DNA from: an uncultured Chloroflexia bacterium
GTDB lineage: Bacteria; Chloroflexota; UBA6077; JACCZL01
Direction: 5' to 3'
Length of the DNA: 64,000 bases
Assembly: GCA_963765765.1 (NCBI GenBank)
Contig: CAVXYC010000023.1
Span: forward strand, 320,001 to 384,000
Shown one piece after another: positions 1 through 64,000 of the stretch (positions within the stretch are counted from its first letter, which is position 1; every line of letters begins with the position of its first letter). Both the position numbers and the translations under genes were made by a program. The notes below the pieces were generated by a model that was not told the DNA's origin, made no database searches, and saw only the letters and a program-made list of their open reading frames with translations.

Positions 1-57
1 ACGCCGATAACTCACGGTCGTCCGGTGAATCGACGCGAGGGAGAGAGCAACCTGGCG

Positions 58-105
58 GATGAGCTCATACGCAAGGTGCTGGACGCGGGAATTCGAGCGC
101 CCAAC
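58..105 (+). pseudogene. 48-bp remnant paralogous to the nitroreductase at 1399-2034
   Basis: Translates DELIRKVLDAGIRAPN, versus DLLIRKVLDAGIRAPN at 1477-1524; no intact ORF around it. Confidence 0.55.
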
Positions 106-117
106 CTACGGGCGGCA

Positions 118-150
118 CCATCGCCCCAACCCTCTCCCAGAGGGCGAGGG
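118..150. repeat. CCCTC-type REP-like palindrome, single arm
   Basis: CCATCGCCCCAACCCTCTCCCAGAGGGCGAGGG resembles the arm at 62299-62333. Confidence 0.6.
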
Positions 151-159
151 TGCCGGGGG

Positions 160-1096
160 CTAGAACACCGCGATTGGGTTGACCGCTGAGGCGGTGCCCC
201 GCTCCAGCCGGAGCGGGGCGATGGTGAGGGAGAACTCCCAGGAGTTGAAGCGGGCGCAGGCCCCGGCCAGGTCGTCAAGGTTGAGGTTGTCCAAGAGCTG
301 CATGCCCAGAGCGGCGAGGGTGAGCGTATGGATGGGAAGGCTCACGCCTTCCACCGGACTCGGGCGGACGTCGCTGATGCCGTCACTACCGAGCAGCGCG
401 ACGTTCCGATCCTTGAGCCAGGGGCCGCACGTGAAGTGCAGTCCGGCTAACAGATTGCCCGGTGTCCCAGGTGCCGTGGAGCCGCCGCCGCGCGTGACGC
501 CCCGTGCGAATCAGGAGCACGTCACCTGACTCTACACGCAGCCCGGCGGCCGTTTCCGCGGCATCTAGGTCCGCCGGCGTGATGGCAGTACCGGGCTCAA
601 GCGAGTCGACCTGTTTTAATAGCGGAATATCCAGAAGGATTCCACGCGAGACGATACCATCCTGACCGATCGTGATCGCATTCCTTGTGGCACCGTTGGA
701 AGTCACCACGCTCACGGGCCGGTCGTTGTAGAGCTTGCCTTGCCAGGACACGTGGCACAGCGCATCAAGATGCGAGTGCGCCAGACCATGTGGCGCCAGA
801 GCGAGATAGTCGGCGGTGGATCGATTCGTCGTTGATTCGACGATATCGCCGGCGCGGATCATCAAGTGGGTGGCCGGCGAGCGATTCTCTGGATCGGGGA
901 CGGTATTAAGCGGCCAGGCGCAGCTCACCGTGACTCCGTGGTTGATGAGGGCTGCCGCGCGTTTCGTCTGTTCGGGCGTGATCAAGTTCAGTGTGCCGCG
1001 CTCATCCTCCGCTCCCCAGCGCCCCCAGTTACTGCATTGATCGAACAACTCCTGAAAACCGGCCTGGCCGAGCTCGGTTGTCGGTGACTGGATCAT
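160..1096 (-). CDS. Cyclase family protein (kynurenine formamidase-like metal hydrolase); one frameshift near 440
   Basis: NWGRWGxxDExGTLN, HGLAHSHLDALCH, LLIRTG and C-terminal GTASAVNPIAVF motifs across ORFs 386-1396 and 160-354. Confidence 0.85.
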
Positions 1097-1140
1097 GCGA
1101 AACCTCCCTATCGCGATGGCTGCCGCGCCCGCAGAAAGCC

Positions 1141-1250
1141 CCGTAGCGCAGCGGTCTTGTGCCCCGCGCCTCGCGAGATCCGGCGGTCCGAACGGGTTTA
1201 CGCGACTGAGGATCCCCTGGGACGCAGGGCACAAGACCGCCGCGCTACGG
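1141..1250. repeat. REPIN-like inverted pair of GTAG REPs (family A)
   Basis: CCGTAGCGCAGCGGTCTTGTGCCC...GGGCACAAGACCGCCGCGCTACGG; second copy at 6876-6988. Confidence 0.8.
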
Positions 1251-1398
1251 GGCTTTACGAGTTCCCGTTTGGTTCGGAATGTCGGTTGAGTTGGGCTACG
1301 ACGGACCCATGTACTGATAGCGGTGAGTTTGCCACCGAATCCATATGCGCGCCACACTGGAACGCAGAGTATGAGCTGAGACGAAGGAGCGCACAACT

Positions 1399-2034
1399 AT
1401 GGCTGAAGAGCTAGGCCTTTTCGAAGCAATCCATACGCAGCGGGCGCTACGCTACATGAAGCCTGACCCGATTCCGGATCTGCTCATCCGCAAGGTATTG
1501 GACGCGGGGATTCGAGCGCCCAACGGGGGCAACCAGCAGCGCTGGAAGTTCATCGTGATCAAAGACCCAGAGACAAAGCGCTGGATTCAGCCCCACTACG
1601 CCGCTACCAGCCGTCCGGGCCATGCGGCGACCACGAACGATCGGGACGCGCAGACCATGTCGCGCAATGAGGCCGCCGCGAACTATCTGGGCGAGCATCT
1701 GCACGAGGTACCTGTGCTGATTCTCTGCTGCACCGAGCACGACGGCTCGGCTGGAGACGTCACCCGTGGCGCCAGCATTTACCCGGCTGTGCAGAACATG
1801 CTTCTGGCTGCTCGCGGACTCGGGCTGGCCAGCGTGCTGACCACCCGCCCGCACCGAGGTTTCGAGAAGGAGATCAAGGCGCTGCTGGGCATCCCGGAAA
1901 ATGTCGACACGGCCGCGCTGATCCCGCTTGGCTATCCGCAGGATGGGAAGAAGTACGGTCCCACCAATCGACGACCGGTTGAAGAAGTGACCTACAGTGA
2001 GCGGTGGGGAGAGGGCTGGTCGGTCGGCTCCTGA
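1399..2034 (+). CDS. Nitroreductase family protein
   Basis: RALRYMK, APNGGNQQRWKF, QNMLLAARGLGL and ALIPLGYP motifs; GGAG RBS. Confidence 0.9.
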   Translation: MAEELGLFEAIHTQRALRYMKPDPIPDLLIRKVLDAGIRAPNGGNQQRWKFIVIKDPETKRWIQPHYAATSRPGHAATTNDRDAQTMSRNEAAANYLGEHLHEVPVLILCCTEHDGSAGDVTRGASIYPAVQNMLLAARGLGLASVLTTRPHRGFEKEIKALLGIPENVDTAALIPLGYPQDGKKYGPTNRRPVEEVTYSERWGEGWSVGS

Positions 2035-2042
2035 AGTGCCAA

Positions 2043-2142
2043 CGTAGCACGGGCTCTTGTGGCCTGTGCCTGGATATTGCCGTCTCCGACCGCGAGGGCG
2101 TCAATGGCGTCCCAGGCACAGGCCACAAGGGCCCGTGCTACG
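2043..2142. repeat. REPIN-like inverted pair of GTAG REPs (family B)
   Basis: CGTAGCACGGGCTCTTGTGGCCTGTGCCTGG...CCAGGCACAGGCCACAAGGGCCCGTGCTACG between convergent genes. Confidence 0.8.
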
Positions 2143-2164
2143 AGTGCTGACTACTGTCCTTCGT

Positions 2165-2656
2165 CTAATCGTCGCCGAAGAACTTATCGATAAACCGAAT
2201 CTCTCGCTGAACGCCACCCTCGGCCCCGGGCACAGTGAACTGTCGGTCATCGTGATCGATGCGTCGCGGTGGCTCGTTCTGCGCCTGCGCTCCGAAGCGT
2301 AGGATGACCAGGTTCTCATCCGACGCGCTCTCAAACCAGTAGGGCGTCTCGCGTTTGATCACGAGGGCCTCATTCTTGTCTAGCTCGGCGGCAAGCTCAT
2401 CGTGGTTGCCATCAGGACCGATGGTGTAGAAGCGCGCCTTGCCCTGCATGACGAGCCAGATGGCGTCATTCCCGCCGTGCGCATGCATGTTAGTCTCGCC
2501 GCCATTGGCGATGACCTGGATGCTGCATGAGATCAGGTCAGTCTTGGCGCCCATCGTGACTTTTTTCCCGTACTCCATCAACTGTGGGCGGATTTCAAAC
2601 TTGTTGAAGCCATCAAGGTGGCTGCTGGACTCGTCGGTTCTCGTTTCGGTCTTCAT
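2165..2656 (-). CDS. Cupin domain protein
   Basis: GGETNMHAH..D.IWLVMQG and PYWF cupin motifs; AAGGAG RBS. Confidence 0.8.
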   Translation of the reverse strand: MKTETRTDESSSHLDGFNKFEIRPQLMEYGKKVTMGAKTDLISCSIQVIANGGETNMHAHGGNDAIWLVMQGKARFYTIGPDGNHDELAAELDKNEALVIKRETPYWFESASDENLVILRFGAQAQNEPPRRIDHDDRQFTVPGAEGGVQREIRFIDKFFGDD

Positions 2657-2690
2657 CCATCGCTCCTTCTGCAGTTGCCGCTCGACACTG

Positions 2691-3812
2691 CTATTTTTGC
2701 TTGGTCAGCTCCAGGGTTTTCTTCGTGATCTCCTCTCCGTCCGTGGTACCGAGTCGGAACTTGAATTCATTGAGTCTCGAATAGTCTGGTGATGTCAATG
2801 GGTCGTACGACTTCACGTCGAGCCGTCGGCTGCTGTTGAGCACGCTTGATGCCCGAGCATCCTGGCCCTCGGCGCTCAGCAGCCACCGCAAAACCATCTT
2901 GGACACGTTTGGATGCGGCGTGTTTTTGAAGATCGAAATACCGTTTGAGAGCAAGTAAGGGGAGGCGTCGCGGCCCACAAGCTCGACGGACTTGCCTACA
3001 CCCTGGTCCAGGAACTGGCGGTGGAGGTCGTCGTCCAGGCCGATCGCCACCGGATAGCGGCCCTGGATGACGAACTCAGTCACCTGGCTCCGAGTTTCCA
3101 GATAGCGACTTTGAGCAACGAGCTTCTTCACGAAATCCTCGCCGTTGCTCGCCAGAAGCGCCGCGTACGCGAAACTGCCGGCGTTGCCAACGGTGGGATC
3201 GTAAGCGATGATCTTGTCTTTCCATTTCGGGTCAAGCAGATCCTGCCAGGTACGAATCTCTGACGCCCCGGCCACCTCGCGATTCACGTGAAAGCCACCG
3301 CCAATGGTGAAGTAGTCGATGAGCGTGACGCGCTTGTTCGGATCGGTGTAGAGGTGAAATCCTCCGGCCCACTTCGAGTCGTCCTTGAGCTCCGCGGGCA
3401 GGACGTCGAGATACGGTGTGATGGTCTCGAGCGCATCCGCGGGCGTCAGAACCTGCAAGAGGTTAGATGTGGCTCCGAAATACATATCCCAGAGGTACTG
3501 ACCCTGGCGCTGCTCCGAGATCACACGCGGCGCCATGTCGCTCGGCTTCATGGGCACCCACTGCACGTCAAGCCAGGGGAACGCCTGCTTCACTCGCTCG
3601 GAAAAGGACTGCCACGCTGATCCCGTTGTACTGGTGAAGACCAGCACACCTTCAGCTTTGGCAGCAGTTTCGATCTCGTCCCAGTTCGTGAGGTCGGTAG
3701 ACCCCGCGGCGGCCTGCTTCGTTGCTGGGGAAGGCGGCGCGGCGGGAGCGCAAGCCACCAGGGCCACAAGTAGCGTGGCCAGGATTGTGTGGCACCTAAG
3801 GGTTCGACGCAT
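2691..3812 (-). CDS. ABC transporter extracellular solute-binding lipoprotein (AfuA/Fe3+-binding-like family)
   Basis: Lipobox LVAC, AAKAEG, WQDLLDPKWKDKI, PHPN...WLLSAEGQ. Confidence 0.8.
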   Translation of the reverse strand: MRRTLRCHTILATLLVALVACAPAAPPSPATKQAAAGSTDLTNWDEIETAAKAEGVLVFTSTTGSAWQSFSERVKQAFPWLDVQWVPMKPSDMAPRVISEQRQGQYLWDMYFGATSNLLQVLTPADALETITPYLDVLPAELKDDSKWAGGFHLYTDPNKRVTLIDYFTIGGGFHVNREVAGASEIRTWQDLLDPKWKDKIIAYDPTVGNAGSFAYAALLASNGEDFVKKLVAQSRYLETRSQVTEFVIQGRYPVAIGLDDDLHRQFLDQGVGKSVELVGRDASPYLLSNGISIFKNTPHPNVSKMVLRWLLSAEGQDARASSVLNSSRRLDVKSYDPLTSPDYSRLNEFKFRLGTTDGEEITKKTLELTKQK

Positions 3813-3970
3813 ACAGGCAATCCTCCCTGAAACCAGGTACAAACGGCCGCCATGGCCGCGCGGATAGGATGCGCAGAGTCACCAGTCGGGTTCGAGGGTA
3901 GATCAGAGCACCGGGATTCCGTCAAGCGTGGCGGTCCCAGTGTAGAGTCATTGCGATAGGAGGACGGCCT

Positions 3971-5555
3971 GTGACGCGTCCCAATTTCATCATCTTTATC
4001 ACCGATCAGCATCGAGCCGATCACCTCGGCTGTTACGGCAATTCGATTGTCTCCACACCGCAACATTGACGGGTTAGCGGCGCGTGGCTGGCGGGCAGAC
4101 GAGATGCACGTGGCCTCGCCCATCTGCATGCCCAATCGCGCTTCGCTCATGACCGGGCGGATGCCGTCGTGTCACGGCACTCGCCATAACGGGATCGAGC
4201 TCTCGCTGGCCGAGCGCACGCTGCCTCAAGCGCTGGCAGAGGCAGGCTACCGCACGGCGCACGTGGGGAAGTCGCATCTGCAGAACATCGTGGATGCACC
4301 CGGGCAATATCCTCGACCGAGCGATCCGCCGCACGCCGGCGAGGCGCGTCAGGAAGATCCGAACAAGCACGGTCAGGAGGTCTGGCGCCGCTGGGAAGAG
4401 CATCCCGACTTTGAGATCCAAACTCCGTACTATGGATTCCAGACCGTCGACCTATGCATCGAGCATGGTGACGGCCAGTATGGTCATTGGCGGCGTTGGG
4501 TTCGCCAACAATCGCCCGAAGCCGATCGGCTCATCGGCGCGGAGCACGCCTTCCCCACGCCCGACGTTGCGCTCACAACGGCCGGGCAAGCCTGGCGCAC
4601 GCGGCTGCCGGAGGAGCTCTATCCCACGAGCTGGGTGGCCGATCGGGCCATCAGCCGCCTTGGTGAATTTGCCGCGACCGACGAGCCCTTCTTTCTCTAC
4701 TGTTCATTCCCTGACCCGCATCACCCGTTTACCCCGCCCGGGCACTACTGGGATATGTATCGACCCCAGGACATGCCGCTGCCGGCCTCGTTCGACGTTC
4801 CGCATCACGACCTGCCGCCGCACGTACGATGGCTCTGGGACAGGCGCGATGACGGAACGGCTGTGAAGAACAGTCCGGCGCCGTTTGCCTGCACTGCGCG
4901 CGAGGCCCGCGAAGCGCTCGCGTTGAATTACGGGTCGATCAGCTTTCTGGACGCGGCCATCGGCCGCGTGCTGGATGCGCTGCGGAGCCTCGCGCTGGCC
5001 GACGACACGGTGGTGCTCTTCACCTCCGACCATGGCGACTTTATGGGTGACCACCAGCTTCTGCTCAAGGGACCGATTCACTATCGTGGCCTGACGCGCG
5101 TTCCCTTTATCTGGATGGACCCCGGCGCCGGAAATGGCGATGGGGGTACTTCCACCGCGCTGGTGCAGACCACCGACATTGCGCCCACCGTCCTGGCCCG
5201 AGCCGAGGTACTACCGTGGCATGGAATCCAGGGCAGGTCGCTGATGCCGCTTCTGCACGACGAGGCGACCTACTGGCGGGAGTCGCTTCTTGTGGAGGAA
5301 GAGGGGCAGCGGTACTACATGGGCTTTCCGGATCGAGTGCGCACGCGCAGTGTGCTCACCTCGCGTTACCGCCTCTCGCTCTATGACGGAGTTTCCTGGG
5401 GTGAGCTGTACGATCGGGAGGGCGATCCAGAGGAAGTGAGAAACCTGTGGAACGACCCTGGCTCTGCCGCGCTCCGCGCCGAGCTGACAACGGAGCTGGC
5501 GAGAAGCATGATTGCCCACGCCGAGATATCGCCGGCGCCGACGAATCGGGCGTGA
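3971..5555 (+). CDS. Sulfatase (formylglycine-dependent); frameshift near 4060
   Basis: RPNFIIFITDQHRAD, CMPNRASLMTG (CxPxR), GKSHL, DPHHPF, TSDHG; GGAGG RBS. Confidence 0.9.
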
Positions 5556-5571
5556 GTTTCCGCCTGCCGAC

Positions 5572-5600
5572 GTAGCACCGGCCCTTGTGGCCTGTGCTAC
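5572..5600. repeat. Single family B REP
   Basis: GTAGCACCGGCCCTTGTGGCCTGTGCTAC. Confidence 0.65.
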
Positions 5601-5679
5601 CTAAGACTCGGGTGGTTCTCTGCGCTTGACAGCTTTCCGCGCCACCTACTAGGGTGGGTTGACGCTAGGAGACAGACCC

Positions 5680-6851
5680 ATGGCCGGATTTCCCAGAATC
5701 ATCCTCACCGAAGAAGGCATGCGTGACGGGCTGCAGATCGAGAGCGCAGAGATCTCGGTGCAGGACAAGATTCGCCTGCTGGACGCGCTCTCCGAGACCG
5801 GCCTGAAGGAGATCGCGGTCGGCTCCTTCGTGAGCCCGAAGTGGACGCCGCAGATGGCCGAAGTGGACGACCTGGTGAGCGGGTTCCATCCAAAAGAGGC
5901 GTGCGGTACACGTACACGGCGCTGAACGATCGCGGCGTTGAGCGCGCCCGAGCATTCACGCCGCCGCTGTCCGAGCCGGCGCGCCTGCATGGTACGAGCG
6001 TCCACATGTGCGACGTCTTCGTGCAGCGCAACACGAATCGAACGCAGGCGCAGGAGATCGCCCGCTGGCCTGAGCGGATCGCTCGGGCGAAGGAGCACGG
6101 CGCCACGCAGGGCGGCATTGGCCTGGGCGCCGCCTGGGGCTCCAACTGGACCGGCGAGTTCAGCCTGGAACAGCGCATGCACATGCTGGATCGGCAGTAT
6201 CAGCTCTGGGCCGAAGCGGGCATTACGGTCACGCGCGTGGACCTGGCCGACCCGATGAGCTGGAACATGCCGCACCACGTCGAGCGGCAGATCGAGGCGA
6301 TCAAGGACCAATGGCCGTCGATCGTAGACTTCAACCTGCACCTGCACAATGGTCGCGGCATGGCGCTCCCCTCCACGTATGCGGCGCTGCGCGTGCTCGA
6401 GCGGCACGGACACGCTGCGGCTCCAGTCCGCCATCGGCGGCATGGCCGGCTGCCCGTACTGCGGCAATGGTCGCGCGGCGCAGATGATGGCCACCGAGGA
6501 CCTGGTCCATATGCTCGAGGACATGGGCATCAGTACGGGCGTGGACCTGTACAAGCTGATCGAGGTAGTTTGGCTGGCCGAGGAGGTGGTGGGACACCCT
6601 CTGTACGGATTCGTGTCTCGCTGCGGCCCTCGTCCGCGCTATGACAAGCTGTACGCGATGGACATGCCGCGCATCGAAACGCTGGACGAGGCGCGGCACT
6701 TCATCAAGGGACCCGGCGCATACCGGGCGCCCCCTCGCCGTGGAAGGCGCCGATTACGAGCTGGCAGCGGCCCGAGTCACAGATTGCCGAGGCGCCCTCG
6801 TCCAACGGCCACGTGCGCGAGTCGATCGGCGCGGCCGCGGAGCGCCCGTGA
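5680..6851 (+). CDS. HMG-CoA lyase / citramalyl-CoA lyase-like DRE-TIM metallolyase; about three frameshifts
   Basis: EEGMRDGLQ, GSFVSPKWTPQMA, HLHNGRG, GGMAGCPY, ATEDLV spread over ORFs 5659, 5841 and 6349. Confidence 0.8.
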
Positions 6852-6875
6852 GCGTTGTAGGCAATGGGAAGGGGC

Positions 6876-6988
6876 CTGTAGCGCGGTGGTCTTGTGCCCC
6901 GCGCCACGATCGCTGTCGAATCCGGGCGCTGTCCGTTCTGACGGGCGGGCTTCCGGGCGCGCGAGGGCACAAGACCACCGCGCTACAG
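6876..6988. repeat. REPIN-like inverted pair (family A)
   Basis: 24-bp perfect inverted arms CTGTAGCGCGGTGGTCTTGTGCCC. Confidence 0.8.
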
Positions 6989-7008
6989 AAGCGGCGAGGA
7001 GACGTCGA

Positions 7009-8241
7009 GTGACCGAGTCTGCTTTGCCGCTGGAGGGGCTGAAAGTCCTGGAGCTCAGCCACATCGTGGCCGGCCCTTCATGTGGCCTCATCCTGGCTGA
7101 CCTGGGCGCCGAAGTCATCAAGATCGAGCAGCCCGACACGGGCGATACCTCGCGCAGCCATCCGAACCAGGGCAGCACCTTCTACGCCTACAACCGCAAC
7201 AAGCGCAGCCTGGCGCTCAATCTCAAAAGCGTTGACGGCAAGGAGATCTTCCGCCGGCTCGTAGAGCAATCTGACGTGGTGCTCGATAACTACGCCGCGG
7301 GCGCGTTGAGCCGCCTCGGAGTGGACTACGAGTGGGGCAGCAAAGTCAATCCCCGCATCATCTACTGCTCGCTCAAGGGCTTCTTGCCCGGACCGTACGG
7401 CTCACGGCCGTTTCTGGACGAGCTGGCCCAGATGGCGGGCGGGTTGGCCTATATGACCGGGCCGCCCGGGCGGCCGTTACGCGCCGGCGCTTCCATCGTG
7501 GACATCGGGGCGGCGACGTACGGCGTTGTCGGCATTCTGGCGGCCGTGTATCGTCGACAGGTCACCGGACGGGGCGAGTCCATTCAGTCGGGCCTGTTCG
7601 AGACGACGGTCTTCTGGATGAATCAACACATTGCGCGGGCGCAGCTTTCGGGCATCACGCCGCTGCCATTCGCTGCGCCAAAGGACGGGATGGGCAGCGT
7701 GATGGGCTGGGGCGTCTATCAGCTCTTTCCCACCAGTGACGGACGCGACGTGTTCATTGCCGTGACGGCGAACCGGCACTGGGCGAGCCTGTGTGAAGTA
7801 CTCGGCTTTGACGACTGGGCCAAGGATCCCGGCTTCGACAGCAACACCAAACGAGCGGAGCAGCGCATTCTCATCGCCGAACGGATCGCGGGCGAGACGG
7901 TGAAATACGGCTTCGATGAGCTGACCCGGATGCTGGACGATGCCGAGGTGCCGTATGCACCGGTGAACACGCCGATGGATCTGGTGGACGACCCGCAGAT
8001 GAACGGTCGCGAACACTGGATGCCGCTGGACGTGCCGGGCCACCCGGATCTGAAAGTGCCCGCTCTGCCGATAAGCATGGGCGAGACGCATTTTGAGGTG
8101 CGCCTCCAGCCACCGCGCCTCGGCGAGCACACGGACGAGATCCTGGCATCAATTGGCTATACGCCTGAGGAGATCGAAGCACTGAAAAAGCAGCAGGTTG
8201 TGCGGCGGACGGATGCGCTGCTGAACGTGGAGGATCCGTAG
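7009..8241 (+). CDS. CoA transferase family III (CaiB/BaiF)
   Basis: PLEGLKVLELSHIVAGP, LADLGAEVIKIE, NRNKRSLALNLK, PPRLGEHT. Confidence 0.92.
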   Translation: MTESALPLEGLKVLELSHIVAGPSCGLILADLGAEVIKIEQPDTGDTSRSHPNQGSTFYAYNRNKRSLALNLKSVDGKEIFRRLVEQSDVVLDNYAAGALSRLGVDYEWGSKVNPRIIYCSLKGFLPGPYGSRPFLDELAQMAGGLAYMTGPPGRPLRAGASIVDIGAATYGVVGILAAVYRRQVTGRGESIQSGLFETTVFWMNQHIARAQLSGITPLPFAAPKDGMGSVMGWGVYQLFPTSDGRDVFIAVTANRHWASLCEVLGFDDWAKDPGFDSNTKRAEQRILIAERIAGETVKYGFDELTRMLDDAEVPYAPVNTPMDLVDDPQMNGREHWMPLDVPGHPDLKVPALPISMGETHFEVRLQPPRLGEHTDEILASIGYTPEEIEALKKQQVVRRTDALLNVEDP

Positions 8242-8262
8242 GTCGTCCTGCAGTCGCGAGAC

Positions 8263-8366
8263 GACCCCACCCAGCCCTCCCCGCTGCGGCAGGGAGGGAG
8301 CCGGATTCTCCTTAATTCCTAAACACGCTCCCTCCCTGCCGCAGCGGGGAGGGCTGGGGTGGGGTC
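8263..8366. repeat. CCCTC-type REP inverted pair between convergent genes
   Basis: ~39-bp near-perfect inverted arms GACCCCACCCAGCCCTCCCCGCTGCGGCAGGGAGGGAGC. Confidence 0.8.
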
Positions 8367-8376
8367 CCCGATCAGA

Positions 8377-8824
8377 TCACAACGTCCACGCCGGATCGCC
8401 ACCCTGCCCAACCAGACTCGGGTCCTCGCGCCAGCGCGCGGGCTGGACGTCTATGTAGATCTCCACTTGATTACCGTCTGGGTCTCGCAGGTAGATACTG
8501 TGGGACTCGCCGTGATCGGTGATGCGATCGATCTTGACGTCTTCGGCCTTCAGCTCAGCAAGGGCCGCGCGTAGCTCATCGTCGGTGTCACCGACCTTGA
8601 GCGCAAAGTGGCTCATTCCCAGCGAGCGGCGCTCTGGCAGCAGGTCCGGCGTCTGGTCCAGCCTGGACCAGCAGCAGCTCATGGTGCGTGCGGCCGGACG
8701 AGAACATGACGCTCCGCTCACCCTCACGGACAGGGCGGAATCCCAGCACGTCGCCATAGAAGTGCACCGACTTCGCCAGGTCGGAAACCGTCAGCACCAC
8801 GTGTCCGAGCTCATGAACTTCCAT
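8377..8824 (-). CDS. VOC/glyoxalase family protein; frameshifted
   Basis: LGHVVLTVSDL..S..FY.DVLG, HHELLL, SHFAL, SIYLRDPDGNQVEI. Confidence 0.85.
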
Positions 8825-8991
8825 TCGCAGCACCTCCACCCATGTTCTGAATCGTCTGCTTCGCAGCATACGCCCGGACACTACCAGTCCGCACGTGGCT
8901 CGAGCTTGATGGACTAACTCAACCAGTACGTTTGTGCTTGACGGAGGCAAAGGATTGGCGCAAGGTCTAGCCAGATTAATTGGAGCATCCT

Positions 8992-10071
8992 ATGCGTCAA
9001 TTAGCATGCGCTCTCACTATTGCAACGCTATTCATAGTGCCGATCTCAAGCGACGCGGTGATGGCCCGAGGCCCCATGCCGCTCGGTTGGGAGCAACTGC
9101 CGCTGCCGCAATCGGTGTTGCGGTTAGATGCACCGCGAACGGGTGCGTTATTCGCCAGAACATCGAGCGAGCTTCTGCGCAGCGAGGACGGCGGAATGTC
9201 CTGGCTATCCGTGCCGCTGCCACCCGGGCCTTCGATCGGCAATGCCGCGGTTGATGCGGTTGTGGTTGACCCAACGGACCAGTCGGTACTCTTCGCGGCC
9301 GGCCGGGAAGGGATCTATCGCTCCGTCGGCGAATCGGTCAACTGGACCCTGGTGCTGCAATCGAATGTTCCAGTTCTTCGAATCTCCGTGAGCGCGGCTA
9401 ACCCGCGCATTGTGTACGCGGCCATGGCGCAGGGCAGCGGCAGCTTCCAGGTATGGAGAAGCGATGATCGAGGGGAGAACTGGACGCAGATCGAGGGCCC
9501 CCTCAACGGAGCCGTCTGTATCTGGGAGGCACCCATCCTGGCTCCCCATGCCAGCGTTGCCGATCTGGTGTTCGGCTCATGGACGTGCATGGCTGGACGA
9601 GAGCTTTTCGGCGGCGGCTCGGTCCGGAGAAGTCTGGATCGCGGCGCGAATTGGACCGAGGTTCTGCGACGGTCCACATATTTCCCGCGCCTGCTGGTGA
9701 GCGCCCCGACGAACTCGAGCCGCGCCTATCTCATCGAAAATCGCGGCGCCGCCCCGGGCGACGGGTTCATGGTGCGCTCCGATGACGGTGGCGTGACCTG
9801 GACAGATGTCTTCGCGTCGGACACGGATGAGAGCCTGGGTGGTCTGGCTGTGGATCCCGCACAGGCTGACCGTGTGGCGGTGGGCACCCGGCGCCAATCA
9901 GGGGATGGCCAGGTGTGGCTCTCGACAAACGCCGGGAACGCCTGGACCCAGCTCGGCTCGCCCGAGATCGGCTCGGTCCAGAGCCTGGCATTCAGCGCGG
10001 ATCGTGCCTATCTCTTCGCGTCGACGATACGTGGAGTATTTCGCTATTCTCTGGCGGATATTGGAGGCTGA
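8992..10071 (+). CDS. Secreted BNR/Asp-box beta-propeller protein
   Basis: Signal peptide; repeated RSxDxGxxW Asp boxes. Confidence 0.75.
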   Translation: MRQLACALTIATLFIVPISSDAVMARGPMPLGWEQLPLPQSVLRLDAPRTGALFARTSSELLRSEDGGMSWLSVPLPPGPSIGNAAVDAVVVDPTDQSVLFAAGREGIYRSVGESVNWTLVLQSNVPVLRISVSAANPRIVYAAMAQGSGSFQVWRSDDRGENWTQIEGPLNGAVCIWEAPILAPHASVADLVFGSWTCMAGRELFGGGSVRRSLDRGANWTEVLRRSTYFPRLLVSAPTNSSRAYLIENRGAAPGDGFMVRSDDGGVTWTDVFASDTDESLGGLAVDPAQADRVAVGTRRQSGDGQVWLSTNAGNAWTQLGSPEIGSVQSLAFSADRAYLFASTIRGVFRYSLADIGG

Positions 10072-10287
10072 TTCTCCGTGACGAATTCTTTGACCCCTTA
10101 AATTCCGGTGGCCCGCTTGGACGACGTCGCTCCTGCTAACGAAGCTGGATGTCCTGTCAATCTACGGTCGCGAGATTATTTGGTCTTGGAATTTCACCAA
10201 CCGCCTTGGCCCAGGCGGACCGAGCTTATCCCTCGAAGGGGCCTTAAATAGGCCCCGGGCAGCGATTAACACCCTAAGGGGGACGAC

Positions 10288-11760
10288 ATGGCGGTGCGAA
10301 CCGGCGCCAGTATCTGGAAGGACTGAGAGACAGCCGCGAGATCTGGTTCGAGGGCGAGCGCGTCGCCGACGTGACCGCGCACCCGATCCTGGGCCGAACT
10401 GCCGCGACGCTCGCCGCGCTCTACGACCTGCAGTGCGACCCGACCTTCGCGACGAGATGACCTACGCGTCGCCCACCACCGGCGACCCGGTCAGCATGGC
10501 ATTCATCCAGCCGCGATCGCCCGACGACCTGGTCCGTCGACGGCGGATGTTCAAACGCTGGGCTGATTCGAGTGGTGGCATGCTCGGCCGCACGCCGGAC
10601 TTCCTGAACGCCATGCTGGCCGCCTGCGCATGCAGTGCCCCGTACTTCGGCCGCAACGGGGCCGAGTTCGCCGAGCGCATCGCTGCCTACTACGAGCTGT
10701 GCCGCGAGCGCGACCTCTGCGCCACCCACGCCCTCGTCGATCCGCAGAATCAACCGCGCGCGCACGCAGTCCCAGCAGGCTGATCCCAGACGTGCCCCTC
10801 CACATCGTCGGGCGAGAGCTCCGAGGGGCTCGTGGTGAGCGGCGCCCGCATGCTGGCGACCCTGGCGCCCTACGCGGACGAGGTGCTCATCTTCCCCTCG
10901 CCGTCGCGAACCGACCCGAGCGATGCCCCGCGATATGCGTTCGCGTTCGCCGCCCCGGTCACGCTGCCCGGGCTCAAGTTCATCTGCCGCGAGAGCTTCG
11001 ACATCGGCCGCTCCGACGATGGACCACCCCTCGTCGAGCCGCTACGAGGAGATGGACGCCGATCGTGATCTTCGAGGAGGCGGTCATCCCCTGGGAGCGC
11101 GTGTTTCTTAAGGGCGACATCGGGCTGTGCAACCGGCTGTTCCGCGAGACGCCCGTCCTCATGCACGGGGTCCACCAGTTCACGACGAAGAACGTGGCCA
11201 AGGCCGAGTTCGTGCTCGGGGTCGCGAGCCTGGTGGCCGAGGCGATCGGGCGGACGGAGATGCCGGCGTATCAGCAGCTTCTCGGTGAGATCGTGGACGC
11301 GATCGTGACGCTGCGATCCTTCGTCCGAGCCGCCGAGGCCGACGCCGTGCGCGACGAGCTCGGCTACTACCACCCGAATCCCGAGATCATGGGCACGGCG
11401 CGGAACTACTTCCCGCGCGTCTACCCGCGGCTCATCGAGATTCTCCAGCTCATCGGATCAAGCGGGCTCATGGCCACGCCGACGGAACGCGACTTCGAGC
11501 AGCCGGAGCTGGCGGCGGACATCGAACGGTACTACCAGGGAGCGACGCTCGGCGGTCGTGACCGCGTGCGGCTCTTTCGGCTGGCCTGGGACCTCGCGTG
11601 CAGCTCTTTCGCGGGGCGTCAGGTCCTTTACGAGCGCTTCTTCGCCGGGGACCTCAGCACCAACCTCCAGGCCCGCTTCCGCGCGTACGATCGGAGCGAA
11701 ATTACCGAGCGCGTGCGGTCACTCCTCGATCGATCCTCCGGAGCCGGCACATCGGCATGA
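10288..11760 (+). CDS. hpaB: 4-hydroxyphenylacetate 3-monooxygenase, oxygenase component; several frameshifts
   Basis: MAVRTG..YLEGLRD.REIW, GMLGRTPDFLN, SGARMLATLAP, PGLKFICRESF, FAGRQVLYERFFAGD. Confidence 0.85.
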
Positions 11761-12011
11761 TGGTCCCCGAACCAGCACGTTGAATCGTGATGCACGGTCG
11801 ATGCGGTCAACCCATTGCGCGGCCCGGACAATACCAGGGGCCGAGTGGGGCGCTTGCGCGGAAGGTCCTTGCAGAATGACGATTGGGTGGCCGTGGAAGG
11901 GGAGATGCGAAATTGAGATCCGAACATCATGGCGAGGAGCGGGCGAAAGACGCACACGAGTACCAGGGCGGGTTTTGAGGGAATCGCAATAGTGTTAGTG
12001 AAACACCCATC

Positions 12012-15000
12012 GTGACGCTTTCTGATGGGCTTTACGACGCGCTGGTCACTGGCTCTTTGGCTCAGGATGTTGAATCGCTTGCCGAACCCGAGCGTACGCT
12101 GGAGAAGTTGTCACCGATCGACGCCGCATCTCGGCTCAGTGACGCACTGTCGCGTCAACTCGAGAGAGTCCTGGATGACCTGAGTGGGTCAGAGCCCGAA
12201 AAGGCCAAGCGTCAACTCGAGCTCATCAATGGTTTGCTGGCTCATATCCGTCGCGCAGCCGAGGGGACGCAAGACGCGGTCGATTCCATTCCAGAACCGC
12301 CACACGTACTACGTGGGGTTCATCGGACGCGCGTGCCGGTCGTATCTCCAGAAACCGGCCTGGCGAAGCCCTGGCTTTTTACGGCTGGGAAGGATTCCCC
12401 GTCACTCCTCTCCGAACTGCGGAGGGAGATAGGAAGCTGCGATCAGATCGACGTCCTGGTGAGCTTCATCACACAGGCAGGCGTCCGAAAGATGCTCGAT
12501 ATTCTGCGGCTTGCCACCGCCACCGATGCACGGGGGCAGCAACGCACGCGCGTTCGAGTGTTGACAACCACCTACACCGGCGCGACCGAGCAGGCAGCGA
12601 TCGACGCACTTTCCGCTCTTCCGGGGTGCGAGGTCAGGATTTCTCTCGATGGCCGGCGGAGCCGTCTGCACGCTAAGGCCTGGATCTTTCATCGAAACAC
12701 CGGATTCGGTTCCGCGTACGTCGGGAGCTCGAACCTCTCAGGCGCAGCCTTGCTGGGCGGACTTGAGTGGACAGTGAAGTTCACCCAACGAGGCGATGAG
12801 GCGATGTTCGAACGAGCCCGCGCCCATTTCGAGACGCTGTGGAACGATGATGAGTTTCAAGCCTATGACGCGTCCAACACGGAGCACCGAGTAGCACTGA
12901 AACAGGCGCTCGTCCGCGAGTCCGGCGGCTCACTTATCGCGCAACCGACCTTCTTCGACCTCCAGCCGAAATCATACCAACAGGAAATGTTGGATCAGCT
13001 CCAGCTTGAGCGAGAGCACGGTCGGAACCGAAATCTGGTCGTGGCGGCCACAGGAACAGGTAAGACCGTGGTCGCGGCGTTCGACTACCGGCGGGAATCT
13101 GGTGGAGGGAGCGTTCCCCCGCCTGCTTTTCGTCGCGCATCGACAGGAGATTCGACCTCAGTCATTGCGAACCTACCGCGAGGTGCTTCGAGACATTCCT
13201 TCGGCGACGTTCTCGGCGGCGGAAACCAACCGGACTCATTCGATCATCTGTTTGCAACGATTGACGGCGTTGCGATTGGTGCACTCGTTGACCGTTTCGG
13301 AACGGATTATTGGGACACTGTGGTCATCGACGAATGCCATCGTATGGCCTCTAGTCGCTTCCACCAGCTCGCGACCACGATACAGCCGCGCGTCATGCTC
13401 GGCCTTACGGCTACACCTGAGCGCGCGGATGGGCAATCGATCCTGCCGTACTTCAGCAACCTCCCGGACGGCTCACCGGCCGTTGAGCTACGTCTCTGGA
13501 GCGCGCTCGACCTGCAGCTACTGGCGCCGTTCGAGTACTACGGGATTGACGATGGGACCGACTTCTCGGAAGTGCCGTGGGGGCGCACGGATGAGGAGGT
13601 TCGGGCCATCGATCGGCTCGTTACTGGAAATCATGCACGCGCCCGCCTGGTTATTGACGAGTGGCAGCGGCTCACGGGCGACGCTGCAGCCTCGAAGACG
13701 TTGGTGTTCTGTATCTCTGTTGCACACGCGCAGTACATGACGCAGATGCTCGAACGGCCGGTTTACCCACGCTCTGTATTACGGGCGATACGCCCCGGAC
13801 CAGCGTCGGCGGGCGCCTGCAATGCTCCGGAACGGGAAGGTCTGCGCGCTGGTCACGGTGGATCTTTTCAACGAAGGTATTGATCTGCCCGAGGTGGACA
13901 CGCTGCTGCTGTTGCGTCCGACACAGAGCCCCGTTGTATTTCAGCAGCAGATCGGACGAGGTCATCGACTTGCGCCAGGGAAAGAGAGCTGCTTGATACT
14001 CGATTTCGTCGGCCGACACCGAGCGGAATTCCGATTTGATCGTCTATTTACCCCGCTCACCGGCCTCTCACCCGACGGGAACTGGAGCGATCGGTCCAGG
14101 ATGGCTTTTCGCAGCTTCCAGCAGGCTGCCATTTCCAACTTGGACGACTCACGCGTGAACAAGTTCTGAGGAACCTACGCACCCTATCGCAACAGACCTG
14201 GACTCGCCTTCGTACTGAGCTTCAGGGGTACGCTGCACTCGGTCGGCCAATTCGACTCGGGAGTTTCCTCACCGAGCAAGCGATCGATTTGGACGATCTC
14301 TATCGCGAATCTGGGGCGAGTGGTTGGACGGCGCTTAAGCGCGCGGCCGGTCTGCACGGAGAATCGGAGAGCGCAGAAGAACAGTACTTTGGCAGACGAT
14401 TCTCGGCATTGCTTCATGAGGCACGACCCGGAACAGATACACCTCCTGCGCCAGGTGGCGGACCCGTCGATCCAGTACTCCGCCTCAGGTCAACGGGACC
14501 TTGATCGTTTGCAGATGCTGGCCTACGAGGTGGACGGGACAAATGACCGTGTCGGTTCCGGAGACGAGTTCCTAGAACGCTTACGTTCCGCTCCCGCGAT
14601 GCTCACGGAGCTTGGAGAACTTGGTGAGGTTCTCGATGCCCGCGCGCGCTTGCTATACCGTCCGCTTCCTGATGCTGAAGACATCGCGATGTGTCTCCAT
14701 GCACGCTACTCGCGCCGAGAGATTCTGACCGCGTTCGGCTGGTACACGGCCGGGAGGCGGCCTCCCTCGCAGAGTGGCGTGCTTGCCCTCCCGGATCGCA
14801 GGACGGAGCTTCTGTTTGTAACCTTGGATAAAAGCAGTGGCTTCCATGATCGCATCGCTTACCGGGACCACGCGGTCAGCCCCGAAAAGTTTCACTGGCA
14901 GAGTCAGAATTCGGCCGCTCCATCGACCGTCGCCGGCCGTTGATACATCGAGAGCCCCGGAAACGGTTGGACCTTTCAGCTCTTTGTACGGGGCCGCCAG

Positions 15001-15162
15001 GACGACGCGTATGTGGCTCTCGGACCAGGTATCCTTGAGCACTACGAAGGCGCGAAGCCGATGAGTATTGTTTGGAAGCTTAGGGAACGTATGCCGCCAC
15101 GCCAATTCGAGGAATTTAGCGTTCTGCGAGGAGGTAACGCTATAGCGAGCCAATCGAATTGA
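12012..15162 (+). CDS. PLD nuclease + SF2 helicase + DUF3427-like protein (SauUSI-like type IV restriction candidate); frameshifts and an in-frame TGA at 14941
   Basis: LHAKAWIF...GSSNLS, AATGTGKT, DECH, TAT, VDLFNEGIDLP, QQIGRG, C-terminal FHWQSQN. Confidence 0.8.
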
Positions 15163-15203
15163 CGCTATTGCGAACCAACTTTCCAAGCGTTGTTGAGTGA
15201 CTA

Positions 15204-15467
15204 ATGTCCCGCGTCGTTACGCCTTTCGAGCAAATCTGCGCCGCCATGGTTGAAGCTATGGATCCTGACCTTCGCCTGGCCGGCGCGGAACTTGAGTTCA
15301 TGGCCGCCGATATCGCGAGGCGAATTTCGCCCGTTGCGGACGATGCCCGCGCTACTGTGCTGACGACGGACCGTTTGATTACGGTTCTGTACGCTGAGGC
15401 GGGTAAGCCATACGGTCCCGGCCCAGAGGCGCGTTGGCGGTGGTTCTTCGAACGAGTGGACGCTTGA
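15204..15467 (+). CDS. Hypothetical protein
   Basis: 87-aa ORF with plausible composition; no recognised motif. Confidence 0.35.
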   Translation: MSRVVTPFEQICAAMVEAMDPDLRLAGAELEFMAADIARRISPVADDARATVLTTDRLITVLYAEAGKPYGPGPEARWRWFFERVDA

Positions 15468-15570
15468 CTAAGAGCAACGTTTGCTCGTGGCGGGCAGCGT
15501 GTCAAATGGCGGACCGGCGGTGATCGACCCGCGACTGCCATGATGGGCACCAAGATTCGGGCGATGTTCC

Positions 15571-16029
15571 CTACGGCCCGTCAAGAAGCTCGTCAAGCAG
15601 CAGCACATCGAAGCGCGTTCGGGCTCTTGCGAGCGTTCGATCGTTCGTGACGAATGCGGTCGCCTCGTGAATGATGGCGGTGGCAACGACGAGAGCGTCC
15701 GGGGGCCTTAGATTTAGCGTCGCTCGCAGTCGGGCGGCTTCCCGGGCAACATCTCGCGTGACATCCGCGATCGACAGATTGGGGAAATTCACGATGAGGG
15801 CTTCGTACTCTGCCGCTACGGCCCCCGCGTTCAATTTCCAGGGGTGGACTAGTATTTCCATGATGGAGACGGTGGAGAGCACCGCTGACCAGATCCCTGC
15901 CTCCACGCCCGCGAATAGCTCGGTAGTCAACGCCAGATATCGGCGGTTTGCTTCGAAGTGGTAGATGAATATGGTGGTATCGAGAGCAATGCGGCTGTGC
16001 GCGGCTAGTCGTTCGCCGACTTGTCCCAC
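15571..16029 (-). CDS. vapC: PIN-domain toxin (VapC family)
   Basis: IALDTTIFIY, E in SIMEIL, DALVVATA, FVTND; overlaps the upstream antitoxin. Confidence 0.88.
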   Translation of the reverse strand: MGQVGERLAAHSRIALDTTIFIYHFEANRRYLALTTELFAGVEAGIWSAVLSTVSIMEILVHPWKLNAGAVAAEYEALIVNFPNLSIADVTRDVAREAARLRATLNLRPPDALVVATAIIHEATAFVTNDRTLARARTRFDVLLLDELLDGP

Positions 16030-16259
16030 GCGTTCCGCTCGCCCTCCAGATAAGCCTCGGCATCGACATCCTGCCAAATCTCGTTGTGGAGACCCGCGAG
16101 CCGATCGGTGTAGCTCGACGGTTCTGGTACGAGTATGAGGACGCCATCTTGAACATCCACGAGAAGGCGGTCTCCCTGCTTGATGTTGAGCCGCTCCCGC
16201 GCCGAGCTGGGTACGGCTATCTGAAATCGCCGGCTCACCTTTACTGTCTGCGAAGACAC
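16005..16259 (-). CDS. vapB: AbrB/MazE/SpoVT-type antitoxin
   Basis: VKVSRRFQIAVPSSARERLNIKQGDRL swapped-hairpin motif. Confidence 0.85.
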   Translation of the reverse strand: MSSQTVKVSRRFQIAVPSSARERLNIKQGDRLLVDVQDGVLILVPEPSSYTDRLAGLHNEIWQDVDAEAYLEGERNAWDKSAND

Positions 16260-16272
16260 TACATGACTCCTA

Positions 16273-16302
16273 TGCTTAGTAATTGTAGCATTCTGCTAAG
16301 CA
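16273..16302 (-). promoter_or_regulatory. TA promoter with overlapping inverted-repeat operator
   Basis: TGCTTAG...CTAAGCA arms flank an extended -10 TGcTACAAT on the minus strand (16282-16290). Confidence 0.55.
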
Positions 16303-16410
16303 GTGGCGGCCGGGCAGCTTCGTGTGGACGCGCTCCGCTACGATTGCGCGGATGTAGCCGGTCAGCAACACTATGAGCGCGCAATCGAATCTTCGTAGGG
16401 AGTGACTACT

Positions 16411-17172
16411 ATGGCGTTCTTCGAAAAGGGCGAGGTCCGCATCCGCTACGAAGAGGTCGGCTCCGGTTTCCCGTTGCTACTCATAGCGGGCGGGGGATTG
16501 AACGCGACACTCGACTTTTTCAAAGGCAACGCACCGTTCGATGTGTTGCAAGAGTTCAAGGATCGGTACCGCTGCATCACGATGGACCTGCGCAACGCCC
16601 CGGGCGGAGAGTCAGTCGGCCCGCTCGAGATTGATAGGCCCTGGGATGCATACGCCGATGACCAGCTCGGCCTGATGGATCATCTGGGCATCGATCAGTT
16701 CATGGTGCTGGGGTTCTGCATCGGCGGGCCGTTCATCTGGAACCTACTGCGGCTGGCGCCTGAGCGTATCGTCGCGGCAGTGTTGGCTCAGCCCAGCGGA
16801 TTCCGTCCGGAGATGCCCGACCTTTTCTATAACAACAACATTTCCAGATGGGGACCAGCGTTGTGTGCCCGCCGATCCGACATCACGATGGAGATGGTCG
16901 ACGCATTCCTGAACAAGATGTACCGATCGGATGCGGACTTTGTCTTTACCGTGACCCGCGACTTCGTGCGCTCGTGTCAGACGCCGGTGCTTGTCCTGCC
17001 AGACGACATTCCGGAACACCCGTACGCCGTGGCTATGGAAACCGTGCGCCTCGCACCGAATGCTCAAGTAAGCATCTACCCCTGGAAAAGACCGCCCGAG
17101 CTGATTCCCCAAGCCGTGGAACAGGTGCGCGACTTTCTCCGCGCGCACACCCCGGAAGCCGTTACTCGCTGA
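16411..17172 (+). CDS. Alpha/beta hydrolase with Cys at the nucleophile elbow (paralog 1)
   Basis: GSGFPLLLIAGGG, GFCIGG. Confidence 0.85.
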   Translation: MAFFEKGEVRIRYEEVGSGFPLLLIAGGGLNATLDFFKGNAPFDVLQEFKDRYRCITMDLRNAPGGESVGPLEIDRPWDAYADDQLGLMDHLGIDQFMVLGFCIGGPFIWNLLRLAPERIVAAVLAQPSGFRPEMPDLFYNNNISRWGPALCARRSDITMEMVDAFLNKMYRSDADFVFTVTRDFVRSCQTPVLVLPDDIPEHPYAVAMETVRLAPNAQVSIYPWKRPPELIPQAVEQVRDFLRAHTPEAVTR

Positions 17173-17292
17173 AGTTGGCGCCGTTGGGCATGCGAAGGGC
17201 TAGGCCCGCGCTTGATAGTGAGCGCTTCTTAAGACGCCCCCGTACGGGGGCGGATCCGTATCTCCGCGAGAATTTGTTGGTGCGGAGCGCTG

Positions 17293-18135
17293 TTACCCGG
17301 TCGCCGTGAGCCGGGCGATCGTCTCGGCGCTCCAGTCTCCCTGCTCGAATCCGAAGAAGCGCGCGTACTGCTCGATCTGCTGATCGGTCATGATGGCGCC
17401 GGGCTGGACGAAGCAACCGCGCTCACGGGCGGCCATGAGCAGCGGGGTGAAGCCTGAGCCGATCACCGCGTCGGCTACGATGGCCGCTGGGTCCAACCGC
17501 TCGCAGTCCAAGGGCAGCGGATCGGACTCTCGCATGCCGACGGGGCTGGCGTTGACGACGAGGTCGTAACCGGTCGGGTCGGAGGACGTCGCGCTGGAAA
17601 CGTAGCCTGCCGCTCGTAGCCGCGTAGACAATGCCTGAGAGCGAGACTCATCGATATCCGAGACGTCGACGCCTTGCGCGCCAGATTCCGCGACTGCAAA
17701 CGCGATTGCCGATCCGACGCCGCCAGACCCAACGATGAGCGCCCGGCGTCCCTCGATTCGCTGGCCCGATGCCCGTAGCCCGGCGATAAAGCCGATACCA
17801 TCAAAGATGTCGCCAACTGTTCGGCCATCGGGGCGTATTGCCACCGCGTTGACCGCTCCAACCTGGCGTGCGCGTGGTGTGGCCTCATCCACGAGCGAGA
17901 GTACCGGTGGCTTATGTGGGATCGTGACGATGAGCCCCAGCAGATTGGGAAGGGTGCGGATACCATCCCAGAAAAACTGCAATGAGTTTGCCGGCACCCG
18001 CATTGGCACACACACGGCATTGGTCCCGTTGTGCCGGAAGAGCGGATTCCAGATGATCGGCGCACGCACCTGAGCAATCGGATCGCCAATGACGGGCAAG
18101 ATGCGAGTGAAGCCGTCAATCTGCGGGTGAATCAC
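17293..18135 (-). CDS. Shikimate dehydrogenase family (AroE-like)
   Basis: GDPIAQVRAP, VTIPHK, GAVN, DGIGF, GSGGVG, NASPVG. Confidence 0.85.
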   Translation of the reverse strand: MIHPQIDGFTRILPVIGDPIAQVRAPIIWNPLFRHNGTNAVCVPMRVPANSLQFFWDGIRTLPNLLGLIVTIPHKPPVLSLVDEATPRARQVGAVNAVAIRPDGRTVGDIFDGIGFIAGLRASGQRIEGRRALIVGSGGVGSAIAFAVAESGAQGVDVSDIDESRSQALSTRLRAAGYVSSATSSDPTGYDLVVNASPVGMRESDPLPLDCERLDPAAIVADAVIGSGFTPLLMAARERGCFVQPGAIMTDQQIEQYARFFGFEQGDWSAETIARLTATG

Positions 18136-18285
18136 AAGTACCCCTCCACGGATGTTCTGCCGCCTTTACTATGCACGAAGGTCCACGTAGCTCCCGCGCC
18201 GCGGCCGGCTCGGATACGATTGGCGGGTCGCACGCGACACGTGTCATTGTGAGCACGCGAATCGACAAATTGAGGAGACACCGCC

Positions 18286-19044
18286 ATGCCGATATTCGAA
18301 AAGGGCGACGTTCGCATTCGTTACGAGGAGGCCGGCTCCGGCTTCCCGCTTCTTGTGACGCCGGGTGGCGGGTTGAACTCACGGGTAAAGAATTGGCAGA
18401 CAGCGGTGTTCAATTCGATGGAGGAATTCAAAAACGACTTTCGATGCATCACCATGGACCAGCGCAACGCGAACGAGGGTGAATCCAGTGGACCCATTCC
18501 GGTGGACGACCCGTGGGGAGCATTCGCCGACGACCAGCTCGCGGTGATGGATCACCTGGGCATCGATAAGTTCTTCTTCATGGGCTACTGCATCGGCGGC
18601 CCGTTCGCCCTGAAGATCATGGAGCGTGCCCCCGACCGCGTGGTGGCCGGTGTGCTCTGCCAGCCGGTAGGACACCGACCGGAGGATCCGGACGTTATGT
18701 ACCGCTCCGGTCACGACAACTGGGCTCCCGAATTTCTCGCACGGCGACCCGACGTAACCATGGAGACCATCGAAGCGTATCTACACAACCTCTACCGCGT
18801 GCAGCCTGACTTCGTCTACAGCGTGACCCGCGACTTCGTGCGCTCGTGCCAGACGCCCATGTTGGTCCTGCCGGACGATGTCCCGGCGCACCCATACGCC
18901 GTGGCTATGGAGATTGCCGAGCTGGCACCCAGGGCCGAAGTTTCGGTGTACCCGTGGAAAGAGTCAGCAGATCTGAAGGCCAAGGTTGTGAGCCATGTTC
19001 GCGACTTTCTGCGATCGCACGAGCCCGCTAAAGCTGCTGTTTGA
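18286..19044 (+). CDS. Alpha/beta hydrolase with Cys at the nucleophile elbow (paralog 2)
   Basis: GYCIGG; colinear with 16411-17172; GAGGAG RBS. Confidence 0.88.
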   Translation: MPIFEKGDVRIRYEEAGSGFPLLVTPGGGLNSRVKNWQTAVFNSMEEFKNDFRCITMDQRNANEGESSGPIPVDDPWGAFADDQLAVMDHLGIDKFFFMGYCIGGPFALKIMERAPDRVVAGVLCQPVGHRPEDPDVMYRSGHDNWAPEFLARRPDVTMETIEAYLHNLYRVQPDFVYSVTRDFVRSCQTPMLVLPDDVPAHPYAVAMEIAELAPRAEVSVYPWKESADLKAKVVSHVRDFLRSHEPAKAAV

Positions 19045-19244
19045 GGTCGCGCAATCAACCACCACGTAAGCGTTTTGTGAGGTGAGGAGACAGGATTCAC
19101 CGTCTGGGGGTGCAATCGCTGTTGCGATCGTCGGCAATGGATCCTCAAGTGGCGCCCGCAAGGAGACGTCACTGCGTCAAACGCCTAGGTGATCGGTACG
19201 CGGCCGCCTCCTACCGGGCGCTCCGGTCGGAGACGTTGCGGTGT

Positions 19245-19280
19245 GCGGTGCATCAGCCCGTGGATGGGCTGATGCACCGC
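19245..19280. terminator. Perfect 15-bp-stem hairpin between convergent genes
   Basis: GCGGTGCATCAGCCC-GTGGAT-GGGCTGATGCACCGC; no clear U tract. Confidence 0.45.
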
Positions 19281-19296
19281 TTGGACATGGCCTGAC

Positions 19297-20370
19297 TTAC
19301 CGAATCTGCCCTTCAACAATGTTGCTGAAGAGGCTCATCTCGTGGGGGAGCATGACCGGGTCGGCGGGGCACACGTAGGAGGAGTTGAGCTGGTCCAGGG
19401 CGGTGATGCCGAGGAGGCCCATCGCGATCTCCATCTCGCTCTCCAGGATCTCCAGCACTCGCACCACGCCAGCTGCCCCGTCCGCGGCCAGGCCCCAGCC
19501 CTGAAGCTTCCCGATCGCCACCGCGTCCGCGCCGAGGGCCAGGGCTTTGAGCACATCGGTGCCGCGTTGAATGCCGCCGTCCAGAATGATCTTGGCCTTG
19601 CCTTTCGTGACAGCGTGGATCTCTGGTAGCGTCTCGATGGCTCCACGGCCATGATCGAGCTGTCGACCACCGTGATTGCTGACCCACACCACGTCAATAC
19701 CCCGCTGCACGCAGATGGACGCGTCCTCGGCGGTGGCAATGCCCTTGAGCATGAACGGCAACCCAGTAAAGTCGCGAATGCGCTCCACCGTGTCCCAGGT
19801 CGACGCGGCCTGAAACTCGCGGCCAGCGGCTGAGCGCTGGGTGGGTGGCGCGTAGCGGCCGAGCATGGGGCGCTCTCGATGCGAGAGATGGGCCGTGTCC
19901 ACCGTGACGCACAGCGCCGCGTAACCGGACTCCTTGACCCGGGTCAGGATGTCCTTGCACCAATCCCAGTCCCCTCGGACGTAGAGCTGGAATGTCTTCG
20001 GAAAATCGCCGGCCTTGCTGGTCTCCTCCAGCGTCGGCTCCGTCACGGAGCTGAGAACGTGCATCGTGCCGAATTCGGAGGCCGCCCGGGTCACCTCGGC
20101 ACCACCACCTGGGTGGAAGACCTGGAGTGAGCCGATTGGTGCGGGCAGCACAGGAATCCTCAGCCTGTGCCCCAGAAACGTGGTTGACGTATCGATCGAC
20201 GAGACGTCAACCAGGACGCGCGGCCGGAACGCAATTTTGTCGAAACCGAGTCGGTTGCGCCGCATCGTCGTCTCGGACTCCGAGGCGCCCACGAGGTAAT
20301 CCCACGGCCCCTGCTCGAGGTTTTTCCTGGCCGCGGCGATGATTTCTTGATTACTGAGAAAGTCGCCCAC
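19297..20370 (-). CDS. FMN-dependent alpha-hydroxy acid oxidase/dehydrogenase
   Basis: FRPRVLVDVS, VTVDT, LKGI, VSNHGGRQLD, DGGIQRGTDVLKALALGA. Confidence 0.92.
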   Translation of the reverse strand: MGDFLSNQEIIAAARKNLEQGPWDYLVGASESETTMRRNRLGFDKIAFRPRVLVDVSSIDTSTTFLGHRLRIPVLPAPIGSLQVFHPGGGAEVTRAASEFGTMHVLSSVTEPTLEETSKAGDFPKTFQLYVRGDWDWCKDILTRVKESGYAALCVTVDTAHLSHRERPMLGRYAPPTQRSAAGREFQAASTWDTVERIRDFTGLPFMLKGIATAEDASICVQRGIDVVWVSNHGGRQLDHGRGAIETLPEIHAVTKGKAKIILDGGIQRGTDVLKALALGADAVAIGKLQGWGLAADGAAGVVRVLEILESEMEIAMGLLGITALDQLNSSYVCPADPVMLPHEMSLFSNIVEGQIR

Positions 20371-20517
20371 GCTTCCCTCCTTGTTGGTGATCTGGCCTGC
20401 GCCAAAGGATCGGCGCGACGGGATGGCCCGCGTCACATGACGCCGGGCATCGAACGTTTCTTCAAGCCAGCATTATGCGCCTCGTGCGCGGTGTTGTGCT
20501 TGGAACGGGAACTAGAT

Positions 20518-20610
20518 GTAGTGGCGTCCATTTACGGGCGCCACCTGTGCATCGTGCATTGCGATCGGATTAGGGATTCCCAAGTGGCGCCCGTAAATGA
20601 GCGCCACTAC
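20518..20610. repeat. REPIN-like inverted pair of GTAG REPs (family D)
   Basis: GTAGTGGCGTCCATTTACGGGCGCCAC...GTGGCGCCCGTAAATGAGCGCCACTAC; degenerate arm also near 19149-19175. Confidence 0.7.
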
Positions 20611-20665
20611 CTCTGCCTCGGTCAAAAGCGGCGACGACCGCCGCAGTCCAAAAGAGCAGCGAGGG

Positions 20666-21944
20666 CTATCGCGGAAGCGGCGCTCGCTCGCCGTACATCT
20701 CCTCGAGCAGCTCGGTAATGGGGCTGTAGTTGCCGGATGGCTTGCGGCGCACGGCGTCCATATTGAGCGTCATGTTGTGGCCGTAGTCGTGCGTGGCCAG
20801 CGGGATGATGTCGTTATCCGCCGGATCGCGGAAGACGTTGATCGGGTCCTCGCCGCGCTCAACCTTCTCGATCTCTTCCAGGAGCATGCGCCGATAGAGA
20901 AGGAGGCCGCGATCGGACCCAGCTAAGCGCTCCACCGACCGATCCACAATAGGACCCTGCGCCGGCCAGGCAAGCATGTCCTGCGCCAGGATGTAGTCCG
21001 GGAAATCGCCGAGATCGTTCTGGAGCGGCAGATCGTAGAGCGGGACGACATCCTGTTTTGGCGCTTTCACACCGTCGGGAGGGAAGAAGACTTCGTATTC
21101 GAGGTGCCAGGTTGTAGTGTCGTCGATGGGGACACGGATCTGGAAGGCGGCCCCGGTGCCTAATACCGGTATGCGCACCTTATCCGGGAACACGAGCGGG
21201 TGGCCGAGCCGCCAGTCATCCGTTGTCTCGGCGTCGCCTTCAAGCAGCCGCTTTTTGATGATTCCGTACTTGTATCGATCGAAATCGATCTTGACGTGGT
21301 GCTTGAGAAATGGCGTTACGTGCGAGACGTTCCAATCCGGGTGCGGACGACCCTGACGCTCAAGCTCCTCGAGGCAGTATTTGAAGAACCAGCCATGGAG
21401 GTACTCCGCATGGGTGGGGTCCACAGAGTTCTCCATGCACTGCAGCCAGTTACATGGGATCATCGTGGCGCCCACGTCGCGAATCACATTGGGCATCGCG
21501 TAGAGGTCCCAGCGAGGCAGAAGCGGCGTGGGCCCGGGGCCGAGGTAGGCGAATATCAGTCCGCCCAGCTCCTCCACAGGGTAGGCCGTGCGTCTGCACG
21601 CGTTGATAGAAGTTGCTGTCCGGCTCTTCGGCAGGCTGCTCCAGGCACTGGCCGGTGGCGTCATACAGCCACCCGTGATACGGACAGCGCAGGCCTTCTT
21701 CTTCCGGAATGCCGTACTTCAGGTCCACACTGCGATGCGCGCAACGCTGGCCGAGCAAGCCATACCGTCCCTTGCGATCCTTGTACAGCACCAGGTCTTC
21801 GCCCATGAGACGGACGGGTTTGGTGGGACGGTCAATCAGCTCAGAGACGCCGGCCACCGGCCACCAGTAACGTCGGAGGAGCGTGCCGAGGGGAGTGCCG
21901 GGACCGACGCGGGTCAGGCGTTCATTTTGTTCTTTGGTAAGCAC
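20666..21944 (-). CDS. Rieske non-heme iron oxygenase alpha subunit (LigX/phthalate 4,5-dioxygenase-like); frameshift near 21590
   Basis: CAHR...CPYHGW Rieske motif; ENSVDPTHAEYLH iron site; QD. Confidence 0.9.
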
Positions 21945-21961
21945 GAGACCTCCCGGTGGTC

Positions 21962-22056
21962 GATGAAGAATGAAGATGAAAATTAAGAATGGAGTATACG
22001 GACGCTGAGCACCCAGTCCATTCTTAATTTTGCATTCTTAATTCTTCATTCCTAAT
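21962..22056. repeat. Inverted arrays of degenerate heptamers (AATGAAG/AATTAAG)
   Basis: GATGAAG AATGAAG ATGAA AATTAAG AATGGA...TCCATT CTTAATT TTGCATT CTTAATT CTTCATT. Confidence 0.65.
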
Positions 22057-22058
22057 GG

Positions 22059-22844
22059 TCAGTCGATATAGAGCCCACCGTTGACGTCCATGACTTCCCC
22101 GGTGATGTAGCTCGCCCCATCGGAGAGGAAGAACGCCACGGCGTGCGCGATGTCCTCGGGCTTGCCCAGACGGCCGGCGGGAATGGCCGCCATGATCGCC
22201 TCCTGGTTCGGGCCAACCAGTCCATCCGCGGTCATGCCGGTGACGATGCGGCCCGGGCAGATGGCATTCGCGGTGATGTGCGGAGCAAGCTCCACGGCTA
22301 ATCCGCGGACGAGGCCAAGCATGCCGGCTTTGGCGGCGGCGTACGCGGTGCGCACGCGCGAATTGGGCAGCACCCCCACCTTTGCGCTCACGGAGGACAT
22401 GCACACGATGCGTCCGAACTGACCCTCGATCATGGCTGGCGCCACGGCTTGCGACCAGATGTAGGAGCCCTTCAGATGTACGGAGATCGTGCGATCGAAC
22501 GACTCTTCGCTGAGCTCCAGGATCGGATCGCGATTCGGAAGGCCGGCATTGTTGACCAGAGCATCAATGCGTCCGAACTTCTCGAGCACCTGCGCCACGA
22601 TTTCGCGCGCTCGGCGCTGATCGGAGACATCTGCCTGGAAGCTCATGGGTTCGGGCGCGTCCTTGATTGGCTGAGCTGTCTCCGCGGCAGCGTCCCCGTC
22701 CAAATCCACGGCGACAATGTGGAACCCTTGTTTCGTCAGGACTTCCTCGGGCCTGCGCTCATGTGCCAGGCGCTCCGCGACTGCCCGACCAATGCCGGCA
22801 CCTGCCCCGGTGACGATTGCAACCCTGTGATCAGTCTTACTCAT
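22059..22844 (-). CDS. SDR oxidoreductase (FabG-like)
   Basis: TGAGAGIG, NNAG, YAAAK, VNGG. Confidence 0.92.
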   Translation of the reverse strand: MSKTDHRVAIVTGAGAGIGRAVAERLAHERRPEEVLTKQGFHIVAVDLDGDAAAETAQPIKDAPEPMSFQADVSDQRRAREIVAQVLEKFGRIDALVNNAGLPNRDPILELSEESFDRTISVHLKGSYIWSQAVAPAMIEGQFGRIVCMSSVSAKVGVLPNSRVRTAYAAAKAGMLGLVRGLAVELAPHITANAICPGRIVTGMTADGLVGPNQEAIMAAIPAGRLGKPEDIAHAVAFFLSDGASYITGEVMDVNGGLYID

Positions 22845-22895
22845 AGTGGCCGAATCCTACGGGAGGGGTGTTGGAGCGTCAAACCCTCCCGCTCA

Positions 22896-23119
22896 CAGCA
22901 GAGCGGCATCCGCGTGAGGGTGCGGATCCTCCGCGACATCCCCTCCCACGGACAGAGCCGCGCACGTGAGTAAGCGGATCCTCTCCCGAGCACCTCATTC
23001 ATAGAGATCGTCAGAGGAACCGCTTATTCACGTGCGCGGCTCGGAGGCTGGTTGATGGATGTGATCGCGATTGAGGTTCTTCGAAGGGGTCCGCACCCAT
23101 ACGGGATGCGGCTCTGTTG
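22896..23119. repeat. Nested double inverted repeat (AGCCGC..CGTGAG..GCGG family)
   Basis: Outer arms 22896-22931 and 23086-23119; inner arms 22955-22977 and 23020-23042 (1 mismatch in 23). Confidence 0.7.
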
Positions 23120-23129
23120 CGGTTGGCGA

Positions 23130-23717
23130 CTACGCGTTGGCCGGCTTCCAGGGCTTGATCCATGGCGATTCTGGCCAGCCTTCCGCGCCGGCCATGAGCT
23201 CATACATGGTTGCTTTGTCGATGGACTCACGGACGATGTCAGCGTGACCGGCGTGGCGCGCGGCCTCCTCGACGAGGTGGAGAAGGACCCAGCGGACGGT
23301 CCAGGCCTCCATATCCTGCGGGTACCACGGCACCCCTTTGGGGATGGGAACGGGTTGGTTTAGGTCGCTGATGCCGTTGATTACTGCCTCCGTTTCGGCG
23401 GCCACTTCATCCATAAGCGCCAGCACGCTTTCCAGCGTCTCATCTGGAGTCAGAGCGAACCCCCGCGCGTAGTCGGACCACTTGTCCTCGTCGGAGCCGC
23501 CGCGATCGCGCTGCACGACCAGGTCGATCCAGCCTCGCTCCATTAGCGCAACGTGCTTGATGAGTCCTCCAACGGACAGAGCGCTCGCTGACGGGGCAAG
23601 CCTGATCTGTTCTTCGGTGAGACCGTAGGCGGCGTATCGGAGTCCATCCCGTTGCTGCTTGATGTAGGCAAGTAAGAGCGCGCGCTCATCAGTGAGAGGG
23701 GGAGCCTGGCCTGGCAT
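23130..23717 (-). CDS. DinB/DUF664 family protein
   Basis: SVGGLIKHV, RWVLLHLVEEAARHAGHADIVRE. Confidence 0.88.
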   Translation of the reverse strand: MPGQAPPLTDERALLLAYIKQQRDGLRYAAYGLTEEQIRLAPSASALSVGGLIKHVALMERGWIDLVVQRDRGGSDEDKWSDYARGFALTPDETLESVLALMDEVAAETEAVINGISDLNQPVPIPKGVPWYPQDMEAWTVRWVLLHLVEEAARHAGHADIVRESIDKATMYELMAGAEGWPESPWIKPWKPANA

Positions 23718-23767
23718 GTCGATGTACTCCTTTGCTGGTTCTGTTGGTGTTGCTGAATTGGGCAGAA

Positions 23768-24502
23768 TTATGCCGTGATGCCTTCGAGTATCTCGGCCAC
23801 AGCGATCGGTTGGGACAACATCGGCCAGTGGCCGGTGTCCAACTTAATCACATGCCACGGTGGCGTGTTGAGGGCCTGGAATCGGGGAATTGGCAAGGTC
23901 AGCAGATTTTGACCGTCCTCGCAGGCAACGATGATGCGCTGATAGGTTCCCTCGTCCGTGCCGTTTAGATGCAGCGGCTGCGTATACGTTTGGAACGGCT
24001 GATCGGCGGCGTGGCGCTGCATGAGGCTTCGATGCTCTGAGGTCAATCCGTTCAGGCTTGCGTTAGCGCCAAGCTCTTCAAACGAGGGGAACGGTAGGCG
24101 CCAGCCATCGCCGTACTCGGCCACTGCGCGCTCCAGATTCTCCCGCGCGGACGGTGGGTACGGATCCAGATGGCATTCGCCATCCAGGAACGGCGCTGAA
24201 TCGAGATACACCAGCGCGCTCAGCCGGGACCCGAGGCGATCGGCCGCGCCGGTGACAACCAGGCCGGCGTAGCTATGACCGACCAGTACAACGTCGATGA
24301 GCTCCTCGAATTCAAATAGATTCGTCACGTCGGTGATGTGCGTGTCGAGATTGATTTCGGGCCGTCCCAGATGCGCCCGCTCTCCGAGACCCGTGAGTGA
24401 GAGCGGATAGACATTGTGTCCGTGTGCGCGAAGATGCCTAGCGACATCTTTCCATGCCCACGCGCCGATCCAGGCGCCGCCAATCAGCACGTAGTTAGTC
24501 AT
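23768..24502 (-). CDS. Alpha/beta hydrolase (esterase-like)
   Basis: LVGHSYAG, LVYLDS, DTGHWPMLS. Confidence 0.9.
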   Translation of the reverse strand: MTNYVLIGGAWIGAWAWKDVARHLRAHGHNVYPLSLTGLGERAHLGRPEINLDTHITDVTNLFEFEELIDVVLVGHSYAGLVVTGAADRLGSRLSALVYLDSAPFLDGECHLDPYPPSARENLERAVAEYGDGWRLPFPSFEELGANASLNGLTSEHRSLMQRHAADQPFQTYTQPLHLNGTDEGTYQRIIVACEDGQNLLTLPIPRFQALNTPPWHVIKLDTGHWPMLSQPIAVAEILEGITA

Positions 24503-24550
24503 CTTTCACATCTCCTTCGGATCGGTTGACGGCATGGTCTCACGAGAAAC

Positions 24551-24569
24551 TGTCAGGATATGGCAGGAT
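24551..24569. promoter_or_regulatory. Candidate WYL-regulator operator
   Basis: Direct repeat TGTCAGGAT-A-TGGCAGGAT in the short divergent intergenic region. Confidence 0.45.
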
Positions 24570-24588
24570 TAGATGAGATCTTACGGGT

Positions 24589-25605
24589 ATGCGAGCAAGT
24601 CGACTGGTTTCCATCCTGATGCTCCTGCAGGGGCGGGGCAAGCTCACAGCGCAGCAGCTTGCCGATGAGCTCGAGGTCTCGATTCGAACGATTTACCGCG
24701 ATCTCGATGCGCTGGCCGCATCGGGGGTGCCGCTGTACGGCGATCGCGGCCCCGCCGGCGGCTACAACCTGGTGGATGGCTACCGCACCAGGCTGACCGG
24801 CCTAACGCCCGCGGAAGCCGAGGCCGTGTTTCTGGCAGGCCTGCACGGACCGGCCCAGGCGTTGGGTTTGGGGCCCAATTTGGCCGCTGCCGAGCAGAAG
24901 CTGCTGGCCGCTCTGCCGGTTGAGCTGCGAACGCGCGCAGGGCGCGTTACCGAGAGATTTCACCTGGATCCCGCCAACTGGTTCACCGACGCGGATGAGC
25001 CGGCGCACCTGATTGCTGTGGCGGAGTCGGTCTGGGAGCAGCGTGCCCTGCGTGTGCGGTATCGCCGCTGGCAGGGCGAAGTGCAGCGGACCCTCGAGCC
25101 GCTCGGCGTGGTGCTCAAGGGAGGTGCCTGGTACGTCGTCGCCTCGGTAGATGGTCAGATCCGTACTTACCGCGCGGCGCGTATTCTCGAGATCGAGCCG
25201 CTCGAACGATCATTTCGAGCGGCCCAGGGGGTTCGACCTGGCAGCGTTCTGGCAAACGTGGTCTGATGATTTCGAGGCGCGCAATCGTCAACATCATGCG
25301 CGCGTGCGCGTGTCACCTCACGGGCTGGCAATGATGGAGCATCTGTTTGGCTCGGCCATCATGCGCTCCGTACGGGAGAGTCAGGGGCCGGCGGACGCGG
25401 ATGGCTGGGTGTGCGTCTCCGTCCCCTGGAGTCGGCGGAGTACGCGTACACCGATCTGCTGCCATTTGGGGCAGAGATTGAAGTGATCACACCGCCGGAG
25501 CTACGCGAGCGGATGGCGGCGATTGTCGAGGCGATGACGAGGGTCTATCGAGCCAGCGCTTCTTCCGGCGATCTGCACCGCGCGGGTGTTCCGCGGGAAG
25601 TCTGA
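24589..25605 (+). CDS. HTH-WYL transcriptional regulator (YafY family); frameshifts
   Basis: MRASRLVSILMLLQ...EVSIRTIYRD; EPLGVVLKGGAWYVVA...RTYRAARI. Confidence 0.9.
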
Positions 25606-25690
25606 GGGCAAACGTCAACGGAGAGTCAGGCTCCCTCCCCGTGAGCGGGGCGGGGTGGGGCCCCACCGGTCGCCCCAGCCTCAGATGCCG

Positions 25691-26263
25691 CTACGTCCAG
25701 CTTCCCTCTCGCGACAACGCTTCCGACGCCAGCCCGAGCGCGGCGACGATTCCGAGCACTGGGGTTTCGCCGCGTCGGGCGGCTTCGAAGAGCTCAGGCA
25801 GCGTCAGCAGGTCGATGACCATGTCCTCCAGATCCCCGGAGGCCGGTTCGGCTACCTTACGCGCTCGTCGTGACAGGTAGATGTGCGCCTGGCCGCAGCC
25901 TCGATTCCCGTCTTCCACGAATGCGCCCAGGAATGACCAGTCCTCGGCTACGTAGCCGGTCTCCTCGAGCAGCTCGCGTTTGGCTGCGTCCATGGGGTCT
26001 TCACCTGGCTCGAGATAGCCGGCGGGAAGGTTTATGCAGACACGCCTGGGGCCGTGTTTGTAATTGCGCTCCACCACCACGCGGTTCTGGCTTGTGAGCG
26101 CGACAATGATCGCGTGGTCCGGCATGTCGATCGAATAGAACCCTTGCACTTGACGGCCATCGGGAAGCTCCACATCGTCGCCGTACAGTCGAAGCCAGGG
26201 ACGGGCGTCGTAGAGCTCGGTTCGCGTCCGGATGGTCCAGGGCTTCGGTAGTTCGCTGGACAT
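25691..26263 (-). CDS. NUDIX hydrolase (ADP-ribose pyrophosphatase-like)
   Basis: Nudix box GYLEPGEDPMDAAKRELLEETGY. Confidence 0.92.
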   Translation of the reverse strand: MSSELPKPWTIRTRTELYDARPWLRLYGDDVELPDGRQVQGFYSIDMPDHAIIVALTSQNRVVVERNYKHGPRRVCINLPAGYLEPGEDPMDAAKRELLEETGYVAEDWSFLGAFVEDGNRGCGQAHIYLSRRARKVAEPASGDLEDMVIDLLTLPELFEAARRGETPVLGIVAALGLASEALSREGSWT

Positions 26264-26303
26264 GGTGCTCCTGGTCGAGTCCTGAGTTGGGGCGGCGCTG
26301 CGA

Positions 26304-27110
26304 CTATGAATGAAGCAGCTTCAGCGCCGCCTCATGAATCGATCGATTTCTGGAATATACGGCGTTTCCATATACCGGGTGACTGATGCCGTCTGCCCCA
26401 CTGAAGACGCCGCCGGCCTCTTCGACAATCAGCGAAGGCGCTGCGTAATCCCAGACCTTGCCCGCGAGCTGGACGGCGAGATCGAGCTCGCCGGTTGCGA
26501 CGAGCAGGCCGGCGTGCACCCTCCACGGTGTAAGACGCGCGCTGGCCAGTAAGTCATCCACCATGGCCCGATACATCGGTGCTAGCGATTCGTAGGCGGG
26601 AACGACGCCGGTCCGACAGCCTTCGACCTTCGCCAAAGTTCGTTCAACGTGAAGCGGTTGAGGATTCAGAAGCCGGTCTTCGTGAATCTCGCCGACATAC
26701 GCGCCGCCGTCGCGCACCGCCCACCAAACTTTTCCGAGCGCGGGGACTGACGCGATGGCCACAGTAACGAGGCCATCCTCCTCCAAGGCGATAAGTGTCT
26801 GCCAGCTTGTATCGCCGCGCAGGAACACGGCGGTGCCGTCGATGCCGTCAAGGATCCAGCGCCTCTGGCTATTCCCGCTTTCGCCGGTCTCCTCGCCCAG
26901 GCAGGCATCGTTGGGCCGTTCGGAGAGAAGGATCGAGCGGACCGTTCCTTCAACTTGCCTATCGGCGTCGGTAACGTAGCTCCCGTCAGACTTGTACTCT
27001 ATCTGGAGCTCGCGAAGGCGTTGGAAAAAACCGAGCGCAACGGGCGCACTGACCAGAGCTGCTCGCTGCGCGAGGGCCAGGTCGGCGGCGCGATCCATTG
27101 AGGAGCTCAC
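26304..27110 (-). CDS. Inositol monophosphatase family (histidinol-phosphatase-like)
   Basis: VTDAD, GEE, WILDGIDGT, WDYAA..LIVEEAGG. Confidence 0.85.
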   Translation of the reverse strand: MSSSMDRAADLALAQRAALVSAPVALGFFQRLRELQIEYKSDGSYVTDADRQVEGTVRSILLSERPNDACLGEETGESGNSQRRWILDGIDGTAVFLRGDTSWQTLIALEEDGLVTVAIASVPALGKVWWAVRDGGAYVGEIHEDRLLNPQPLHVERTLAKVEGCRTGVVPAYESLAPMYRAMVDDLLASARLTPWRVHAGLLVATGELDLAVQLAGKVWDYAAPSLIVEEAGGVFSGADGISHPVYGNAVYSRNRSIHEAALKLLHS

Positions 27111-27192
27111 GAGCGCAGTCTACGGGATCGAGCGGTGGCTGCTCCCGCCCGAGACGCAAAGGAGGAAGTGTTCACAAGCAGGCGAGGTCAAT

Positions 27193-27311
27193 CGTAGCGC
27201 TGAGGCTCGTCCCCTGTGCCTGGAGCGCCACGAGCCACGGAATTCCCGAAGCGTTCACCGCGAATGCGTCAGCCCGAGCTCCAGGCGCAGGGGACAAGCC
27301 CCAGTGCTACG
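27193..27311. repeat. REPIN-like inverted pair of GTAG REPs (family C, related to B)
   Basis: 34-bp arms with 4 mismatches: CGTAGCGCTGAGGCTCGTCCCCTGTGCCTGGAGC. Confidence 0.75.
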
Positions 27312-27366
27312 GCGAGCGTCCGGTGGATCGTCCCTCGAATCTGAACTCTCACGCGAAGGAGCTACG

Positions 27367-29027
27367 CTAACTGTCCGAGCTGAGGGGTAGCTCCACGGTA
27401 ACAGTAGTGCCCCGCCCCACCTCACTATCGATTTCGGTGGAGCCGCCATGTTGAAGCACGATCTGCCGGACGCCCGCCAGGCCCAGTCCAGTTCCCTTAA
27501 TGCCGCCCACATTTCTTCCACGGCTATAGCGGTCGAAAATCTTGGGGAGGTCGTCCGGGGGGATGCCCACACCATGATCTGTCACTTGAATGCGGACCCA
27601 GGGCTCCTCGGAGCGATTCAACCGTGGTGAGCCTCAGAAGAATCTCCCCGCCGTCGGGACTGTATTTGATCGCGTTGCTGAGAAGATTGTCCAGCACTCG
27701 ACGCAGGCGAGGCCCATCGACGGTCCCGACGAGCTCTTCGTCAACTTCCACACGAATGGGGTGTGACTCGCTGCGCTCCTCATTGTCCGCCGCGGCGTCA
27801 CGGGCCAGCGCCGCGAGGTCCGTCGGTTCCAGGCGCATAGCCAGCTCGCGGTTGATGGCCAGGTACGCCAGGTCAACCAGGTCATCCAGGATTTGAACCA
27901 TCTGCCGAGTGGAGCCCTCAATTCGGTTAAGTCCGTCGAGCAACCGAGTTGTGTCTGGTCCGTCCAGTCGCGATGCGACTCGCTGAAGCATCTGCGCGTG
28001 ACCTCGGATGGCGGTAATAGGCGACTTCAGATCGTGAGAGACCGTTGCAACGAAGTCGTCCTTCTGCTGTTCCACCTGACTGATCTCAGTAATGTCCTGG
28101 AATGTGGCTACTGCTCCATCAACGGTGTCGTCCGCGCCACGGAGCTGAGCGCTACTGATCAGGATCGGAACATCCTCCCCGCTATCGGCCTTGCGAATCA
28201 GGATGCGCTCGCCGCGCACGGTCTCCCCGTTCAGGAGCGAGCGCGCAATCGGCATCTTGTCCAACGGGATCGGCGCACCATCCATCTCGCGCGGCATGAA
28301 CGATCCAATGACAGCGCCCATCGAGTCTTCGTTGGTGACGTCCACCCCAAGGATCTCCGCGCCGGCTGAATTGCAGAGAAGGAAACGCTGGTCCGCCCCG
28401 GCGAGGAGAACTCCCTCGGGCAGCACGTCCAGGATCTGGCGCAGACGAATCCGTTGGAGGAGCGTTTCACGATCGTCTGAGCTGTCGGGATCGCTGCTTC
28501 GCCTGCTGCTGACGCAAGGTGATCTCGGTCATGACCATGGACGCCAGGTCCTGGAGAATGTCGATTTCAGCGTCACTCCACGCTCGTGGGACACTGTCGA
28601 TCGCGGCAAGCGCTCCGATGACCTCTCCGCTGCTTAACTCCAGCGGGACTCCCAGGTAGGCCATTGCGCCAAGCTCATCCACGGCTCCGTTGTGAATGAC
28701 GGTCGATTCGAGCGAGGCATCGGGTACGACGAAGGGCTCTCTACGGTCTACAACGTACTGGCCCAGTGAATGGGAGAGCGGCACCTGACGTTGGGTACAC
28801 CAGGGATCGGGAAGTCCGACGCAGCTCTTGAAGAACTCACGATCCTTGTCCAGGAGAGAGATCAGCGCAACCGGTGCGTTCAGGACACGTGTGACCAGCC
28901 GAGTGATTCGGTCGAAGGCAAGCTCGGGTGGCGAGTCGAGCAGACCGGTCGTATGAAGGGCCGCCAGGCGGTCGCCATTCGCCAGACGGTCGCCATTGCT
29001 GATGTCAGGGAGCTGTGTCACAGCCAT
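27367..29027 (-). CDS. Sensor histidine kinase GAF-PAS-HisKA-HATPase; two frameshifts
   Basis: GAF FDRITRL...YLGVPL; H box SHDLKSP; N box NLLSNAIKYS; G boxes DHGVGI and GTGLGL. Confidence 0.88.
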
Positions 29028-29188
29028 GAAGCCCGCCTTCTCATGTCGAGAGTCGTCCGCAAGCCCTTGCAAAGGGCAAAGCCAGGGGCAAGAAACATGC
29101 CGACGCGACGTCGCGTCGGCATCGCCATGCGTTGACACTTCCGTAAACTGAATCGTACGCTGACCTCATTCTCCCGAAGGAAACAACC

Positions 29189-30394
29189 ATGCTCACCAGA
29201 GAAGCAAATGAACGCCTGACACGCATCGGCCCGGGTACGCCTATGGGCAACGTCATGCGCCGATACTGGTTCCCGATTGCCACGACGGCGGAGCTGAATA
29301 AGGAACCGGTTCTCGGGGTGAAGCTTCTTGGCGAGAGTCTGGCGCTATATCGATCGCCGGTTGGTGAGCTGGGCCTCGTGGCGGAGCGTTGCCCACACCG
29401 CGGCGCCAGCATGGTCTACGGCATCCCTGAGGATGGCGGTCTCCGATGCCCGTACCACGGCTGGAAGTTCTCCGAGGAGGGCGCGTGTCTGGAGCAACCC
29501 GCGGAGCCGGCCGAGAGCACGTTTAAACACCGGGTGCGCATTCCCGCGTATCCGGTTCAGGAGCTGGCTGGGATGATCTGGGCGTACCTTGGCCCGGCGC
29601 CGGCGCCACTACTCCCCCGCTGGGACATCCTGGTGCGGCCGGACCTCAATCGAGAGATTGGAATCACCCAGCTTCCGATCAACTGGCTGCAGGCGGCTGA
29701 GAACTCCATGGACCCGGTACATCTCGAGTACCTGCATGGCATGTACATGAACTACGTGCTGAAGAAACAGGGCAAGCAGCCCCAGGCATCTGTGCGCCAC
29801 CACGAGAAGATCGGGTTCGAGGTGTTCGAGTACGGCATCTACAAGCGCCGCTTGCTGACCGGCCAGACGGAGGACGTTGACGATTGGCGTGTCGGACATC
29901 CGCTGCTCTTCCCCGCCACGCTCTCATTGGGTACTCCGGATCGACCGCGGCTCGAGTTCCGTATCCCGCGCGACGATGAGCACACCATGGTCTACTCGCT
30001 GTTCACCCGCGCAGTCGGTCCGGATGAGACCGTGCGCCAGGAAGTTCCCGTCTACGAAGTGCCGTACGCGCATGAGGATGGCCGCCTGGTGGTGGAGACC
30101 GTGCTAGGTCAGGACATGATGACGTGGGTCACGCAAGGTTCGATCTCCGATCGCACCACCGAGCGACTGGGCTCATCCGATAAGGGAATCATTCTCTATC
30201 GCAGTGTCATGATGGAGCAGATCGAGAGAGTCGAACGTGGCGAAGATCCTCTCGGCGTCATTCGCGACCCGGCCCAGAACGAGGGTCTTTCAATCGGCCG
30301 AGAAGCGGGCGCCCACTACCAAACCGGCCGCTTCATGCCCGCCACCGACTACGAGGAAGCCCTGAATGTGGTGAGGTTGAAGCGGGAGATGTGA
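29189..30394 (+). CDS. Rieske non-heme iron oxygenase alpha subunit (LigX-like), paralog 2
   Basis: CPHR...CPYHGW; ENSMDPVHLEYLH; QD. Confidence 0.92.
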   Translation: MLTREANERLTRIGPGTPMGNVMRRYWFPIATTAELNKEPVLGVKLLGESLALYRSPVGELGLVAERCPHRGASMVYGIPEDGGLRCPYHGWKFSEEGACLEQPAEPAESTFKHRVRIPAYPVQELAGMIWAYLGPAPAPLLPRWDILVRPDLNREIGITQLPINWLQAAENSMDPVHLEYLHGMYMNYVLKKQGKQPQASVRHHEKIGFEVFEYGIYKRRLLTGQTEDVDDWRVGHPLLFPATLSLGTPDRPRLEFRIPRDDEHTMVYSLFTRAVGPDETVRQEVPVYEVPYAHEDGRLVVETVLGQDMMTWVTQGSISDRTTERLGSSDKGIILYRSVMMEQIERVERGEDPLGVIRDPAQNEGLSIGREAGAHYQTGRFMPATDYEEALNVVRLKREM

Positions 30395-30422
30395 GAGACT
30401 GGAGTGTCCGCCGTGGCACTCA

Positions 30423-30452
30423 TCGGTGGCGCGGGTCTCTGTACCCGCCAGT
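30423..30452 (+). repeat. Left REP flanking the RAYT
   Basis: TCGGTGGCGCGGGTCTCTGTACCCGCCAGT; GTGG tetramer plus hairpin; perfect inverted copy at 30916-30945. Confidence 0.85.
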
Positions 30453-30458
30453 GCGCAG

Positions 30459-30954
30459 ATGACTGAAGTTCGAATCTATAGGCGCCGGTCTTCCGCACTG
30501 GCGGATGGACGGCGCCATCTACTTCGTAACCTGGCGTCTCGCTCAATCGCAGCCGCGACTCGATGAAGAGGAGCGCACAATTATTGCCAACGCGCTGCGC
30601 TTCTTTGACGGTCAGCGGTATCTGCTCTACTCGTTTGTGGTTATGGACGATCACGTCCACGCAATCGTCCAGCCTCAGACTAGTTACAGGCTCGAGCAGC
30701 TCCTGAAGAGTTGGAAGGGCTTCACAGCGACAAGCCTGCTTAAAGCAACGGGCCGAACGATGCCACTGTGGCAGACCGAATACTATGACCGGATCATTCG
30801 GGATGCTCGCGAGCTCGATGAAAAGGTTCAATATGTGCTCGACAACCCGTTCCGTCGGTGGGGTAAAGCCGACTCGTACGAGTGGTGTGGCTTAGGTCAG
30901 GGATCAAGCAGTGATACTGGCGGGTACAGAGACCCGCGCCACCGAGGGGACTGA
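30459..30954 (+). mobile_element. REP-associated tyrosine transposase (RAYT, Y1 HUH); frameshift near 30490
   Basis: YRRR-LPHW..DGAIYFVTW, VMDDHVH (HUH), WQTEYYDRIIRD, YVLDNP (catalytic Tyr); flanked by inverted REPs. Confidence 0.88.
30916..30945 (-). repeat. Right REP flanking the RAYT
   Basis: Exact 30-bp reverse complement of 30423-30452. Confidence 0.85.
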
Positions 30955-30963
30955 TCTCACCTA

Positions 30964-31441
30964 CTAGTTACCCTCGTAAATCTGCTGAGCCAGATACCGC
31001 TCGAGGCCGATTTGCCTGATGGTCTCGAGCTGGGTTTCGAGCCAGTCCACGTGCTCTTCCTCGTCTCGAATGTCGCTTTCGAGAATGCCGCGGGTGGTGT
31101 AGTCGCCGACATCGGCGCAGTGGCGAATACCGGTCTGCGAGGGCGGCGAGCTGTTCTTTCTCGAGCTCCAGGGTGATCTGCAGATGCTCCAGGACGTTCT
31201 CTCCGACGCGTACGCGGCCCAACCTTTGAAGATTTGGCACGCCTTCCAGGTACAAGATGTGGTTGATCATCTTGTCCGCGTCCTGCATCTCTCCGATACT
31301 CAGCTCACGGAGCTTTTGGGCGAGACGCTCGTATCCCCAGTGCGAGCACATCCGCGATTGGATGAAATATTGATTGATCGCCGTGAGCTCGTTCGTGAGG
31401 ATCGTGTTGAGGTGCTCGATCACTCCCGGCTTAGCTTGCAT
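30964..31441 (-). CDS. bfr: Bacterioferritin; frameshift near 31130
   Basis: LTNELTAINQYF, EMQDAD, LYLEGVPNLQ, DEEEHVDWLETQL..I..IGLERYL. Confidence 0.92.
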
Positions 31442-31443
31442 TG

Positions 31444-31671
31444 TTACGTCCCGATGGCCGCATCGCCAGCCGCGCATAGGTTGACCGCTCCAGCATACGC
31501 TAGAGTGGGATCGCGAGGCGCGGTGGCGCACAACTCTCGCGCACATCGACCACAGCAGCCACGATCTCGTAGTCCGAGGGCGTTGATGAGCGCCGTGGGC
31601 GATTCGCTAATTGTTTGTCGAGCCTGTTCGAGATCAGATTCGGTGATGCCGCGACACAAACAGAAGTACAC
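31444..31671 (-). CDS. bfd: Bacterioferritin-associated [2Fe-2S] ferredoxin
   Basis: MYFCLCRGIT...CCGRC directly upstream of bfr. Confidence 0.8.
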   Translation of the reverse strand: MYFCLCRGITESDLEQARQTISESPTALINALGLRDRGCCGRCARELCATAPRDPTLAYAGAVNLCAAGDAAIGT

Positions 31672-31844
31672 GGCTACCCGACCAGGTGGCGAGTCGTGAC
31701 GACGGCGGCGATGCCCGCGACAGCCATCACCGCTCCGGTGAGCACCCGATACCAGTTGGGGACCGCCCCTCGGTATTGATTAAAGGTCCAGGAGCCAGCA
31801 GTCTTCGCGCTCACTCAAGTCTCCAGCGACTAATGGTGATCGTC

Positions 31845-31874
31845 AGTATATGCTAACTCTCAGCCATTGCACAA
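31845..31874 (-). promoter_or_regulatory. Candidate sigma70 promoter for bfd-bfr
   Basis: TTGTGC-N18-TATACT on the minus strand. Confidence 0.35.
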
Positions 31875-32017
31875 TACCTCATTTAACGATGCGCCCATTG
31901 ACTCCGGGCGTGTGCGTCTCGCAAGGTGACGCGGGCGGGCGATACGTTTCTGTGATCCCCACCTCGGGACATCGCTTGAGAATGCGTCACGCACGTTGCG
32001 GTTGGGACGTTGGCGGG

Positions 32018-32764
32018 TTAGATGCCTAGCCCGCGGTGCTCCAGAAGCTGCTTGTAGTACTTCCAGATTGGCTCAGCCTGGACTGGTCGCTCGGTCGCAA
32101 CCTGGCGCTGCCGAGCCCAGAGGTGCTCCTTATCCTCGTCGCTGATGTCGCGGAGCGGCGCACGAGCAGAAACGTCCCAGCAGATCTCCGCGAGCGCTTC
32201 CATCTTGATAGACCGAACGGTTGCCGCGCCGACGCTGGTCCCAACCGCTGTAATGCCGTGTCCGTACATCAAGCAGACTTGTTTATCGCCCATGATCGCC
32301 ATCATGTCGTGCGCCAGGGCAGGGCGAGTCACCGTGATCGAACGCGGGTAGACGGGGATACCGTTGGCGGCGATCATTGACGATGCGGGATCGAATGCAC
32401 CGAAGATCGGCTTCATCTCGATGCCTGCCAGACCACAGCGAAGGATCGCCGGTGGATGCGCATGGACTACGCACATGACTTCCGGTCGCGCCTTCAATAT
32501 CTCGCCGTGGATCGGAAACTCCTGCGGAAGACTCACACCTTCACGGGTCTCGGTGGTCTTGCCGTCGAAGTCAGCGCGAATGACATCTTCGGGGCGAGTA
32601 AACATCAGGCCCGTCTCGTCATAGCCACGGGCGCGAATCAGGAGCTCGTCCGTCCCTGGGATTCGAGCGCTCACGTGCCCGGTCGCTTCTTTCACCAGGC
32701 CCATCATGGCCAGCACCCGGCAGGCCAGGGCCACCTCTTTCCGTAGCTCGTCAACTGCATCCAT
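32018..32764 (-). CDS. Class II aldolase/adducin family protein
   Basis: GHVSARIP, EFPIH, VVHAHP, LMYGHG. Confidence 0.9.
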   Translation of the reverse strand: MDAVDELRKEVALACRVLAMMGLVKEATGHVSARIPGTDELLIRARGYDETGLMFTRPEDVIRADFDGKTTETREGVSLPQEFPIHGEILKARPEVMCVVHAHPPAILRCGLAGIEMKPIFGAFDPASSMIAANGIPVYPRSITVTRPALAHDMMAIMGDKQVCLMYGHGITAVGTSVGAATVRSIKMEALAEICWDVSARAPLRDISDEDKEHLWARQRQVATERPVQAEPIWKYYKQLLEHRGLGI

Positions 32765-33112
32765 TTGTGCACTCCTCCATATGGTCCGCAGTGTAGCCGG
32801 GCTGCTCCTGGGTGACTAGGAGCAGATTTAAATGAGCTCCGGTGGCAATCCTCGCCAAATTCACAACGGCTTTCCTACTTGAAGCCCAAACAATTAGCCG
32901 AATTCTTGTGCGCTGCGGTCAAACGCAGTGCTATATAGTCAGGCTCCGTTTCAAACGTGACGGAATTGTGATGGACCAAGCCGATACGCATGGAGCGCGT
33001 GGACGGAGTCGAAGCTATCTCGTTGTTCCAGCAGGCCTGCCGCACAGCCCATCTGTCATTCGGAGAATGGTCTGATCCTGCAAGCACTTGCGCCATGGGC
33101 AGACAGGCGCCC

Positions 33113-34415
33113 ATGATTCCAGCCGATACATCAGCTATGCCGCACTTCTCAGTTCAGCCTGTCGAGCATCCTATTGATGCGACTGTCGAGCTACCGGGCT
33201 CCAAGAGCTTGACCAATCGCGCTTTGCTTATTGCCGCTCTTGCTCAGGGCAACTCGACGATTCGACGGGCGTTGTTCTCCGATGACACCCATGCGATGCA
33301 TGGTGCGCTCAGCGCGCTCGGGATCTCGGTCGATGCCGACCAACACTCTCAGACGTACGTCGTGCGCGGTGAGGGCGGACGTATTCCGGCATCGGAGGGA
33401 ACGCTCTTCGTAGGAAATGCCGGCACGGCGGCCAGGTTTCTGACGGCGGCGGTTGCGCTTGGCCGCGGTCGGTACGTTGTGGATGGCGTTCCGCGAATGC
33501 GCCAGCGTCCTATCCAGCCGCTCATCGATGGCTTGCAGCAGCTTGGAGTCGATGTCCAGAGCGGAATTCGATAATGGCTGCCCCCCAGTGATCGTACAAG
33601 CACAGGGCATCCCGGGCGGAACAGCCCATGTGCGAGGCGACATCTCCAGTCAGTACTTCAGTGCGCTGATGCAGGCCGCGCCCTACGCCGCATCTGATGT
33701 GGACGTGAGGGTGGACGGCAAGCTGGTGTCCGTTCCGTACATGGAGATGACGGCCGGAATCATGGCCGAGTTTGGCGTGCACGTGGACGTTCAGGGCGAG
33801 ACAGGCTTCCACGTACCCGCTGGACAGCGGTACGAGTCACGCGAATACGTCGTGGAGCCAGATGCATCCGGAGCCTCGTACTTCTTTGCCGCCGCGGCGG
33901 TGACTGGCGGTCACGTGCGCGTGCCATACCTGGGCCCACGGTCGCCCCAGGGTGACCTGGGACTTCTGGAAGTCCTGGAGCGGATGGGCTGTCGCGTCCA
34001 CCGCGAGGACGATGCGGTGGAATTGTGGGGCCCCGAGGTGCTCAACGGGGTGGATGCGGATTTTGAGCGAATGGGCGACGTCTTCAGCACCCTAGCGGCG
34101 ATCGCCCCATTCGCATCTGAGCCCGTCCGGATCACTGGAATTGCTCAGACCCACCACGAAGAATCTGATCGCCCTGTGGCGGTGGCCACGGAGCTTCGGC
34201 GAATGGGGATCACCGTTGAGGATCACTGGGACTCGCTGGTCATCTACCCGGGCTCGCCACGTGCTGCCGAGATCCACACGTACGATGACCATCGCATCGC
34301 CATGAGCTTCGCGATCACCGGTCTCAAGGCGACGGGCATCACGATTCTCGACCCCGGGTGCGTTGCGAAGACCTTCCCGGACTACTTCGAGGTTCTCACC
34401 TCAGCCACAGTCTGA
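33113..34415 (+). CDS. aroA: EPSP synthase; frameshift near 33565
   Basis: PGSKSLTNRAL, GNAGTAARFL, SSQYFSAL, EPDAS, ESDR, TYDDHRIAMSFA, CVAKTFP. Confidence 0.95.
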
Positions 34416-34567
34416 TCTCCACGACCTGTGTTCCCGGGGAAGACGCCCGCGCCTAGATCCGAGCGCAAGTTTTTATTTGACCGGCTGGCGGCGGCGCGCT
34501 ACGATCGTTCCCGGCTTCACCAGTGCCGTTTGCCAACGGTGCATACAGCTCTGGGAGCCTCTGATCC

Positions 34568-35514
34568 ATGGCTCAGTACATCTTGCGCCGCCTCGTTCTG
34601 ATCGTGCCGACGTTCCTGGTGGTGTCGGTGCTCGTCTTTGCCATGCTCCGACTTATCCCTGGCGATGTGATCGACATCATGTCGCAGGGTGACCCCAATC
34701 GAGCGACGGCGGACGCGCTCCGCGTGGAGCTTGGGTTGGACAGACCTGCGCCGTATCAGTACTTGGTGTGGCTTTCCAACATTCTGCAGGGTGATCTCGG
34801 ACACTCTCTATACACGAAGAAGCCGGTCACCGATGAGCTCGCCTGGCGCGTTCCAGTGACGCTGGAGATGGCGTTCCTCGCGCTCACCATCGCGCTGCTC
34901 ATCGCGGCGCCCATCGCAGTGGTCAGCGCTGTGCAGGCAGGACAAGGCCGCGGATTACGCGCTGCGGACCGTCGCCATCGGGGCTGTGGCGGTCCCGTCT
35001 TTCTGGATCGCCACGCTGTGCCATCACCATCCCGTCCATCCTGTGGGGATGGGCGCCGCCGCTGAAGTTTATCCCGATTGATGAGGACACGCTGGAGCAC
35101 TTCGGTGGATTGCTACTGCCTGCACTGATCCTGAGCCTCTCGCTCATGGGGCGTATCGTGCGTCTCCTTCGCGCCATGCTGCTGGAAGTCCTGCACGAAG
35201 ACTATGTGCGCACGGCCTGGGCAAAAGGCTTGCGCGATACCGTGGTGCTCCGACGTCACGCGATCCGCAACGCACTCATCCCGGTTATCACGGTAATCGG
35301 ACTGGAAATCCCACTACTACTGGGCGGTACGGTGGTCATTGAGGAGATCTTCAATCTGCCTGGCATGGGGAGATTCATCCTTCAATCGCTACAGAAGCGT
35401 GACTACGTTCCCGCCCAGTCAGTCATCCTTTTGTTTGCCTGCGCGACGATGCTGATCAATCTGTTGACAGATGCGCTGTACAGCGCGCTCGATCCGCGTA
35501 TTCGCTATAGCTGA
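34568..35514 (+). CDS. Peptide/nickel ABC permease (DppB/OppB-like); frameshifted
   Basis: YILRRL, LGLDRP..QY..WL, EDYVRTAWAKGL, DPRIR. Confidence 0.88.
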
Positions 35515-35521
35515 CCGTTCC

Positions 35522-36440
35522 ATGTCAATCAGCATTGCCCAACCGCTCGCGATCCCCGGCCGGAAGGTTCGGACCCCGCGCCCCTGGCCCATCCAGCTTG
35601 TGGTCCAGCTTGCCACGAGAAAGCCGCTGGGATTTTTCGGGTTTGTCATTGTCGTCGTCAGCCTGCTCTTGGCTGTCTTCGCCGACGTCATTGCGCCGTA
35701 CGGATTTGACGAGCCGGACTTCGGCGCTACCCTCCAGGCCCCAAGCGCGGCCCACATCATGGGCACCGATTTTCTGGGGCGCGACCTGTTTAGCCGCCTG
35801 GTCCACGGTGCGCGCGTTTCGGTCTTCGTCATCGTTGGCGCCGTTGGGCTGGGCACGATGCTCTCCACGGCGCTAGGCGTAGTCTCCGGCTACTTCGGTG
35901 GCCGGGTCGACGCAGTTGTTCAGCGGTTTGTGGATGCGTGGATGAGCATCCCGCCGGTCCTGTTTTTTCTATTCATCATGGCCATCATTGGTCCCAGCGT
36001 TCAAAACATGATTTTAGTGCTTGGACTTCTGGCCATCAGAGAGAGCCGAGTGGTGCGGGGGTCCGATCTTGAGTGTGCGCGAGCATACGTATGTGGAGGC
36101 CGCGCGCGCCGTGGGCGCAAGCCAGCTGCGCATTCTTTTGCTTTACCTGCTGCCCAACGTGATGGTGCCCATCATCATCCTCACCACACTGCGGGCGGGC
36201 GCGGTGGTGCTGCTGGAAGCCACGCTGAGCTTCCTGGGCTACGGCATTCCGCCACCCTTCCCCGCGTGGGGCCGCATGTTGAGCGCGGAGTCCCGAACGT
36301 ATATGCTCGACGCGCCGTGGCTGGCCATATGGCCAGGCGTGTTCCTGAGCCTGACGGTATTCGGTTGGAACGTGCTGGGCGATGCGCTTCGAGATCTCCT
36401 CGATCCGCGCATGCAGGGCGCGGGCGGTCGAGCCCGCTAA
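35522..36440 (+). CDS. Peptide/nickel ABC permease (DppC/OppC-like); frameshifted
   Basis: GTDFLGRDLFSRL, YVEAARAVGAS, LSFLGYG, GDALRDLLDPR. Confidence 0.9.
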
Positions 36441-36496
36441 GTCGGAGACTTGCGAATGCCGGCGTTCGTTGCGCCGGTCAATTGGGAGGAGTAGGT

Positions 36497-38220
36497 ATGG
36501 CTGACAGTTCGCACGTGTCAGGGCTCAGGGCGGGAGTCCGGGCGCCCTTCGACGCGGTCGCCCGCAATCGGCGCATCGTTGGCGCCGCGCTGATGGCGCT
36601 CATGCTGGTGGCGTGCTCGCGTGGTGCCGCGCCAGCGCAGAAACCTTCAGACTCCGCTGCCCGGCAACATCAAGACGGGCGGAACACTCACGTTCGTTCA
36701 GCGCTCCGATCCCACGAGCTGGGACATCTGGGGCGCGCAGCGCACGATTGATCCGACTCGCTCCGCCGCTGACATGGTCTTCTCTCCGCTGATCATCCCC
36801 GTGTCCGACCCCAACGGCGGTTGCGAGATCAAGTTCGAAGGCGAGCTGGCCGAGAGCTGGAAGTACCTGGACAACAAGACCATCGAGGTTAAGCTTCGTC
36901 CAGGGCGTGAAGTGGCACAACAAGGCGCCCATCAACGGTCGCGAGCTGACGTCCGATGATGTTGTCTATAGCTTCGAGGAGCGATTCAAGCAGGGCGGTG
37001 CAGGCGCGACGTTCTATGGGCGGACGGTCTTCGACCATGCCGAAGCAGTTGACCCGCTGACGGTAAAATTGCACCTCAAGATGCCGTACGCGAATTTTTT
37101 AGAAGACCTGTACACCACTGGCTGGGCGTGGATCGTTCCGCGCGGTCATGCCGGTCCGGACGGCAAAGAGTGGCTGGAGCAGCCCGAGAAGTCATGGATC
37201 GGTACGGGCCCGTTCATGTTCAAAGAGCATCAGCCCGGGGTGAAGACCGTCTTCGAGAAGAACCCGAACTACTTTCAAGTCGGGCAAGCCGTACGTCGAC
37301 CGAGTGGAGATGCTGACCATCGCCGACGAGTCCACGAAGTTGGCACAGATGCGCGCCGGATCGCTGGACGTCTATCCCTCGGCAGGGCCGCGCTCCGCAT
37401 CGGACCTGAAGCGCACGAACAGCGAGATGACCGTCAAGTCGTGCCCGAGCCGATTTACGGAGAGCCTGAACTTCCCGATGGACCAGGGCGCCCTGGGGCG
37501 ACGTTCGGGTTCGTCAGGCCGTCTCAATGGCAATCAACCGCGAGGCGCTCGATTAAGACGGTCCTGCATAGCCAGGACGCTTTTGCGGGCATTCTCTGGC
37601 CACTCGATCCCGAGGCGCTGAAGATGGAGGACTTTCCGCCCGAGTACCGCAAGTACCTGGAGTATCGGCCCGACGAGGCAAAGGCTCTGCTGGCTCAGGC
37701 GGGCTTCCCTAATGGCTTCTCGACGAAGATCATCTTCACGCCGATCTACGGCTCGCCCTGGAACGAGCTTTCCGAAGCTATCGTGACGATGCTTCGCGGC
37801 GTGGGGATCCAGGCCGACATGGAGCTGATGGAGTACGGCGCCTACATTCGTCAGATGGTAGTCAACGGCGAATTCGACGCGCCCGTCATGCGCTACGCGA
37901 ATCGCTTCTCGATCAGCGACATGGCGGGCGATAATCTTGTGGAGCAAGCACCCGGGCCGTGGATACCACGCGTCTTAAGAAGGTGCCCGACGCAAAGTTC
38001 GACGCGATGATCGAGGAGTATTGGGGCACGTTTGACGCGGCCAAGCGCAAGGATCAGGCGAAAGCTGATCCAGTACCACCTGGCTGAGAACGTTCCGCAA
38101 TTCTTCAATCCCACCTGGGGCAATGCGCTCATCGCTCAGCCATGGGTCAAGAACATCGCCTGGCGCGGCAACGAGAAGTTCTTCACCAACATCATCGATC
38201 AGGCGTGGATCGACAAATAA
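36497..38220 (+). CDS. ABC substrate-binding lipoprotein, family 5; several frameshifts
   Basis: LVAC lipobox, GELAESW, KLRPGVKWHNK, GTGPF, AKALLAQAGFPNG. Confidence 0.85.
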
Positions 38221-38254
38221 GCGTCAGCTTCGAGTAATCGCTCGAGCGACATAT

Positions 38255-38288
38255 GCCCCTGGCTGGTGGTTCCGGCCAGGGGCGTTTT
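38255..38288 (+). terminator. Intrinsic terminator of the ABC operon
   Basis: GCCCCTGGCTGG/CCGGCCAGGGGC stem followed by GTTTT. Confidence 0.7.
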
Positions 38289-38321
38289 CGTCCGAGAATC
38301 TACGTACCCTCTTGCAGTGGT

Positions 38322-38423
38322 GCGGTACGGACCCTTGTGGCCTGTGCCTGGGATTCACGGTCACGATCACGTTCCGTTCCGTCGAAGATGCGCCCCAGGC
38401 ACAGGCCACAAGGGCCGTGCTAC
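38322..38423. repeat. REPIN-like inverted pair (family B)
   Basis: CCCTTGTGGCCTGTGCCTGGG...CCCAGGCACAGGCCACAAGGG; same arms as 2043-2142. Confidence 0.78.
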
Positions 38424-38436
38424 GGGTTGATCTTCT

Positions 38437-40794
38437 CTACGCCCGAGCTTGGCGACGCCAGAGCGCGGCCAGAATCAACCAGCCGACGGCTGCCACGGCG
38501 GAGATCATCCCGCCGATCCAGAAGCTCCGCGGTACGTAGCGTAGCTCCAGAGTGTGAGTCCCCGCCGGCATCTCCGCGGCGGAGAACGCCACGTTCGCTC
38601 GATAGAGCGGGATTTCAACGCCGTCGAGCCAACCTTTACGCTCCGGATAGTAGGGTTCGCTCAGGAACAGAATCCCTCCCTGAGGCGACACGACGTTCGC
38701 GACAAGCTCCCCGTCGGCGCGATCTTTGATGGGTATATCCACCGTGGATCCCTGGCGGCAGTTGCTGACGTCCTTAAGCGATTCAGATAGTTCGCGCTGT
38801 CCTTCGGTTTGGACAATTGTCCGCTCGCGCAGATCGAGCGATGTGTCGCGGACACGATCGATGGCGGCGTCTCGGTCACGGACCTCCTCGAATCCGCACG
38901 TCAATATGGCCCGCGGTTCAGCGTTGACATTGCGGTACAGCACGTCGCGATTCCGCCGTTGGACTTCAATGAAACCACTGACCCGAAGTGGGTTACAGGC
39001 CAGCACGTGCGTCACGTTCATCAGATTGAGCAGGTCCATGCGTTCGGGGATGCGACCAGGCTGGCTCGTGTCAACCGCGATACTGCGCACCTGCTTCGTG
39101 CCAATTGGAATGTGGTTTAGCATCGTCAAATACGTGAACGCGGAGTAGGACTGTAAGAAGACCGAGTTGTAGCCGTTCACGGTTGGCGTGGAGAGTTGCG
39201 CCATGTCATTGGGCTGAAGCACTCCGTCACAGTTGGTGACAACCCGATCGATTTGCTCGCGATTGAATAAAGTGTCGATCTGACGTAGGTCGGGGACCCG
39301 TTGACCCTGAATGAATGGACGGGCGTATTGTGAGAGCTCAGTGAGCAGGAACAGGCTGAGCAGGGTACTCGTGAGCATTGGAGCCCGCCACCGGCCGGGG
39401 AGCACGATGAGCGCTGCAATGCCCGCAATCTGAATCGGCAGCAACCATATTCCGGCGCCGAGGACCTCACTTACGGGCGCGTTGGAATCAAGATGGAGCA
39501 TCCAGATGAGAACGCCGAAGACGATGGTCTCCGAGGCGAGGAGGCCCAGGATCAGCGGTCTCGAGAATTGACGCGTCTGCATAAGCGCGTTGAGTCCCAG
39601 CGCGCCAAGGACGACCACTCCGAGCGAGAAAAGCGGCAAGATACGCGAGGCGTGGCGCAATCCGGGCAGTACCAGGTAATGGAGATAGAAAAATGGCGCA
39701 TTGCGGCCGAATGAGAAGGCCAGCGCCGCCAATGCAAGAACGCCGAAAAAGACGGCGTATCGTCGGCGCTCGCCGGCAAGGATGAAACCGATCGGCGCCA
39801 GAAGAACAAGCAGCGCGCCGCTATACGCCGACCGCTCCCAATGGGAACCCCGCACGTCATCGTTGGGCTCCGCCCGAATGGAATTCATCGATTCCGGAGC
39901 AACCAGCGTGACGAGGTGGAAGGCGTCCCAGGAATTGCGCGCCGCGGAATCGTAACTGAGCCCGGCGGTGCGACCCAGCTCCTTAACCAAACCGATCGTC
40001 GGGAGCAGCATGAATGCTGCGAGTCCACTAAGAAGCACCAGGGTCATGACCCATTGGTTCGCGGCTCGCCAGTTCAGTCGGTCGACGCTCCAGCTACGCG
40101 CGGAGGCCCACCAGGCATACACGTAAAACGCCCCTACCGCGGCATAGACGTAGATCGTGGTCTGCAGATGGCCGGTGAGAAATTGGATCGTGAGAACCGC
40201 TGGAAGGGCGGGGTGAGGAATCCAGGTTCGTCGCCGCACAGACACGATGGCCAGCGCGAGCGCCACAGGGAGCCAGGCCCAGCCATAAATGAGCATTATG
40301 TGACCCGCGTGAACTCGCGGCGCATAGGTTCCGCCCAACGCGAAACCGGCCCCTGCGATGAACGCGGGCAGCCAGCCTGTCCCAATCACTCGACACAGCG
40401 CCATGACGCCAGCTCCGGCGATCCAGACGTGAAGGACCATGCCCCACGTGAAGAACGATTGGATGGGCAGGAGCCGCAACGGAAGGTTGAGGGGATAAAA
40501 AAGCTGGGTTTGGATGTCGGCCGCGGCTGGCAATCCGCTCAGGAGATACGGATTCCACCACGGAATGCTTCCCTCGGCCAGCGCGAGTCGGTTGAAGGAT
40601 TCCCAGTTGAACGACTGGGTCATGTCATGCCCGTCCACGGTTCTTCCGGGACGCATGACCAGCTCTGAGAAAGCGAAAAGAACCAGAGCGGCCAGGGCCA
40701 CGTGAGCGAGTACTGGTGGTATGAACGCGAGAAAGCGCGCCGCGGGCATTGCTACCTGGCGAGGCGCGCTCATCGTCGTGGTTGCGCTAGTCAT
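38437..40794 (-). CDS. YfhO-family polytopic membrane protein (GT-C-like)
   Basis: PWWNPYLLSGLP..A..Q...FYP, many TM segments, C-terminal GTHTLELRYVP. Confidence 0.85.
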   Translation of the reverse strand: MTSATTTMSAPRQVAMPAARFLAFIPPVLAHVALAALVLFAFSELVMRPGRTVDGHDMTQSFNWESFNRLALAEGSIPWWNPYLLSGLPAAADIQTQLFYPLNLPLRLLPIQSFFTWGMVLHVWIAGAGVMALCRVIGTGWLPAFIAGAGFALGGTYAPRVHAGHIMLIYGWAWLPVALALAIVSVRRRTWIPHPALPAVLTIQFLTGHLQTTIYVYAAVGAFYVYAWWASARSWSVDRLNWRAANQWVMTLVLLSGLAAFMLLPTIGLVKELGRTAGLSYDSAARNSWDAFHLVTLVAPESMNSIRAEPNDDVRGSHWERSAYSGALLVLLAPIGFILAGERRRYAVFFGVLALAALAFSFGRNAPFFYLHYLVLPGLRHASRILPLFSLGVVVLGALGLNALMQTRQFSRPLILGLLASETIVFGVLIWMLHLDSNAPVSEVLGAGIWLLPIQIAGIAALIVLPGRWRAPMLTSTLLSLFLLTELSQYARPFIQGQRVPDLRQIDTLFNREQIDRVVTNCDGVLQPNDMAQLSTPTVNGYNSVFLQSYSAFTYLTMLNHIPIGTKQVRSIAVDTSQPGRIPERMDLLNLMNVTHVLACNPLRVSGFIEVQRRNRDVLYRNVNAEPRAILTCGFEEVRDRDAAIDRVRDTSLDLRERTIVQTEGQRELSESLKDVSNCRQGSTVDIPIKDRADGELVANVVSPQGGILFLSEPYYPERKGWLDGVEIPLYRANVAFSAAEMPAGTHTLELRYVPRSFWIGGMISAVAAVGWLILAALWRRQARA

Positions 40795-41512
40795 AGATTC
40801 GTGAACGGAGTCTGGATCAAGGGCCCTCGCCCACTATAGCGAGACGAGCTCCTTCAATTTTGGCTTAATGCTCTCCGACATGGCGAAATAGTCGATCACG
40901 ATCCGAGTCAGCTTGGGACCGTTGAGCGGCTGGAGTCCAGCTTGAGCTGCGTGGCGTCTGCCAGAAACTCAGGATCCTGAATCGTCTTGACGAAGGCCGT
41001 TTGCAGGGCCGCGACGCGATCCTTGGGTACTTCAGGTGCCGCCACGTACGGTCGCGCAATGGTGTGCGTGTCAAGCGAACGGTAGCGAATAATCTGCCGA
41101 CTTTTTCAGTTTTGGCGTAGTCCCAGATGCATGGCACGCGATATGGCAGGTCCTTGCCCTGCTCTTGCGGGAAGATCATGAAGATGACGTGCTCGCCGTT
41201 GGCGATCTGCGCAGGGTGGATGACCTTCACCGAGTCCCAGCTCGTGAGGAAGCCATCGACAAGCGAGCGCTGAGCAAACCGCCAGAAGTCTAGAGGATGA
41301 GCCGATCTGGGCGTCAATGGGGTGACATCGCGGCGCACCCATCTAGCGCACTTTACGGCTGGTTGGAATCCTCCCGAGGGTCTACCATTACATCATCCCC
41401 ACTTTTTTCTCCTTCACGGCCAGGACTTCATGCTCGCCTGCTCCCAATCTCGCGTTCGCCTTCTGGCGCGGGCGCGGCTCTCCCTGAACCCCGCACTATT
41501 CGGAGCGTCGTC

Positions 41513-42517
41513 GTGACCGACGTGGTGACCGTCGAGGGTGTGGTCAAGACTTACCGCGCCCGCGGACATACGGTGCGGGCGCTGGACGGTTTAGACCTCG
41601 ACGTTAAGGAGGGTACGGTGCTGGCACTCCTCGGGCCGAATGGCGCGGGCAAGACCACTACGGTCCGAATTCTCGCCACGCTACTCAAGCCGGATGCGGG
41701 CCGAGCAACCGTGGCGGGCTTCGATGTGGTGCGTGAAGCTCAGCGGGTCCGTTCCGTCATCGGTCTTTCGGGTCAATACGCGGCCGTGGACGAGAACCTC
41801 ACCGGTCGCGAGAATCTGGAGATGTTCGCGCGGCTCTATCGATTCTCGGCTGCCGAGTCACGACTGCGCGCGGGTGAGCTGCTGGAGCAGTTCTCACTGG
41901 TAGAAGCCGCGGGACGGACGGTCAAGACATACTCAGGGGGCATGCGGCGGCGGCTGGATCTTGCCGGAGCGTTGATTGCTCGCCCGCGCCTTCTCTTCCT
42001 GGATGAGCCCACAACTGGTCTCGATCCGCGCAGTCGCCTCGGCATGTGGGACGTGATCCGTGATCGTGTGCGCCAGGGCGCTACCTTACTGCTGACAACC
42101 CAATATCTCGAAGAAGCGGATGAGCTGGCGGATAGCATCGCGGTGGTTGATAGTGGCAAGATCGTCGCTCGAGGCACAGCGGATGAGTTGAAGTCAGCCG
42201 TTGGCGGCGAGCGCATCGAAGTGATCGTGCGCAACCGCGCGGACCTGGCGCGTGCCATCGAGGTGCTGTCTCGTGATTGCGAAGGTGACTGCGCGGTGGA
42301 CGAGCACACCCGGAAGGTCACAGTTCCGGCGCATGGCGGTGCTCAGCGACTCGTCCAGGTTGTGCGTGATCTCGACGAGTCGCACGTCGAAATCGATGAC
42401 ATCGGCCTGCGACGGCCGACACTCGATGAGGTGTTCCTGTTCCTTACGGGTCACGCCGCGGAGGATGGTTTTGGTAACGCGGAAAACGAAACCACAGGCA
42501 CGCAGCCAAAGCAATGA
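41513..42517 (+). CDS. DrrA-family ABC exporter ATP-binding protein
   Basis: GPNGAGKT, YSGGMRRRLDLA, LFLDEPTTGLDP, RPTLDEVFL. Confidence 0.93.
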   Translation: MTDVVTVEGVVKTYRARGHTVRALDGLDLDVKEGTVLALLGPNGAGKTTTVRILATLLKPDAGRATVAGFDVVREAQRVRSVIGLSGQYAAVDENLTGRENLEMFARLYRFSAAESRLRAGELLEQFSLVEAAGRTVKTYSGGMRRRLDLAGALIARPRLLFLDEPTTGLDPRSRLGMWDVIRDRVRQGATLLLTTQYLEEADELADSIAVVDSGKIVARGTADELKSAVGGERIEVIVRNRADLARAIEVLSRDCEGDCAVDEHTRKVTVPAHGGAQRLVQVVRDLDESHVEIDDIGLRRPTLDEVFLFLTGHAAEDGFGNAENETTGTQPKQ

Positions 42518-43338
42518 AGTCATTCGACGCCGAGCAGGGATCCAGCGGATTGAGCCAGGCAATATCCGACAGTCTGGTGATCACCTGGCGCAACCTCAAG
42601 CGCATCCCGCGCATTCCCGAGCTGGCGATTTTCGCGATCCTGCAGTCGATCATGTTTGTGCTGCTGTTCGCGTTCGTCTTCGGCGGGGCTATTCCGTTGC
42701 CGGGTGGCGGCTCTTACTCGGACTTCCTGATGCCTGGCATCTTTGCGCAGACCATCGCCTTTGCAGCGGCCACCACCGCCGTAGGCATGACGGACGATAT
42801 CAATAAAGGAATCATCGATCGGTTTCGCTCACTGCCGATGGCCAGGTCGGCGGTTCTCAGCGGTCGGACGGTGTCCGACGTTATCTACAACGGTGGGATT
42901 CTGATTGTGCTAATGCTCTCAGGCCTGGCCGTGGGCTGGCGGGTGCACACGGGAGTTCCCGAGTTTCTCGCTGGAGTCGGACTGCTTCTGCTGTTCACAT
43001 TTGCCATGTCATGGATCGGTGTCTGGTTCGGAACAACCGTCCCCAACGTGGAGGTGGCGCAGCAGGTCTCGTTCATCGTGATCATGCCGTTGACGTTTGT
43101 CTCGAACGTCTTTGTGCCAACTGAGACGCTGCCATCCTGGCTGCGCCCGTTTGCCGAGTGGAATCCCGTGACGGCGCTGACGGCAGCCACGCGTCAGCTC
43201 TGGGGGAACCCCAATCCGTTCGCTGGGGGTGGCTTTCCCGCGGAGCACCCGATTTTGCTCACCCTTGTCTGGGTGGTGGTCCTGATTGCGATTTTTGCGC
43301 CACTGGGCGTGCGCAAGTATCAGGGCTTGAACCGCTAG
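42514..43338 (+). CDS. DrrB-family ABC-2 permease
   Basis: GIIDRFRSLPMAR, WNPVT; coupled to the ATPase gene. Confidence 0.9.
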   Translation: MKSFDAEQGSSGLSQAISDSLVITWRNLKRIPRIPELAIFAILQSIMFVLLFAFVFGGAIPLPGGGSYSDFLMPGIFAQTIAFAAATTAVGMTDDINKGIIDRFRSLPMARSAVLSGRTVSDVIYNGGILIVLMLSGLAVGWRVHTGVPEFLAGVGLLLLFTFAMSWIGVWFGTTVPNVEVAQQVSFIVIMPLTFVSNVFVPTETLPSWLRPFAEWNPVTALTAATRQLWGNPNPFAGGGFPAEHPILLTLVWVVVLIAIFAPLGVRKYQGLNR

Positions 43339-43346
43339 GACGATTC

Positions 43347-43393
43347 CCCATGGGACGTATGGGTCCCATTTGTCCCATCAGTCCTGGAGTCCT
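43347..43393. repeat. Short inverted array of degenerate 9-mers
   Basis: CCCATGGGA CGTATGGGT CCCATTTGT CCCATCAGT CC between convergent genes. Confidence 0.4.
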
Positions 43394-43396
43394 CAG

Positions 43397-44392
43397 CTAG
43401 TTCGTGAATTCCTGGGAGAACATAGTCCCACGGAAATCACTGCGGATAGCGCCGATGCCTACCTTCCCGAACTCAGGCCTCAGGATGTTTGCCCGGTGGC
43501 CGGGACTGTTCATTAGTCCCTCGTGAGCGACCTGCACGGTAGGAGCGTAAGCCAGGTTTTCACCGGCCGCCAGGAAGCGGATGCCAGCCTTGCGCATGCG
43601 ATCAAACGGGCTGCCCGTGTTCGGAGAAATGTGCGCGAAATAATTCTGTTCAAACATCTCCTGGCTGTGAGCGCGGGCAACGGCCTGTAGCGACTCGTCC
43701 GCTTGCAACGGGCGTAACCCTGCTTGCTCGCGCTCTTGATTCACCAACACCAGCATGCGTGCCTCGGCAACGGGGTCCGGAGCTAGATTGCCCACTGCTC
43801 CGAAGTTAATTTTCTGGCCTTCGTCCGTCTGCGGCGGTGACAGATAGGTCAAGCTATCAGTAATGTCGCGACCCAACAGCTCCTCGACGCGCGGCCCTTG
43901 TTCCACTGCAGTCCGCGCGAGGACGGATGCGATCGTGGATTGTTCGATTGCGGCTGAGACGGGCGGAACCAGGGGGAAGAGCGCAAATGGCAACAAGAAT
44001 ATGGAGGTGAACGCGAGTCCCTTGATCAACCCCGGAACTGCGCCGAGCAGCCGATTCATCCAGCTAATGTCGTCGAATGCGGACCACACCTGCGAGGTCA
44101 ATCGGAAGAGCGTCCCGATCAGCAGCGAGTAAACAGCCTGTGCCAGCAGGATCAGGAGAATCACGGCCGCTCCGTTGACCAGTGATCTGGGAAACGGCAG
44201 ATACCTTATAAGCCAATCGGTAGCTAAGGGGTGGTAGGCAAGCGCAAAGGCGAATGCCGCCACGACGCCGATAAGGTCGATGAGTCCAAGGATGAGGCCG
44301 CGTCGAGTCCCGGAGATCATGAACATCACCAGGACGCCGAGCACGCCCCAGTCGAGCCAATTGAGCTGCTCGATAGTCTGTCGGATATCCAC
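43397..44392 (-). CDS. CvpA family membrane domain fused to a CAP/SCP domain
   Basis: NWLD...G.RRGL, NRLLGAVPG; VNQER, ARAHS.EM, GENLA, MNSPGHRANIL. Confidence 0.88.
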   Translation of the reverse strand: MDIRQTIEQLNWLDWGVLGVLVMFMISGTRRGLILGLIDLIGVVAAFAFALAYHPLATDWLIRYLPFPRSLVNGAAVILLILLAQAVYSLLIGTLFRLTSQVWSAFDDISWMNRLLGAVPGLIKGLAFTSIFLLPFALFPLVPPVSAAIEQSTIASVLARTAVEQGPRVEELLGRDITDSLTYLSPPQTDEGQKINFGAVGNLAPDPVAEARMLVLVNQEREQAGLRPLQADESLQAVARAHSQEMFEQNYFAHISPNTGSPFDRMRKAGIRFLAAGENLAYAPTVQVAHEGLMNSPGHRANILRPEFGKVGIGAIRSDFRGTMFSQEFTN

Positions 44393-44530
44393 AATGGAAT
44401 TATCGCGGTTCGATGTCCAATCGCTCGGCTTTTTCCGCGCATGTGATGGCCCGGAGTGGGGCCTGCTCGGGACATCACTTTTGAATTGACCGAACGTTCC
44501 CATTGGTGTGCAACGTGCCCTGAGACAAAC

Positions 44531-44700
44531 GTGGCCTTGGTCATTCGCGCTTCGCTCTTGCCGTTGCTTCTGTTTGCCAGCGCAGGACTGCTAGCGCTCC
44601 TTACCCTCGTTCAGGTATCTCGCTCAGTCATGTTGCTCTTAACTCCGCTGGAGGGGATGTACGGGGAAGCCATTATTCATGACCAAGTTAGAGCGATAGC
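44531..44700 (+). pseudogene. N-terminal remnant of a GT-C/ArnT-like membrane glycosyltransferase
   Basis: TM helix then PLEGMYGEAIIHDQ; similarity breaks off afterwards. Confidence 0.3.
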
Positions 44701-44970
44701 GTACAGGCATTCATTCGTTTCTGCCATATGGTCATTGCCTGAATGCCCGGGGGTTGGGCGGGACGCTTTGTCGGGCTTGGAAGAAAAGCTTTAGAGACTC
44801 AATCTTCTTCAAATGATCGGTCCTGCTCATCGGTATGTAGAGGACGGAGGACGGAGTAAGATTCCTAGCGTGCTTAGCGTCTTGCAGCGCCATCCTTGTC
44901 CTTCAAGCGTTCGTCAGCAATTCGTTGTTGTGGAATTTCGGATTGGCGAAACCGTATCCGCGGTCAAGAA

Positions 44971-45886
44971 ATGACGGACGTGTCCAGTCAACCTGAGGGA
45001 CGCGCGGCATCCGAAAATGACAGCCCATTGCCGCTCGTCTCCATCGTGACGCCTTCCTTCAATCAGGCACGATTTCTCGGAAGTACCCTCGAGAGCGTGG
45101 CGATGCAACGCTATCCGCGGTTGGAGCACATCGTGGTGGATGGCGGATCTACTGATGGCTCAGTCGAGATTCTTAAGGCGTTTTCGGCGTCGCATCCGCA
45201 CCTGAAATGGGTATCCGGGCCGGACGGCGGCCAGGCCGACGCCCTAAACCGCGGGTTTGGAATGGCAAAGGGTGAGATCCTCGGATGGCTCAATTCCGAC
45301 GATCTTTACTGCGTTGACGCCATTCCGATCGCTGTGCACTCACTGACGCAAAATCCTGAGCTGGATATGGTGTACGGCGATGCCTGGCTTATCGATGAGC
45401 GTGGGCGCATACGGCGGCCGTGGGATTTCATCGAGGATTTCGACGCTCGCCGTCTGCGAACGGTGAAGGATTACATTTGCCAGCCGGCCGCGTTCATTCG
45501 TCGCCGCGTGCTTGACTCGGTGGGCCAGCTCGATACTTCACTGCATTGGGCGATGGACTGGGATTTCTGGATCCGCATCGCGCAGCGTGGTCAGGTGCGC
45601 CGCATTCCGGGATTCCTCGCGTGCGCGCGCGACTATGCGGACACCAAAACCGCTGGTGGCGGATTCCCACGCCTTCGTGAGGCGATGATGCTGATGCGCC
45701 GCCATAACGGCGGCCGAGTTCCGCCCGCGATGCTGATCTACTTCACGCGCGGCGTGGTGCTGGACGCGATTCGCTGGAAGCTACGCGCGCTGCCCGTGAC
45801 CCGCGACGTGCTACGTTGGAACGACGAGCGGCGTGCTCGACGGTTCCAGGAGTCGTCGATCACGCCCAGTTGGCAATACATACTGA
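44971..45886 (+). CDS. Glycosyltransferase family 2 (3' end uncertain)
   Basis: VSIVTPSFNQ, VDGGSTDGS, WLNSDD, DWDFW. Confidence 0.85.
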
Positions 45887-46009
45887 GAAGATTCTCGCAT
45901 CAGGAAGAGCTCGCTTGCCGTTTGTTGGTTAGTCCCATGCAGACAGGATCGGCGAGTCGCGCTCGCCCCGGGTCAGCTCGTAATTTGAATTGGGCTGACT
46001 TATGGACTT

Positions 46010-46489
46010 TGACTCGAGTGTTCGCCCTCTCGGCCTCCGCGTCTGACACTGTACTACGAGGCGACCAGCTACTTGGCCTGCGAAGGCTTCAGGATTACGA
46101 CCTTTCGCTGATCCGCGCCCGGATGATCGCCACGGAGGTATTGTCAGCGACGCTGGTGGACGATGCTATCCTCGAGTTTCGCCGATATCTGGCAGTCCGC
46201 CTTGTGGTCGGCCGACCTGTAAGCATGCTCGAGCCGGCCAGTCGATAGTGTGTGGCATACGTGCTTGCTCTTCACTCGACTCTACGCTGACCTGTGCAAA
46301 TCAGTGTTCGAGGAGTTTATCCATCACGACCCCGGCACGGAAACGCTGGACCCGTGTTCGGTTCGGTCCATCATCGGGCCAGGACCCAGAATAGCAGGAA
46401 GCTCTCGGGACGGGAGTACCCGCATGCCAACGACCGGCCAGCATCGCAGCCACTCGAGCATCTTGCGGCAAACGAGGTTCGGAGCTTAA
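46010..46489 (+). CDS. GRDP/DUF1399-like domain protein; frameshifted, boundaries uncertain
   Basis: AILEFRRYLA followed in another frame by VWHTCLLFTRLYADLC..VF..FIHHDP. Confidence 0.5.
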
Positions 46490-46766
46490 GACCCTCGTGA
46501 CAAAGCAGTCGCGGGCGCGCTCGTCCGGAAAATCTGGGAACCTGTCGTCTCGATTTCGCTTCGACGCTGCTTGCGACGAGGTCATCCGGTTTGCTGGAAG
46601 CCCGGGACTGGCCACGTCAGCTATTAACGAGGCCGGATTCATTGTGTTAATTCGGTCGAACCGTCCTAAGGTCGGCTTGTTTCGACCGAATCGCCGCGCG
46701 TCGGTTTGAAGGGCCAGCGGCCACCTCATCGCAGGATCAGCCACCTCTGGGTGAGGGAATGCAGGA

Positions 46767-47841
46767 TCACCTGGTCGAGGAGCTAGCATCTATTTTATCC
46801 GCGGCGAGAGTGACGCCGAATCGATCCGAAACGGCCTTAAGCCTGCTCCAGGTCGTGTCGTCAATCGGGACACCGTCGCGTGAGCGAGTTTGGGAGACGC
46901 GATACTCGATCTCGCCGGGGTAGAGGACTTCCTTGAAGCCTTCCTGCGTTGGGGTGTCCTTTAGGTACTTCGCAAAGGCGTCCACTTCGGACTTGAAATC
47001 GCCACCTTCACGGAAGGCATCGGGATTCATGACAAGCATGAACACGCCATCGTTGTGGCGGCCCTGGAGATCGATGCCGAAGCCGAGTCCCGGCAGAATG
47101 GCGGCCAGCGTCTCCACGGCAAACGATAGGCCGTAGCCTTTATGTCCCTCGGGGCCGCCCAGCGGCAGCATCACGCCGCCCTTTTTCTGCGCCTCCGGGT
47201 CCGTACTGGGCTTGCCATCTTTGTCCAGCAGCCAGCCCAGCGGGACGGGCTTGCCCTGAGCGCGAGCCACATCAAGCTTTCCGTTGGCCACCGCGCTCGT
47301 GGCCATGTCAATGAAGACTGGTCCAGGCAGGTTACTGGGAAACGCGATACAGATGGGGTTGGTGCCGAGCCTCGGTTCCCGACCGCCGAACGGGGCGACC
47401 ATCTTAGGCGATTGACCCGAGTCGGCCATCATCATGCTGATAAAGCCCTCCGCCGTGGCCATAGTCGGGTAGACCGGCTACACGGCCGACGTGGCTTTGT
47501 TCTCGAATACTGCCCACGGCGACCTGCGACGTGCGCGCCTTCTCGATGAGCTTCCGCATGGTCCATTCTGAGATGTGTGGCCCAAAGCCCCACTGGCCGT
47601 TTACGAACAGCGTTGTGGGCGTCTCCTTGACCACCACTGGATCCATCGTCGGCTTGATGTGACCCTTATCGATGCGATCGACATAGGTGGGCAAAAGCTG
47701 CACGCCATGGGAATCGTGCCCCACGAGGTTGGCGGTCACCTGGTGCCGGGCGACAGTTTGAGCTATTGGGGTGGGCGTCCCTGCAGCCTCATAGACCTCG
47801 CGCGCAAAAACGGTCAGTGCATCGACGGTGATGGTGGGCAT
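46767..47841 (-). CDS. Ldh_2 family (type 2 malate/lactate dehydrogenase-like) oxidoreductase; frameshift near 47470
   Basis: GHDSHG, HVGR, LGTNPI, DMATS, GHKGYGL, PGE. Confidence 0.9.
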
Positions 47842-47970
47842 GAGAGGCCTCCCCGACAGTGAAGAATTAATTAAGAGTGCAGAGTGAAGGATTGCGTTCA
47901 AGGCGATAGCAGTATAGCCAGAGTCTTAGGAGGGCGCTCCCAGAGCTGCTATCTCAAAATGGCGCAGTGA

Positions 47971-49025
47971 TCAGAATCGCGGCATGACCTCTTCGGCGAA
48001 CATCCGCAGGCTACGCTCCGAGATCTCGTAGCTGAGATCTCCCCAGAGTATTGAAAGGCTCGGTTCGATGTCGCCGAAAAGATCGACCATCTGTCGAACC
48101 TGCTGGATGACGCTGGCGGGACTACCAATGAGGGCGCGGCCCTCTCGCATGACTCGCTCGATCGTCATGGTATCAAGCTGGGCGATGACCTGGTCATAGC
48201 CAGGGTAGTCGCTTGACGATCGGCCGGCCCAGGCGGCGGCGCTCTCTCGGAACACCTCGATGTATTGGTGCATCGGCCCCGTCGCCTCGGCCACTGCCTG
48301 TTCGTCGGTTTCGGCCACGTGGAGATGAAGTGACATCTGGACGGATGGAATGGGGACATCTGGGTGGTGAGCGGCGAAGGTCTCGCGATAGTGCTGGATC
48401 TTCGCCTGGAGGTCCTCGAACTTCGAGAGATACGGCACCACCATGAGGCCATAGCCCTGACGACCCGGTCCACTCAAAGCTGGCCGGACTTCCGATGGCG
48501 GCAACCATCATCGGCGGATGCGGTCGTTGCACCGGACGCGGCGAGCTGGTGACTGGACCGAATCGATAGAACGCGTCCTGGAACACCACATCGCTCTCAG
48601 TCCAGAGACGCCGAACAGCTTCCAGACCACCCTCGAAGCGCGCGCGGCTCTCGTCCATGCTTCGCTCGAACGCCTCGAACTCCTCGGGCAAGAACGCCCG
48701 GGCAAAGTCCGACCGTGAGTCGGCCACCGGAGATGGCGTCGAGCATAGCTAGCTCTCCGGCGAGCTTGATCGGGTGGTTAAAGATCGGGATGACGGCGCC
48801 GGTAACGAGTCGGATCCGCTTCGTCCGAGCAGCGGCAGCGGAGAGGAAGACAATCGGGTTGGGCGTCATTCCGCCGTACGGGCGGAAGTAATGCTCCACT
48901 GTCCGAACGTGGCTGTAGCCCCATTCGTCCGCGAGCGTGCACAGCCGTAGCGCCTCGTCGAAATACTGCGCGGCTGATTTCTGTTCTTGCCGCACGGAGG
49001 AGAAGAAGTTAATTCCGAACTGCAT
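47971..49025 (-). CDS. LLM-class flavin-dependent oxidoreductase; two frameshifts
   Basis: EHYF..YGG..PNP, RTKRIRL, LDAISGGRL, PRPVQRPHPP, FAEEVMP. Confidence 0.88.
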
Positions 49026-49028
49026 GAC

Positions 49029-49097
49029 AGTTACAAGTGATGAGTTAGGAGTGATGAGCGAGACAGATTGCTACTCATCACTCATTACTGATCACTC
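49029..49097. repeat. Inverted arrays of degenerate heptamers (AGTGATG)
   Basis: AGTTACA AGTGATG AGTTAGG AGTGATG...CTCATCA CTCATTA CTGATCA CTC. Confidence 0.6.
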
Positions 49098-49099
49098 GC

Positions 49100-49897
49100 C
49101 TAGACTCGCGCGCCGCCATGCGCGTCGATGACGGTGCCGGTGATGTATCCACCGTAGTCAGAGACGAGCCAGAGCACCGTGCCGGCGTGCTCCTCGGGCG
49201 TGCCGAGTCGCTTCATGACTGCGCGGTTGGCAACGGTGGCCGTGGCCGCCGATTCCCCCCAGCGTTGACGATGCGGTGTCTCGATTCCGCCTACCGCGAT
49301 CGCATTTACCCGAATCTCGGGTCCCCATTCGTGTGCCATGGTCAGTGTCATGTTGATGACGCCAGCTTTGGCCGCGCCGTAGGCGGCAGAGTTGATACTG
49401 GCGCCGCGCCCAGCGATGGACGCGATGTTCACGATGGCGCCCTTTCCCTGCTTCTTCATGATGGGCTGAACTGCTTTGCTGCACAGGAACATGGTGCCCA
49501 CGTTGAGCTTGTACGCCTCCATGACGTCATTCAGGTCCAGGCTCATGAGCTCGCCGGCTTTGAACGTCTCGCCCCAGCTTCCGCCAACGACATTCACCAG
49601 GATATCGACTCGACCGAACGTGTCCATGGTTTGGCTGACGAGTCTGTCTACTTGCGCCGGGTCGCGCACGTCCGTCGTGACGCCAATGACGCGTGTGCCG
49701 AATTCGGCGATTTCTTCAACGGCGGGATCCACAGGCAGGTGCGGGCGCTCCTTGCCAAATGTGACGGCTTCAGGCTCCCGCGCGGCGATGGCGATGTCCG
49801 CACCGGCTTGTGCTAGCGCAAGCGCCACGGCCTTTCCCAGGCCCTGCGAACCACCAGTGACGATAGCGACGCGATCGGAAAGGTCAAACTTCTGCAT
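49100..49897 (-). CDS. SDR oxidoreductase
   Basis: TGGSQGLG, YGAAK, HGG. Confidence 0.92.
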   Translation of the reverse strand: MQKFDLSDRVAIVTGGSQGLGKAVALALAQAGADIAIAAREPEAVTFGKERPHLPVDPAVEEIAEFGTRVIGVTTDVRDPAQVDRLVSQTMDTFGRVDILVNVVGGSWGETFKAGELMSLDLNDVMEAYKLNVGTMFLCSKAVQPIMKKQGKGAIVNIASIAGRGASINSAAYGAAKAGVINMTLTMAHEWGPEIRVNAIAVGGIETPHRQRWGESAATATVANRAVMKRLGTPEEHAGTVLWLVSDYGGYITGTVIDAHGGARV

Positions 49898-49984
49898 TGA
49901 AGCCTCCTGTTGCTTTTGGCAGGGACATGGGACCAGAGTGCCGTCAGGGTTGTCCCGATATCCCCGGCAGCTGGCGCCACGAGC

Positions 49985-50296
49985 TTAGTCAGGAATTTCG
50001 AGGTTCACCAGAGGGCCGTGCTGCTGCCCGCCGAAGACGTCCGTATCGGCGAGATCACCGGATGGGACGGGCCGCGGGATGGATGCTTTCAATGCCAGTG
50101 CACTATCGTGCTCGATGAACAACACATCATGCTCTGGAACGCCGTACGTCTCGGCGAACAACCGGGGATTAAGCACTCTGCTCCGCTTGACGCGCTCGTA
50201 CGTGGCGGTATCACCGAAGAGGATATCGAAGGTGAGTGTCCAGGGCCCCGCGTTTTTGGATCGTACGAGCTGAGCAAGCTCTCCAAGCGTGGCCAT
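49985..50296 (-). CDS. DUF4387-like small partner of the AtuA-like protein
   Basis: RSKNAGP..LTFDI...DVFGGQQH. Confidence 0.8.
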   Translation of the reverse strand: MATLGELAQLVRSKNAGPWTLTFDILFGDTATYERVKRSRVLNPRLFAETYGVPEHDVLFIEHDSALALKASIPRPVPSGDLADTDVFGGQQHGPLVNLEIPD

Positions 50297-51695
50297 CAAC
50301 GGGCTCCCGCGAGCGCCGGCGAGCCGATTTCGATCATCTCGACCTGGAATGGCTCCAGAGGATCATCAAGCTCCAGCACGTGATTCATGCTGAAACGGTA
50401 GACCGGGCCGGCATCCATCTCGGGTGGGGAGTATGGAAAAGCGAAGTTGCTGATGAGCCCGTGCCATTCGGGGATGGGGTGATGAAGTCCTGTGTGGCCG
50501 GCGATGGTCAGAACGTCCCGCGCCTTGTCAGCGGTGGCGGCGATCACCTCCACAACCAGGCCAACTTCGTGGCCCGTGATGCTGGGCGTGGGTTCGAGCG
50601 GGCCCATGCTGCCATCCTTGCCGTAAATGCGATACGACATTTGATAATCACGATCGAGATCGAGGCCCAGGCTCGCGGTGACCTTTTCCGCGATTCGACC
50701 CCGCAGGCCAGCCAGCCACGGGTCAAGCTGTCGCAGCACCATGGGATCGCGGATGCCCGGCGATGAGCGAGAACCGATGGCCAAGGTACTCGGTGGCCTC
50801 CAGTCGAACCGTGTAGCGTTCCGCATGCTCGAAGCGGCTTCCGCGTACGCGCACCGCACGCTCACTACTTGGCTCATATGTGGCCGAGCGCGTATCAAGC
50901 GTGCCGGACGGCTCCACCAGGCGATAGGGATCCGCGTTCTCGTAGAGCGTGTGCGCGACGACGCTCGTCGGGCGTGCAGCGCATGCCCGGATGGGGCGGC
51001 TCCACGACGAACTCATCGTCGCGAATCCAGGCCATGAGGCAGTCGGGATGCAGACGCTGCTCCACACTGGCCGCTCCGCACTCCAGGATCTTCGCCGCGT
51101 GCCAGACAGGTCCCGGGGCAAGCCCCTCCAACAGCGGCAGGGCGGCATAGATCGACGTATCACTCGATCGCCCGGCGACGATCACCTCGGCGCCCGCCTG
51201 CAGCGCGGCCATGAACGGCTCCGCCCCCATCTGTCCCACAACTCGGGTCGCCCGCTCAATGGTCGAAGCGTCGATCTCGGGCGCCGGATGGAGCGGCTTG
51301 ATGCGCTGGGCTCGGAGGTTGTTCAGGAGATACGACTTGTCGATCTCGGCGTGGATCAGCGCCATGCGGAAGCTGAGCCCTTCTTCCCGAGCGATCTCCT
51401 CGACGATCTGGCGGGTGAACTGCAGGTGCGGCTCGCCACCGGATGTGCCGGCCGATCCGACAATGACCGGGATGCCAGCCGCGCGGCCGGCCTTGATCAG
51501 CAGACGTAGGTCGCGTTTGGTGGCGCCGTGCGAGGCCTGCGTCCTGCCGCTGCCCAGGTAGAACGGCCCCCAGTCCGAGGAGCCGGCGTCCACGCCGATG
51601 AAGTGCGGCTCCCACTCCATGGCGCGGTCCAATGATTCGGCCGAATAACCCGTGCCCAGCATTCCGGTTGCCGAGAGCGCCCGTATCTCGCGCAT
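50296..51695 (-). CDS. Acyclic terpene utilization AtuA (DUF1446) family protein; frameshifts
   Basis: DAGSSD.GPFYLG, GQMGAEP, WHAAKILECG, AHTLYENADP, YRFSMNH. Confidence 0.85.
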
Positions 51696-51892
51696 GCGTC
51701 CGTTCCTCCGTGGAGTTGAGCAGCATAGCATCCCACGAACGGGAGGGAAAGTCACCAGCGAAGGCAACGACCAGGAGCATCAGCGGACGACCGCGTGTCC
51801 CTTCCGTTCTCTCGATGACCCGGGTTCCTATAGCTCCTCCCTGTTGACGCCCGCGTCCTGGCGTGGCACCCTTGCGCAAGCGGGGGAGGTCC

Positions 51893-53264
51893 ATGAGCGT
51901 CTCCAATCAGCGACAGATGACCATGGTGGCGTTCTTGCAGGCGCAGAACTGCTCCAATTTCCCGGGCTCGTGGCGCCATGCGGAGAGCGGGCCGGACTTC
52001 ATGACCGCCGGACTACTATCAGCGCATCGCCCAGGTGCTCGAGGCCGGCAAGTTCGACATGGCCTTCTTCGACGATCGCCTGGCGATGCCGGACCGCTAT
52101 GGCGACGACTTCGTCGAGTCGGTCCGTAATGGCGTGCGGGTGGTGAAGATGGACCTCATCCCGCTCATGACGGCGATGGGGCTGGCCAGCGAGCGCCTCG
52201 GCATCGGCGGCACGTACTCCACCACCTATTACCAGCCGTTTCACGTGGCACGGACGTTCGCCACCCTCGATCACATGCTCGGCGGTCGAGTGGCCTGGAA
52301 CGTGGTGACGTCGCTCAACGACTCCGAGGCCGCGAATTTCGGCCAGGTCAGCCACCTCGAGCACGACCTCCGCTATGACCTCGCGGACGAGTTTATGGAG
52401 GCGGTCCTGGGTCACTGGGATACCTGGGAGGACGACGCGATCGTGTTCGACAAGGAGCACGACGTGTTCGCGGACCCGAGCAAGGTGCACCGCCTGGACT
52501 ATGAGGGGCGCTGGATTCGCAGTCGCGGCCCGTTCACCGTGCCGCGCACGCCGCAGGGACGGCCAGTGATCATCCAGGCGGGCCAGAGCGGCCGCGGGCG
52601 GCGATTCGCGGCGCGCTGGGCCGAGCTGATGTTCGTGATCTTCCCGAACAAGGAATACGGCCAGCGGGAGTACAGGGAAGTCAAGGCAGCCATCGCCGAG
52701 ACGCGGCCGCGATCCCGCCCAGGTCAAGCTGCTGCCGGCGGTGTACTGCATCACCGGCGAGACGCACACCATCGCCGAGGAGAAGCACGCCTACATCGAG
52801 CAGCTCTTTCGCCCGATCGACGCTCTGGCGCTGCTCTCCGAGGTGCTGAACTTCGATTTTGCCGTCAAGGGGCTGGACGAGGCCTGGTCGGACGAGGAGC
52901 TCGCCTCGATCAGTGGGCTGCAAGGTCTACGCGATCGGATCATGCGCATCTCCGGCAAGAGCAACCCCACGACGCGTGACTTCATCGATGTGAGTGGTCG
53001 CGGGACGCCGCATGACCACCCGGTGTTCGTCGGTACGCCGAAGGAAGTGGCCGATCAGCTCGAAGACTGGTTCGTGTCCGAAGCGTGCGACGGGTTCGTA
53101 CTGTCGGCCACGCACGTCCCCGGGGCATACGAGGATTTCGTGCGATTGATCGTTCCCGAGCTGCAGCGGCGAGGATATTCCGTACTGAATACCCTGGCAG
53201 GACCTTAAGGGATACACTCGGCTTGCCGAAGTCGACGCGTGGCGATTGGAAAGCCGGGGCCTAG
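51893..53264 (+). CDS. NtaA/DszA/SnaA-family LLM monooxygenase; frameshifts
   Basis: LEAGKFD..FFDD, GRVAWNVVTS, PQGRPVIIQAGQS, VPELQRRG. Confidence 0.88.
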
Positions 53265-53316
53265 CGGCGCTCCTCAGTGGGGTTCCGTTCCTCGGCTTAT
53301 CAACTCGGGGCGCACA

Positions 53317-54351
53317 TCACTCCATCGTTGGATCCAGGAGCACTTTCCCGAGGCTCGCCCGATTCACTCGGCGATGTGCCTCGGCGCCTCGCTTAACGGA
53401 AGGATAGAGCTCGATCCCTGCCGTGAGCCGTGGGGCGAGCTCCATCGCCCGATCGACGTCCTCGGGCCTGGTGCGAGTACCGCCAATTACTCGTAACCCC
53501 ATCCCGTAAAGCCGCCGCACATCCAGGCTCACGATTCCGCCGCCGTGCGCGCCCATTGTGACCAGTCGTCCGTTGCGAGCAAGACTGTTGAACGCGCTAG
53601 GCCAGAGTGTGGGGTCGCCGATGTTCTCGCAGACCACCTCAACGCCGGCTCCGTCAGTGAACCGCATCACCTCATCGGTTAAGTTGGCCGAGCGATAGTT
53701 CACGCCATACTGAGCGCCCCTCCTCATCGCCCAGGCTACGCGTTCGTCGGAGCCGGCGGCGGCGATGACGCGAGCGTCCATCATGCGGGCGATCTGGACG
53801 ACGAAGCTGCCCAGGGCGCCGGCCGCGCCCATAACCAGGACCCATTCTCGGGGCTGGAGCTGTGCATAGTGATTCAGCTGCGCCACGGCGGCCGGGCATC
53901 CCGGTAAATGACAGTGGCTTCGGGGAATGGCAGGTCCGCGGGCAGAGCTCGCAACGCCGCCTTTGGCAGGCTGACGAATTCGGCGTAGCCGCCCTGGCGG
54001 TGTATGCCCAGAACTTGAGTACGACTGCAGTTGGTGGGGCGGCCAGCAAGGCAAGCGGCGCATTGGCCACAGCGGATGGTGCTGGTAGCCGCGACTCGCT
54101 CGCCAACGTGTCGCGTCGTGACACCCTCGCCGATAGCGACGATCTCGCCGCTCGGATCGGCGCCGAGGATGATCGGCGGCGTCGCGCCGCGCGGGTCCTG
54201 GCCCGAGCGCACCATCAGATCGAACGAGCGGTTCACCGAGACCGCTCGCACGCGCAGCAGCACGTCGCCCGGCCCGGGCTCGCGGCGCGGGTACGTCCTC
54301 CAGTCGGAGTACGTCCGGCCCGCCGAATTCGCGCAGGACCACCGCTTTCAT
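53317..54351 (-). CDS. Zinc-binding MDR alcohol dehydrogenase/quinone oxidoreductase; frameshifts
   Basis: MKAVV...GGPDVL, CGQCAAC..G....C, GAAGALG, GKVLL. Confidence 0.85.
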   Translation of the reverse strand: MKAVVLREFGGPDVLRLEDVPAPRARAGRRAAARASGLGEPLVRSDGALGPGPARRDAADHPRRRSERRDRRYRRGCHDATRWRASRGYQHHPLWPMRRLPCWPPHQLQSYSSSGHTPPGRLRRIRQPAKGGVASSARGPAIPRSHCHLPGCPAAVAQLNHYAQLQPREWVLVMGAAGALGSFVVQIARMMDARVIAAAGSDERVAWAMRRGAQYGVNYRSANLTDEVMRFTDGAGVEVVCENIGDPTLWPSAFNSLARNGRLVTMGAHGGGIVSLDVRRLYGMGLRVIGGTRTRPEDVDRAMELAPRLTAGIELYPSVKRGAEAHRRVNRASLGKVLLDPTME

Positions 54352-54387
54352 CGAGCGCTCCGTGGAAGCGCTCCGTTTGGTAATGAG

Positions 54388-54403
54388 CGTTTCATGTGAA
54401 ACT
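54388..54403. promoter_or_regulatory. parS site 1 (left element junction)
   Basis: CGTTTCATGTGAAACT versus consensus TGTTTCACGTGAAACA. Confidence 0.7.
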
Positions 54404-54466
54404 ACTATATGCTTGAAACCCGTGACGGGTGCCGCATGCTGTCATCATACGGGTGATGTTGCGGTC

Positions 54467-55395
54467 AGGGCGGACGAACTGCATCTCAGCACGATAGCCC
54501 GGTACTTTGCGGACGAACAAAAGGCGTACAAGCTCCTCGAACGCATCCGCTGGCCCAACGGCCCGGGGTGCCCGCACTGCGGCACGGTGGACGAGACGTA
54601 CTACCTCGAACCCAAGGACGGCCCCGCACCACGCGCACCGGCAAGCAGACGTTCCGCCGCGTTTGGAAGTGCGCGCAGTGCCGCCAGCAGTTCTCCGTCA
54701 CCGTGGGGACGATCTTCGAGGAAAGCAAGATCCCGCTGGCCAAGTGGCTCATGGCGGTGCATCTGATGTGTGCCGGCAAGAACGGCGTGGCCGCGCTGGA
54801 ACTGAAGCGCACCCTCGCTATCAGTTTCAAGTCGGCCTGGTTCATGTGCCATCGCATCCGCAAGGCGATGGAGCGGGAGCCATTGGCCAGCAAGCTCGGC
54901 GGGATCGTGGAGGCCGACGAGACGTACATCGGCGGGGTCCGGAAGGTCACCAAGGCCGGACGCCCCGGCAAGGACTCCCACAAGACCGCCGTGGTGAGCC
55001 TGGTGGAGCGCGGCGGGGAAGTCCGCCCGCATGTGGTCAAAAATGTCAGCAGCTTGACGCTGCGCGATGTCATCACGGCGAATGTGGAGCCGAGCGCCAC
55101 GCTGATGACCGATTCATTCCACGCGTACGACCGGGTCGGGCGCACGATGGCCAAGCATGATAAGGTGGACCACGGCGCGGGCGAGTATGTGCGGAGCGAA
55201 GCCCACGTGCAGACCGCCGAGAGCTACTTCAGCCAGCTCAAGCGACCACTCGATGGCACGCAGCATCACGTGAGCAAGCAGCGTCTCGACCGCTACGTCT
55301 CGGAGTTCGACCACCGCTACAACACGCGGAAAATGAGCGACGGCAAGCGGACGGAACTGGCGATTCAGAAGGCCGCGGGCAAGCGGCTGGTATAG
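54467..55395 (+). CDS. IS1595-family DDE transposase; start uncertain, frameshift near 54625
   Basis: RWPNGPGCPHCG...WKCAQCRQQFSVTVGTIFE zinc ribbon, SAWFMCHRIR HTH, VEADETYIGG, LMTD, TAESYFSQLKR, RYVSEFDHRYN, GKRL. Confidence 0.92.
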
Positions 55396-55448
55396 AAGGA
55401 GCCAGTGACCGACTAGGCCCGGGCTCCTGAAAACGACGTATAATGTAG

Positions 55449-55552
55449 TGGTCCCCCGGACGGGGCTGGAACCCGTAGACCGGTTACCAGTTGACGCTAG
55501 GCCGGTCTCCCGATCCCAAATCGGGTGTGTCTACCAGTTCCACCACGGGGGG
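55449..55552 (-). tRNA. Atypical 104-nt class II tRNA-like gene: anticodon TGG (Pro) on a tRNA-Leu-type scaffold
   Basis: Acceptor CCCCCCG/CCGGGGG + A + CCA; D arm TGGTGGAACTGGTAGACAC; anticodon arm CCCGA-TTTGGGA-TCGGG; 32-nt variable region; T arm ACGGG-TTCCAGC-CCCGT. Confidence 0.85.
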
Positions 55553-55558
55553 CGGTGG

Positions 55559-55690
55559 GAAAGCCCCGGAGCCGCGCGTCTAGACAGCCTTGGCTCCGGG
55601 GCCGCTGATCTCCTCATATTCGAGCACCTCGTCTGATCAGTTGGGCGAGACCTAAGCCTCCGGAGTCGCGATCTTCCGGGGGCTTTTCTC
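55559..55690 (-). ncRNA. Structured leader upstream of the tRNA
   Basis: Hairpins 55563-55602, 55605-55640 and 55654-55685; alternative pairing of 55559-55570 with 55675-55688. Confidence 0.4.
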
Positions 55691-55703
55691 TTGCCGTCAG
55701 TTA

Positions 55704-55732
55704 AGTCTAGCAATTTATCTCCATCGAGGCAA
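55704..55732 (-). promoter_or_regulatory. Sigma70-type promoter for the leader and tRNA
   Basis: TTGCCT-N17-TAGACT with extended TG. Confidence 0.65.
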
Positions 55733-55774
55733 GGCTTCTGAAGATAAAATCACGGCGATGGTTCTCAGTTCTTA

Positions 55775-55803
55775 TTGCCAAGTCGGAGATACGCTGGTAG
55801 ACT
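55775..55803 (+). promoter_or_regulatory. Sigma70-type promoter for the passenger gene
   Basis: TTGCCA-N17-TAGACT with extended TG; GGAGG RBS and ATG follow. Confidence 0.65.
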
Positions 55804-55825
55804 TACAGCAGAACGGAGGCCAGAC

Positions 55826-56843
55826 ATGGTCCAAGCGGCAGTAGCGGAGCGGAAAAAGAAGGACCGCAGCCCGAGTTATCCGGCCATTGACCTGGAGACG
55901 GCGCTAGAACGAGCACGGCAGCTTCTCTCTAAAGAGGGTCGCCATTATGCGCCGATCAGCGCGATACTTCAGCACTGGGGATACGCCACTAAGAGCAGCG
56001 GCGGCCTGCTTACAACGGCCGCACTGAAGAAGTTCGGTCTCCTTGAAGATCAAGGGAGTGGCGAGAATCGGAAAGCACGGATCACTGATCTGGCATATCG
56101 CATCCTCATCGATGATCGGCCTAACTCAGAACAGCGTGCGGCGCTTATTCGCGAGGCGGCATTGACGCCGCCGATTCATGCTGAGCTGTGGCAGGAGCGC
56201 GGTCCCGACGGTTCACTCCCGTCCGACGTGACTTTGCGCTTCACTCTCCGCACTGAACGAGGCTTCACAGAGACCGCCGCTTCCGACTTGATCAACGAGT
56301 TTCGCCAGACGATAGCCTTCGCGGGGTTAGACCAGACTGATACAATGTCTGGTAGTGTCGAAGATAAAATCGACCCTGCGGGAGGCGAGCAAGCGACACC
56401 GCCGCCAGGGACTCAACTCGAAAAGCCGGGCTGCGAATCCGGCGAAGCCGCCAACGGCTGGTCCCGGCACGCAGTCTATAAATCTGCCGCTCGATGCTGC
56501 CGCCGGCGAATGGGCGACGCTGGTTGCGCCGTTCCCCCTCACTAAGGAGAAGTGGGATCAGATGCTGGTGGTCCTTGAAGCGATGAAACCGGCATTGATC
56601 GCCCAGCCAAAGCCCAAAGCCGGACCCGATAGGATGGTCGAGGAGATGGCCCAACCCTCGTCTATCACTGCCGAGGCGCAGGAACTGCTACAGAAGGTCG
56701 ATGACGGTGGGGTGCCGACGGCGATGACCGAGAACCTCAGGCGCATTGCCACCGAGAACGGCATTGCCGTCACTCCCGACATGAGCCCGAACAGCATCAT
56801 CGACGAACTTCAAGAAAGTCGCTTGATTGCTAGGGGGGCGTAA
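55826..56843 (+). CDS. Hypothetical passenger protein, probable winged-helix N-terminal domain; frameshift near 56430
   Basis: RSPSYPAIDLETAL...WGY..KS..G...AALKKFGLLE..G; continues in ORF 56355-56843. Confidence 0.65.
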
Positions 56844-56863
56844 GCCCCGCAGTACAATGAGGC

Positions 56864-57004
56864 ATGGCCGAGACCGCACGCCGCAAACGTGAGAAGCCGG
56901 TAAGCCTCGCGCCGCTCGATTTCGAGGACGCTCTACGCGGCCTGATCGCAACCGGCCTAGACCGAGGCCGCCGAGAAGAAGGCACAGAAGTAAGCGACGG
57001 CTGA
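56864..57004 (+). CDS. 46-aa basic peptide of a type I recall near IS1595 transposases
   Basis: MAETARRKREKPVSLAPLDFEDALRGLIATG...; TACAAT at 56853-56858 suggests a leaderless start. Confidence 0.5.
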   Translation: MAETARRKREKPVSLAPLDFEDALRGLIATGLDRGRREEGTEVSDG

Positions 57005-57037
57005 TTTGGAGGCAAGCTCGGTCGCGACCGTCTGAGG

Positions 57038-57262
57038 ATGCAGGCGGGTGAGCGAGCGCCGTGCACACGCACCACCCTGCCCGTGCTGACCGGGGTGCTC
57101 TGCGGGAGACAGCGAAAGGGTCAACTGCTTAACGGCGACGTGAGCGGCGGTGCTGTCTACACTTATATCCAGTGCCCGACGTGCGGCCGTCTCTGGCGCC
57201 ACATCGAAGATTACGGTTACGGCGGCCACAGTTCGTCGTTCGAATCCGTCACGACGGACTAG
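57038..57262 (+). CDS. Small Cys-containing hypothetical protein
   Basis: 74-aa ORF with CPTC plus two upstream Cys. Confidence 0.35.
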   Translation: MQAGERAPCTRTTLPVLTGVLCGRQRKGQLLNGDVSGGAVYTYIQCPTCGRLWRHIEDYGYGGHSSSFESVTTD

Positions 57263-57332
57263 GTACTCGCTTCCCTCGCACCGTCGCACCACCTCCACCG
57301 TACTACTGTAACGATGGAGCTGACTATACGGG

Positions 57333-57348
57333 TGTTTCACGTGAAACA
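57333..57348. promoter_or_regulatory. parS site 2 (right element junction)
   Basis: Perfect TGTTTCACGTGAAACA inside a 24-bp palindrome at 57329-57352. Confidence 0.9.
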
Positions 57349-57566
57349 CCCGGTTGCTTGGCGCCCGTCGCCAGAACTGCGCTCGGCTTCGTCCGTCGCT
57401 CTCGCACTACGCGCTCACGTTATGCTGATAAAGCGCAGCTCGATCGGATCGTCCACGCAGTTCAGTGCGCTTCGCTCTGCTGAGATAGGCGCTGTCCAGT
57501 TTCGGTAAGCAATGGCTCTCTGAGAAAGAGTCGGTGTTTCCTTAGTCTTCAGCGCTATGCGCCGAG

Positions 57567-57582
57567 CGTTTCACGTGAAACG
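57567..57582. promoter_or_regulatory. parS site 3
   Basis: Palindrome CGTTTCACGTGAAACG. Confidence 0.85.
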
Positions 57583-57594
57583 TTCCACTCTGGC

Positions 57595-58918
57595 TCAAGC
57601 CGGAACGGCCGCTTTCGCAGCAGCGTCACCAACCTGGTAGGAGCGCTCCAGCAAGTCCACGACGTGAACCACCTGGACTTCGTCGCCTCGCTTGCGGAAT
57701 CCACCGGCGATCTGCATGGCGCAACCCGGATTGGGCGCCACCACCAGGCTGGCGCCGGTGCGCTCGATATTGCCGAGCTTCGGCTCCAGGATCTGCATGC
57801 TCAGGTCGTAGTGGGTGATGTTGTAGATTCCGGCGCTGCCACAGCACTGGTCGGGCTCAATCATCTCCACCAGCTCGAGTCCGGGAATCGACTTGAGCAG
57901 CTCGCGTGGCTGGTTGCGAATGCCCTGACCATGCACCAGGTGACAGGGATCTTGATAGGTCACCTTGACGTTGAGCTCGCCCAGGCCTTCCGTGCGAAGC
58001 CCGATGTGCACGAGAAACTCTGAGATATCGCGGACCTTGTCCGCGAACGCCTGCGCGCGATCGCGCCACTCAACGTCGGCGTGAAACAGCTCGCCATATT
58101 CCTTCAACGTGGATCCGCAGCCGGCCGCGTTGATGATGACGTAATCGACATCCGCCTGCTCGAAGACCTCGATGTTCTTTCGAGCCAGATCGCGCGCGCC
58201 ATCGCGCTCGCCGCTATGCACGTGAAGGGCGCCACAACAACCCTGTGCTGGCGGCACCACGACCTCGCAGCCGTTGCGCGCGAGAACTCGAGCGGTCGCA
58301 AGGTTCGTCTCGCCCATGAACTGACTCATCACGCAGCCGGAGATCATGCCCACGCGGTACCTACGCTCACCCTGCGCCGGGATGATGTCGGGAACCTGCA
58401 CTTTGCCGATCCCACCCTGGATGTCGCCAAGCATGCCTTCAGCGTTGCGAAGACCCTTGGGCGCAAGGTTAAGTAACCCTGATTTGCGCACAAGTGACTG
58501 TACGCCCGAACGCTGATAGAGCCGTGTAAACGTCCCAATGCTATCCAGCGCCGCGTTGGACGTGAATACTTTGCTTAAGATCGTCCGTGAGATGCTTCGC
58601 TCGCTCTTCGGCGGCGGCGTCAGTCCACGCGCTGCTTCGATGATGCTGCCGTACTGCACGCCTGCGGGACAGATGGTTTGACAGGCACGACAATCGAGGC
58701 AGCCGTAAATGTGCTCCTGATATTGCGGGATCGTCAGGAGCGACTTTACCCTCATAGACTGACTTGATCTGGAAGATTCGCCCGCGGGGCGAATCCATCT
58801 CGACCTTGAGTACGCGGTACGTCGGACACGCGTCCAGACACAGTCCGCAATGTACGCACTGCTTTAGAAGCCGACGATCTAACTCCATCGGCGCCGGAAC
58901 GGGTGTCTCAGTTGCCAT
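57595..58918 (-). CDS. glcF: Glycolate oxidase Fe-S subunit, copy 2; frameshift near 58730
   Basis: [32 protein letters not shown], two CCG domains, NPGC. Confidence 0.9.
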
Positions 58919-58970
58919 CGTTGTCTACTGCTCTCAATGTATTGAAGAGTGTGAAATGCCAGAACCTTGA

Positions 58971-60290
58971 TTATAAGTGGCCGACGAATCGCCCCGGATT
59001 AAGGATGCCGTGTGGATCGAATCGCTGTTTGAGCGCTGTCATGATGCGAAAGCTCGAGCCAACCTCGCCCCATACGTCAATTGTCGACTTGAGCTCGGTT
59101 GGACAGCGCTCGACCACAAGGCTGCCGCGTAACGCTACGGCCGCCGCGCGGCCTTCGTTCACGATGCGCTCGACTGCCGCGTTTGCTCCGAGAACGCGGC
59201 TGTGAATGACGCCAGTTCCGGCTTGCGCTACAGACTGAACCTCGGCACCCTCTCTCCGTCCAAGGGCATCCATACTCTCCATCATTGACGCCGAGCTCGC
59301 CGGCGGAACGCTCAGCTTCAAAACAGCGTCATCGCGTGCATCGGTGAGCTCGGAAAAACGGCGGATCTCCGACCAGGCCCGCTCACCTTCCGAGCCGTCC
59401 AGTATTTGAGCTGCCAGCGCATCGTCGAACAGAGCTACGACGTCTCGAGTTTGACGCGCGACAGCGTTCTCAAAGCCGGCCGCCAGAACGAGCAGCGCGG
59501 CTCCTGCCGATGGAATGTTGCGGCTGAGCAGGTCCGCGGAGGCGGCCGCATCGACAATCGTGAGCGCCGCTGGGTCTAGAGGTGACTTCACAAGCTTCTG
59601 GACGGCTGCCTGCGCTCGGGCGGGGGAGTCGAACACCGCCAGAACGGTGCCAAAACATGGTGGGAGCGGGTGGAGCTTGAATGAAAGCTCCACAATGATC
59701 CCAAGCGTGCCAAACGAACCGGTGTAGAGCTTGTTGAGATCGTAACCGCTCACGTTCTTCACCACTCGACCACCAGCCTTGGTGAGCATCCCCTCGGCAT
59801 TCGCCACGCGGACACCGATGACCAGATCGCGCGCGGTGCCATAGCGCTGACGCATCGGGCCGCTGGCGTTGCTCGAGACAACCCCGCCAATCGTGGCGCG
59901 CTCAGACGCGAACGGATCAAGGCCGAGCATCTGACCGTGCTCACGCAGCATGTCTTGAAGTGCGCCGAATCGCATGCCTGCCTGCACGGTGACGGTAAGA
60001 TCCGCGGGCTCGTACTCCACGACGCCATCCAACGCGCTCGTCAGTAGGACAATGTCTGCCTGTCTCGGCGCGAAACCAACTGACATGCGCGTGCCGCCAC
60101 CGCGCGGGATGACGGATGCCTTCTCTCGATGAGCAACACCGAGTATGGCCGCCACCTCTTCGGCAGTATCCGGCTCGCAAACGATGCCCGGGTGGACCCC
60201 GTCCACATCGTAAGCAGTGTCCGAGGACTCCAGGATACGAACGTGGTCCGAAACTTCCTCGAGTTGGAGGGCGAGGTTCGCGCTTGTCAC
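58971..60290 (-). CDS. glcE: Glycolate oxidase FAD-binding subunit, copy 2
   Basis: PRGGGT, EPADLT, GGRVVKNVSGYDL, FDPHGILNPGR. Confidence 0.88.
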   Translation of the reverse strand: MTSANLALQLEEVSDHVRILESSDTAYDVDGVHPGIVCEPDTAEEVAAILGVAHREKASVIPRGGGTRMSVGFAPRQADIVLLTSALDGVVEYEPADLTVTVQAGMRFGALQDMLREHGQMLGLDPFASERATIGGVVSSNASGPMRQRYGTARDLVIGVRVANAEGMLTKAGGRVVKNVSGYDLNKLYTGSFGTLGIIVELSFKLHPLPPCFGTVLAVFDSPARAQAAVQKLVKSPLDPAALTIVDAAASADLLSRNIPSAGAALLVLAAGFENAVARQTRDVVALFDDALAAQILDGSEGERAWSEIRRFSELTDARDDAVLKLSVPPASSASMMESMDALGRREGAEVQSVAQAGTGVIHSRVLGANAAVERIVNEGRAAAVALRGSLVVERCPTELKSTIDVWGEVGSSFRIMTALKQRFDPHGILNPGRFVGHL

Positions 60291-60316
60291 TGAGATCGAA
60301 TCACCAGCCAGCGTCC

Positions 60317-60489
60317 GAGCTGCGCCCGTAAGGGAGCGGTTCCTCCAAGAATTCCCAGACCGCGGGCGATGTGCCTACACGAGAGAACCGCTCTCTTACG
60401 GTCGCGGCTCTGAGTCTGGCCGGAGGTAACAACCGCGCTGCGGGGCCTCGCGAGAGGAACCGCACCCTCACGGGATGCGGCTCTGCTGG
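60317..60489. repeat. Palindrome cluster of the AGCCGC..CGT(A/G)AG..GCGG family
   Basis: Arms 60317-60342 and 60385-60410 (3 mismatches in 26); a third arm at 60454-60489 matches 22896-22931 and contains the glcF stop. Confidence 0.7.
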
Positions 60490-61847
60490 CTGCGGCTAGG
60501 AACGCCTTCGAGCGCTTTTGGAACGGTGCCGCGGATTGATGCATCGAGTAGCTCGATCGGGTGCAACGCGGGTAGTGAGCGGCCGCAACGATCCAGCGAG
60601 CTGCTGATCTGGAGCAGACAGCCTGGATTGCTCGTTGCGACGGCTTGCGCACCGGTGGCGCCGATATTGGATGCCTTGCGATCACCCAGCTCGCGCGCGG
60701 CTTCGGGCTGCACCAGGTTGTAGATGCCGGCGCTTCCGCAGCAGAGCTCGGACTCGGCAATCTCGGCGATTTCGAGCCCGGGGATGCGGCTCAGAACCGA
60801 TCGGGGCTGCGCATAGACTCCCTGAGCGTGCCGCAAGTGACACGCGTCATGGTAGGCGACCAGGTAGGGCAGCGGATGATAGGTGGCGCGCGGCTCTAGC
60901 TCAACGAGTATCTCGGAGATGTCGCGGACTTTCTCACTGAATGCTCGGGCGCGGTCAGCCCAGAGGGAATCGTCTCGCAGCAGGTAGCCGTACTCCTTAA
61001 GGCTCGATCCGCAACCGGCGGCATTGATGACGATAGTCTCAACATTCGCACGCTCGAAGACCTCAATAAGGTCGCGCGCCCGGCCCAGCGTTCGCTCCTC
61101 TTCGCCGGCGTGGAGCTCCAGAGCGCCGCAACAGCCCTGCTCCGGCGGAACTACCACCTCGCAGCCTTCAGCAAGCAACGTACGTGCGGTTGCCGCGTTG
61201 ACCTCACCGAAGAGCACCTGCTGAACGCAACCGGTGATAAGGCCGACACGACGTCGCGCGGTACCGGCTGGCCGCAGCAGCGATGGAATTCGCACGGGCT
61301 CAAGACTCTTGCCGCTGAGCTTTGGTAGCACCGTGTCCATCGCATCCACACGGCCGGAGAGAATGTCCAACAACCCGGTGCCTCGAAGTAGCCTTCGCAG
61401 ACCCAGCTTCTCACTCGCTGCCACTCCCAGGAGTGCCGCGCGCATGCGTTTTGGGTAGGGGAAGAGCTCAAAGATCATTCGGCGGAACAGCTTGTCTTCG
61501 GGCGAGCGGGGATAATTCCGCTCCACCTGTGCACGAGTGGCCTCGATGAGCTTGTCGTACTGCACTCCCGAAGGGCAGGCCGTCACGCAGGCCATGCAGC
61601 CCAGACAGCGGTCGATGTGCGGCACCACGGTGTCGTTGAGCTGCACGTCGCCTTCGCTGGCCATCTTCATCAGGTAGATTCGGCCGCGAGGCGAGTCCAT
61701 CTCCTCACCCCACAGAGCGTAGGTGGGGCAGGTGGGCAAGCAGAATCCGCAGTGCACGCAATCAGCAATGAGCTCAGGATCGGGTGGTCGGTGCGCGTCG
61801 AAGGCCGAGGTCCCGGTTTCGGACTCGCCTGGCTTAGCAAGAGCCAT
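60468..61847 (-). CDS. glcF: Glycolate oxidase Fe-S subunit, copy 1
   Basis: CVHCGFCLPTCPTY, CLGCMACVTACP, two CCG domains. Confidence 0.92.
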   Translation of the reverse strand: MALAKPGESETGTSAFDAHRPPDPELIADCVHCGFCLPTCPTYALWGEEMDSPRGRIYLMKMASEGDVQLNDTVVPHIDRCLGCMACVTACPSGVQYDKLIEATRAQVERNYPRSPEDKLFRRMIFELFPYPKRMRAALLGVAASEKLGLRRLLRGTGLLDILSGRVDAMDTVLPKLSGKSLEPVRIPSLLRPAGTARRRVGLITGCVQQVLFGEVNAATARTLLAEGCEVVVPPEQGCCGALELHAGEEERTLGRARDLIEVFERANVETIVINAAGCGSSLKEYGYLLRDDSLWADRARAFSEKVRDISEILVELEPRATYHPLPYLVAYHDACHLRHAQGVYAQPRSVLSRIPGLEIAEIAESELCCGSAGIYNLVQPEAARELGDRKASNIGATGAQAVATSNPGCLLQISSSLDRCGRSLPALHPIELLDASIRGTVPKALEGVPSRSQQSRIP

Positions 61848-63182
61848 CTAGAGGCCCCCTATCAGACGGCCAGGATTGAGCGTGCCTCGCGGGTCGAGCT
61901 CTTCTTTGACGCGACGCATGACCGGCAACGTATCGGCGACAGGTCCCCAGACATCGACCTGGCGCTTCACTGCCAACGGCGCGTCTATCACCACGGCGGT
62001 ACCTTCCCTGGGCGCCAGAGATTCACGGAACAGCTCAATTGCGTCGGTCAATAGGTCATCCTGACCATGCGTAATCCAGGCTACGCGCCCGAGCCCATGA
62101 GCGTGGATGACCGCATCCGTGATCCAGCTGTTCGCAGTGCCGATCTCAACCGCGCGATCGATCGTCGCGGCGATCTCCGTTGGCAGCACGCTGACCTTGA
62201 GCACCAACCCGGGGAGCGAAGGCATCCCAGAGCTCCCGCTCCCTCTGGGCGAGGGTTGGGGTGAGGGACCTCCGCCGGCGGCGAAGGATGTTGTTCTACC
62301 CTCACCCCAACCCTCGCCCAGAGGGAGCGGGAGTCCACGGGCTGAGACCATACTCTGTGCCGTTTCGAGCTGCGACTCTACGGATTCGAGTATGCCGCTG
62401 AATTGAGCCGTGACGCTCACCGTGCCGTCGACATCTCGACGAAGCGTGAGTCCGGTTGGCATCAGCGTCGAGCTAAGCATATCGAGCATAAGCTGCCCGC
62501 CGGCCGATGCTGATCCGACGTCCACGGTCAGCGAGCGCGTCTCGGCTGGCAGCGGATACAGGCGAAACGTTGCCTGAGTAATGATGCCCAGCGAGCCGAG
62601 CGAGCCGGTGTAAAGCTTGGGCAAGTCGTAGCCGGCCACGTTCTTCACGACTCGTCCGCCACCATGCGCGACGACACCGTCCGAACGGACCACCGTAATA
62701 CCGATGATCTGGTCGCGAACTCCGCCGTAACGGACCCGCAGAGCGCCGCTATCGTTGGTCGCGACGATGCCGCCGATCGTGGCGTGCTCAGGATGCTCGA
62801 CATCCAGGGCGAGCATCTGGCCGTTCTGCGCTAACGCAGTTTGGACGTCCGCGAAGCGCATGCCCGCCTGTATTGTCGCGGTCATGTCGCCGTGGGCGTG
62901 CTCTACGAGGTTGTCCAGTCGCTCGAGGGAGAGCACGATGTCGAGCGCGCGAGGTGGATTCCCCCAGCCGAGCTTGGTCCCGCCACCGCGAGGCGCCACG
63001 GCCAGCCCATGTTCGCTGCAGCGTGCGAGAACCGCCGCGATTTCTTGCTCTGAAGCGGGTTCAACGACCAGCGTTGGCGTAAGGCCATCGATTGCGTCAA
63101 GCGCCGTACCCTCGCGCACGTACTCCACGCCGACGAGATCATTGAGCTGTTGTCGGAGGGAAGTGGTGGATGCGTGAGTCAT
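61848..63182 (-). CDS. glcE: Glycolate oxidase FAD-binding subunit, copy 1, containing an in-frame palindromic element
   Basis: PRGGGTK, GGRVVKNVAGYDL, LDPRGTLNPGR. Confidence 0.88.
   Translation of the reverse strand: MTHASTTSLRQQLNDLVGVEYVREGTALDAIDGLTPTLVVEPASEQEIAAVLARCSEHGLAVAPRGGGTKLGWGNPPRALDIVLSLERLDNLVEHAHGDMTATIQAGMRFADVQTALAQNGQMLALDVEHPEHATIGGIVATNDSGALRVRYGGVRDQIIGITVVRSDGVVAHGGGRVVKNVAGYDLPKLYTGSLGSLGIITQATFRLYPLPAETRSLTVDVGSASAGGQLMLDMLSSTLMPTGLTLRRDVDGTVSVTAQFSGILESVESQLETAQSMVSARGLPLPLGEGWGEGRTTSFAAGGGPSPQPSPRGSGSSGMPSLPGLVLKVSVLPTEIAATIDRAVEIGTANSWITDAVIHAHGLGRVAWITHGQDDLLTDAIELFRESLAPREGTAVVIDAPLAVKRQVDVWGPVADTLPVMRRVKEELDPRGTLNPGRLIGGL
62233..62333. repeat. CCCTC-type REP inverted pair inside glcE
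   Basis: Perfect 35-bp arms at 62233-62267 and 62299-62333. Confidence 0.9.
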
Positions 63183-63198
63183 TGACGTCGGCAGGCGC

Positions 63199-64000
63199 TC
63201 AAAACATCTCCGCCCGGCCGGCTTCCACAAGCGGATGGATGTGTCCTGGGCCCGCGGCTTCGCCGCAAAGACGCGGGGTTGGGAAGATCTTGCCCGGGTT
63301 TGACAAATGCCGCGGGTCAAAGGCGCATCGGACGCGCTGCATCGTATCGAGATCGTCGTCGCTGAAAAGCTTGGGCATGTGCTTCATCTTATCGACGCCG
63401 ATACCGTGCTCGCCGGTCAGGCTTCCGCCGTGCTCCACGCACGTCAGGAGAATCTTGGTAGCGAGCTCCTCCGCTCGGTCGAGCTCGCCCTCGACCCGAC
63501 CGTCGTAGAGCACGAGTGGATGCAGGTTGCCATCTCCAGCGTGAAAAACGTTTGCCACTCGCATATCGTATTCGGCAGACAGCTCGTCGATGCGGCGGAG
63601 CACGGCTGGCAGCGTTGTGCGAGGGATGACGCCGTCTTGCACGTAATAGCTCGGGCTCATCCGGCCCATCGCCGCGAACGCGGCTTTGCGCCCCTTCCAC
63701 ATCAGCGCGCGTTCAGTTGCATCGGCCGCGCGACGCACTTCCCACGCGCCGTTCGATCGGCAGATCGACTCGATTGAGCCGATGAGCGCCCCCACCTCGG
63801 CCGTTGGGCCATCGAGCTCCACCAGGAGCAGCGCGCCAGCGCTCGTCGGGTACCCGGCATGTGTTGCCTGCTCCACCGCCTGAATGCTCAGGTTGTCCAT
63901 CATCTCCATTGCCGCGGGCAGGATACCGGCGGCGATGATGTCGGAAACGGCTCCACCGGCCTGATCGGTCGTCGCGAATGCACCCATCACGAGCTGCACG
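63199..64000 (-). CDS. glcD: Glycolate oxidase subunit GlcD (5' end outside the window)
   Basis: QDGVIPR, FHAGDGNLHP, TGEHGIG, NPGKIFP. Confidence 0.92.
   Translation of the reverse strand, partial: VQLVMGAFATTDQAGGAVSDIIAAGILPAAMEMMDNLSIQAVEQATHAGYPTSAGALLLVELDGPTAEVGALIGSIESICRSNGAWEVRRAADATERALMWKGRKAAFAAMGRMSPSYYVQDGVIPRTTLPAVLRRIDELSAEYDMRVANVFHAGDGNLHPLVLYDGRVEGELDRAEELATKILLTCVEHGGSLTGEHGIGVDKMKHMPKLFSDDDLDTMQRVRCAFDPRHLSNPGKIFPTPRLCGEAAGPGHIHPLVEAGRAEMF

Follow-up and report, generated by a model that had tools for sequence, protein, structure and literature searches.

What is a tRNA with the body of a leucine tRNA and the anticodon of a proline tRNA doing in the genome of an uncultured Chloroflexia bacterium that already has tRNA-Pro genes for UGG and CGG and all five leucine tRNAs? 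The gene, here named tRNA X, is an irregular class II tRNA gene at 55449..55552 of the window (the whole 64,000-nt stretch of DNA analysed), read on the minus strand from 55552 to 55449. It forms a 104-nt cloverleaf with a 7-bp acceptor stem (C1-G72, with a C6xC67 mismatch), a Leu-type D arm (3-bp stem, G13xA22, 9-nt loop), an A15/U48 Levitt pair that is likewise Leu-type, the anticodon loop UUUGGGA with anticodon UGG, a variable region of 32 nt (1 + 6-bp stem + 18-nt loop + 1), the T loop UUCCAGC with C57, and A73 followed by an encoded CCA. The Rfam tRNA model RF00005 matched it at 41 bits (gathering score 29; E 2.1e-07; 451 nt searched), over model positions 1-71 of 71 and with 30 nt inserted in the variable region, and our own covariance model R1 scored it at 124 bits; both alignments give a 7/5 acceptor/T branch. 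Together with covarying homologues, this score bears out the cloverleaf with encoded CCA that had been proposed from the sequence alone.

The body of tRNA X shares with bacterial tRNA-Leu the sequence and layout of the D arm and D loop, G13xA22, A15/U48, A73 and the long class II variable arm. Its D-arm region is nearest to the leucine tRNAs of its own genome (85% to Leu-CAG), all five of which rank within the top 7 of 51, in agreement with the Leu-type body described in the sequence-only reading. It differs from tRNA-Leu in carrying UGG instead of NAG or NAA, in having C1-G72 in this genus, and in a variable region that is twice as long and holds a conserved 18-nt loop; this region far exceeds those of the Leu, Ser and Tyr tRNAs of the same genome, and its description as longer than normal was accurate. 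Whereas tRNA-Leu is a core gene, tRNA X is accessory and linked to a module. With bacterial tRNA-Pro(UGG) it shares the anticodon (of the NGG type, with G35 and G36), a purine at 37 and A73, as well as C1-G72 in the window and its sister species, but it departs from the class I proline body, with its variable loop of 4-5 nt, in its 32-nt variable region, Leu-type D arm and Levitt pair, and C1-G72 is not conserved.

Routine annotation would miss this gene, since ARAGORN called no tRNA in the 64-kb window, despite the 41 bits of the Rfam tRNA model, and a whole-window Rfam scan at the gathering threshold with default filters returned no match, tRNA X included. Its single-sequence minimum free energy fold contained no cloverleaf and had unremarkable stability (z = -1.72). 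These results would be consistent with a functionless, decaying pseudo-tRNA that arose from a duplicated tRNA-Leu through a mutated anticodon and an insertion, as would the C6xC67 mismatch, C57 and frameshifted neighbours on both sides of the window copy, and the existence, at another site of the same genome, of a Leu(UAA)-like pseudo-tRNA that is plainly degraded. The two base oddities had been pointed out before; they are present in the window but absent from related soil contigs. A soil DNA contig (55415-55552) matches the window at the anticodon and at G72, and an RNA-library contig (55489-55643) matches it at the anticodon, so that the TAG anticodon with G1-C72 raised earlier as an alternative was not seen in this independent material. 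Both contigs carry plus-strand 55547 G>C (C6>G6 in the tRNA), which restores the pair; the DNA contig has a second difference, 55468 G>C (C57>G57). Because contig depth in this check was only 2-3, C6 and C57 may be either strain-specific or assembly-level. The RNA-library contig spans nucleotides 1-64 of the tRNA and 91 nt of leader, up to 55643, which makes transcription possible, given that such libraries can contain DNA. The public runs that contain the stretch all do so at small shares (at most 0.17), and four of them covered it, each in part only and at a depth of 2-6.

Homologues provided the main test of whether the gene is maintained. The full-length set comprised four members: the window copy, one in a sister species (G001), one in a second Chloroflexota family (G115) and one on an IMG/VR contig (L106). 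A covariance model built from tRNA X recovered full-length homologues at 126, 83 and 56 bits, and its next-best matches were ordinary tRNA-Leu genes. The UGG anticodon, noted earlier as a proline anticodon, is invariant in 4/4, as are A73, U48 and the Leu-type D arm, although the acceptor stems are entirely different. A15/U48 and a variable arm of about 30 nt are also kept in all four, each with a canonical 7-nt anticodon loop carrying U33 and a purine at 37 (G37 in two of them). Between the window and G001 tRNAs, which are 82% identical, the anticodon stem shows compensatory changes at 28-42 (C-G to U-A) and 31-39 (A-U to C-G), and the variable stem is still paired; in the G001 copy the acceptor stem pairs throughout and the T loop is canonical. 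Among six aligned sequences, in an alignment fitted to the covariance model, 96.3% of cells were paired and 25 of 30 pairs changed on both sides, values reached by none of 500 shuffles. The homologues with covarying stems that the sequence-only reading had asked for therefore exist.

Conservation extends to the loop of the variable arm, whose 18 nt are identical in the window and G001 and whose GUCAAC core is kept in G115 amid changing flanking stems; the second small helix suggested within this region showed no covariation in G115 and is unsupported. Four homologues from three lineages retain the anticodon and the long arm, and compensatory changes keep every stem paired; together with the intact G001 copy and the G6 and G57 of the soil contigs, this argues against decay, and a pseudo-tRNA fits the X family as a whole poorly; we consider it very improbable. 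tRNA X is a genuine, selectively maintained, non-housekeeping gene that belongs with a few other irregular class II tRNAs in a lineage defined by a Leu-type body, UGG, a variable arm of about 30 nt and a loop with a conserved GUCAAC-like core. The lineage is sparse: X-like genes occurred in 2/39 genomes of the order and in 2/151 of a phylum sample, which counts the unpublished genomes G100 and G196, both without an X-like match, and a motif search of 185,579 species genomes found only two other records with such a gene.

The sequence-only reading had offered three functional ideas, a class II tRNA-Pro, a misreader charged with leucine and a regulatory RNA with a variable-arm payload, and each is still a candidate. 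Which amino acid this tRNA would carry depends on identity rules established in E. coli and here applied to the LeuRS of a Chloroflexota bacterium. ProRS of the E. coli type recognizes G35, G36, A73 and G72, and tRNA-Pro has a G15-C48 Levitt pair. tRNA X might therefore be a class II-shaped tRNA-Pro, charged by ProRS through G35, G36, A73 and, in this genus, G72, that decodes CCN correctly as a spare copy on a module or phage, for example escaping tRNA-cleaving toxins or defence nucleases through its odd body. The window and G001 tRNAs carry the full ProRS set, so that charging by ProRS is at least as arguable for those two; C1-G72 and A73 are found in the genome's own tRNA-Pro genes, UGG is invariant, the L106 homologue lies on a viral contig, and in G001 a gene for an NYN protein (a PIN-like RNase, PADLOC HEC-09) lies 3' of the tRNA. 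However, C1-G72 is replaced by G1-C72 in G115 and L106, leaving it in only 2/4 homologues, and the proline identity set noticed earlier is consequently not a feature of the family. The A15/U48 Levitt pair is not the one expected of tRNA-Pro, the conservation of all LeuRS-type marks would be unexplained if ProRS alone mattered, no NYN homologue was found in the source genome with the G001 query, and the wider family shows mismatches between identity and anticodon. We regard a correctly decoding tRNA-Pro as rather unlikely. The anticodon is not read by LeuRS, and A73, A15/U48 and the D-loop layout, the full set of LeuRS-type marks, are all kept, so that leucine charging would be the most likely outcome.

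The setting of the gene provides further clues. tRNA X belongs to a small, accessory, horizontally scattered and mobile-looking module made up of a gene for a DUF5343-like winged-helix protein, two putative promoters in a mirrored, divergent arrangement, a hairpin in the leader, an irregular tRNA and a gene for an IS1595/IS1-type DDE transposase, with an NYN gene in place of the transposase gene at some loci. Downstream of the tRNA in the window are the two pieces of an IS1595-type transposase, both on the plus strand and in different frames: an N-terminal zinc-ribbon piece at 54362..54766 (PF12760, E 1.3e-09) and a DDE piece at 54568..55395 (PF12762, E 2.8e-37), convergent with tRNA X. The zinc ribbon and ISXO2-like DDE domain of an IS1595 element are thus both present, but across two frames. 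This gene is colinear with positions 5772-6712 of L127, where a homologous tRNA follows, and in two Chloroflexota families a convergent IS1595 transposase gene lies 45-48 nt from the 3' end of the tRNA. This association upholds the link to IS1595 made in the sequence-only reading; its term transposon-borne is unsupported. No suitable terminal inverted repeats enclose transposase and tRNA in the window or L127, none were found around the module or transposase in sets of 5 and 13 loci, the element has a single copy in the genome, and the transposase genes of the window and G115 are both frameshifted, at different places.

On the other side of tRNA X, a hypothetical winged-helix-like protein is encoded at 55826..56545 on the plus strand, a gene recognized by its similarity to the one upstream of the G001 tRNA (31% protein identity, E 2e-22). 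This conserved partner gene had not been mentioned in the sequence-only reading. Its main frame covers residues 6-198 of the family profile, up to 56416, and profile positions 199-264, the C-terminal domain, are encoded at 56421..56627 (plus strand) in a second reading frame, which indicates a frameshift in the window. With partner and transposase genes both frameshifted and a tRNA bearing C6xC67 and C57, the window copy of the module is decaying, and its tRNA X may no longer work. A partner homologue lies upstream of the tRNA in the window and G001 and downstream in L106, and in G115 a DUF5343 gene lies upstream. The partner family comprises at least 267 proteins without a Pfam domain, and a Pfam search with the window protein gave no match; PF17278 (DUF5343) matched 4/50 members weakly (best E 1.4e-4), and hhalign against the true DUF5343 protein of G115 gave a probability of 67% (E 5e-5). 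An AlphaFold2 model (pLDDT 84.5) had weak Foldseek matches to MarR/wHTH folds (best E 0.026), so the winged-helix assignment is a weak one. PHROGs and PADLOC returned no match for the partner protein, nor did GenBank phages; PLSDB plasmids gave one weak match, and the ESM Atlas gave only unnamed clusters plus a weak DUF5343 lead. In the literature library searched, no paper contained 'DUF5343' and none had 'tRNA-like' and 'IS1595' together; a broader search also brought up no relevant work. A high copy number of the partner family was ruled out, with 1-2 copies per genome in five genomes and one in the source genome.

The intergenic region between tRNA and partner gene contains several candidate signals. 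Two mirrored, divergent promoter-like sites form a 31-nt inverted repeat: one arm, at 55702..55732 on the minus strand, holds the putative promoter of tRNA X (-35 at 55732-55727, -10 at 55709-55704), and the other, at 55775..55805 on the plus strand, a promoter-like site of the partner gene found by promoter scan and repeat search. By our own reading, the minus-strand hexamers match at 8/12 positions, just under the cut-off of the scan, which lists the plus-strand mate only. Comparable inverted repeats occur between genes at other module loci, and the 31-nt repeat is a probable shared operator, judged from its sequence. A 12-bp hairpin at 55654..55685, terminator-like on the plus strand, lies in the predicted tRNA leader on the minus strand. 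Closer to the tRNA, folding of the 70-nt leader placed a hairpin at 55563..55602 (minus strand), which ends some 10 nt short of the tRNA; the corresponding element, different in sequence, also occurs in G001, in L106, ahead of the G115 tRNA pair and at many module loci. Just upstream of it, alignment with G001 revealed a 10-nt purine-rich motif (55608..55617, minus strand). A small leader ORF starting at ATG 55617 on the minus strand was rejected, its frame ending in the D loop and its G001 counterpart stopping after three codons. Directly 3' of the CCA, visual comparison identified a trailer motif at 55438..55448 (minus strand) that is semi-conserved in module relatives; the block conserved between the window and G001 runs about 15 nt beyond the CCA, and similar trailers occur at other loci. 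A hairpin at 55397..55428, read from the sequence, lies between the 3' end of the tRNA and the stop codon of the transposase gene; the terminator scan did not call it.

Irregular tRNAs accompany the partner family well beyond the X lineage. Among 92 partner-family loci, 38 had a perfect acceptor and T arm upstream on the divergent strand, against 0/92 and 0/92 in gene-body controls and 1/92 in shuffles. The partner-protein search recovered at least 40 irregular tRNA genes from many phyla, most of them without an ARAGORN call, and in other phyla the family adjoins irregular tRNAs of other kinds. The short tRNA-likes have the alanine mark G3:U70 and A73 in 23/23 examined; their anticodon loops hold UUA in 12/23 and vary in the others. 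Automated triplet calls gave an alanine anticodon in none of the 23, several loops being degenerate and three holding UGC in another register, a pattern pointing to anticodon-blind charging. L012 combines a Leu-type body and A73 with the anticodon ACC. At 33 loci, 30-40 nt separate a tRNA-like from an IS1-like transposase gene that follows it in the same orientation. When the best 80 of at least 594 IS1-like transposase relatives were considered, the 75 loci that had 400 nt or more of upstream sequence yielded a perfect tRNA-like in 10, a partner protein in 3 and both in 2, which rules out a tRNA-like carried by all such transposases. Self-suppression, in which the tRNA would read in-frame stops of the adjacent transposase, was likewise rejected; no consistent in-frame stop was found beside UUA-type tRNA-likes, and in alignments of the IS1-like transposases most stops lie upstream of the true start.

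In many members of this wider family the anticodon arm is degenerate or position 37 is a C, and this speaks against decoding as the general job of the family; many relatives with degenerate arms align to the tmRNA model in its tRNA-like domain only. tRNA X could accordingly be imagined as a tRNA-shaped RNA outside decoding, a processing signal or protein scaffold whose variable-arm loop and leader-loop motifs would serve as binding sites for the DUF5343-like protein or the transposase; within the same scenario, the tRNA body would supply RNase P and CCA processing, stability or aminoacylation-dependent sensing. The conserved variable-arm loop amid changing stems would suit such a role, as would the same-strand arrangement at the 33 IS1-like loci. 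GUCAA-like motifs point the same way: they occur in the loop of the leader hairpin in both G115 and G001 and recur in loops elsewhere in the family. Several irregular tRNAs of this sort were inactive in translation in the results of Mukai et al. (PMC5389517) considered here. Yet the fully canonical anticodon loop and invariant anticodon of tRNA X would be needless in a scaffold, and the convergent orientation of the transposase in the window and G115 means that tRNA X cannot be its 5' leader. This explanation appears unlikely for tRNA X. The 32-nt variable arm, with a conserved loop that decoding does not need, nevertheless hints at another partner.

Our preferred but tentative interpretation, held with somewhat less than even confidence, is that tRNA X is a repressor-controlled missense tRNA with an anticodon mismatched to its body, probably charged by LeuRS, and an effector-type member of the accessory module. 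The winged-helix partner protein would bind the inverted-repeat operator and hold both promoters low; upon transcription, the leader would be removed and tRNA X would mature. It would then most likely be charged with leucine by LeuRS, possibly in competition with ProRS, which reads G35 and G36. Leucine-charged tRNA X would read CCN codons and so put leucine in place of proline, as a natural missense tRNA in the service of the module, either as a toxic or addictive effector or as a switch in stress or against invaders. We infer from this arrangement that tRNA X may be an instance of deliberate misreading of the genetic code.

The closest published counterparts are the allo-tRNAs of Mukai et al. 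2017 (PMC5389517). As far as the consulted parts of that paper describe them, natural tRNAs with serine identity and leucine anticodons insert serine at leucine codons and stop the growth of E. coli, and G3:U70 allo-tRNAs (UUA or GCG) given a CUA anticodon support efficient amber translation in E. coli, a result cited here for its efficiency and not for the amino acid inserted. Like tRNA X, they join a body with the identity for a synthetase that disregards the anticodon (Ser or Ala) to an anticodon for another amino acid or a stop codon, have long variable arms, come from soil metagenomes and lie near transposon-related and toxin-antitoxin genes. Some are polycistronic with further unusual tRNAs, an arrangement that recurs in G115, and the published examples that have G3:U70 and a UUA or GCG anticodon resemble the short tRNA-likes beside the partner family. 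In allo-tRNAs, by definition, the 12 bp of the acceptor/T branch are divided 8/4 or 9/3, whereas tRNA X has a 7/5 branch, and in place of their tRNA-Sec-like D arm (long stem, tetraloop) and G73 or U73 it has A73 and a D arm of the Leu type, with 3 bp, G13xA22 and a loop of 9 nt. The portions of that text used here contain no leucine-type identity with a proline anticodon, no 32-nt variable region and no Chloroflexota hosts, and they draw no link to a DUF5343-like gene or to IS1595/IS1 transposases. On this basis, tRNA X is best read as a 7/5 Leu-type relative of the published allo-tRNAs. The same logic underlies engineered and natural mistranslating variants, among them yeast tRNA-Ser(UGG) and anticodon variants of human tRNA-Leu (e.g., PMC6827378, PMC11028032, as far as consulted), in which an anticodon swap leads to missense incorporation because the synthetase is blind to the anticodon. 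Those are single-base housekeeping variants or laboratory constructs, unlike tRNA X, a conserved lineage with a partner gene and putative promoters.

A more far-reaching proposal, which we consider doubtful at present, is that tRNA X and the irregular tRNAs beside the partner family are codon-reassigning effectors of a new kind of mobile module, with programmed mistranslation as a toxin, addiction device or anti-invader weapon, the DUF5343-like protein as the switch and the variable-arm loop as an RNA handle. Under the same doubtful proposal, the reassignments would be CCN to leucine for tRNA X, UAA to alanine for many relatives and GGU to leucine for L012. Natural tRNAs that uncouple anticodon from amino acid are rare, and few have been tested. 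tRNA X, with its regulator-like partner and patchy spread, would offer a ready test of deliberate mistranslation by bacteria or mobile elements. X-type genes are blind spots for tRNA annotation, and a translation-compatible tRNA with a 32-nt variable arm would be of interest to genetic-code engineering. The partner gene provides a genomic handle on such loci and could unite scattered observations of allo-tRNAs and other irregular tRNAs in one system.

The minus strand of the window at 55552..55449 encodes a 104-nt cloverleaf, the irregular tRNA gene considered here, and this RNA scores 41 bits against the Rfam tRNA model (gathering score 29; E 2.1e-07 with 451 nt searched), with a 30-nt insertion at the variable region. 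ARAGORN called no tRNA in the window, a default Rfam scan of the whole window did not detect the gene, and its single-sequence MFE fold was not a cloverleaf and was of unremarkable stability (z -1.72). Every feature listed in the sequence-only reading was found. The acceptor stem of 7 bp contains C1-G72 and the mismatch C6xC67, and position 8 is U; the D arm has three pairs plus G13xA22 and a loop of 9 nt; the anticodon loop reads UUUGGGA; the variable region measures 32 nt, of which the stem takes 6 bp and the loop 18 nt; U48 is present, the T loop has C57, and the 3' end carries A73 with CCA encoded. Over the D arm the closest sequences are Leu tRNAs of the same genome (85% to Leu-CAG; all five Leu tRNAs in the top 7 of 51). 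The assembly comprises 6.49 Mb in 33 contigs and is 92% complete; all five Leu isoacceptors, as well as tRNA-Pro UGG and CGG, are present in it besides the irregular tRNA, which is therefore an extra gene.

Two other ARAGORN calls in this genome are also odd. The 85-nt 'tRNA-Pro(ggg)' at C1:366691-366775 does not resemble the two remaining tRNA-Pro genes and has probably been miscalled, in which case tRNA-Pro(GGG) is not found in the 92%-complete assembly. The 'tRNA-SeC(tca)' at C15:168062-168147 (minus strand) is a diverged copy of the genome's own tRNA-Leu(UAA), identical over its last ~27 nt, with the anticodon loop altered to UCA, two mismatches in the 5' acceptor strand and a compensated change in the V stem; formally Leu-bodied with an opal-type anticodon, it is probably a pseudo-tRNA or att-site remnant.

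Contigs from four public runs were aligned to window positions 55300-55900, at a depth of only 2-3. A soil/rhizosphere DNA contig spans 55415-55552 and a metatranscriptome-library contig spans 55489-55643, equivalent to nt 1-64 of the tRNA plus 91 nt upstream; the latter is consistent with a long leader, although such libraries can hold DNA. Both match the window over the anticodon, as does the DNA contig at G72. Both carry G>C at plus-strand 55547, changing C6 to G6 and restoring the 6-67 pair, and the DNA contig carries G>C at 55468, changing C57 to the usual purine. At this depth, C6 and C57 are therefore peculiar to this assembly or strain, and the unusual UGG anticodon is not a sequence error.

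When the DNA of 61 related genomes was searched, a single homologue emerged, in the sister species G001, with 82% identity along the full 104 nt. A covariance model of this pair then recovered a homologue in G115, from another family of the phylum (83 bits among 151 genomes, where the next-best matches, at most 64 bits and 85-90 nt long, were taken for ordinary Leu tRNAs), and a fourth gene on the IMG/VR contig L106 (56 bits). Such a gene occurs in 2 of the 39 genomes of the order, and only the G001 and G115 contigs matched in a motif scan of 185,579 species genomes. The public label of the G115 contig is 'Proteobacteria bacterium', whereas kinship places its genome in the phylum of the window's genome, whose sister species bears the title Chloroflexota.

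In all four members of this lineage the anticodon is UGG, its loop is canonical (U33, purine at position 37), and A73, U48, a Leu-type D arm and a variable arm of ~30 nt are kept; two of the four encode CCA. Window and G001 differ by compensatory stem changes (28-42 from C-G to U-A, 31-39 from A-U to C-G), and in a six-sequence alignment, whose sequences were fitted to the model, 96.3% of cells pair and 25 of 30 pairs change on both sides, a result reached by 0 of 500 shuffles. The finding is real, and the sequence-only description of it was accurate. The gene is a conserved, accessory, module-linked tRNA gene in which neither the Pro anticodon nor the Leu-type body varies. A dead pseudogene fits this family poorly, although that reading may describe the future of the window copy.

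The earlier interpretation, a Leu scaffold with Pro identity features, was partly right: body and anticodon are invariant (UGG in 4/4), but C1-G72 is limited to the window and G001, with G1-C72 in G115 and L106, and the small inner helix proposed for the variable arm showed no covariation. The 18-nt loop of that arm is identical in window and G001, and its GUCAAC core is retained in G115. By E. coli rules, LeuRS does not read the anticodon but depends on A73 and on the D-loop/Levitt architecture, and this tRNA has kept them all; on this analogy the tRNA would most likely be leucylated and would read CCN as Leu. Charging by ProRS is the main rival, unlikely overall; its case is strongest in the window and G001, where the tRNA has G72.

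Upstream of the tRNA and divergent from it lies a partner gene (from 55826, plus strand) that is frameshifted in the window near 56416-56421 and has a homologue at the equivalent place in G001 (31% identity, E 2e-22). Its product has no Pfam match and is one of at least 267 hypothetical proteins that make up its family; the AlphaFold2 model (pLDDT 84.5) gave weak MarR-like winged-helix matches (best E 0.026), and profile comparison gave a loose link between the family and DUF5343 (probability 67%). In G115 the gene directly upstream of the tRNAs is a true DUF5343 gene. Of the two arms of a 31-nt inverted repeat, one coincides with a promoter-like site for the partner gene (55775-55803) and the other (55702-55732) reads as a mirrored, minus-strand putative promoter for the tRNA, and comparable repeats occur in the corresponding intergenic region of other loci. 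A long hairpin ends ~10 nt ahead of the tRNA in the window, G001 and L106, and precedes the tRNA pair in G115.

The second, likewise irregular, tRNA of that pair (L127, the G115 contig, 6870-6946, minus strand) is in tandem, 7 nt upstream of the homologue, and has a class I body, A73 and the anticodon loop CCGCUAA (GCU, C at position 33). SerRS needs a long variable arm, and this RNA has a serine anticodon without such an arm. Polycistrons of irregular tRNAs, of which this pair is reminiscent, were described by Mukai et al. 2017 (PMC5389517).

GUCAA-like motifs occur in the V-arm loops of the lineage, in leader hairpin loops of L127 (~6980-7010) and of locus L003 (~4010-4040), and in loops of L054, L058 and L086, and CUGUCAA is the 'anticodon' loop of some short relatives. 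GUC is among the commonest allo-tRNA anticodons; here the motif may serve for binding and not as an anticodon. A non-decoding, protein-bound tRNA-like RNA is favoured by conservation of the V-arm loop, by the occurrence of similar motifs in leader hairpins and by the degenerate relatives; we hold this reading doubtful and rank it after ProRS charging.

In the window and G115, an IS1595-type transposase gene is convergent with the tRNA at a distance of 45-48 nt; the two regions are colinear over ~1.1 kb, with one frameshift per transposase in different places. In L106 the IS1595 gene, 49% identical, is found on the opposite side of the tRNA, and in G001 the tRNA is followed by an NYN-domain gene. 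The description 'transposon-borne' is not supported: no terminal inverted repeats were found in the window or L127, nor a second copy in the genome. At locus L062, a 71-nt G3:U70 tRNA-like (1696-1766, minus strand) with CCUUGGA in its central loop precedes an IS1595 transposase gene that converges on it and has 46% identity with the one in the window; sharing the UUGG loop and layout, it may be a short cousin.

A partner-protein search of public collections returned 102 loci from many phyla, 92 of them with at least 150 nt upstream, some being duplicate assemblies of one sequence. Scanning for a perfect 7-bp acceptor stem plus a 5-bp T stem with a TTC/TTT loop revealed a tRNA-like on the divergent strand upstream in 38/92 loci, against 4/92 on the same strand, 0/92 and 0/92 inside the gene and 1/92 in shuffles. 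ARAGORN calls only part of these, for instance as Stop(tta), Gly(acc), Ala(tgc), Ser(tga) or Thr. Among 36 rows examined (evident duplicates L046, L056, L081, L088 and L105 left out beforehand), G3:U70 and A73 are present in each of 23 RNAs that are 68-71 nt long; many of these show CUUUACA-type loops (UUA, C37), while others possess degenerate anticodon arms and match the tmRNA model in its tRNA-like part only. Long-arm forms are the G001 homologue, L012 (Leu-type body, A73, anticodon ACC), L013, L014/L104 and L054, and the remaining kind comprises class I tRNAs of ordinary look.

Downstream, 33 loci have an IS1-like DDE transposase gene (mutually 55-67% identical), on the same strand and 30-40 nt past the tRNA-like in the loci inspected; other downstream genes are IS1595-type (6 loci), DDE_Tnp_1 (3) and NYN (4 to 6). 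In the reverse test, covering the best 80 of at least 594 relatives of the IS1-like transposase, 75 had enough upstream sequence; so few of these carry a perfect tRNA-like (10/75), the partner protein (3/75) or both (2/75) that the module is a sub-lineage and not general to such transposases. In L129, L139, L152 and L153 the IS1-like transposase gene (~1601) is preceded by a G3:U70 tRNA-like whose loop is of UUUACA/UUUGCA type, and no partner protein is found within 1.6 kb; these loci thus show the tRNA-like/transposase link without a DUF5343-like gene.

Irregular tRNAs have been reported from soil data near transposon-related and toxin-antitoxin genes (PMC5389517), including allo-tRNAs, in which an 8/4 or 9/3 branch goes together with a tRNA-Sec-like D arm and a long V arm; these are mostly of Ser identity and bear 35 different anticodons. 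Also described there are G3:U70 tRNAs whose anticodons are GCG and UUA, irregular 7/5 and 8/4 tRNAs arranged in polycistrons, and several forms inactive in translation (PMC5389517). tRNAs that carry a small hairpin aptamer as a tag are reported to be translationally active (PMC7590224). Our literature search returned no paper with 'DUF5343' and none with both 'tRNA-like' and 'IS1595', and no description of the partner gene and promoter architecture was found. The gene is best filed as a new Leu-type, 7/5 variant among known anticodon-mismatched irregular tRNAs, which may overlap published sequence lists. Ser-identity tRNAs with Leu anticodons put Ser at Leu codons and arrest E. coli (PMC5389517), and a 2020 review (PMC7609411) restates the findings of that paper. 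Because Ala- and Leu-type bodies with foreign anticodons occur family-wide, and given this published killing of E. coli, the best single reading, which we hold tentatively, is that the tRNA would act as a repressor-controlled, mistranslating effector.
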